Origin: Saccostrea echinata
Taxonomy: Eukaryota
Assembly: GCF_033153115.1 (NCBI RefSeq)
Contig: NW_026889761.1
Span: 16,554,001 to 16,618,000, forward strand
Direction of reading: 5' to 3'
DNA: 64,000 nt
A program made the translations under genes and the position numbers. The notes beneath the pieces are model-generated. The model saw only the letters and a program-made list of their open reading frames with translations, searched no databases and was not told where the DNA came from. Positions 1 to 64,000 of this stretch are shown here, piece after piece (the first letter of the stretch is position 1; every line of letters begins with the position of its first letter).

Positions 1-14455: not shown

Positions 14456-15173
14456 ACCTGTATAAATGCAACCAGAAATAGACAAAATCCAGCAGACCAT
14501 CCTTTATTAAATTAACACATACATTCTAATTATTTACAATTACTAAAGATACACAATGCACAATATAATAAACATTATAATAAATAAGAAACATTACTTT
14601 TAGATTATGAAATATATTAACCTGTAAATACATTGAGCCATCTGAAAATTTTACCAATTTAACAAAAATCGCGTAAGTCTACAAAAATATCTTACCTGTA
14701 TAAATGCAACCAGAAAGAGACAAAATCCAGCAGACCACCGGCTGGATATGTCTCACTGTGCTACATTTATACCCCCGTACATGCCCGTACATGCCTTGCA
14801 TATTTGAGTATTTCTTCAAAATTTGTATTAATGACTTTTAATTTTGCTCTGAATTTAAATTGACATTATCCGTCCTTAAACTCTCTTTTAATCTTAAATT
14901 GCACTTTAAAATTCTTTTTGAACTTTTTGCATAATCTTGACTTTTCTTAATCTACAAACAAACAGCAAACTTCATGGAGTTACTTATCAGCGGTGAAAAG
15001 TTCATCCTGCACTCCTGCCCAGCATCTGTTTTTTCTATATTTATCCTGCGCGATCGGCTAAACCTTAATACATTTCCTACTTCACCCTCGAGATTCATAA
15101 ATTCCACAATATTCTATTTTTATGCAATTTTTGTTACGATAATCTTAAGAACATTCACTATAACTGTCCCGAA

Positions 15174-15557
15174 GTGAGCCGCTGCCGCACTGACCCAAAC
15201 TATGAGCCAAGCAAAATTTTGATCAGAGATCCGGTTGCCGAGAATCTGCTGAACAGCGCAGTCAGGAAGACGGTCGTGTATAAATGCCCCGAGGACTATG
15301 TTTTTGCCATGGACACTTATTACGTGGAGTCCTTCAGCAACGTCCTCAACATTTTTCATGACAAGAGAATAAGTTTTGGGGATGATTCCTACAAGATGAG
15401 GACATCGTTAGCTATCTGCCACTGGAATGAAAACGTCGACAGGCAGAGCACAGGCGTGTACGAGACAGTGACAGGAAAAACAGTGAAGACGCTGGTGCCC
15501 ATGACATTCAAATATAGAAACAACATCTGGTGCAGATTCCTTGAACAATTGACTTAG
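15174..15557 (+). mobile_element. C-terminal fragment of a Kolobok-like DDE transposase
   Basis: DTYYVESFSNVLNIFHDKRISF...Y..R..LA..HWNEN matches the ESF...R..LA..H.NEN C-terminal signature of Kolobok-type transposases. GC-richer than its flanks. Confidence 0.7.
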
Positions 15558-15592
15558 AATCACACCATGCTTCTAAAAAACAAAATACCAAA

Positions 15593-15639
<47 letters not shown>

Positions 15640-15808
15640 GGCTCTACATGTATAGAGGAGGCCTCCACGTGGCTAGAGCTGGAAACATCGGACAACTATG
15701 CGTTTTCTTGCTAATAAATATTTAATATGGCTAACGTCCTCTAATCTAATTATATCAAATTAAAATGAACAAATTATTATGATAGATTTTTAGATAGATT
15801 TTTATAGC

Positions 15809-16016
15809 AGGATCATGAAACAGACTTAGACTTAAGTCAAATTTTCAGTCGCTTGTAAAATATTTCTTAATTATTGAATTAATCTCTAAATTTGCAGAAA
15901 ACAACACTTTTGTGAAGCAATGTTGAAAAATATTTTAATTTTGGTCTGCTTGACTTCTACATCATTTTAGCATAAAATAAAGATTTTGACTTAAGCTTAA
16001 GATGTTTCATGATCCC
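15809..16016. mobile_element. Small MITE (~200 bp)
   Basis: Inverted termini GGATCATGAAACAGACTTAGACTTAAGTCAAAAT / ATTTTGACTTAAGCTTAAGATGTTTCATGATCC. Confidence 0.65.
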
Positions 16017-16438
16017 GGAGCCAGGAGTGTATTAACATGATACGACCATTGGCCGTTGTTACAAAAATGCAAGCTTAAATGATTAGTGTAGGTACATGTA
16101 ACTGTATCCAGCTAGTCTGATAATTTAAAAATCTGTATCCTTTAGTTTTTAAGACCTGGAAATTGGAGTGAAGTTTCAAGGAATTTCAACTGATGTTGAC
16201 TCAGAAAAATTTTTCTTCGGTGTGGGCATAATCTTTCTGATGCTCAGTGTGCACCAGCACTTATGAAATGTCCAATATATTTAATCAAAGGATCGATCAG
16301 AGTAGTATGTAAAACAGCATGTTTCAAGCAAAGATCTTGAGTAACTTTTCTTTGCCTCCTACATAGATGTTTGAGTATTATTGCTGCTGTTTGTTTTGGG
16401 GTTATCCTTCTTTACTTTTATTTTATTCATTATTTATC

Positions 16439-16477
<39 letters not shown>

Positions 16478-17930
16478 ATTTTTTATATTAATGTTTAAGT
16501 GCCTTGGAATAACTTTTATTGTATTTTACGTGATATAAATGCTATACAGTACTAGTAAATATATTAGTTGGCTATGGTTAGGTGTCCTTTAAAAATCTCT
16601 TAAATAATAATTTCATATATAATAAAATTGTTTGAACCTAATTATGGACGAATGAAACTAACAGACTTTACACAAAAAGCATGAAAATAACAGGAAAACC
16701 ATGTTTCTGTAAGTAAAACGAATTATTTTAACCGCATAAATTTTAAATTTTCATTCAAGATTTCACAATAATATTCCACAAAGTGATTAAAACGTTTATA
16801 GATTTAAAAGAATGACGGTACAAAAGAAAGCATTTTGAACATCATAAAAAGTTTACAATTTCTAAATATTTTAGAAATTTAATATTTCCATTAGTTACAT
16901 GCAATTAAAATTGGTCCAAAAATATATATCAATCCAATAATTTGTTTGTATCATCTGTCCATAATAATGACATTCATGTTGATTGTAATTTCGATTTTTG
17001 ATTGGAGAAGCAAATAATAAAATAAAATATTCTCAGGAAAAGTATATATACTTGTATACAATGTATATAATCAATTTTTAAGAAATAGTTGTCGCAGATG
17101 GTAAGATTTATAATAATCGTGTATTCTGTGAATTTATCAGTTCAAAGGAAGTCAAGCCCAATGCTTCTCTGGAAAGACCAGCAGGACTATTAATCTTATT
17201 TTTTTTCTTAGTTTGTCAGAAAAAAATGATGTTAGAAACATCGATACAATAATACTTATAAGAGTAACCGACCTTGAATTAATTAATATCAACAAATGTG
17301 AATAAGTATTTCTTCAGCGTACATTTTGTGTTTACCATTTTAAAAGCATGCCTTGAATTAAAAAAAGATTATTTTAATTTTTTAATATACATTTTTCATT
17401 TATTCGAAAATGTCTTAAAAATAACTTTTTAAACACCAATGTTCTTCACATTTTAAATTGATGACTTACATAAGATGCTATAAATAAGTAAATCTGCCTT
17501 ACGCATGCTCATTTTCACGCAAACATATATAACTTATTTACGCGTAATAGAGAGATTTTGTCAGGTAAGCGCTTCTGATAATTTTTTTTATATATAAGAT
17601 AGCAGTTCATATCACAGTATAAAACATTTGAAAAGATATAATCTCTATCAAAGCAACTTGAATGAAATTCCTGAATGTGTTTTTATTTTGCTCTTTTTTT
17701 TTTTTTTTAAGGAAATACCTATTCTAAAAATAAAATAACTTTTTACGCTATGGCCCAGAAATAACTAATTCTAAAAACCTTTTAAAATTAGACCTACTCT
17801 AGCGTGAAAGAGTAACAAAAAGTGAAAGAGCAGAATAATGGTATAATAGTACGAGTATATGTCTTTCTAATTTGCACGTCAATTTTGTTCTTTTCCAGTT
17901 GTACTAATCAGTATTCCTTCCTTTAACAGC

Positions 17931-20900
17931 ATGAATAGAAAAAGCAAAGACACGGTAAAGGTATGGTCCTGGGTCATTATCTGCATATCGACAAAAATCC
18001 AATTTGCAATTTAAAAAAGATAATTTGATAAAGTGTTAGTATAATGAAAGCTGTGGCGGATCCTGGATTCCTGAAAAGGGGTGGGGCAATAGGCCTAGGG
18101 TCTGGGGGCTTCCCTAGCTAAGGCTTCCAGTGTGTCCAGGCCAAAAGAAGTATTTTTTCATCTTGATTTAATTTTTGGTCACAAAAGGAGGAACCCTAGG
18201 GTCCCCTCTAAATCCGCCCGTAGAAAAGAAGTGTATTACATTTTCTACGGTGTAAAGACGAACGCCGAGCCCTGTAGAATAATGACAGGTTTTCATTTTT
18301 CGACGTCTTAAAATGACCCCGGCTCTTAAAATCCATGTGAATAAGAAAATTTAAATCGTAATACATAACATTGCATTACAAGTGGAAAAAAATAAGAAAA
18401 TACAGATACATGTACATAGTTTTGCTACTTTTATCTGTTATGGCCAAATTGATGATGCTTTCACCATTGATTGATGAATAAAAAAATATCAATTTTTATG
18501 TTATATTCCAATGTTTTACTCAGCGGTCCAACATCGATTTTTTTGGACCGCTCAGTAAAAGACTTTGTTAGGATAGATTTACATAGGAATGAATATGGAG
18601 GAAACGATTTTTAAAGGTATAACAAAATGTAATGTTCTTAAGATCCCCCCACTTACCTCTATGTGAGCAGTACCCCCCTTCTGTACTTCTGTGTGAGTTT
18701 TCGCTTCTGTTCGTTTGACTAGTTATAACATTTTAAGCTTAATTAATTAAAACCAATTTGGCCACACTGAAGCTCAAAATTCATAATAACCTAAGATGAC
18801 ACATCCAATAATCAAACGCGGATTAGAAGTTCCCTCTGGATGCTTTGTGCGTCATTCTGTAATTAGATATCGAGTATTATTTACTTTAAGGAAACTCCTT
18901 AACGTTCTTTTCCAGAGAAAAGTTGACCAGGAATATCAAAGTCGCATCAGTGATGTAGTGAGTAATATTATTTTTTGTCATATATATATGGCTATGTGAA
19001 AGAGGAAATATCAATTAATGAAGGTCTTTTTTATTTTGCTTTGATTTCATTTATACCCATTTATATATTGTAAAACTATATACTTATAAGTGATGTTAGA
19101 TTGAGTGTAATCGCAATTTATTTGTTAAAGTGATCTCCAATTTCATAATTTCACCGAACCCAATACGTCGATATCACAAACCATTGTTTCGTCAGCAATA
19201 CCGGTATTATTTGATTTAAAATAAATTTGGACTATTTTTTATACGCCAATAAAATATATCAAAAAAACAAAAAAACAAAACAAAACAAAAAACCAACAAC
19301 AACAACAACAACAACAACAAAACATCAACAACAACAAAACAAATGATATAAGATTTTTTAAATAAAAACATCTAAAACAAATATACCTGTTCACCTGAAG
19401 TCAACTCTTTCTGAAAAGAACATTTTAAAACCAAACAAAATAATTGGAAATTTAGTTGGTTCTTGCAACAGGTAACAGACGCATTGCCGTTCGAAGTTCC
19501 TCAGGGACAAAGCGTTCCATCTGAACAGGTTTTGGGAGGTAATTTTATTTTTTTTCTTAAATAGGCCTACATACATTCCAATTTTGAACAAATTTAAATT
19601 CCTCGTTTAGTATACCGTAAATCTGGAAATTTTTACTGTAGATAATTTTTTAGCAAATTTGCGTGTGCATTGCATTCGCAAAAATATTTTTCTTAAAAAT
19701 AAATCAACAACAAAAAAATGTAAACAAAAAATTGGTGGCTATTTTTTTTTAACTCAGTGAATTCATAAGCAGTAGCCAATTTAAAAAAACCTGTTTATAC
19801 TAAAGCTAATTACCCGTGATAATCCGTGCATGGAGAGTGCATTCATGTCTCTTTTAAATTATTTCTCCAAGAAAGAGAGGCCAGTTTTATACATGTATAT
19901 ATTTTGTAATTCAATATCAATTAGACATTTTTCTCTTTATATACCCGGTAGAGAATGTTTTTATCTGAAGGTCATTTAAAGCTGACATCGTTTTATCTAC
20001 ATTATGTACATGCGTGATTTAATAAAATGTTATGACAACTTTAAACAGTTAAGATATTTTATCACTTTTAATATTTTTTAATGTGTGATTTAATAAAATG
20101 TTATGACAACTTTAAACAGTTTAGATATTTTATCACTTTTAATATTTTTTATTTGATTATTGAACGTTGCAATCATTTAATATTGTATGTACATGCGTAA
20201 TTTATTGTATGTATATATGCGTAATTTATAATCTGATTATTGAGCGTTGGTATCGCTTAATATTGTATGTACGAGTACATGCGTGATTTATTGTATGTAC
20301 ATGCGTTACGTATTTAACTGTTTTGAAAATTTTAAGCGCTTTTCAATGGAACACCAATGGCAATTCGCAAAATTTTGAAACGTAAAAATTAATCAACAGC
20401 TTTTTGACCCAGATTCGCAAAAATAAATCGACGTAAAAATTTCCAGATTTACGGTATTCAACATATGAGGGCTGTTCGAAAAGTTTGCGGACAGTGTATG
20501 CACGGCTCACTTTTGTAATGGCCGACACCGGCCATCAATTTACACTAACATTATGTGAGTAATATGAACAAACTTTTCACTGAAAACTCACTTATCGCAC
20601 GTTACACCTAAATATAAAAGTAAAAGTGTACAGCGTCATTGCAAAATTTTAGGTGCACTCTACACCAACGTTGTGTGTGTAAAGTGTCAGGAAAAGATTC
20701 ATGTACAATCTACATCTAAAGATGGCATTAAGGTCAAAACAAAATCAGTGTTTCTTCGTGTGTTTTCCCCGCAAGGTGCCTCTTGGAGTTCACATAGGGA
20801 TGTACTCGAGCAGACCGTGATAATTTTGGTATAATTTCTATCGAAAATGCTATTTAGGACACAGCTTGAAAAACGAGTCTGCTGGCCAGTAGGAGAGGTA

Positions 20901-22573
20901 CATCCGCAATAGAGTTTCCCAGTCAAGATAAATGGAAAGTGATAATTTTCACACCAAAAACATTTCTGCTTTTCATTCACATTGTGTGGAAATGCCCTGT
21001 AATTATTGCTGCCAAATTAAAATAATGTTTCACCTTATAACTTTTGAAATGCATTATAAACTTTCATCCATATATAACAAGATTTTCACTTCCGAAACTA
21101 AATGAACTGTTTGATCTTTGCTACTGGAAGTATACCCATTCTTTTAAGCCTTTTCTTAATAGCAATATTATAAAAATTACTTTCAAAAACTTCGGTTTCA
21201 AATTCTGCTAATTAGACCCGTTTAAGTAAGTTTAATACAATTGAATGTCCTATTTTACCTTTCATGAAACACTAGTTTTATACTACATCTACTACATGCA
21301 TACTTTGCGCTATTTTCAATTCCCACCGTAGGTATTACTTCGTTCAGAATACTGGTTAAGAATGTTATCCACTGAAAAAAAAGATACCGCGTGGGTGAGA
21401 CATGTTCACTCTCTCTATATAAAAACATCAATTTTAAAATAAAAGCTTTGTGAGTATTCATTTAATTACCAAGGAACCTTGTCAGCATTTCCCCAGAACT
21501 ATGTGAACAAAGAGGCACTTTGCGGGGGCAACACAAAGAAACGCCCGTTCTGTTCTGATACTAGTTACAACTTTCAGATGTAGAGTATACGCGTACATAA
21601 CACTTTTCCTGACACTTTTCATACAAAACGTTGGTGTAGAGTGTACATGGAATTTTTGCAATGCCACTGTACAATTTGTACACTTTTACTTTAAGGATTA
21701 AAGTGTCAGTAAGTTTTCAGTGAAATGTTGTACATGTTACACACAGAACGTTAATGTAAAGTGACGATCGACCGGAATCGGCCATAGTACACTTTCGAGG
21801 TATTTTCTGCTTGCTCCAACACTTTCCTACACATCTGCTTACATTGATTTCTTTTAAACGAAGCTAAATATTAGGTCAAAATTTGGCAAATGAAAAAATG
21901 TAGCAATTAATGTAGCAAGACTAGTTTTTTCCCGTTTTTACGCCATTTTACAAAGATATGACTATATATAGACATTATCATGCGTATGTTTCGTAAATTA
22001 CTAAATTATACTTGCTCCGTGATCCTATTAATTTTGACAGTTTTAGATTTTGAATACGTTCAAAATATTATATCATGGTATATATGAAAATTTAAATTCA
22101 AACCATACGAATTTATTGTGAAAAGATGTTTATCAAATTTGAATATAAAATGACGTTTACTAAAAAAGATGCCAGAAAGACGAGCAACCCTCGTACATAC
22201 ATGTATATACTGTTTATCTTTTTCATACACAGCTAATAATTATATGTTTTTGACTCTTAGATGTGATTGGTGCTACTGGTTTCACAATATATGGATCTGA
22301 GCCGACACAAACAAGTATCAATGCAAAATCTAAAGCACAGGGGATGGGATTTTTGACAGATGATATAAATAAAGCGTTTGATTACTTATTACAAAAAAGT
22401 ATGCTATGCGAAGTTGGGTGAGAATTTGGTGAATCTTTTGCGTTTAAGTGGGTTAGACTTTGACTAAATAACAGTAAAGTTGACATATTTTATTATTTGC
22501 AGAGGCTGGAAAGGATGTGACTGCACAAGAACTTGTTGAAGAGATTTTGAGATCTCAGGCTGCAAAGAAATGA
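17931..22573 (+). CDS. Predicted 5-exon, 115 aa protein with a C-terminal IAP-type UBA-like domain and no BIR or RING
   Basis: Exons 17931-17960, 18916-18957, 19472-19538, 22261-22398, 22503-22573, all GT-AG and phase-compatible with no stops. C-terminus AKSKAQGMGFLTDDINKAFDYLLQKKAGKDVTAQELVEEILRSQ has the UBA MGF loop. AATAAA at ~22605. The last two exons are firmer than the first three. Confidence 0.65.
19615..20454. mobile_element. Second, longer copy of the TA-flanked MITE seen at 1815-2370
   Basis: Same TIRs CCGTAAATCTGGAAATTTTTAC...GTAAAAATTTCCAGATTTACGG and TA flanks, with extra internal sequence and tandem duplications. Confidence 0.88.
20466..21790. mobile_element. Mariner-like MITE with long (~180 bp) degenerate inverted repeats
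   Basis: Starts TGAGGGCTGTTCGAAAAGTTT. 20518-20696 is an imperfect reverse complement of ~21603-21786 (CTCTACACCAACGTT / AACGTTGGTGTAGAG). Confidence 0.65.
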
Positions 22574-24112
22574 TGAATCGAGAACTATTTAATTATGAAA
22601 TTCAAATAAACGTTTTTTAAATGTTCAATTGACAAGTATCAAAACATATTAGAATTCTTTTTGTAAAATTTATTACTACCACAGTGTGTTCAAGTTTACT
22701 TACCAAAATGTGTTCAGTCAAATAAAAGTATTTTACAGTTGTATTACCTGTAAGCATTTGTTCTTTGTTATTTGTTTGAAATAGATCAAAATGAATTAGG
22801 TTATTTGTATGTGATAACCTCGGACAGCTCTTGAACATTCTGGATATCAGTCTACCAAATTTCAAGACATATTCAATAACTATTGTCTTTTGTATGTAAT
22901 GTTTATTGGGTAAAACATGATATTGGAGGAGAGTAAAAAAGTTTAGTTTTTTTTGTTTTTTGTTTTTTTGTTTGTTTGTTTTTTTTTGGTGACATCTGAG
23001 ATATTAATCAATGTGTTACCAATTGTGTGTAACAAAACAAAAAGTGTTATGATATTGAAAATATTTTTGCATGCTGAAATATATAATTCGTATTTTCATA
23101 TTAATTTATGACATAAGAAACTCAAGACATATTATATAAGAACCTTCATGTTGGATGAAACAAAGGAAGAAATTCAAAAGACCTCTTTAAGAAATAAAAA
23201 ACACACAGATATATTGATATTTTTAAGCTTGTTCCTTGCTCTATAAAAAGATAATTCAATACTGTGAAAACTATTTCAAAATTGATTTTAAATCAAAGAT
23301 CGGAGTTCTTATCTAAAGAACTGCAATACCAAGAAATAAAAGAAAACTAATGAAAGTACCAGTAAGTAACTACAGGGTTTCCAGAGTGATTTCCATTGGC
23401 TTGGATTAGTAATTCGACGAATGTTACACGTCGGTATCTCACACAACATTGATTTTTTTTTTTAAAAAGAACCCTGAATTCTCCTGTTATAGAAAGTCTG
23501 AAGGAATAAAACTCAATGTTTACTTTTGTAATTGTTCAGCAAGAATTATAAGATTTTTTTTTTAGAATAATAAACCTTTCTGTAAAATGTTACAGGTATA
23601 CAGTTTTAATATTTTCTCAGTTATTACTTATATGTGATGAAATGATCAAGTTTATAATTTTCTTGGGGGTTGAGGGGGGGGGGGGGGTCGATTTTTGGAT
23701 GAAACTTATTGTATTAAAATTATGGCCCACTGATACTTGGATAAAGCTTCAATTCATACATATTTTTTAAACAGACAGGGGGCAATCCTCACATGATCTA
23801 CTTTTTTACTCGTGGAAATGGACTTTACGTCGTTTTTATTTCCTAAAAATTGTTAAGAAATTTCTGGATTGGATGTATTTTTGTGACTGGGGTGGACCCC
23901 CCCCCCCTTTAGAAAAAAATTCCTGGATTTGCGCATGTCAGCAGTAAACTCTGTTTAGGTTAACAACACTTTTTTCATCTTTTATTAGAGCTGAAATATA
24001 TTTGTGTATGTTTAATATCAAATAAATCTTAGAACACAACATGAAATCAAATGGACGTAGTAAAACTAATTGCTATATATATATTTATCGCCGGTTACTA
24101 TATTTAGAAGAA

Positions 24113-24185
24113 GGAATTTTCCCAAACTTATTCTGATCTCTTGCGTGGTATTTAAATGTGCTCTGACAAAGTGTATATATATAAA
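24113..24185 (+). promoter_or_regulatory. Candidate kB (Rel/NF-kB) site and TATA box upstream of IAP gene 1
   Basis: GGAATTTTCCC (reverse complement GGGAAAATTCC) at 24113-24123 and TATATATAAA at ~24176-24185, ~40 bp before the ATG. Confidence 0.45.
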
Positions 24186-24221
24186 GTTTCGGACCACTGA
24201 CATTAGATTTTCTCTTCCAAT

Positions 24222-25966
24222 ATGACCGGGAACATCATCCGACAGAGTTATGCCGGCCAGTTGAAAAGAAGGCTTCCTGCTAAACATTTTGAATACAGGG
24301 ACCTTCAGGCGAGGATCCAAACATTTGCATCATGGCCAATAAATGTTCAGGCCAAAAAACTCGCAGAGGCAGGATTCTTTTCAATTAGTAAGCCATTCCT
24401 AAAACGCACTAAAATATGCACATTCAGAAAAAAATAATTTATATTTTAATGAAGTTTACTCCTACAGGTGAGTTTTCAACTAATTTCTTAATCTACTTAT
24501 TTTAGAGGTAGAAGACTCAGTGCGCTGTTTTCAGTGTGGGGTGGGGTTAAGAAACTGGGACCCCGAAGATGACCCCTGGGTGGAGCATGCAAGATGGAGG
24601 CCAAGTTGTCCTTTTGTAGTAAACAATACTTCTGCTGAATTCATTGCACAAGTTCAAGAGGCTGCACGGAGAGAAGAGGTAATTACTAGAAGAACCACAA
24701 ATAAGAAATAATAAAATGATAATGTAAAAAAAAAAATAAATATATAAATAAAGAAATAAATAAGTAAAAAATAGATAAATAAAGAAATAAAAATAAATAA
24801 ATAAATGAATAAAAATGTTTGGATTTTAATTCTTTTTTTTCCCCCTCTAATTATTTTTTTTTATTTTACATAAATTATTTTACATATATTCAAATTTCTT
24901 ATTACGTTGGATCACTTTTTTAAAGAACAGATCTGTTTTATTTATTTCAAATTAATAGTTTTATTCTTTTCTTTTTAAGGCTGACACAGGGAATGAATAT
25001 TCCAACAGATTGCAAGTAAACGATATTGAACAAGACTGTCCACCACATAGAGCAATAAAACGTAGGTTAAAATTAAATTGAATTTATTTACATTTCTTAA
25101 GAGGAAAAAAACCCAAATATATTCAATTTGATTTTTGAATTTTTATATAATTTCTTTAGAAAATTTGTATGTTGTATCATTTCTATTTTTAGAGAGTGAT
25201 TTATACGAATACCCCGAGTCCACTTACGAAAAAAACCCACTTCTTACAGACGCAGCACAAAGTGTGCTAGAGTTTGGGTATCTTCCAAAAACCATCAAAG
25301 AAGCGATAGAAAATATTATTCCACAAGTTGGAGGTGGTTCACTTTTTCATTTATACAGTTAATTCACCTAATTAAATGAAAAATATATCTACTATTTAAC
25401 TAATAATTATGTTCATGAGAAATGGGTCGTAATTATATATCTCTGTATTTATTTTAATTATAGGATGGAAAAACCTTACGGGATCCCTCATTTTGGAGGA
25501 AATTTTTAGATTAGAGGATGAAGGATGTGTAACTAACAGTAAAAATGCCAAATCCAAATCGAGGCAGCTATCGAATGGTGTGTGGATTGTTTCACATATT
25601 TTTAAAAATATGTCTGTAAAACAGGATTCTCAGATTTTTTCAATTTTCGCAATAACTTAGATTAAAAGGTTATTTTAAACATTTTCTGTTTTCTCTTCAC
25701 TGGTGAAAAATCATTTAAAAATTATAAATAAATGATGTAAATTGTTTCTAATAAATGAATTTTAAATTTCAGACGAAATGAAAAAGGAAAACGAATCTAT
25801 GCGAGAAGCACACACGTGTAAGATATGTTGCGAAAAAACAGTTGCCATAGTTTTCCTTCCGTGTGGACATCTGGTTTGTTGTGCACAATGTGCTCCAGCT
25901 CTAAAGAAGTGTCCAATGTGTCGCCAACAGATCAAAGGGTCAACAAGGGTGACGTTTGGGACTTGA
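24222..25966 (+). CDS. Inhibitor of apoptosis protein (BIR-UBA-RING), 6 coding exons
   Basis: Exons 24222-24387, 24506-24678, 24980-25061, 25193-25333, 25464-25577, 25773-25966 are phase-consistent. BIR: RIQTFASWP...LAEAGFF...[33 protein letters not shown]-like: [13 protein letters not shown]: [36 protein letters not shown]. Confidence 0.93.
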
Positions 25967-26406
25967 ACGTGATTTCGATTATCTGCTGAACTTAAAAATC
26001 AACGCTGGAAGCAAGTTGAAGCGAAATGTCACTGTGCATTCTGCGAAAAAGTCCCGAAGTTACATTTAATTAAACTACATTAATTTGATAACCATATTGT
26101 TCAATCAACTTCGGGCACTCACGCATGCGTAATAATACCTAAAGAAAATATGCTGGTTTTGATACGTGGTCTTGATGACTTTATTAATTAATATGCACAC
26201 TTGATTTTTAAGACAGGTCATTCATTTATTCAAGTATATAAATAATGATGTGTTGTCTTATCAAATCTTAAATACTCAAATTATAAAACAATGGATAAGT
26301 TGTTTAAATGATTGTTTTATGCAGTTTTATGTGCAATAAATAGATTTCTGTTACATTTTTTTCCCTCTTTTTTTTTTTAGAATACACTAACGTAAAAATT
26401 TTATAT

Positions 26407-26446
<40 letters not shown>

Positions 26447-26934
26447 AATGAGTTATACTTCTCAACATGTTTATGAATTCAATGGTGTATAACGCACATT
26501 TTAAATTTTTTTAATGCAACTATGTAAACAAAACTCAAGATATTTAAAATCAAAATTTTTACCCACGTCTGTACTTAGTTTATTTTCTTGAGGCCAGTGA
26601 AAGTAAGTAACTGGTTTTTCTTAAGCTCGTATTCTTTACTTTTTTTCATTTTCAAGAGACCCGAGAATTGTCGAGTGTTTCTTTAAAAAATAAGTGATAT
26701 TTAATTTCTTAGACTTAATCTTTATTAGTATTTTCTTAAAGAAAAAGTCAGACATTTAAAAAAAAAAGAAGAACGATAAAAGAAAGTAATCCGGCAAACA
26801 TTAACAATTCTGGTAATAATACTTGAATAATTATACTTCATATAAAGAGAGTAGGCTGATTTATACCATGCACAAGGTTTCTCCAGAACCCTTTCATCAG
26901 TTCATCTTTTCTCCTGAATTTAACAACGCCTTAA

Positions 26935-27473
26935 GGAGGGATTCTTCCTCATTTTATTATATTAAAAAAAAAAAAAATAATAATTTTTTTACAGATTCAA
27001 GAAGATAATATTACTAAGAATAAACTTTACCGTTTTATTTCAGGAGCAAAGTCAGGTCAAGGTAATATGCTTTTTCTTGACATGAAGAAAAAAAAAATTC
27101 TGTTGCCAATCATGTAATGCCTAGTTCTATTTCAAAAGATTAAATTAGTGAATTGCGACCGTTAATGCTGATTTAACGGTTGCAAACTGAGTATTACCGA
27201 CGATGTATAAGCGGAGCCGATAAAACGATGTTTTCCGAATTTCCTCTATTTTTTTTTTAAAAAATTGTTTAGGGAATATAAGTTATTTTAATGTGCTTCT
27301 TATATTTAAATTTTTCTTATTTTCACACATGGTGAAGTAGTCGTACAAAGAATCAAAAGATACAAAGACAAAAAGTTTTGACCGTTTAGTAAGAGGGGGA
27401 AAATAAAAACACTTTTTACTGATTTTTGGCTTAGTAAATGGTTTCTTTGATTGGAAACTTTCAAAAGCTTACA

Positions 27474-27510
<37 letters not shown>

Positions 27511-27858
27511 AGAAAATCATACTTATTTGACATAATCTAAAGCTTTAGTTCATAGTTATTATTTTCAGTACCTTCAGAAAATTTCTTCAAGTCCTTTATA
27601 ATTAAAAAAAAATTAACTGAATTAAATAAATTCATTATTCTGTATATTTACATGCGCCGCCGTTCCGGATCCTCCAAAAATATAGTCCCTGTTAGATTTC
27701 AAACTCAGTTAACCATTTATATTTAAAGTTGAACGATTATGAGAAGGAATATAGAATAATATCATTAAATTAAATCCCTTACAACTAGTTATGTAAATCA
27801 TAAAAGCAAATATACTCTGAATATTCCATTTAGTCAGAAACCAGACAAGAATCCCTCC
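26935..27858. mobile_element. TTAA-flanked non-autonomous element (Kolobok-type MITE)
   Basis: TTAA|GGAGGGATTCTT ... AAGAATCCCTCC|TTAA, i.e. purine-purine termini with a TTAA target duplication. Confidence 0.75.
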
Positions 27859-28821
27859 TTAAAGTTTTTTTTTTTCAATTGTGCATTTTATTTCACAATC
27901 TTGCTTCAACAGTGTAAATACCAAAAATAAATATATTTAAAGGATTTTTGTGTGTGTTTACATTATATCTTTAAGATTTTAAGTACTCTTTTCGCATTTG
28001 AATAATAAACTATGTTATCTTACTAATTGATATAATTTATCCGTTTAATTTAGTCACAGTTATTGTTTTATTCTACTTCTCTTATTTCTATTTGCAATAA
28101 ATCAAGGAAAATATGTTTCGTTAATGTATTATGAAGGACGTAAAAAAGGTTTTAGCTGTATTATCTCACCATAGACAACTCTATGAAAATTATTTCGATA
28201 TATATAAATATATATATATGATGCATGATTTTGGCTTCTTCTCAGAAGTTATAATGTAATGTAGTCAGCTGCAAGTCTAGACTTTAAAACTGGCTAAAAA
28301 TGAAGGCAACTGTCATAAATATGTTTTTACATGTTTTTCGTTCGATAAATATAGCACGGATAAGGAAAACACAGCAATATCTTAGAATATCAACTCTGGA
28401 AAATTTCAGTGTCTATTAATATCTAGTATTGCTCAATCATAAGCTTCATTTCTTAGCAAACACGCCTGTCTGATAACTTGAGAAAATCGAGCGAATTGAG
28501 TATCGATAGAGATACAAGTTGCTTTCTACTGTAGGTATGTATACATACAGCTTATTTGTGTTACAACGCAAAATTACATCGAATTTAGGGATTTTAATAA
28601 ATTCAAATTCTAATCATAAACATTATTTTATGAATATGGAGTTTGATTTGTTTTCTTATGTCATTCGTACTTAACATTCACTAAAATGAGTAGAAAGGCG
28701 AAATATATAGATCAGTTAAATATGAATTGATAGTTTGAGTCAATGTATTAATTTCTTTAAGGTTATAAATGCCATTACATATTGAATTGCTGCGCCTTTA
28801 AATATATTTGTGTACCAGGAA

Positions 28822-28900
28822 GGGAAATTCCAAATTTAAAAATAGGCATTACGGGAGATTAAATCATCGAAACGTAAAATCAGATATATGTGTATATAAA
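28822..28900 (+). promoter_or_regulatory. Consensus kB site and TATA box upstream of IAP gene 2
   Basis: GGGAAATTCC at 28822-28831 matches GGGRNWYYCC. TATATAAA at ~28893. Confidence 0.5.
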
Positions 28901-28975
28901 CATTAAAGATAAGATTGTGCATTACGGAATCACAATAAATGACCCTTGTATATATCATGAAGTTTTTGCAGGTAA

Positions 28976-31124
28976 ATGTCAGAAGTTAAACAAAAGAAAA
29001 CTCGATCATTTCCTTACTACGAGACTTATGAAAAGAGATTCCAGACTTTTAAGAACTGGCCAGGGATAGCGAATCCACGCCTTCTGGCCCGCGCTGGGTT
29101 CTTTTCTACAGGTAATTTGTAGATCCACCTACATGTATTATGCAGGTAATTTGTAGGCTCCATGCATATTGAAAAAGGAAAAAAACGAGAAAAGCAATAT
29201 TTGATTATCATAATTTGTCAGAAATTTAAAATACCTCGTTTTGATCAATATTGTCATGATTAAATGGAATCAGATTCACCATAAAGGTGTTCAATTAAAA
29301 CATTAGATCTCCCTTCAAGATTAGATTACATTGTAACACAACTTAATTTCATGGATGAACGAAAAGAGAGATAACCCCGCTTACATTTAACAGCGTAAAG
29401 TCACCCAGAGTAATGTCCCTTGATTAAACTTACAGACACTGCTGATCATGTTCGCTGTTTCTCCTGTGGAGTTGGGATCAAATGTTGGGATAGCTCCTGT
29501 GATCCATGGACTGAACATTTGAGATGGAGACCGAAGTGTGAATATCTTAAAACAGGCTATTCCGCATACAACAAGGAGAAATTGGTAAGGCATTCGTTGG
29601 TATAAATTATATTATCATTTCAAACGATGTCTGGGATACTCAGTAAATGTTTATAAAGTTTTTGATAAAAAAAAATCAAGCTCACAAAAATTTTACTATG
29701 ACTACTATCATGAAATATTTCTGCCTTTATACATACATGCATGAGTACTTTTGATACATTATACACTTACTAATTAAAGAAATAATTTTGCCACCTATTT
29801 AAATATAAATTAAAAGCTTTTCAAACAATTTTGTTTAGCTATGCCCTTGTTCCAAGCAGCCTTTCCCATAATAGTGTATAATAATTTCAGAGAGTAGGAT
29901 ATTCCTCGTTTGAGGAACGATTAATGTCTTTCACAGCCTCATGGCCTGGAACAGAGTCTCAGGATCCAGTACAAATGGCTAATGCTGGATTTTTCTACAT
30001 CGGTAGGATAATTTTCATTGTAAAATCTAAAGTGTTATATTCAAAGTTAGATTAGAACTTATTTCAGAAACTGCTTTAAAATTGCTATATATCAAGTTTC
30101 TGTTTGCTTTTAATGAAAATTTTATTAACACTTTTGTGCATATTAAAAAATGGCTTGAAAAAAAAAATCCGAATTTGTTGAACATTCTTTTAAGGATATG
30201 GTGATCACGTGCAGTGTTACTGCTGTAATATACACGTGCATTCCTGGGAGGCACAGGATATTCCTATACAGGAACACGCACGGTGGAAACCAAACTGTGG
30301 CCACCTCCGAGAGAGGCTGCTACTGGAGAGCAAGCGCGAAAAGGCAAGTTAGAAACTGGTCAAACAGATCGATAAATGTCTTGTCATCTGACAGCTTAAC
30401 TCTTTCGTAAGATTTAACATTTGATGGATCAATTATTAGCAAAATATTGTAAATATTTTAAAAGTTATTTATTATTTCATTATTGCAAATTAGGAATTAC
30501 AACAGTCGCAAAATGGAATTTTAAAAAAGCATGTAGAGGCATCTACAACCAAAAATCATAATGACGCAGAGGGTTTTGAAGGTTAGTTTTCATATACATA
30601 CAAAATGTGCATAAATAACTTCCTTTTAGAACAATTATCAAGAGAGAATATCCTTGAAATTATAATTTTTACTAGACTGTCTTCAGTATTTGATGTGAAA
30701 TAATTCGTAAATAAATTTAGATTAAAATTTTTGTGTTTCTGTATATATTACAACAGATTGCCCTGTCCCTGAAGTGACCACAATTTATGACCTTGGACAA
30801 GGGGTCACGATTAGAACTGAGGAAGATAATTCAGTTTTAAACTTAAATGCCGTCCAGTTAACCCGCTTTCCTAAGTATACCTCGTCGACAAAAAAGACTT
30901 TCGGTATGTAACAATAAAAAGAAATATATTTTGACTAAACTGGTACAACCCAATTCTTTTTCCTTATCTTTCCATCTTTTTATCTTTTACAGGTGGTAAA
31001 CAGTATTTTCCTTATTATCTTCCTTACTTTTGTTTTTTTTTTTTTTACAGGTGGTAAGCAGTATTTCCCAGTCAGTACTAGTGTGACAGGAAGTACAAGT
31101 TCGTTCATGGACACACATGTATAG
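28976..31124 (+). CDS. IAP with two BIR domains and no RING, 7 coding exons
   Basis: Exons 28976-29111, 29436-29584, 29891-30002, 30195-30343 (GC donor), 30494-30581, 30757-30903, 31051-31124. BIR1: RFQTFKNWP...LARAGFF...VRCFSCGVGIKCWDSSCDPWTEHLRWRPKC. BIR2: RLMSFTASWP...MANAGFFY...VQCYCC...EHARWKPNC. The 3' exons are less certain. Confidence 0.85.
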
Positions 31125-32579
31125 TAACTCATTTCATTGCTCAGCAAAACAAATTAGGACAAAAATACACTTAACGTGATGAAGTGAATCCGAGGTGAGG
31201 AGTCTTTTTTAAATCATTCTTTATAAAGAAGCAAAAATATAAAACAATTGTTTTGATTTTGTTCAAAGATTCAACTCCTGCATAAAGATACTCATGGGAC
31301 TGAATATCGAAAACACAAGTTGATATTATTTAGTTATATTGATAAAAAGCTTTTATTAAATACAGGTTTATACAATTTTGATATACTTTTGAGTTTATTT
31401 TATATGCAATCTGCTAACCTATTGCATTCAAAAAAAAAAAAAAAATCTAGGTTCGAAAAATGGTGATATATGTATGTGTTTTGAAAATTCGAGCTGAGAT
31501 TTGTAATGTAGACACTACATGTGATGTATTTTATTTTGCAACCGTCAATATAAGATTTTGTTTGTCAGTGTACTGCTCTTTATGTTCATATTCATGTCAA
31601 AATTTCATTTTTAATATTTTCATTTTTAAGGCAACTATTACATGTAATTATAGGGCTTTTCAAAGGTAAAAAATGATTTAAACAGGTAGATCACAAACCC
31701 TGGGAATTATGAAGAATAAGGATTTCCCACTTTTTTCAAGATATACCTCACTCCAAGTTATTAAAATTTCTACTTACATATTTTACACCATGTCAAATGA
31801 AACAAATGACAAGCAATAAATTTTTTACCTGAGGATATTTTTGGTTGAAATTTTTACTCAATTTTCACGGCAGAAAAACCGTTATTATTGAATATTGCCA
31901 TTTATGTGTATGTGACCTTTTCTTTAAAGCCACATATATAGTTTATACTTAAACGTTGTGTGTGTGTGTGTGTTTGTTTTTGTTTTTTTTAAATACAGTT
32001 GTCAAGACCTGTCGTCATTTCTAAATTTATAATAAAATCCTTGAAATACGGGAATCAACAATTTGTAGGGAGCACAACTATAAAGATGAAAAAAAAAATT
32101 ATACAATTTACATTAATCAAAATATACGATATTGAACCTTATATATATAATTGTGACTGATTGTTCATTGTTAAGTGAATATTTTTTGTCCATGAAATGT
32201 ATGCACAAAAATGTTTCAATGTTCTGAATATACTCATCTTTTTGTTGATATTTTTGTCATAAATGTGTATATAATTTGATTTTTATAATATATTAAAATA
32301 AAAACACAAAAATGTGCAGATGAGATGTGATGATAGAAACATAATAAAAATTTTTACCCACCTACTTTCTTTGCATACAAAAATTACTTAAGAATAATCG
32401 TTCATTAATGATTTATTATACTCAAATACAACATTCAATTCTATGTCATGTTGCGAACTCCACTTTCACTGGCCAGTACAGCGTATTTCGAAGTATTTAT
32501 TTAAGTCATCCCTTAATGATTTTTTAATCACTGGAATAATAATCAACTTAAATTAGGAACGTACAAATCAAAAAAAATA

Positions 32580-33485
32580 TTTAGCTCAACCATTCCTCAC
32601 GATAAATTGAATATTTTTTTTATCATAGACAACTGCTTCATAAAAAAAAAGAAGAAAAAAAAACGGAACTCGGAAATTTTCTAATTTTGTGATTGGTCAT
32701 CAACAAAATTACTTTGTTAAAAATAACTCTGACTCTACACACAAGTACTCTGAAGGTGATGTTAAAAGGATGCTAGAGTTCCTCATTTACAACATATATG
32801 CAGTCTTCGGAGACCAAGTCTTCCAACAAACTGTTGGAATTTTGATGTGCACTAACTGTGCCCCTTTATTAGTCGACCTGTTTTTATATTCATATGAAGC
32901 AAAATTTAATCAAAGACTTCTTCATGAGAAGAAGACACTTGCTATGGCCTTCAATTCGATATTCAGATATATCGACGACGACGTGTTATGAATTAACAAT
33001 AGTTACTTCCTTTCATATGTTGGCTCGATATATCCCAGTGACCTTGAAATAAAAGACACCACTCTGTTTAATATTTAGATGTTTTGCTTACTATAGATTA
33101 GTAGTGTTATGTAGTAATATTCTGCAATCACCTGCCTATAGCGTTTTTATAACCCAGCTTATTTGATACTCAAGAGCTCTGAGTACGATCAATTTTTAAT
33201 CCAAGGCAGGCTACTGGCAGATAAGATGATGTTACAGGAATTTCAACAATCTCATTAAATGTCAGCATTTCGTAAATTATATGATCGTTATAATGACCTT
33301 GTTACGTATTGTAACAAATATAACATATAAATTGGTCGTATTTTGACTGAGGTGTTTCAAACCAATTGTTAGATCTTTATTTTTATACATATACTTTATT
33401 TGAATGTGTCTACCTGATCAATACTTTGGCTCACTGCAGGCGTGTCCGGTCAACAGGGGATGCTTACTCTTCCTAGCCACCTCCC
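32580..33485 (+). mobile_element. Penelope-like retroelement 3' fragment (RT domain), decayed
   Basis: FQQTVGILMCTNCAPLLVDLFLYSYE...FRYIDDDVL matches the PLE (Naiad-like) RT signature GIPMGTNCAP...YIDD. Ends in the conserved GTGTGACCGGTC...GGGGATGCTTACTC-type motif. Confidence 0.8.
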
Positions 33486-34052
33486 GAACAAATATCTACT
33501 ATAGTTATGGTTATATATAAAGTAATTTACCATAATTATTTTCTAGACTTGATGAATTCTCCTTGTTATTGGAATTTTCTTCTTTTTTTACAACTTTGGA
33601 GCAAAATGTTAGATGTGTATAAAAATGAGCATAACAACTAGAGCATTTTATTTTAAAAAGGTCTATTATTTTAATCAAGAAAACAGTGATTCTCTCAATC
33701 TTGAATTTCTCTCTTAGTAAAGAGTTATTCCCCCTTAGGAAAAACAACATGGATTGTAATGTTGTGAAACGTCTTGCAAGAACAAGTGCCCCCAATATAT
33801 GATCATCCTGTGGTTATGAGTCATTGTTTGATATTTTCGCATGTGTGAATAATAATCAAGAAGCTGTCCTTCCCGTACAGTTCCCATAAAATTCTTTATC
33901 TTTTTCTTATAGTATGAATGAAAATGTTCTTGCTGTTAAATGCATATGCAACATGCAGATCTTTATCAACGGTAGGCCTACACTTGTAAGACTGTTCTTA
34001 GTATCTTCATAAAACCACTTCTCTAGTTGTTGAAACAATGGCATAAAAATGG

Positions 34053-35726
34053 TCAATGATATATAGAAATGATCTTTTTTCTTGGCTTTCTTCGTTTTGG
34101 CTTTTTCTGAGTTCTTTTATTGACTTTCGTTTTATTCTGAACTGGGTTTTCAGGCACTGTAGCAGTCTCTAATGGAGTTTTGATGATGGTAAGTTCACTC
34201 ATTAATGGGGCTACTTGTGCACTTTCGTACCACAAAATCATCCCATTTTCGTCAAATGGGTTTGTTTTAATGCCACTGTATTCTTCTGGGTCGTATTCTA
34301 TATTATCCACCTGTATATTAAAACAAAACACTGCTTTGTACTGGTATAGCATACAATGTTGATTCATAATTGTATGTTGTTCTGTAGCATAAGTAAATAA
34401 ATTCATGGTGTTCTTCTGGTGTAGTGAGGTCAATAATAATACATGTAGCTAATGACACGATGTTCTTTGATTATACAAGTTATTATTATTTATGTATTAC
34501 CTCTAAATTCCCTTAATTTAATTCTGTAAACTTTGCATTTAATCATACATTTATACACGAAAAATATTAAAGTCCACAGCAGTTATCACCCTGGAATGTT
34601 CATTTGTGAAATGTTTATCTGAAAGTACTGTATGATATAAAATGTTTACCCATACGTAATGAAATATTTACCTATACTTTGTGATGTGAAATGTTTACCT
34701 GTACTTAACGATATATAATATTACTCTGCACTTTGTAAAAAGAAATGTTTACCTGCACTTTTATAACTGTTTTGTACACTATGACACTGATTCCTATGAC
34801 AGCTGACGTACAGATCACCACTGCTATGACAATAATGACTATGGTGGTGCCAGCTGAAAAGTCAAAAGGCAACCAATAAAAATTTAAGTAAAAATAAAAG
34901 TCTTGAATTGCATACCTGACTCCAACCCACTTCTTTAACGTTTGAAAGGATTCTGATAAAAATTAAGTAACCTGGTCACTCATCTGGAAAATGTAGGTCA
35001 AATCCAAAAACGGAAGCAATTCTGGTAGTGTATATCAATAATTCCTCAAATACACTTACTGTTATCATCCTCTGGCTGTATTGAATTTTGTTGGGAATCA
35101 TTTGTTTTTGCCTCCACTGACGTATTCACAACTGTCGTGACGTCAGCGGTGCTGCTCTCTATCGGAGAAGTTACGTCAGTGGTGGCATCCATCGTACTAT
35201 CCGATGAATCATCATCGTCTGTAGTGGACATAACCTCTGTGGTGGAACTTTCACTCGATGAGCTTTCTATATTTTGTACTGTGGCGCCATCTTTAGTCGT
35301 CGTGTCAACGTCTGAGGAAACTGTAGTGATTGATTGCTCTGCTGTTGTTATTTCTGTAGCATCTGAGTTTGCTGCAACTGTAAATACTTCTGTCGTTGTT
35401 TCTTCGTCAGTTGTTGTGGTGGAAGTTGTTATTGTTGTTGTTGTGGTGGTGGTGGTAGTTATAGATTCTTCTGTCTCTGTAGTGGTGTCATCCTCAGTGC
35501 TCGCCGTCGTACTACTTGCGGGTGCCACTTTTTCTAATGCATTAAACATACTTATAATCAATGACAAACATTTCATAAATTTCTATCTATATTCAAAGTT
35601 TTTCAACATAAAAACGTATCTGTTTCTCTTGTAAGAAATTTAGACCATCGTACCTACGTTTGATAGAAGATGAAATAAAAATAAAATGGTAAACTTTTTG
35701 AAATTTGAGGTCCGCTTAATTCCCAT
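34053..35726 (-). CDS. Mucin-like single-pass type I membrane protein, 4 coding exons
   Basis: Exons 35726-35654 (signal-like MGIKRTSNFKKFTILFLFHLLSNV), 35533-35060 (Thr/Ser/acidic-rich), 34853-34753 (TM IVIIVIAVVICTSAVIGISVIVY) and 34310-34053 (cytoplasmic tail with Tyr, NPF and a basic end). Phases are compatible. Confidence 0.82.
34605..34762. repeat. Degenerate ~28 bp minisatellite overlapping a splice donor
   Basis: About 5-6 copies of AAATGTTTACCTGYACTT-like units. Confidence 0.6.
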
Positions 35727-37189
35727 GATAAAACACTGATACCTTCAAAATTAAAATAGTTTGCTATGAATTAGCTGTGAGACATTTAATTCTCTTTGAT
35801 TAAAATAGAAGATCTTAATGCAACAACGGTAATCAATGTTTGATGGTATCTATTTGATTGTCATTCATAAGAGACAGCCATTGTTTTGTATTTTAGATGT
35901 GCAAGCCGTATCTGATGGCCCTAATAATAACAATTATATTGACCTTAATATTATTTGTCTTAAGTCATTTGTCGTCCTCTCTATAAAGGTTTTATTCTAC
36001 AGAGGCTATCTTAAACAACGCTTCTTTTATATTCTAAAAACTAAATTATTCAAATCTTAAAATTACTATGATACATGTACATATATGAAATTTGTTTATT
36101 TCAAAGGGAAAGTCGTGGCCCAAATTGTAAAAATGCGTGTTAAAATAAAAAAAAATATATACAACTAAACTTACTAGTCTTGAATATAAATTTTCTTTGG
36201 ATGATTTGGAATTTATTTTTTTTTTATATAAAAATCATTAATAACATGGCTTTAAATATGCTTACGTGTCATTTATCTTTGACTTTACTAAATTTACTAA
36301 TTAAATTACTATGACATTATTATATATTTTATAACTTTTGTTCGATTTTGTTGAACTATTAAACAGAACTGTAAAAAAAAAAACCAAACAGATAAATATT
36401 CAAATTAACACATATGGCCTAGGAATCTAGTTTTCTATTTATTTTATAATCTTTCAGACATCAGTATTGCATCAGAAATTTATTGTATGTACTACATGAA
36501 ATATGGAGATAAAAGCAGTAATCAAGCCTAAATCAGGAATTCAATGTATGTACAACATGAAACATGAAGATAACAAACAGCAATCAGGCTCAAAGAGCTA
36601 GGTTCACTTGATGCATAAAATGGCCCTATAGATATACCAATTTATTGACTAACACCTTATGTCCATTTTAAACATCAAGATGAAGTAGAGACTTAGTGCT
36701 TTTTCCTATTAAAATTTTTCTCCTTAAAGTCCAGGTCTTGGAAAACAAGCTTTATGGAATTGCAATGTTCTTGAATTTTAAGGAAAATAGGTAGATTTAA
36801 GTACTTAACTTTCAGAGAAGAAAAATTATATAAGCGCACCCTCTGATCTAAAAAATAAAACATGTTTTGTAATCCTCAGAAACGGTTCTATCAGTAAATA
36901 ATTGCATATTTTAGATCAGAGATTGCGCTCTATATTAATTATCGAAAAATAGCTTTAAAAATTGGCTGTTTCTGTAGAATTGTTCAGGATATGAGGAAAA
37001 TGACGCATTTCATGACGTCATAATGCATTGACTAGCCAGAAAATTGCGTCATTTTTGGTAGATTCGCAATCGCCAAATGTCTAAATTTAATTAAATGCAT
37101 TGTCAACTAAAGATAAGCAGTTTCAGTTTTCTAGAAATTCACAGGGCCAAAAGGCCCTATGTGAACCTTATTCTTTCCTTTGAAACAGG

Positions 37190-37400
37190 ACAAATCGGAA
37201 GCAGAACAAACTGGACCTCTAAAAACATCAGAAGTGGGATCAAGTGTCTTGGGGGTGGTTAAGCATCCTCTGTTGACCGGTCACACCCACCGTTTGCTCC
37301 TTGTCTTGATCCGGACAAAACGGAAAAACGTGTAGACAATTCAGTGTGTGAATAATGGCCTAAAGATTAGCATCAAAAACGTCAGTCAGCATTCGACTTA
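37190..37400 (-). mobile_element. Penelope-like element 3' end fragment
   Basis: Reverse complement of the conserved GGTGTGACCGGTCAACAG.GGATGCTTA...TGATCCCAC motif. Confidence 0.65.
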
Positions 37401-38894
37401 CTGATTACAGGAGTTTGTATAGCCGCAATAAAATTATTTAAACTCTCTCTCTATATATATAAACAATAAGGATTTGTTTAAAAGTTTACAAAATTTCTAA
37501 TTCTCCAGGCTCTGCCATTGGTTATGTACACTGACGTCAGTCGTAACAGTACAATTCTTTAAAGCTTGATTGAAACCTTTGGAAAGAGCCCCAAAACAAA
37601 ATGATCTAATAGTTTATTTAAATACGCTGTATGTATATGGAGATTTAAATAATTCTAGAATTATCTCAATATGACTAACATTTGGAATTCTGTACTACGT
37701 ACTACTCTAATCATCTTTCAAAATTTTATAATTCTATTGATGATTTAAATCTTCCATTCGTGCTTTGAATTCTCCTTACGTACCTTATAGCTGAAAGTAG
37801 TTCGCGTAAAAAGTATGAATATGTGCTTATCTGGAAGATAGATAATACTAATCCATTTTACAACTAAGAGAAACGAATTTCCTTCATTATCTTGAATTAT
37901 GCTTGCAGTGTATCTGCAAGTCGAATTTATATAACTATGTTTCATATACTATCATGGAATGTATTATGAATCGCTCGACTTCTTTTGGGAACAAATAAGA
38001 CAAATAGAGGGAGAAACAGAGTAGATAAAAAGGTTTATGTCTTTGAAAAGATCATGACACTCATCGCATGTATTCTTGAGATATTATAGCAAGCTCTTAC
38101 TTAAATTATAGTCATTATGTAATAAATCAAACTTTTCAATTTCTATTGTTTAGATTTGCTTGAAGGTTAATCCATTTTTCTGCAACTTTATATATTACTT
38201 ACTGATTTGCAAGAAAATAATAACAGAATTCAACATATTATTTCATATGATTTATGCTTTTCCGTAAAGTTATAGGGACATTTTTCAAAAGAATTTAAGA
38301 ATTAAGGAGGATATTTTCTTCGCCGTACAACATATCTCGTGAAGAATTTATACTTCAAAATTCTCAGGCCCGTACTATTCTCCTCTTTGAAAGAAGACAT
38401 TTTCTGGTTCAGACACGTTTAGAGGAGAAGTATTATTCCAGCAATACCCCCAGAGTGTTATTTATAGTTAACTCAAAAATGAAAATATTTAACAGGCTGT
38501 TTTGTTAACTGCTGCTTATTATTCAAAAGTATAAAAAAAAGTCCAGGGCATGACAAATGTGACACATGATACTTGGATGCATGACAAAATTAAAAATCAA
38601 TTTAGAGAGAAGACTGAATAGTGACCTATATATAGCTGATAAAGTTTTAACAAAGAATCTCAATTGGAGTGTACCCCGTTTTATGGTAAACATATATATT
38701 AAAGATCGTAAAATGGAAAAAAGCAAACACGCATATATCACAGGATTTCAGGTAACTGAAGACGTTGAATGAACCAGGTAAGACAGTTTAATTGAATTTA
38801 ATAGCCGAAAAAAAATGTTTTGATTCTGTACAATTGGAATTTTGCACTTTGACTAATTCTTTTCTTTCCAGAGAAATCATAATGTCAAAAAATA

Positions 38895-40572
38895 ATGAAT
38901 CATCTGACGCAAGATGTAGTACGGTGTGGGTTATGTAACGGCAAGAAAAATAAGTTGCCTGCTGATAGATTATGCAGTACATGCAATGCAGATCTATGTA
39001 GTGAGTGCGTTGGTGTCCACATTAGGAACTCGAACCCATCAACTCAGCATATTATTGTTGGTCACAAGGATCGGCCAACGGAACAGGTTTTTGATGTTTT
39101 AAACTGTGACACCCACATGGAAAGATGTATTATGTTTTGCAGTGTTTGCGACAGACCTGTATGTGCAAAATGCCTTGCATCAAAATCGCATAGAAATCAT
39201 GAACTGGTTGAAATTTCATTAAATATACAATTGCTGTTAGAAAAGCTTAGAGAAGAGACGGAAGAGCTTCAACATTCCCTGGCACCAGGGTACGAAAAAC
39301 TGATATCTGATCTAGAATATAAAAAAAATGCTTCAGGAAAGATCTCACAAAGAGGTGAGAGAAAACATAATTGAGCAGGGGACCTATCTCCACCAAGAAC
39401 TAGAAAAAATCATTCAAAATCATCTGAAGGAAGCAAAGAAAATAGAGGAAGAAGACCTTTCAATTTTAGGAAAGCAGATTTCAGATATGAAATCAATTCT
39501 CTCTGAGATTCAGAAAATTACTAAAGAAAATCAGAATCTTCTGAAGACAAAAACCATTAAAAACGTTTTGAAACATGAGTCGGAGAATGAAAGATTCCCA
39601 GAAGTGCAAAAATTAATCGAGTTATCGCCTCCATCTTTCGTGTCTCAAAGGATTCCTCAAGAAGCATTAAGCCAGCTGTTTGGGACACTCACCTGTTCTG
39701 TCAGAAGAGAGACGCGTCATTATCTTATACCCTCTGCGACTAATCTTCGAAGCAAAAGAGAGGGCCTCAGAATACCTGAAATAATACGAACATGGAGAAC
39801 TGGATTGAAAGTCTCACCAAAAATTTCCTGTTGTCTTGAATCGGATGACTGTTACGTTAGATCTAGTAGCACTATCAAACAATTTAGCGCAACTGGAAAT
39901 GAGTTAAATGTGACAAAATTAAAATCGGAGAGTCATTTTCTCATTGATATAACAGTTTCGAAAAATAACACTTTGTTTTACAGTGATAACCGCGACAGAA
40001 GTGTTAATTTTGTAAAAAATAACACAATAAAAACCCTAATAACACTTGATGGTTGGAAACCATTAGCTATATGTTCCTCTTCTACTGGTGACATTTTAGT
40101 TTCAATGCAAACAGATGACGAAAAACAAAGCAAAGTTGTCCGATATTCTGGGACTACAGTCTCTCAGGAAATTCAGTACAAAGATATAAGTACACCTTTG
40201 TACTCAAACCCATTATTCATTTGTGAAAATACAAATTTTGATATATGTATTTCTGACTGGGATAAGAACTCTGTAGAAGTTGTTGATAGCGATGGAGAGT
40301 TCATTTTCAGTTATGAAGGAAACCGAGCTTTGACAAAATATAAAGATAAGTTTAATCCCCGAGGCCTTGCATGTGACAGCTTGTCTCATATTTTGATAAC
40401 CGACTTTCTGAATAACCTTGTGCATATTATTGATCATAACGGACACTTTCTCCGATTTATTGACAACTGTAACCTTCACTGTCCACAAGACGTGAGCGTG
40501 TCCAGAGACAATAAGCTTTATTTGGTGGAAAATTCAAAGGAGGAATTAAAAGTAATCAGTTATCTTGTCTAG
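38895..40572 (+). CDS. B-box/B-box/coiled-coil/NHL-like beta-propeller protein (TRIM2/3/71-like, RING-less), with one frameshift near 39321-39328
   Basis: B-box1 CGLC...CSTCNADLCSECVGVH...H; B-box2 CDTH...CSVCDRPVCAKC...H..H; NHL-like repeats WKPLAICSSSTGDILV, FNPRGLACDSLSHILITD, VHIIDHNGHFL. Two overlapping ORFs are joined across an A8 run. Confidence 0.85.
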
Positions 40573-41413
40573 ACTAATAATTATATTAAAAAACCCTAAC
40601 AAGTAACCACAAATCAAGCAAATACACTTTTTTCTTTTAAATGAATTATGACGCTGTCAAAGCTTTCTTGGTTGTGAGTAAATTTGAATTTTATTTTGTT
40701 TAACTGTATATATTAATTTGAAAATCAACTGTTAGTGTTTCCCTAGTTTATTATACGCATAGATGTGAAGCAGTGGAATTTCAGATCGGGTAGCACATTT
40801 CGTTTATTTAATTTATAGATGAACATAATTTTCTCAGGAAGCATTGTTTATTACAATTCATAATGTGTTTTAAACGTATTATGTTCATCATTTTATTTGT
40901 TTATCTGTTAAAACATAACGTTCTGTCTTTTTGAAGTGAAGTGCACTTTTGTATCTAATAAATTCATCTCTTGGAATAGATGGGGACAAATTTTCCTTTG
41001 TGTTTGTATATAATCACAGCGTCAACATTTAATTGGTAAAAAAGTGGTTACAAGTTCGAACTCTACAAAAAATAAATACATCCGCTTTGATAACTTTCAA
41101 ACTATATTTTATATTTGTATATGTTCTATAATTTATTGGTATATGCGAGGTTTGAATACTTTTGTTAGTGTGTTTGTCCCTCGAGAAGTTAATCACTCAT
41201 ATTAAGACGCCGACTATTGCCGTGCTCACTACTGTAATACAGGACCTCGTCTCGGGTCTCATCAGAAGGACCGATTTCCACGTTCCACATTGTGATCCAA
41301 ACCCAATGCATAATGACCAACTACCTACTTTCTATAGAAAAAAAAAACTTTCAAACGACTTGGCAAAGTGGTTTGAATAATTGATTGCCAACATTGTTTG
41401 AATTGACAAATTA

Positions 41414-41638
41414 CCGTATAAGCAGAAATTTTAGCGAGGATTCTTCAATTTTGGCATTTTTAGCAAGGGTGATGAGATCGCTAAAATTAGATATCGCTAA
41501 CAATTAATTCCGAAAAGGAGGTTAATGTTATTTATTTACGCTCAATAAAATCGCTAAAATTACTTCTCTCTAAAATAAAATTCTTATTTCTAAGGACAAA
41601 TAGCTTAATTTGCATCTCGCTAAAAATTCCTCGAACGG
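41414..41638. mobile_element. TA-flanked MITE
   Basis: TA|CCGTATAAGCAGAAATTTTAGCGAG ... CTCGCTAAAAATTCCTCGAACGG|TA, with internal TCGCTAAAAT repeats. Confidence 0.65.
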
Positions 41639-41899
41639 TATACGGTAATATGAAATAAACTTTAATCTTTAACCATTTTGTAATTACTTGTACTTTGTTC
41701 GAGCCAAATATTAGATAGTCCACAATTATTCAAAATGTTCTGAATATTTTCAAACCAACCAATTTTTATCCTATACCTTGATTTCTAATAAATCCTAATT
41801 TTTAGAATGAATTTGCGACATTGTTTGCTTTGAACTCGAAATTTAAGCCCAGCGTCTGACATATCTGTTTCATATTTCGATATTTTGCTAGAAAAAGAC

Positions 41900-42430
41900 G
41901 TTAATAGTAACCTATAATAAAACAACTATATGATAAACGTGATGCCTTCTCATTCAATTTTTCTATCGTGAATTTTCCTTATTAATGTAGCAATTTTAAT
42001 ATACCCGTATCACCTGCATATGGAATTTATTTCTTCCATTTGATTCAATAACTACGCAAGAGAATGCTTTACGAATGAACAAATTCTAAAGCAAGGCAAA
42101 CTATTGACAAACAAGGATTTTAACAGTCTCCTATGAATCAAACATTTTGCAAATTCTATGGTCGGTACAATGGTCTTGTCAGGAAAACTAATCTATCTTT
42201 AAGTTGAATGCTGACAGCAGTTTTTCTTACGAATTGTTCTGACATTTTACACACTGAATTGTCTACGGATTTTTCTGTTTGTCTGATCTTAACAAGGAGC
42301 ACACGGCAGGTGTGAAGGTTCGACACGAGATGCTCCCACCATTAATGTTTTTAGAGGTCTTTCTTTGCCCTGATTCCGATTTATGTTGTTCAATAGATGT
42401 TTACGCTTGATTACTGTTCGTTATCTCCAT
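41900..42430 (+). mobile_element. Penelope-like element 3' fragment
   Basis: YDKRD(A)F.F.IVNFP-like segment, KFYGRY-like segment and a degenerate 3' motif shared with 32580-33485. Confidence 0.65.
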
Positions 42431-42606
42431 ATTTCATTGCTTATTATTAGGAGTTGGTGTGGCCCTGCTCACTTTATTTCTTTAACAATGACATGTAAAC
42501 GTGGATCCACATTTTTGTGTCTCTATCCTGCTGCATCCTGGGACAATGATTTGCTCAAACTTGAACCTGCACTACTGACCCTTAAGATGCATGGATATCA
42601 ATCTTA

Positions 42607-44969
42607 CGAGGGGCATTTGAAAAGTTCTGAGAACTGTTTGATAAAATATTAACTGTTTCACGGAAGTTTATAAATTTGATACCATTGAAAAGAGCTGAAA
42701 AATTTGCACTTATTTCGATGTCACTTTCTTGTTTTTATGACGTAATAACTCCGAAAATGACGTCAGAATCTCGATTGTGTAGCATACTGAGAAGTCGCGT
42801 TTTTGTCCACATGAGAAGATCGGAAAAGTGCTGTCAAAGGCCTCTTTGAAAAAATATTTCAAGTAAAATTTGTATGGAGGTAGAGCAACACTGAGAAAAT
42901 GGTACTGTTTATCAGCAATTCCAAATTTCATTTCATGGTTGGTTTATAAGCACTGTTTATGTACGGTTATGCTATCATAGGCATTCATTTAAGATTTTTA
43001 TTTACATAATACAGCTGGACTTTCGGTCTATTATATAGCTCTCCACTGTATTAAACAAAACCTGTTCTGTATAAAACTGAAGTGTATCAATGCAGTTTTC
43101 CACAAATGAATCATGAGTAACATGACTCTTACCTTTAAGGAATAAAACGTACAAAAGTCATCCCCGGGACCTTTTCCTGTGCGTATTTTTTTCATATAGT
43201 ATTTCAACTTTGGCTCTCCAAAACTCACTACTGGTTTTGACTTTCGGCTCAAAAAAAAGAATCTGAGTTTCATTGCCATATACAATCTTATTTATTTTCC
43301 ATGAGTTAAAATTTTCGAATATATTGAGTTACGGAGGGGTTACAACTATGCCGGTGCCATTTTGGTTTTTACTAGAAAATATAGGGTACTCTTAACTTAA
43401 CGTCTCTTGAGATATAATCGTTCCCACAAAATTGGTTAAAACACCTGACGCATTAATGCCAGCAAATTTTGTAACACCGTCCACAATTCTCCTTTGATTT
43501 TCAACCTTGTCATCACAGCTAGGTCTTTTTTACGCAATATTTTGAGCGAGATTCGATAAAAACATGTGATGTTTGACATATGCTTAAACCCCCTCAGAAC
43601 TATAGGATCTCCTAAAAAAAAAAGTCATATGATAGACTGAAGTCTATGGAAACATTCTCTCAACTGGTATTTGTGTCCGTTGGCGTGCATCCGAGTAATG
43701 AACATAAGTTGACTTTAAAATTTTAATTCACTGAAATTTTGTCTCTTGTTATGTCATTTTTACGGTCAGTATGCGAAACACATGGAATTCTGACGTCGTT
43801 TTCGGAGTTATTACGTCATAAAAATTGCAAAGTGACGTCACAATATGTGTGTATTTTTTGTGATCTTTCCAATGATATCAAACTCAATAATTTCCGCTAA
43901 ATGCGCAGCACAGTTAAGGCTGCAGTAAGGAGGCGGGGCGTAATTTTTACGGGAAATGCTTACTATGACATCACACACACACACACACACACACAAAACC
44001 ATGTTCTTCAAGTTACCACAAAATGAAATGATACGCTATTTTAAATTGTTGAATAGCTTTAAACTACATCAATACTTACTATTGCATGTATTTTTGTCGT
44101 TGGTTAAATCCCACACAGCAATATATAAACAATTCACTAATCGCAATGCACTTGTCAATGTGACGACATATCGTAAAATTTGACGCAGTTTGTATGCAGT
44201 GAGAGCCGGATCAGTTGAAAAAATGTGTTTTGTAATTAAATAAAATATTATTTGCAGATATATAAGAGGCCATTAACTTGGATGCGATGTCTGTTTTATG
44301 ATTTTATTTATATACTTCCCATACATTCCCTAGACAAGTGAAACTGCCGTACATTTGTATGCAGATTCATTGAAGGGTAATAAAAGGGTCGTAATAAATC
44401 GATATATTGCAAGGGCGTACCCTCAATGAATTATGACAAGCTTTTACACGTAAACTCAAGAGGTATGAAGATATTTGAAAAGTGCTGCGAACCTGATGAA
44501 ATCTTGCAAATGAATTAATTATATCTACATTTAATGTTCTTGACGAGCAAAATATTCAACATACGGTCTTACAAATGTAATTTTAGCAATTATATAGTAG
44601 AATCTATATAGGTTCGCAACACTTTTTACAAACTACAAAGAGTGTTGAAAATAATTTTAAATTAAACTTAAATTTTTAACTTGGTTATGCCCTTGCAATA
44701 TTGGAATTTATAGATGACCTCAATACTGCAGGTATATTTGCTAAAATCACGTGACTGCCATATTACGTGACAAATCTAAATAAGAAATATAAACGTCCTC
44801 AACATGTAGTTTTCAGCCACATTACATTTTTCCGATAATAGTAAAGGCCTAAAAAGAATCGCCCATCCTTGTAAAGAATGTATTTTCTGTCGAAAAAATT
44901 CGCCGATATTTCCATTTGATACCTTAACTGTACTGCGTGGTTAATAATTTATCAAATAGTTCTCAGAAC
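42607..44969. mobile_element. Mariner-like MITE carrying nested insertions
   Basis: Left TA|CGAGGGGCATTTGAAAAGTTCTGAGAAC. The long right inverted repeat is split into ~43767-43900 and ~44939-44969 (TTATCAAATAGTTCTCAGAAC). Confidence 0.7.
43901..44939. mobile_element. TIR element inserted into the right TIR of the mariner-like MITE, itself containing a MITE (44404-44701)
   Basis: CGCAGCACAGTTAAGG / CCTTAACTGTACTGCG termini. Inner pair ATATTGCAAGGGCGTACC / GGTTATGCCCTTGCAATAT. Confidence 0.65.
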
Positions 44970-46172
44970 ATAAAATATTTGCATGCTCATCAGTCTTCAA
45001 GGAATGTTCAATAGAATTTCAAAATTCTTTCAAAAATTATGCAGAAGTATATACGCTTATTTATAATATATATTTGTTGTATTGACAATAAAATCAATAG
45101 GTTCCAGTTATGAGCCGAAAGTTTACACAACCCTCCTTTTTTTTTTCTTTTTATAAAAATATTTTTTCGAAATTTCTTTTAAATTGGACTTAATTCTGTA
45201 ATTTCAGACCGGTAATGAACTTAGCTATAGAAATACCCATGTAGGAGGCCCATGATGAGGCACATGTTCACTTGAGCAATTTAACATTCAACGACAGTAT
45301 ATTTTTGTGTCATTTTCACAAATATTGTGGCCTCTTCCCTAGTTACTCAAATATAAACGGGAGTACATTTATTAGAGGCAATCACTTTAGTGCTGGTATT
45401 ACTGTCTTTTGAAATCATCTAGTTTTACTTCGAAAATAAGGGGTGTTGTAGATACTTCCTAAAATAGGTTGATTATAGAGTGAAGTCGAAACATTAAAAT
45501 TCAAGTCGTTCATCCCCACTGAACATGAACTCCACGTGGGGAAAAGTAACATTCAAAGAAGAAAAAAATATCAAATGAAGTAACGTGGCTTCTTGAGAAA
45601 CAAACTGACTTTTTATAGTTTAAGAGCCCACCATTTGCATGAGCGCATGGTACGCGGCCCGAGAGTATAATAAACGATAATGAACATATAATTAATGTAA
45701 TGACAACTTTTATAAAGACGTAGATTTATAATGCACTTCTATGAGGCATTTATCGATTAACTTGATTAAAGTAAAGTAAACGAAATGACCACAATAATTC
45801 AGAATCGTATTCAATTTTGATCGAGACTTTACTTTCATTGATCCAATGTACATGTTACTAGAAGTAGATATTTTTAAACATTTCACAGCTGTTACTGTTT
45901 GAACATCTGCAATTAAAAATAGCTATATAGAAAAAAATCATTCATGAAGTATATATATTGCAGAATTCCCTTTTCTTTCACTGAAACAACATGCAGTTAC
46001 TTATTTATAAAAAGTGTTTGTGTCTATCTTTTACAATTCCCCTTCCTTGGTACACATGATATTTGGTATAAATTACTCATACCTAGACATATTTTCAATG
46101 ATTTAAAATGTTTCCATATGTAAATTAGCACAAACGACAACATGAAAAAGTGTGCTTTAATTAATTTGGAGA

Positions 46173-46680
46173 TTAACATCCCTTCTTGGTGTATTGATAG
46201 CGCCATATTGTAGTTTTTCTATCCGAAGGTATTGCCTTGTTTTCTCTGGCACTTATATACCGAATGCCAAATGACACAATACCAACATGCCCAGAGCCCT
46301 GTGGGTAAGGAAAGGCTATGACATCGACAATCTGTCTGTTGTTGATTTCAGGAATATGCTCATAACAACCTGTATCCAGTACGTATGCAGAATTTGATTT
46401 TCCCAATTCGTTAGCCCCAATAGGTGAATATCGCCACCAGCTTCTGCAAATTCATTTGTACATAAAAGAATTAAGTGATTCTGTCAATCGAAAAAGAATC
46501 AATGCAAAATGAAGTTAAATTTTTAAGCAACCTCCTTGGGCCTTTGGCTCCCACGGAAGCTAAAACATCATTGCTTCTGTTGCATAGATCTCGTTGACAG
46601 CTTTTCAAACTACATCTTGTGCCGTTGATTTGTCTCCGTGCGGCACTCCATATTTGACTTTTGAAAACGCACTGCGACCG
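46173..46680 (-). CDS. NlpC/P60-CHAP-like amidase paralogue A lacking the catalytic-Cys motif (inactive paralogue or pseudogene); first coding exon not resolved
   Basis: Exons 46680-46532 and 46443-46173 are open and share intron position and phase with paralogue B. Retains DVIAF...GSGHVGIVS but is 18 nt shorter where B has KCNIFV. Confidence 0.72.
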
Positions 46681-46781
46681 CTGTTAAATGTTTTTTTTTC
46701 TTCAAAAAATGACAGATATATGACTAGAGTTTAAAAAATGAAATATTTTGTTGTTTTCGATTTATTTTTTACATTAATACT

Positions 46782-46920
46782 NNNNNNNNNNNNNNNNNNN
46801 NNNNNNNNNNNNNNNNNNNNNNNNNNNNNNNNNNNNNNNNNNNNNNNNNNNNNNNNNNNNNNNNNNNNNNNNNNNNNNNNNNNNNNNNNNNNNNNNNNNN
46901 NNNNNNNNNNNNNNNNNNNN
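46782..46920. other. Assembly gap (139 N)
   Basis: Run of N characters. Confidence 1.
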
Positions 46921-47469
46921 GATCGTGAATCGTGAAATGGAAACATGTCACTTGTATATAAAATAATGCATACTTTTATCGCCTGTGATGACAAGAGAGA
47001 AGTGAAGGACTATATATCTTTTTATTTGATTTCATTAGTTTCGTCCATTTAAATTATTATAAATACAATATAAGATATATATATTGAAATCAAATACGTA
47101 GTATATTTTCTGATGAAATCTTAACATGTAACAACCTTTGATGGATTTATCTAAAATCAGTTTTTAACATTCTCCCCCCACCCCCCCCCCTTATTTTTCT
47201 AGAAGGATAGTTACCCATTCAGATACAATTAAAAAAAATTAAATTGACTTACTTTTTGGTCCTAGGACACTACTTCTCTTGTGAGATATGGAAAGGCAAA
47301 TACAAACCGTGAAAGAAACTCCGTGTTTCAATTAAAATAATATAAAGAAAAGATATAAAAACAAATGAAATTGGAAGATAACGAAGATCATGCTCAAAAC
47401 GTGGGAAGGGAAAATTAGAATTCGACGCTCTAATTTTCTTCAGAAATGTAATTTCCATTCATCTTTATT

Positions 47470-47965
47470 ATAAATTCAACTCCTTACCCTTATCCTTATT
47501 ACCTGCATACAAGGTACATATCTCTCAGTTGTTTCGCGCATACTCTACGTATGAACAATTTCTAAAACTAGGAAAATTATTGACAATCAAGTTGAGGAAA
47601 ATGAAGTTGAGGAAACAAGAATATCAAGAGTCTCAATCTGGGTCATCATTTCGTAAGTTCTATGATCGATACAACGATATTCTCAGCAAATACAATCTAT
47701 CATTAAGTCAAATACTGACTGACGTTTTCATACTAATTGTTAGGCCATTATTTACACACTGAATTGTCGACGGATTTCCCTTTATTTCCCGATCATGACA
47801 AGGAACACACGGCGGGTGTGACCGGTCGGCATGGGATGCTCACTCCTCCATGGCACCTGATCCCACCTCTGATGTTTTAGAAATCCGTGATCGCTCTGCC
47901 TCTGATTTGTACTGTTTGAATGGAATTTTAAGCTTGAATGCTCTTCGTTATATATGCTCTCCATA
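47470..47965 (+). mobile_element. Penelope-like element 3' fragment
   Basis: SQLFRAYSTYEQFL...SSFRKFYDRYNDIL followed by the conserved CGGCGGGTGTGACCGGTCGGCATGGGATGCTCACTCCTCCATGGCACCTGATCCCACCTCTG. Confidence 0.75.
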
Positions 47966-49561
47966 TATTTCATTTCAGGACTGGTGTGTTTAATAGATGC
48001 AAGTCTTTTTGACTTCTAAAGGTGAATGAATATTGAGAGGGAACTAATTGACAACACATGCACTTGTTCTGTTTTTACAACAATTTATAAGCGTATTTGT
48101 TTTAAATAAATTGAGCCATACCAATATACATTATAGAGTATTTAAAAAAAAGTAGTTCCTATGATGTATTCATGTTTACATTCACAGGCTTTAAGGCAAT
48201 ACCATATATAACCGTAAATGCTACATTTTGCGTCTTTAAATGAAATTTGCTGTGCATTTTAAAACAATGTGCTATTGAATAGTGAAATTTTTATAAAGCG
48301 GCATAGACCTTTTTGGACTCAAAAGAAACCCTTGTGAATGATTTTACAATCGTCATAGACTTGTAATTAATACAACAATTTGAAGAAAAAAAACCTTGCG
48401 AACCAAACAAGATAGTGTAGCATGTTGTAACAGAATTACTTCACTTGATTTCATATCCAATTGAAAAGTTAAAATTTCTGCAAAGATTATTTTCCATGAA
48501 AGAGAGAAAAAACTTCAAATTCACTAAAACATCAAACACCAGAAATCTTACCAACCGCCTGTTTGATTATTTGTGCTTCTTAATTCCCTGAAGTTTGGAT
48601 TGTATAGTTAAATGATCGCCCAGATGTAGCTCCACAAAAAAAAAAAATCTTTGGTACGCAAACTGCTCATTAAGTGGCTGCAAAACAAAAGTACACTTGT
48701 ACTGTGTTTATGAATTGAAATGATCTACCTGGTCTCTCTTTTTCTTTTACTTTTGTTTCTTTTCAACCTATAAACTTAAACTTGTATTGAGGAAGGAGAG
48801 TGCTGGGTTGTTAACTTATTTAATAATCGATATAATAATATGACAATTACACGTATATCCAACGTATATACATGAATATACATTTTTGCTACTAATTTAC
48901 ATATACTAATAAAAGAGTCCATTACATTTTTAGTGATTTTGAAACCATGTCGGTCTATTATGTACAAACATTTATTTGTCAACATCTCCCCCTCCCCCCA
49001 ACATGCACATAAAATGGGAAAAAAATTACATGTATACTTTTAATTTTTTTTTAATTAAACAAATGTTGATCATACAATGTCAGTCCTTAGATCTTGCAGC
49101 TTTTTTCTCTAGAATTATATTATACGGATTTGATTGTTATACATTTACTGGTAAGAGTTTGCTAACAAGGTGTTTATATAACTAGAAGGAAATAAACGAA
49201 TACTGTGCAGGAATAAGATAAAAATAGGCCCAATAAGGTCATATACATGTACATGATAGGATTTATTTGCATTACTTCAAGTAGATACATATATATGATA
49301 GTACTTTGTATAACTGATTTTATATGTACATTTATCACTTTGTGTTGTTGTGGTTTAAAGATAACACTATAACTGTTTAAGTTACATGGGCTATATAAAT
49401 TTCAGTTCCTGTTAACGTTTGTACAGAAATAAAAGAGGTATGTCCAATATGTTATTTTTCCATATATAAACCTGAAAATAAGAATTTCTTTCAGTTATTT
49501 AATATTTTTTAATTTCAGGATCTAAAAGGACTTATTAATCACAGCGTCTCAAGAACTTTCC

Positions 49562-49879
49562 ATGTTTTCTTGGATAATTTTTCATTTACTAATAATGGAA
49601 TGTACAGTGATGCAAGCATATAACACAGTCAGAGGGACAGAAATAGAACAGAGAACTGTGCCAAAGACAAAAGATGAGTGTTTAGCCCTATGTGGGGACA
49701 GCTACTATAAATGTGCGTTGGGCGATTGTGATCAGGACAAGAATAACTGCGGAGATAGATGTACTCTATCATTTCGTCATTGTTATAAAGATTGTGATAG
49801 ATATATTATCCTAACTACGACAACTACAAAAAGTTTACCCGAAAATGAAAACGATTTTTTGGAAGATGACGGTATCTAA
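49562..49879 (+). CDS. Small secreted cysteine-rich protein (105 aa; 8-Cys CX3C array, acidic tail)
   Basis: Hydrophobic N-terminus MFSWIIFHLLIMECTVMQA; C-x3-C-x6-C-x4-C-x6-C-x3-C-x6-C-x3-C. Upstream TATATAAA (~49392), non-coding exon donor GAG|GTATGT (~49437) and acceptor TTTCAG (~49519). Confidence 0.8.
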   Translation: MFSWIIFHLLIMECTVMQAYNTVRGTEIEQRTVPKTKDECLALCGDSYYKCALGDCDQDKNNCGDRCTLSFRHCYKDCDRYIILTTTTTKSLPENENDFLEDDGI

Positions 49880-49939
49880 AAGGATTAGTATTTTTGAGCT
49901 TGAACCCGTTTTAAAGAGTAACATTTCTTTTTTTTTTAT

Positions 49940-50357
49940 TTTTGACTACTTCCGGTGAAACCGGAGGGGACTATAAGTTACCTTCGCGTCTATACCTTCG
50001 TCTGCCTGTCTCACTTGGTTTTCGCACTTTTTTTAAGCGCTTGCAGATAATGAGCCGAATTTTGGTTTGTGAGTGTATCCTGATCAGTTACATATCAAGT
50101 TTACATTTCGTTCCACTTCACTGATTTTTGACCTTTACTATCTCAATTTTTTTTTAGGGTTTTCCGCATTTTTTTTGTTGTTCTGAACGCTTGCAAATAA
50201 TGAGCGGATTTTTCGTATGTGACTTTACCTTAATGAGTTATAGATCAAGGTTGCATTTCGTCCCGCTTACTGAATTATTGCAGTTTTGATTTTTAATGGG
50301 AACCAGATTACACTTGCCGGTAGGGGACTAATATTGGTGAGGCAATACTGTCAGAAT
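49940..50357 (+). mobile_element. HINE/pearl-like non-autonomous element with internal tandem repeats
   Basis: 5' CCGGTGAAACCGGAGGGGACTAT with a GTCTG-type microsatellite, ~2.5 copies of a ~135 bp unit (CGCTTGCAGATAATGAGC...), and 3' CCGGTAGGGGACT plus a hairpin. Confidence 0.65.
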
Positions 50358-51149
50358 GTTTTTTTCTTTTAATTTTCATTTCAAGAATACCATCCTTAAA
50401 GAGGGTCATAATTCTCTAGCTTCAAAAACATCAAATATCCATTTTATTGTAAAATATGAAGTGGTGAAAGGATATATTTAATCATAAGGATTAATGTTTA
50501 AGTTGAAAGGGATATTTAAACTTAATTGATTTGAAAAAAAATCCTATTCATTTAAAGTACTCTTCAAGTACAGAAGAAGCTAAGGACATATTCAATAAAC
50601 AATACATTTGACATGTATAGAATTTTTTTTTCTTAAGGTATTGAGTAAGAAAAGAATACATATTTGTTGTGCATTCAAATTCATTGAATCCAGGGTTATA
50701 ATGTACAGAATACTTTCATGCTTAATGCATGTAATTGGGTTTTTTGTGTTTGATATTTTCAATTATGTTGTAATTAAAAATTGTTGACAAAACCTATACC
50801 TCTCAGAATTGTTAAATACTTTACGTTGCTTACTGCCGTTTGATATATATATATACAATGTATATTAACAAGATTACATTTTTAGTTTACGTAAAAGATT
50901 TTATGGTCGTTGCCGGTAATCGTTCTTTGAAATATTTTTTGCTCTAGAAAAGAAGTACTACTGATAAAAATTCTACATATGGTACATAATTAATTATATT
51001 TTGATATGTCTCTCAGCTCAGCTGGTAAGACAAATCTTTTTTTGGGTGGTGGGGGTGGTGAGTTGTGTCTTTTATCAGATTGAAAAAAGTAAAGATAACG
51101 AACAGTAATCAATTTAATTTTATTTAAGTCCCCTTCAAGAATTTTTCAC

Positions 51150-51400
51150 TCATTGTGATTAATCTAAAAAAAAATATCTATAAACAATACAAATCTATGA
51201 AGAGGGCATAAAACAGGAACTCCTGGAAATTCCAGAGGTGGGATCAGTGCCTAGGAGGAGTAATCATCCCCCATTGACCTGTCACACCCGTCGTGAGCCC
51301 TGTGTATTGATCAGGTAGACGGAATATTCCGTAGTAAAATTCAGAATAAAAACAAAGCCCTTACAATAGTCAATAAACAAGTCAGCCAAACTGGTAATTT
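51150..51400 (-). mobile_element. Penelope-like element 3' end fragment
   Basis: CAGAGGTGGGATCAGTGCCTAGGAGGAGTAATCATCCCC...GTCACACCCG is the reverse complement of the shared motif. Confidence 0.65.
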
Positions 51401-52483
51401 TTGAGATGGATTACTGTTCTTTATCTTGACTTTTTCATTTGTTAAAAAAAACTGTAAGAGAAAAAGATTCAACCTTTAATAATTGTTATGCATATAAGCA
51501 CCTTCTATTATTGAAGACAATTAATATCTCTTTAATCGACTTAGTTCAGTAATACGACGAATTTTCTCGTTTTTCTCATTTTACTGTCAATCATTTCTAT
51601 ACAGTTTGTACATGTATTTCGATGAAACAAAAAAAGTTATGAAAAAAATGATTAGTGAAAGGATATCTTTAAAAATATTATAAATAATCAAATGTCGAAA
51701 ACTTGACGATTGATGTAAATAGTCTAATAGTTTAGCTTCAGAATAGGTTTTCCTACACTTCAGAGTCACTTTAGATTCAGTTTCCCCGTCCTAAAACGAT
51801 AAGGATTCAATAACTTTTTTTTCCGTCACGACTCTTTACAATTCTAGGACTCAATTATAATCTCTCCATTTTTTTAAAAACTTTTTGCTAGCCCTTTGTT
51901 TAAAACATGACTGTTGGTGGCACTTGGAACGTTTTCACAGTCTGATGCTCACCATTAAAAATTTTTGGCATCACTGATCAAAGTGCAGTTTTGATAAATG
52001 ATTATCGTCCTCTACTTTTACCTTTACTCTGGTTGGATTTGTTTGTTTGTTTTGTTTTTATTTTTTTGTTTTTTTGTTTTGTTTTGTTTTTTTTTGAAAA
52101 CCTTAGATACATTTACTCTGCACAGTGAATGTTTTGAATGTTCTAGGTCTTGACATGAATTCTCATCAGTTTTACAAAAGATAAAAGTTAGGGTCTTTGT
52201 TCCGAATCCCAATAGATGTTTAATTCATTTTCCTTTCGAAATGAAATACCTTGATGAAATTAATAATTTGCATATTTTGCGATAAAAATATAACATTTGA
52301 TTCAAATAATATTCCAAGTAATTCAGGGTCCATCGGGACTTACCATGTATATACCTAGTGTGAGAGATTTTCAAGAATTGATTTTGAGATTATGCCGGTT
52401 ACCATTTCCATCAAAACATTAATATACCATTAAAATGAAAAATAACTTTGTAGCTTTTATTTATTTACATGTTTGTTATACAT

Positions 52484-52700
52484 ACTGTAGAATCTTTTAA
52501 TTTGTGGAGACCAATTTTTGTGGTTTTCCTAAAATTTACAGGTTGGGGGGGGGGGGGGGGTCGTGCACTCACTTATATCTGCACAGTATCAACTCTTAAA
52601 CCCCAAATTATTAATTTGTTGAGGGTGTGAATTCGTAGATGCAAATTACTCACGAATTCCACAAATATTAAGTAACCACGAAATCTGATGATTCCACAAT
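52484..52700. mobile_element. TA-flanked MITE
   Basis: TA|CTGTAGAATC...TTTGTGG and CCACGAAATCTGATGATTCCACAA|TA form imperfect TIRs. Confidence 0.5.
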
Positions 52701-52936
52701 ATATAAAAATTGTCAGCTTAAGACGTAGATAAGAAAGAAAAAATAAACATATACATGTGCCAATAATTTTAATTATAAGTCACGTATAAGCAAATTATTT
52801 TTGGAATTGAAAAAAAAAGTTGCAAAATCAATGCAATAGATACAGGTATGATAAACAAGAGAAACTTTATTATTCAGATGCCATTTTTCGACCTAGAATA
52901 AAAAACCTGAGACATTTTTTGTTAGGTATATTTGCT

Positions 52937-53768
52937 TCAACACCCCGTTTTCGTGTATCTATATCTCCATATCGTTCTACTTCTGTCAGTTGGAATGTCT
53001 TTCTCCTCCACAATATATTGACCAGCACTGACGTACTGACTCCCAGTAGACACAATACCAACATGACCACTGCCAGCATCTACTGGAAAGGCTATAACAT
53101 CTCCTTTCTGTCTGTTGCTGAAACTTGGGATATGTTGATAGCAACCGGTATTTAATATGTATTCAGAATTAGACTTCCCCCATTCATTGGCACCTATGGC
53201 GGGATAAAAGAAGGAATCCCTGCAAAAGAAAAAAAAGAAGAAAATATCACAAATCCGTACATCGAATTGATAATAAATCATGCTGAGAGTCATTGAATGT
53301 TTTGACCTTTTTGGACGTTTCGCTCCCACATTTGATAGGACATCATCAACAAAGATATTACATTTGTTTTTACCACAAAGAAGTTTATGACAGCTTGCAT
53401 AACTCCATTTGTCACTGTTGATATGTTTCCTTGCCTCTCGTAAAATATCGTCTGCAGTAATGGCGTAAGATGACTATAAGTACAAATGAAATGACAACTT
53501 GAGAAAAGTTTAAATAAAAAAATATTTGCATATCAATAATACAAATGGTAATTAAAAGAGTATTTGAGCATTCGCTTTTTTTTCGTCAAAGACGATAACG
53601 AATGTTATAATATCATCATTTAAATAAAATCTGATTTGTTCTTCACAGGTTGAAATATACTTAAGCTTGTACATACGCTTATTAACAATATTATTTGAAA
53701 ATTTTGAAAGTACTTACCGTAAAGCAAAGAAATTTAAAAGTGCACAGGACAAGAATTTTATTAGTCAT
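52937..53768 (-). CDS. Secreted NlpC/P60-CHAP-like (papain-fold Cys-His) amidase, paralogue B, intact, 166 aa, 3 coding exons
   Basis: Exons 53768-53718 (signal MTNKILVLCTFKFLCFT), 53473-53307 (SSYAITADDILREARKHINSDKWSYASCHKLLCGKNKCNIFVDDVLSNVGAKRPKR) and 53219-52937 (...IGANEW...KGDVIAFPVDAGSGHVGIVS...TIWRY). Upstream non-coding exon donor at ~54213 and TATA at ~54254-54260. Confidence 0.82.
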
Positions 53769-55638
53769 TCTGAAAAAAAAAATAACAAGAAAGAAAAACC
53801 TCACTTAATAATAAAATAAATCACATACATGTAGTTATAACTTCGTATCAAAATTTATAGTTAACTATGATGTGTCCTTTTAAAAGATTTTTAAAATTTT
53901 TTAAAAATGAGTGCCATTTTAGTGTTCAGCACAATTACACAGTAAAAGTCTCAGAAACTGATCTTTGTACGTGGTACATGTACGTTAGGGTATATATTTA
54001 TCAGATGATTCTGTTGAATGAATAAGAATTATCATTCTAGGGAAAAATTCGTAGAAATATCCATGTAAAACGATATTCTTGAAAATAAATGTGAACATAT
54101 AGTAATTAAATATTTTTTTAATTACATTTATGTTAAAAGAATATGATTTTATGCTATGTTGCTATGTATCAGAAAATGTGTGATATTCTATAACAGTTTT
54201 AAAAATTTCTTACCTGTTTATCTTTCTGCAATGGAACTGGGACTCAAACTCTCTTTATAAACTATGAAGTAGAATTCATTAACCAAGAAGCATATAAATT
54301 TTGTATTTTTTTTAAAACGTAATACTGTTATTTATCATGTCAAAAATTGGTTTTTCCAATTAAATTTTAAAAAGATGTAAATTCTCATGTGATAATATGT
54401 AAATGGGGTGTTTTTATTCCTCGACTTTAAGCATTATATGCTTGTCTTTCTGCACAGTAATAACTGTAATTTTATGCGGAAGATTATGTAATTCAAAATT
54501 ATTTATTCTGTCGGTTTTTGTAAATATTTCTTTTTAATCATTCTCATTTTTAACAATAATTTGCCTTGTTTTATTGTAACCCCCCCCCCCATGTTCTCTT
54601 AGGTAGTAAAGTGTAAATATATATGCTAAGGGTTTGGTCATTGCTTATTCCATAGGTATGTTAAAAAAAAACGTTTGATGAACTTGTGATTTGAATGATT
54701 AAAAACATAAGCAAAACAATTTATTTTTCTTTTAAAAATTTATTACACGGTGTTTTCAGGTGAGGACCATACTTCATAGTTATTTAATATATTTTAGACA
54801 TTTTAAACTAATCGTTGGTATCGAACATCAAAAAATTTAAATATGTAAAGAAGTGCAATGTTTTGTCTTATACATCTTACATCTAAAGACAAAGTGGATG
54901 TAAATATTTTAGATAGTAGCAATCAAGTATTAAATTTAATTTTCTGATCAATAAATCTCTAGATTTACAAAAAAAAAGTGACAAAAAAAAATTATATATC
55001 ATATTTTCAAGATGAAGAAAATATATAAATCGAAAGGACAATATTATATAAATATTATATAAAAAGAAACCTTACCAAACTGTTTTGTTTGCTGCAGATC
55101 TGCGTCAAACCTGCTGCAAGGTTGCTGGAAACACAATTGTTGCTTTTTTGTTGGAAGATGTTTGTAGCTAGCTTTAATATTGCGACTAACTTTAAGGCAA
55201 TGGCTGCACGCTTGCAGAAAATTTTGAAGAACTTTACACGTTTGAAGGAAAATTGCAGGAAACACATGAGCAACCGATCGCGAACGTTTGAAGGAAGCTC
55301 GCGGGAACATTAAAAAAGTCGAATTATCCTCTGAAATACAGAAGATACACAGGACAACAAAGACTTTACAATTTAGAAATTTTGATATGAGCCTGTACAC
55401 CTTTCGGAATTGTGTTTGAAGAAGATAATCCTTTTTAAATTTATTCAAAGGTCTTGTTCTTCCAGGCACGTACATGTACTACGGCACACACCATATCTGA
55501 TCGGTAAGATTGTCGTTAATTTCCATTTCAAATTTCAAACATCGGTTTTTAAGTTTTTCATCCGAAAAATCCGTGAACTTTCACCTCTAGTGCCGAGCAT
55601 TTGGTGAAGGAACAGTCACTATACCTACGACTACGTCT

Positions 55639-57260
55639 CGATCAAGAGGCGAATGTCCTACCATGAGGCTACCGTAAGCTATACTTTAAAAGATTTTTGA
55701 TCATATCTTCCTATATATGCCATTTTGAAACTTTGATCGCCCATTGATCCATCCTTTCCCCATGGTAATGATTTGAACAAACTTGAATTTGCACTACCTT
55801 GAGATGCTGGCAGATTAATAACACTAATCATGGTCCCTGTGTTCTTGAGAAGAAAATTGTTATTGTCCCATGAAAACTTTGACCCCCAATTGTAGCTAAT
55901 GCCCATTCTCGGAGGTCATATAAATATACTAATCATGGTCCTGCTGTTCTTGAGAAGAAGACTATTTATTTCCTAAATATTTCCTTAAAAACATTTTTCT
56001 CCTATTGTAGCCCAAGCCTACCCTCGGGACCATGATGTCATTAAACTTGATCGTGCACTAGGAAGCATTCATTTCAGTATATATTTTGGCCAGGTCGTTC
56101 TTGCGAAGAAGATTATTTATGACATACAATTTTGCCTTTTCTTGATTATCTCCCCATTTAAAAGTCAGTGAATTTTAATTTGAACAACCTGAATCAATTT
56201 TAACATAGGATACTCGTGCCAATTTTGGTTGAAATTTGCCCAGTGGCTCTGAAGAAGAAAATGAAATTATAAAAGAAAACTAGAGCGAGCTCGTTGCAAA
56301 GCAACGAGTAGGTCTTCCGTTGGAGCTGCGGAAGGAAGAAGTGACCTTGAGTCAATGTCATGCCACATTCTAAAGTTATACATGTAAGCAATCTTGTAAG
56401 GGGAAGCAACTTACAATATTTCGCTAGGAAAAATTGTAAAGGAATGTAGCTGACCTTGAACATTCCAAATGACCTTGCGTCAAGCCATGACACACTCTTG
56501 TCATAAAACCCAATCTGTGTGTTACCGACTTGAAAAGTTCACAGTGACACGTTCTTTTAGTCCATACATACAGTCAAAACACCTTATCCTTAGTGACCCT
56601 GAACTTGAGTCAAGGCCATGTCACACTCTGCATGATACCAGCAATATTTCACTAGTACAAATACAGTAGCGAAATTACAGTTTCTCTGTCGGTGACCTTG
56701 ACTCGACCAAATGACCTTGCATCAAGGCCATAACACACACTGGTTAAGAGCAATCCCAATCTGTGGGTTTCTGAATGGATAAGTTCAGCCATGTTTTTTC
56801 AGACCATACAGCGAGTCGGAATAATTTGTTAGGTTCAACACAATGATTAAAAAATTCATTGAGAATGTTTTATGTGCAGTTTGGATAAGTAGTAAAATGT
56901 GGAGATCGGTCCTTTGGATGAGACCGTATAAGGTCTCGTGTCGGGGTAAGTGCTAGCATGAAAAGGATCTCTCATGCTATAAATTTTGAATTTACCGGGT
57001 GACAGTAAAAACAAAATTTACAACATGACATGTAAATTTTTTATTTACTGACAACCGGTAAGTTCAAAATTTACAACATGACAGATCCATGGCACTTGAT
57101 TCTACCTCTGATTTCAAAAGGTTTGCACTGCTCCTGATTTGTATTGTTTGAATGATCTTTTAAGCTTGAATGCTGCACAGGTGCTTGTGGACAGGACCCC
57201 CATATACACCCTGGGTCCAAGAATATTTTTATTCGACTTTTTCCGTACATTAATCTTCTA
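55639..57260 (-). repeat. Left arm of a ~1.62 kb near-identical inverted duplication
   Basis: Reverse complement of 60093-61714 with only scattered substitutions. The ORF track gives mirror-image identical peptides. Similarity extends more divergently into SINE sequence (55540-55637 vs 61760-61855). Confidence 0.95.
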
Positions 57261-60092
57261 GTACACATTTACAATGTATTCCATATGAAAAATCCAAAAA
57301 GTAACGTAGAACAATTAATGTTCTATTAAAAAATCATACCTGCGGTATTATGAAATAGAGAAGGTAAGTCACTTCCATTTATTAACACTGGACCCCTCTT
57401 GGAAATCGGGCCTAAAATATCATATACCTACTACATGTTACCAAAATATGTTATTATATCTTGTTTCGGTAGATATTTTTGCGTGGACCCTGAGGTCCAC
57501 GCAGAAAATATATTAGCGGAGTTAAACCGGATGCCATGGGCTTACGTCAGGCTACGCATGCGCGAGGATGTTAGAGAGTTCGCCTATAAGATAACTTGCC
57601 CGTAGAACAATTCGCCCTCTTCGAATTAGAATATGCCAATCATTGGCAAACCTCGCTCTAAAATCTGCACATCGTATTTATGTATTCTTTGGCGTAACCA
57701 AGATCTGAATTTCTCTTTAATGCATATATCCTTATATACAAACTAAATTCTATGGTACAAGCATTTTAAATAAGTAGGAAGAACTTATAGAGATAGCTTA
57801 ACAGCTTGAACATGTTGAATTAAAACCACTCTACGTTTTAAAAGATAGTCATTTGCCATGTTTACCGGCATTAGTTTTGTGCATCAAGGTTTGCAAAATT
57901 ATTTGATAGACAGCAATCCAAATATAGCTTGATAAAGGCCTGTAGCAATGTGTTTCATGTGGGGGAGAGGGAGAAACATCCCAAAAAAATTCTGCGTACT
58001 ACAGATCTGTGCTACACGTGTACCATCTATCTTTCCAATGATAGGATATTTCCGTATAAATCTAGTACAGATGTCAAGTCCTATCGTTAAGCATTACATG
58101 TATCGAAATAGCCCGATTTTTTTCAGTTAAATGACAAAACTATAGGCCAATCGGGAATAAAATTTAACAAATTTGCTAGAAAAGTACAATCACTCAAAGT
58201 AGGCAGATCATTGTAAAAAATGTTAACGAAAGGTAAACCTGTGCCACCTTTCAGAGTAACCAATGAACTCGTCCATGGATGCATTGACGGTCGTTTTAAC
58301 AAGAATAGATATGGGTTACCCCATATCCAAAATATTCGACTTTTAATTTACTCCAATTTTCACTAGAAAAAAAAACTGTACATGTTATGAAACTGGTGTA
58401 TAGTTCTTCATGTCTGTAGCAAATACCGTCACCAGTCTAAGCGTCACTAGCAAACAGTACACACTCCTGTGCTTGCAAGACCAAATAGCCTAGGTCTTCA
58501 CAGTCAATTGCATCTTCTCAGACCTTCTGCCGAGAAGTTACGATTGCAGGTGTTGTATGTTAACCATTCCGTTATTTAAAAGAGACAGAGAAAAAATACA
58601 CACACACAAAATTAATCTTTTTTGTGTTTTTAAATGATCGAGTTAATCGATAACTTAGCATTAATTGTTTAAGATAACTCGAGACCCTTTGGTAAAGGGG
58701 GGGGGGGGAGTTCTAAGTCACACCACAGGCACTTACATTCAAGCCCGTAGCAACGGTTTTCAAAGGGGGCAACCTCCAAAATGAGTTGACAAGCAGAAAT
58801 AAATAAATAAATTAACAACCTGTGCACCACCCTGTAAAATCCTATTTAGGGAGGGGGGGGGGGGCTTCGTCTAACTTTTCGGTACATTTTGATTTCTTTT
58901 AAATGTTTGATTTTCTGTATTTTGAACCTTTCCGCAACAAAAAGTGCGAGGGAGCTTCCAGTGTAAATTAAAAGATATATTCAAATTCTAACAAAAGATT
59001 TTTTTAAAGAAGAAGTGAGCCCCCCTCCCCCACATTTTGAACCTTTCTCTTTATTTATTAAAATATCACCATAATATAAGGAGATAAATATTGTCCTTTA
59101 CAAAAATTTTGATATTTCTTAGGCAAAATTTGTACACTAAATTAATTGTCATGTACAAATTTTGCATGAGAAATATCAAAATTTTTGTAAAGGATAATAT
59201 TCTCTTATGGATACTTCCTTTCATGACTTTTTATACATACTTCTTAAAGTTAGTTACTTTAGAAGATGGTCCAAAAATGGCATAGCCGTACGCTCGTTCG
59301 CTGGAATCTTCCGATGATACCAAAGTGAAATATTTCAAGTTACATGTGGGTGGTCGAGGCCCGGAACCGGTATTGTGAAGGTACACGGAGGAAGCAATAA
59401 GCAAAACTCTATCTAGAGAGCAGAAAGGGCAGAGATTGAAGTACTTAATATTTTATTGAAAATACTAGATTTAAAAAAATATATATATTACAGAATAAAC
59501 ATTCTCTCTCTCTCTCTCTTCCTCTTTCTGCAAAAATATAGGGGGTTCCAACACCCGAACCCCCCTCCCTGGATACACCAATGGAGATTACGATACCTGC
59601 ACGCTTCAGCCTCTTTTAATTCAAGGCTAAATTACAATTGTGATAGATACCTAAATCAACATTTCATATTCATATCATTTCAAGGTCATGATTTTTCTTA
59701 TCATTACAGCCTAATTAAGCAGACTTAAATAACGATGAAAATTAGGTAAAAAGATTAAACTTAATTACACCTTTGTAAACTCACTAAATCTAGAAATTTT
59801 CTTCGAATTTCGTTTCGAAACACATGCATATGGTCCACGTATTGCAGTCCTTTTTTAAAGGACAGCAACTTGTTTTGTCTTTAATCGTGCTATTTAATTG
59901 TCTATGCATTCCACAATAATCCGAGTATTCATCGTCAAACGTAAAAAATGTAAGATTTGGAAATGTCAAAGTAGAAATTATACGGAAGTGATGCAGAAAC
60001 GACATCTAGCGGGTAACTCTCGAGTTCCGAGTCTTACAGAATTAAGGGAAAGGCAAGAGGTCTACGGAAAAGTTCGGGAAAATTTTGATGAA

Positions 60093-61714
60093 TAGAAGAT
60101 TAATGTATGGAAAAAGTCGAATAAAAATATTCTTGGACCCAGGGTGTATATGGGGGTCCTGTCCACAAGCACCTGTGCAGCATTCAAGCTTAAAAGACCA
60201 TTCAAACAATACAAATCAGGAGCAGTGCAAACCTTTTGAAATCAGAGGTAGAATCAAGTGCCATGGATCTGTCATGTTGTAAATTTTGAACTTACCGGTT
60301 GTCAGTAAATACAAAAATTACATGTCATGTTGTAAATTTTGTTTTTACTGTCACCCGGTAAATTCAAAATTTATAGCATGAGAGATCCTTTTCATGCTAG
60401 CACTTACCCCGACACGAGACCTTATACGGTCTCATCCAAAGGACCGATCTCCACATTTTACTACTTATCCAAACTGCACATAAAACATTCTCAATGAATT
60501 TTTTAATCATTGTGTTGAACCTAACAAATTATTCCGACTCGCTGTATGGTCTGAAAAAACATGGCTGAACTTATCCATTCAGAAACCCACAGATTGGGAT
60601 TGCTCTTAACCAGTGTGTGTTATGGCCTTGATGCAAGGTCATTTGGTCGAGTCAAGGTCACCGACAGAGAAACTGTAATTTCGCTACTGTATTTGTACTA
60701 GTGAAATATTGCTGGTATCATGCAGAGTGTGACATGGCCTTGACTCAAGTTCAGGGTCACTAAGGATAAGGTGTTTTGACTGTATGTATGGACTAAAAGA
60801 ACGTGTCACTGTGAACTTTTCAAGTCGGTAACACACAGATTGGGTTTTATGACAAGAGTGTGTCATGGCTTGACGCAAGGTCATTTGGAATGTTCAAGGT
60901 CAGCTACATTCCTTTACAATTTTTCCTAGCGAAATATTGTAAGTTGCTTCCCCTTACAAGATTGCTTACATGTATAACTTTAGAATGTGGCATGACATTG
61001 ACTCAAGGTCACTTCTTCCTTCCGCAGCTCCAACGGAAGACCTACTCGTTGCTTTGCAACGAGCTCGCTCTAGTTTTCTTTTATAATTTCATTTTCTTCT
61101 TCAGAGCCACTGGGCAAATTTCAACCAAAATTGGCACGAGTATCCTATGTTAAAATTGATTCAGGTTGTTCAAATTAAAATTCACTGACTTTTAAATGGG
61201 GAGATAATCAAGAAAAGGCAAAATTGTATGTCATAAATAATCTTCTTCGCAAGAACGACCTGGCCAAAATATATACTGAAATGAATGCTTCCTAGTGCAC
61301 GATCAAGTTTAATGACATCATGGTCCCGAGGGTAGGCTTGGGCTACAATAGGAGAAAAATGTTTTTAAGGAAATATTTAGGAAATAAATAGTCTTCTTCT
61401 CAAGAACAGCAGGACCATGATTAGTATATTTATATGACCTCCGAGAATGGGCATTAGCTACAATTGGGGGTCAAAGTTTTCATGGGACAATAACAATTTT
61501 CTTCTCAAGAACACAGGGACCATGATTAGTGTTATTAATCTGCCAGCATCTCAAGGTAGTGCAAATTCAAGTTTGTTCAAATCATTACCATGGGGAAAGG
61601 ATAGATCAATGGGCGATCAAAGTTTCAAAATGGCATATATAGGAAAATATGATCAAAAATCTTTTAAAGTATAGCTTACGGTAGCCTCATGGTAGGACAT
61701 TCGCTTCTTGATCG
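60093..61714 (+). repeat. Right arm of the inverted duplication (mosaic of PLE tail, palindromic MITE, TGACCTTG-repeat Helitron-like element, Cg170-like units and SINE head)
   Basis: Matches 55639-57260 in reverse. Helitron-type 3' end CTCGTTGCTTTGCAACGAG...CTAG|T at ~61045-61073. Cg170-like motifs CAAGTTTGTTCAAATC and ATTTCAACCAAAATTGGCAC. Confidence 0.95.
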
Positions 61715-61990
61715 GGAAGCCCGAATTCACTTCTCGTTCGCCGCGCCGCGACAAACCTAAGACGTAGTCGTAGGTTGTGACTGTTCCTTCACCAAACGCC
61801 CGGCATTAGAGGTGAAAGTCGCGGATTTTTCGGATGAAACCTGAAAACCCGATGTCCCGTGTCAAAGTAAATCCTGTTAAAGAACCCTAACAACTCAATT
61901 GCCCTAGGTGCCAAATATAGGTCTAAACTTCAACGGCATATTGTGTCGTCCCGTAATGGGACGTAAGATAACATATCATATAATCAATCA
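61675..61990 (+). mobile_element. tRNA-derived SINE (bivalve-type)
   Basis: tRNA-like head GGTAGCCTCATGGTAGGACATTCGCTT, body GTGACTGTTCCTTCACCAAACGCCCGGCATTAGAGGTGAAAGTC...CCCGTGTC, and an (AATC)n-like tail. Confidence 0.7.
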
Positions 61991-62651
61991 ATTAATCTAA
62001 AGTTTAAGCTTTGCCACATATAGTGATATGAATAAATAGGATCCTCAGATAGAGCAAATTTTTTCAAAACATGGCCCCGGGGATATAAGTTGGTACCACA
62101 GTGCGATATTAGAATTTTACGTTGAATTAGGAAAACAATCTTATAAAATACTCCTCATTGGCACAATAGGGTCATGTTTAGTGATATTAATTTTAAACAT
62201 TGCCAGATCATGTTGAATTTAGTTTTTCACCCTTGAGAGTAAATCGGGATCACAGTGGAGAATCTAAGAAAAAATATCTTCTTAAAGACTACCGTTTCTC
62301 AAGATTCAAACAAAATGGAATTAAATAGAATGAAAGGAAATTAAAGAGAGCAGGATTTAAAGAAATATCCAGAGATACCTGGTGTGGCACAGTGACCTTC
62401 TTTCCAATACATTTCTAATAAAATGTCATAATTATGTTTGTACGCTTATTATTACTCATGCAAATGAATAAGGAAAACTAAAATCGTACATAACTGTTTG
62501 TTGATACATGTAAGCTTAAGATATTTTCTATAGTGACACATACTAAAAAGTTGGCACGTAAGAATGATAAATTTTACTTTGCTAAAAATGTTGCAGACAG
62601 TTGCTAGACATGCATCAGAATGAAGAAAGCGGGATAAAAATGACAGTAATT

Positions 62652-62655
<4 letters not shown>

Positions 62656-62717
<62 letters not shown>
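62656..62717 (+). repeat. Compound (GT)n(GA)n microsatellite
   Basis: Seen directly. Confidence 0.95.
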
Positions 62718-62720
<3 letters not shown>

Positions 62721-63744
62721 ATTTCAAACATACTTTATATGAATACATTCATTTTTGTTTTGTATATGTTTTCCAGAGTTTTGTGAGTTGAGCTGTTTAG
62801 TAACAAAGTGTTAGAAATTTACGCAGTATGTAGTAAAACCTGCTTTTTTAATAACCTCTTTCCGCTGCTATGACTGGTGGTTTTAATTTCTGCACATGTA
62901 ACATGGAAGATAACTTTTTTAAAAGAGAGAGAAAAAAAAGAAAATATCTGGTTCACAAGGAAGCATGGCATTCATAATTTACTGGCATCTCCAATCTCGT
63001 CAATTGTAAATAGTTTTCACACAGTATATACGTTTATCAGGCATGACCGGAAAGTTTCATTGAGTTGTAAATAAGCTTCCATTCCCGTTAAAGGGTAGCT
63101 TGTTTAATATTATTTTACAATGTAAATTCATATGATTTCATATAAAGGACATACAAGTACCGAGTATAAAAATGAATTCATGTCTACATCGGGGAGTGAT
63201 ATTGAAAATGTTAGTATTAACTTAAAAGATATTACATCATGATAGTTTCAAAAACACTCCCCTATATATATTACACACGGACTTTTGCGCATTATCTACT
63301 CAATAAAAAATATTTCTATATCACTTGACTACTTTACACTTACTTTGCTAATAATAGCTCAAGTAGCATAAGTTAGTTGGTCATTATCTTTACTGCACAC
63401 TAAAACGTAATTAAGCCCTTATCCTCAATCCTCACCAAAATATTATCTGTGTGAAGGAGAAACTTCGGATGTTTTAGTGGTGTAAATAAAATATTGATTC
63501 AAAACAAAATTCAAAGAACCTTTGGAAATGTCCAACTCTCAATTTTTTTCAAATATCAATAGCATTCACAGAATTGGCTTTTCTACGCTTTATACGATTA
63601 TTCCTCACGATAAAGAGCAGGCTTTTTAACATCAATAAAACTGTATCCTCAACATAAAGGGTAAACTCATAAATTTTCATATTTCTAATGGTCAACCGAA
63701 AAATTACTTTTTAAAAAATTATTCTTATTCTACATACAAGTACT

Positions 63745-64000
63745 CTAGCTGATATGGATATAAAAATAGATGCTGGAGTTCCTCATTAACAATATCTTTG
63801 CAGTCTTTGGAGACCAGGTCTTCCAACAACCTGTTGGAATTTTGATGGACACTAATTGTGTCCCTCGATTTATTCCATTAACTCGAATGAAAGACACTAC
63901 TGAGTCTGCCTCTTTCATATTATGATGTTTTTCTGAGTAGAGAATATAATGGCCAACTAATAACCAAACTGTGTGACAAGTGGGATGACCAGTTTTTCAA
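63745..64000 (+). mobile_element. Penelope-like RT fragment, internally deleted, running off the window end
   Basis: MLEFLINNIFAVFGDQVFQQPVGILMDTNCVP is homologous to 32770-32870. Confidence 0.75.

What the first reader, a model, noticed from the sequence alone, without database searches (positions are those of the whole stretch)
46173..46680. Paralogous amidase with a precise in-frame deletion of the catalytic KCNIFV motif
Seen: paralogue A has the same intron position and phase as B. Its exon is exactly 18 nt shorter (B: LLCGKN-KCNIFV-DDVL; A: DLCNRS-NDVL) and its last exon exactly 12 nt shorter. Both deletions keep the frame, there are no stops, and GHVGIVS is retained while ANEW becomes ANEL and GD becomes VD. 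Inference: two frame-preserving deletions are compatible with a maintained non-catalytic peptidoglycan binder or decoy paired with an active enzyme, analogous to catalytic versus non-catalytic PGRPs. A young pseudogene is equally possible, since the first exon is unresolved next to an N gap.
Basis: partly seen in the sequence, partly recalled or inferred. Interest (0 to 1): 0.7.

Follow-up and report, generated by a model that had tools for sequence, protein, structure and literature searches.

The report
Decaying copy of oyster cell-wall enzyme
This oyster gene copy has lost its start codon, its export signal and the active-site segment of a predicted bacterial-wall-cutting enzyme, while an intact sister copy lies nearby, so it is most likely an ordinary dying duplicate rather than a decoy protein.

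Summary
The 18-nt and 12-nt frame-keeping deletions are real. But A's closest paralogue is not B: it is an intact gene, C, 47 kb away, beyond the window, about 90% identical to A in exons and non-coding DNA alike (sister pair 99/98). Against C, A has also lost the splice acceptor, ATG and most of the signal-peptide exon plus about 0.8 kb of intron; its remaining exons contain no Met. The deletions remove the start of the central catalytic helix and part of a core strand, and A changes near-invariant residues (W86, G112). In one sample, contigs show spliced intact C and a B transcript; A appears only as one unspliced 300-nt piece. Verdict: an unprocessed pseudogene of a secreted NlpC/P60 (CHAP-like) protein (0.85). 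The open frame suggests it died after some time as a live gene. A better pseudo-enzyme candidate lies elsewhere in the genome (contig C1: catalytic Cys is Ser, also in another Saccostrea).

The parts
46173..46443 (-). A last exon (271 nt with TAA); 12-nt deletion near 46240 against C; W86L, G112V; His motif GHVGIV kept
46444..46531 (-). A intron, 88 nt, phase 2, GT-AG, same position as in B and C
46532..46680 (-). A middle exon (149 nt); 18-nt deletion near 46572 removes the catalytic Cys segment; W40C, S37G, N53S
46681..46960 (-). Damaged start-exon region of A: acceptor and ATG of the signal exon gone, a 10-nt remnant of that exon, then a T-rich low-complexity tract in place of the rest of the exon and most of the intron (248 nt in A against 1083 nt in C)
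47279..48596 (-). A upstream DNA, 87% like C's upstream; strong donor-like GT at 48551, possibly the end of a non-coding first exon (inferred)
45000..46172 (-). A 3' flank, 82-90% like C's 3' flank; ATTAAA at 46161
52937..53768 (-). Gene B, intact: ATG/signal exon 53768-53718, exons 53473-53307 and 53219-52937; product matches P0004 (NCBI label: Saccostrea echinata LOC133186035)
54155..54806 (-). B upstream DNA with donor-like site near 54214; 85-89% like C's upstream, where it is joined directly to A-type upstream DNA

Best explanation
A is a broken duplicate, most likely a decaying unprocessed pseudogene, of the intact neighbouring gene C, which encodes a predicted secreted NlpC/P60 (CHAP-like) cell-wall peptidase. 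Shown: A and C are an inverted duplicate pair about 10% diverged; A lacks the acceptor, ATG and most of the signal exon, has no in-frame Met, has two in-frame deletions and several substitutions at near-invariant sites; C and B are intact. Inferred: after the duplication both copies changed quickly in protein; A kept an open frame for some time, then lost function and collected at least four lesions (18-nt, 12-nt, a short acceptor/ATG deletion with a small templated insertion, a large deletion filled by a T tract). Their order is unknown. It would make no secreted protein; any RNA would be non-coding. C and B would supply the enzyme activity (peptidoglycan cleavage is inferred from fold and Cys/His dyad, not tested).
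For: C found 47 kb away, + strand; A-C sister pair 99/98 with A's branch 0.15 against 0.066. A-C homology stops 18 nt before C's ATG and resumes about 0.1 kb before exon 2; 248 nt in A against 1083 nt in C; 10-nt exon remnant, reached by 9 of 2000 shuffles. No Met in 139 residues. Coding divergence 40 of 420 nt against non-coding 248 of 2396; dN/dS 0.55 for A-C against 0.24 for B-C; 26 differing residues: 0 of 2000 simulations with both copies at omega 0.24 and 14 of 2000 at 0.5 reach that, 245 of 2000 with A neutral. Deleted residues: C55 in 62 of 63 relatives with a residue there, K54 61 of 63, F58 60 of 69, V143 V/I in 79 of 87; substituted: G112 in 88 of 88, W86 in 78 of 85. In the C model (pLDDT 91.8) residues 55-65 are the central helix and 143-147 a strand. 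Contigs of one sample show spliced intact C, including its signal-exon junction, and B; no A-type contig crosses a splice site.
Against: No stop and no frameshift in the two exons: if A had been neutral since the duplication, P(no stop) is about 0.26 and P(no frameshift) about 0.09, together about 0.02, so 'dead from birth' is unlikely. C also carries about as many derived amino-acid changes as A by eye, so high dN/dS is not A's alone. One A-type 300-nt contig (23 of 24 diagnostic letters A-type, depth 3.5) exists in a run guessed to be RNA. The start-exon loss is seen in one assembly only. The T tract happens to hold an ATG-opened hydrophobic frame ending at a weak GT in phase with exon 2.
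Confidence: 0.85

Rival explanations
1. A is a maintained non-catalytic peptidoglycan binder or decoy; the start-exon loss is private to the assembled haplotype, or a new hydrophobic leader from the T tract replaces it.
For: Both exon indels keep the frame, no stops (joint chance about 0.02 under full neutrality); splice sites of the short intron kept; 12-nt deletion also in an A-type contig of run X1, which reads Gly at the GD site (depth 3.5, may be an error); ATG-opened hydrophobic frame with a weak in-phase donor 92 nt before exon 2. Non-catalytic NlpC/P60 binders exist (RipD, PMC12067865 passages).
Against: Two separate lesions at the start exon and no acceptor left for it; homopolymer frame would be unstable (inference); deletions remove helix and strand core, whereas RipD lost activity by substitutions; none of 70 relatives spanning the site shows a clean 6-residue deletion: 59 Cys, 1 Asp, 10 gapped rows that are incomplete or misaligned fragments by eye; coding DNA not conserved over flanks.
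Confidence: 0.07
2. A's two exons are used by read-through splicing from B's signal exon (phase 0 donor at 53717 to phase 0 acceptor at 46680), giving a secreted inactive chimera.
For: Same strand, compatible phases, 7 kb apart.
Against: B has poly(A) signals from 52871 onward; no contig in 3 runs of one sample carries A-type exon 2; the product would still lack core structure.
Confidence: 0.03
3. A is an assembly artefact or a divergent allele of C placed in tandem.
For: The assembly holds duplicated loci elsewhere (C16/C42 pairs); a T-rich tract lies at the break.
Against: About 10% divergence throughout, inverted orientation, different flanks; an independent run has a contig with 1 difference from A in 300 nt including the 12-nt deletion; one sample holds A-type, C-type and a further divergent intact-motif sequence.
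Confidence: 0.05

Closest known systems
NlpC/P60 superfamily peptidoglycan peptidases (PF00877, CHAP PF05257); nearest solved fold Trichomonas vaginalis NlpC1, 6bim, Z 13.0, rmsd 3.0, 115 aligned
   Same: C and B: same fold and Cys...His motifs; 31 and 24 of 51 family members hit CHAP and NlpC/P60 at E<=0.01.
   Different: Scores below Pfam cut-offs for C; a KCNxFV subgroup with members labelled as bivalves, gastropods and an annelid and as Rhs-associated proteins. A lacks the Cys segment, start and signal. Amidase versus endopeptidase activity untested.
RipD of mycobacteria (non-catalytic NlpC/P60 peptidoglycan binder; 4jxb)
   Same: NlpC/P60 fold without catalytic Cys.
   Different: RipD lost activity by substitution of triad residues with the domain kept and the gene conserved across the genus; A lost it by deletion, has no start exon and no conserved counterpart found.
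Domesticated amidase effectors (Dae4/Tae4), including the Nematostella pair with one Cys-less homologue
   Same: Secreted animal NlpC/P60-like proteins; precedent for an active plus Cys-less pair (PMC8713801 section 8).
   Different: A, B and C do not match PF14113; Tae4-family genes lie on other contigs; Tae4 folds score Z 6-7 against 13 for NlpC1.
Unprocessed (duplicated) pseudogenes in tandem immune-gene clusters (recalled general class)
   Same: Introns kept, intact parent nearby, loss of start exon, near-neutral divergence.
   Different: No stop or frameshift yet in the two remaining exons.

Membership tests
Unprocessed pseudogene | Intact parent or sister gene with shared introns and flanks | tested here: met
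   C, about 90% identical in exons, intron and flanks
Unprocessed pseudogene | Disabling lesion | tested here: met
   Acceptor, ATG and most of signal exon lost; no in-frame Met; catalytic segment deleted
Unprocessed pseudogene | Near-neutral coding divergence | tested here: inconclusive
   Coding 9.5% against non-coding 10.4%; dN/dS 0.55; but no stop or frameshift and C also changes fast
Unprocessed pseudogene | No protein product | not testable with these tools
   Needs proteomics or ribosome profiling
NlpC/P60-CHAP peptidase (B, C) | Papain-like NlpC/P60 fold | tested here: met
   Model pLDDT 91.8; Z 13.0 to 6bim and 11-12.7 to other NlpC/P60 and CHAP chains
NlpC/P60-CHAP peptidase (B, C) | Catalytic Cys at helix start and His on strand | tested here: met
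   Cys55 opens helix 55-65, His125 opens strand 125-129 in C; conserved in relatives
NlpC/P60-CHAP peptidase (A) | Catalytic Cys | tested here: not met
   Deleted
NlpC/P60-CHAP peptidase (B, C) | Peptidoglycan cleavage | not testable with these tools
   Inferred from fold only
Maintained non-catalytic peptidoglycan binder (RipD-like, PGRP analogy) | Complete, translatable, exportable gene | tested here: not met
   Start/signal exon broken in this assembly
Maintained non-catalytic peptidoglycan binder (RipD-like, PGRP analogy) | Domain core retained | tested here: not met
   Deletions map to central helix and a strand; W40C, W86L, G112V. A itself was not folded.
Maintained non-catalytic peptidoglycan binder (RipD-like, PGRP analogy) | Inactive form conserved across alleles or species | tested here: inconclusive
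   No relative with the 18-nt type deletion among 70 spanning rows; pseudogene-like loci would not be in protein collections; 12-nt deletion seen in one other run
Maintained non-catalytic peptidoglycan binder (RipD-like, PGRP analogy) | Binds peptidoglycan | not testable with these tools
   Needs pull-down
Dae4/Tae4 (PF14113) | Profile match to Tae4 | tested here: not met
   0 of 51 aligned members at E<=0.01; genome search gives 4 loci on C16/C42, none at A, B or C

The most novel reading that the evidence does not exclude
A is a transcribed, catalytically dead cell-wall binder born by in-frame deletion, which swapped its signal exon for a de novo hydrophobic leader made from a T-rich tract (or keeps the signal exon in other haplotypes) and acts as a decoy beside active B and C.
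Probability: 0.07. Interest if true: 0.6.

Novelty: new member of a known kind. Interest (0 to 1): 0.15.

Why it matters
As a pseudogene A matters little: it is a snapshot of birth and death in a small oyster gene cluster. Two by-products are of more use. B and C are intact, expressed, unnamed secreted NlpC/P60 proteins of a subgroup distinct from Dae4 and easy to assay against bacterial walls.

Tried and rejected
Scan for a signal exon upstream of A by hydrophobic ATG...GT frames in the window: only chance-like candidates. Search for an own promoter of A resembling B's: score 41 against shuffle mean 44, so the order of events behind the B/A/C layout is unresolved. Dae4 identity: rejected. Single-sequence PDB search: nothing. 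Sequencing-run search: no holder on record as RNA; 3 runs of one sample, contigs only, so depth does not rank expression and missing cover of A's exon 2 or of C's upstream exon is no evidence of silence. The A-type contig stops one base short of the W>L site and does not reach the 18-nt deletion, so these could not be checked in a second individual. A's spliced product was not folded, so misfolding is inferred from C's model. No eukaryotic relatives' genomes were searchable, so no orthologous locus of A was seen. Earlier findings: none by place or sequence. Chou et al. 2015 (Nature 518:98) was not held, so its family assignments and supplements were not seen. Paper searches (listings only, except as cited) showed no paper on this molluscan subgroup; that does not show it is undescribed.

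Full report
Observation. On the minus strand A has a 149-nt exon (46680-46532), an 88-nt phase-2 intron and a 271-nt last exon (46443-46173). B has exons of 167 and 283 nt around an 87-nt intron, and an ATG exon at 53768-53718. B's spliced product matches P0004, which NCBI labels Saccostrea echinata LOC133186035.

The real sister gene. A search of the own genome gave 6 matches: B, A, two exons of a gene C on the same contig beyond the window, and two distant genes. C encodes P0005 (LOC133186036) with signal peptide, KCNIFV, ANEW and GD intact. C lies inverted, 46.6 kb from A. A and C align over exons, intron and kilobases of flank at 82-87% by BLAST with gaps; substitutions are 40 of 420 nt in the exons and 248 of 2396 nt in non-coding DNA. 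In a tree of 21 rows they are sisters (99/98), A's branch 0.15 and C's 0.066. A DNA search found only A, C and B. C's upstream DNA is B-type (window 54806-54155) joined directly to A-type (48596-47279); either a B+A pair was duplicated and the copy lost B's body, or B's body entered A's first intron. I could not decide which.

The start exon. C's ATG exon is 51 nt. A's similarity to C ends at 46928, 18 nt before C's ATG, and resumes shortly before exon 2; the interval is 248 nt in A and 1083 nt in C. The own-genome loci over this place show a short deletion, with a small duplication-like insert, that removes the acceptor and ATG, a 10-nt remnant of the exon (9 of 2000 shuffles reach such a match), and then a T-rich tract (105 T in 145 nt) in place of the rest. 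A's remaining exons have no Met; the one internal Met of C falls in the 12-nt deletion. One loophole: the T tract holds an ATG-opened hydrophobic frame of 45 codons ending at a weak GT in phase with exon 2, with no nearby acceptor upstream of it seen in C's position. Other upstream ATG-donor frames are short or not signal-like.

What the deletions hit. A profile-free search gave 89 relatives. In an alignment of A, C and 93 of 94 other proteins then held, the deleted K54, C55, N56, F58, V59 occur in 61 of 63, 62 of 63, 57 of 65, 60 of 69 and 59 of 72 rows with a residue there. A also changes G112 (88 of 88), W86 (78 of 85) and W40 (aromatic in 66 of 68). Of 70 rows spanning the Cys site, 59 have Cys, 1 Asp, and 10 are gapped fragments; none shows A's clean deletion. 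The AlphaFold model of C (pLDDT 91.8) has helix 55-65 and strand 143-147, so A loses about half of the central helix and the start of a core strand. The fold is NlpC/P60: Z 13.0, rmsd 3.0, 115 residues to Trichomonas NlpC1, with Foldseek, profile, Pfam and atlas searches agreeing. That A would misfold is inference; A was not modelled.

Selection. dN/dS is 0.55 for A-C (27.5 non-synonymous, 14.5 synonymous differences) and 0.24 for B-C, where dS is saturated. With the non-coding substitution spectrum, 26 differing residues were reached in 0 of 2000 runs with both copies at omega 0.24, 14 of 2000 at 0.5, 245 of 2000 with A neutral and C at 0.24, and 1798 of 2000 with both neutral. Against my reading: under full neutrality A should have gained a stop in 74% of runs and about 2.4 frameshifts (P of none 0.09), and roughly half of the residue changes look derived in C. 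So both copies changed fast and A probably died only part of the way along; the finding was also picked because the frame was open.

Reads. Three runs of one sample, contigs only, guessed to be RNA. Spliced contigs in X2 and X3 carry the intact motif; the 781-nt X2 contig has 7 differences from C over 633 nt and 35 of its 40 listed differences from A are C's letter; an X3 contig joins C's signal exon to exon 2. A B-type contig is in X2. A is seen once: a 300-nt X1 contig over 46105-46404, depth 3.5, 1 difference from A, with the 12-nt deletion and no splice joint; the difference restores Gly at the GD site and may be an allele or an error. It shows that A is not an artefact of this assembly; it does not show a spliced A message.

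Comparison. A is not Dae4: 0 of 51 aligned members match PF14113, and Tae4-family genes sit on other contigs. Nematostella has a Cys-less Tae4 homologue beside an active one (PMC8713801, passages and section 8), and RipD is a non-catalytic NlpC/P60 binder made by substitutions (PMC12067865, passages); tick Dae2 background is from bioRxiv 10.1101/2020.04.10.036376 (passages). The PGRP analogy is recalled, not tested: PGRPs are a different, zinc-type fold. Named relatives come from bivalves, Haliotis, Lottia and Capitella; 3 of 51 carry Rhs cores.

A better candidate. The C1 gene (L014:4226-4885) has an open two-exon frame with Ser at the catalytic Cys. Its orthologues are 74-81% identical to the Magallana gigas protein and have Ser (Saccostrea cucullata), Gly with His also replaced by Phe (Crassostrea virginica) or Cys (M. 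gigas); they form a 100/100 clade and show no obvious signal peptide by eye. That is the pattern expected of a maintained pseudo-enzyme; its first exon, expression and dN/dS were not checked.

Verdict. Observation confirmed; A is most likely a decaying duplicate of C (0.85); decoy 0.07; interest 0.15.

Noticed in passing
L014:4226-4885 (G000:C1, + strand): Intact-looking family member with Ser in place of the catalytic Cys; orthologues have Ser (S. cucullata), Gly plus His>Phe (C. virginica) or Cys (M. gigas) at 74-81% identity, no evident signal peptide. Likely a conserved oyster pseudo-enzyme; deserves its own study.
   Followed up: partly
L010:5300-6901 (G000:C12, beyond the window): Gene C, intact, spliced in two runs; its upstream DNA is B-type joined to A-type sequence, i.e. 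a possible promoter swap.
   Followed up: partly
window 53306-53220: B's 87-nt intron is in frame and has no stop, so retention would add 29 residues; weak donor.
   Followed up: no
L013:3506-2898 (G000:C29, - strand): Another intact-looking family member with KCNLFV and the same intron position.
   Followed up: no
L015-L018 (G000:C16, C42): Four Tae4-family (PF14113) matches over the cut-off, in two near-identical pairs that may be haplotype duplicates.
   Followed up: no
window 55539-57260 and 60093-61855: Inverted repeat of 1.7 kb at 96% identity with a palindrome near 59087-59201; looks like a foldback or long-TIR transposon.
   Followed up: no
run X3, laid on window 46571-46678: A contig with C's signal exon but a divergent intact KCNIFV region: a divergent C allele or a further paralogue.
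   Followed up: no
P0027 (Haliotis asinina label): Family member with Asp at the Cys site and Thr at the His site, signal peptide present: another possible non-catalytic form.
   Followed up: no
window 38883-40569 (+), 35582-34056 (-), 49526-49876 (+): Other open frames: a B-box/TRIM-like gene, a Thr/Ser-rich mucin-like gene and a short Cys-rich frame between A and B; labels by eye only.
   Followed up: no
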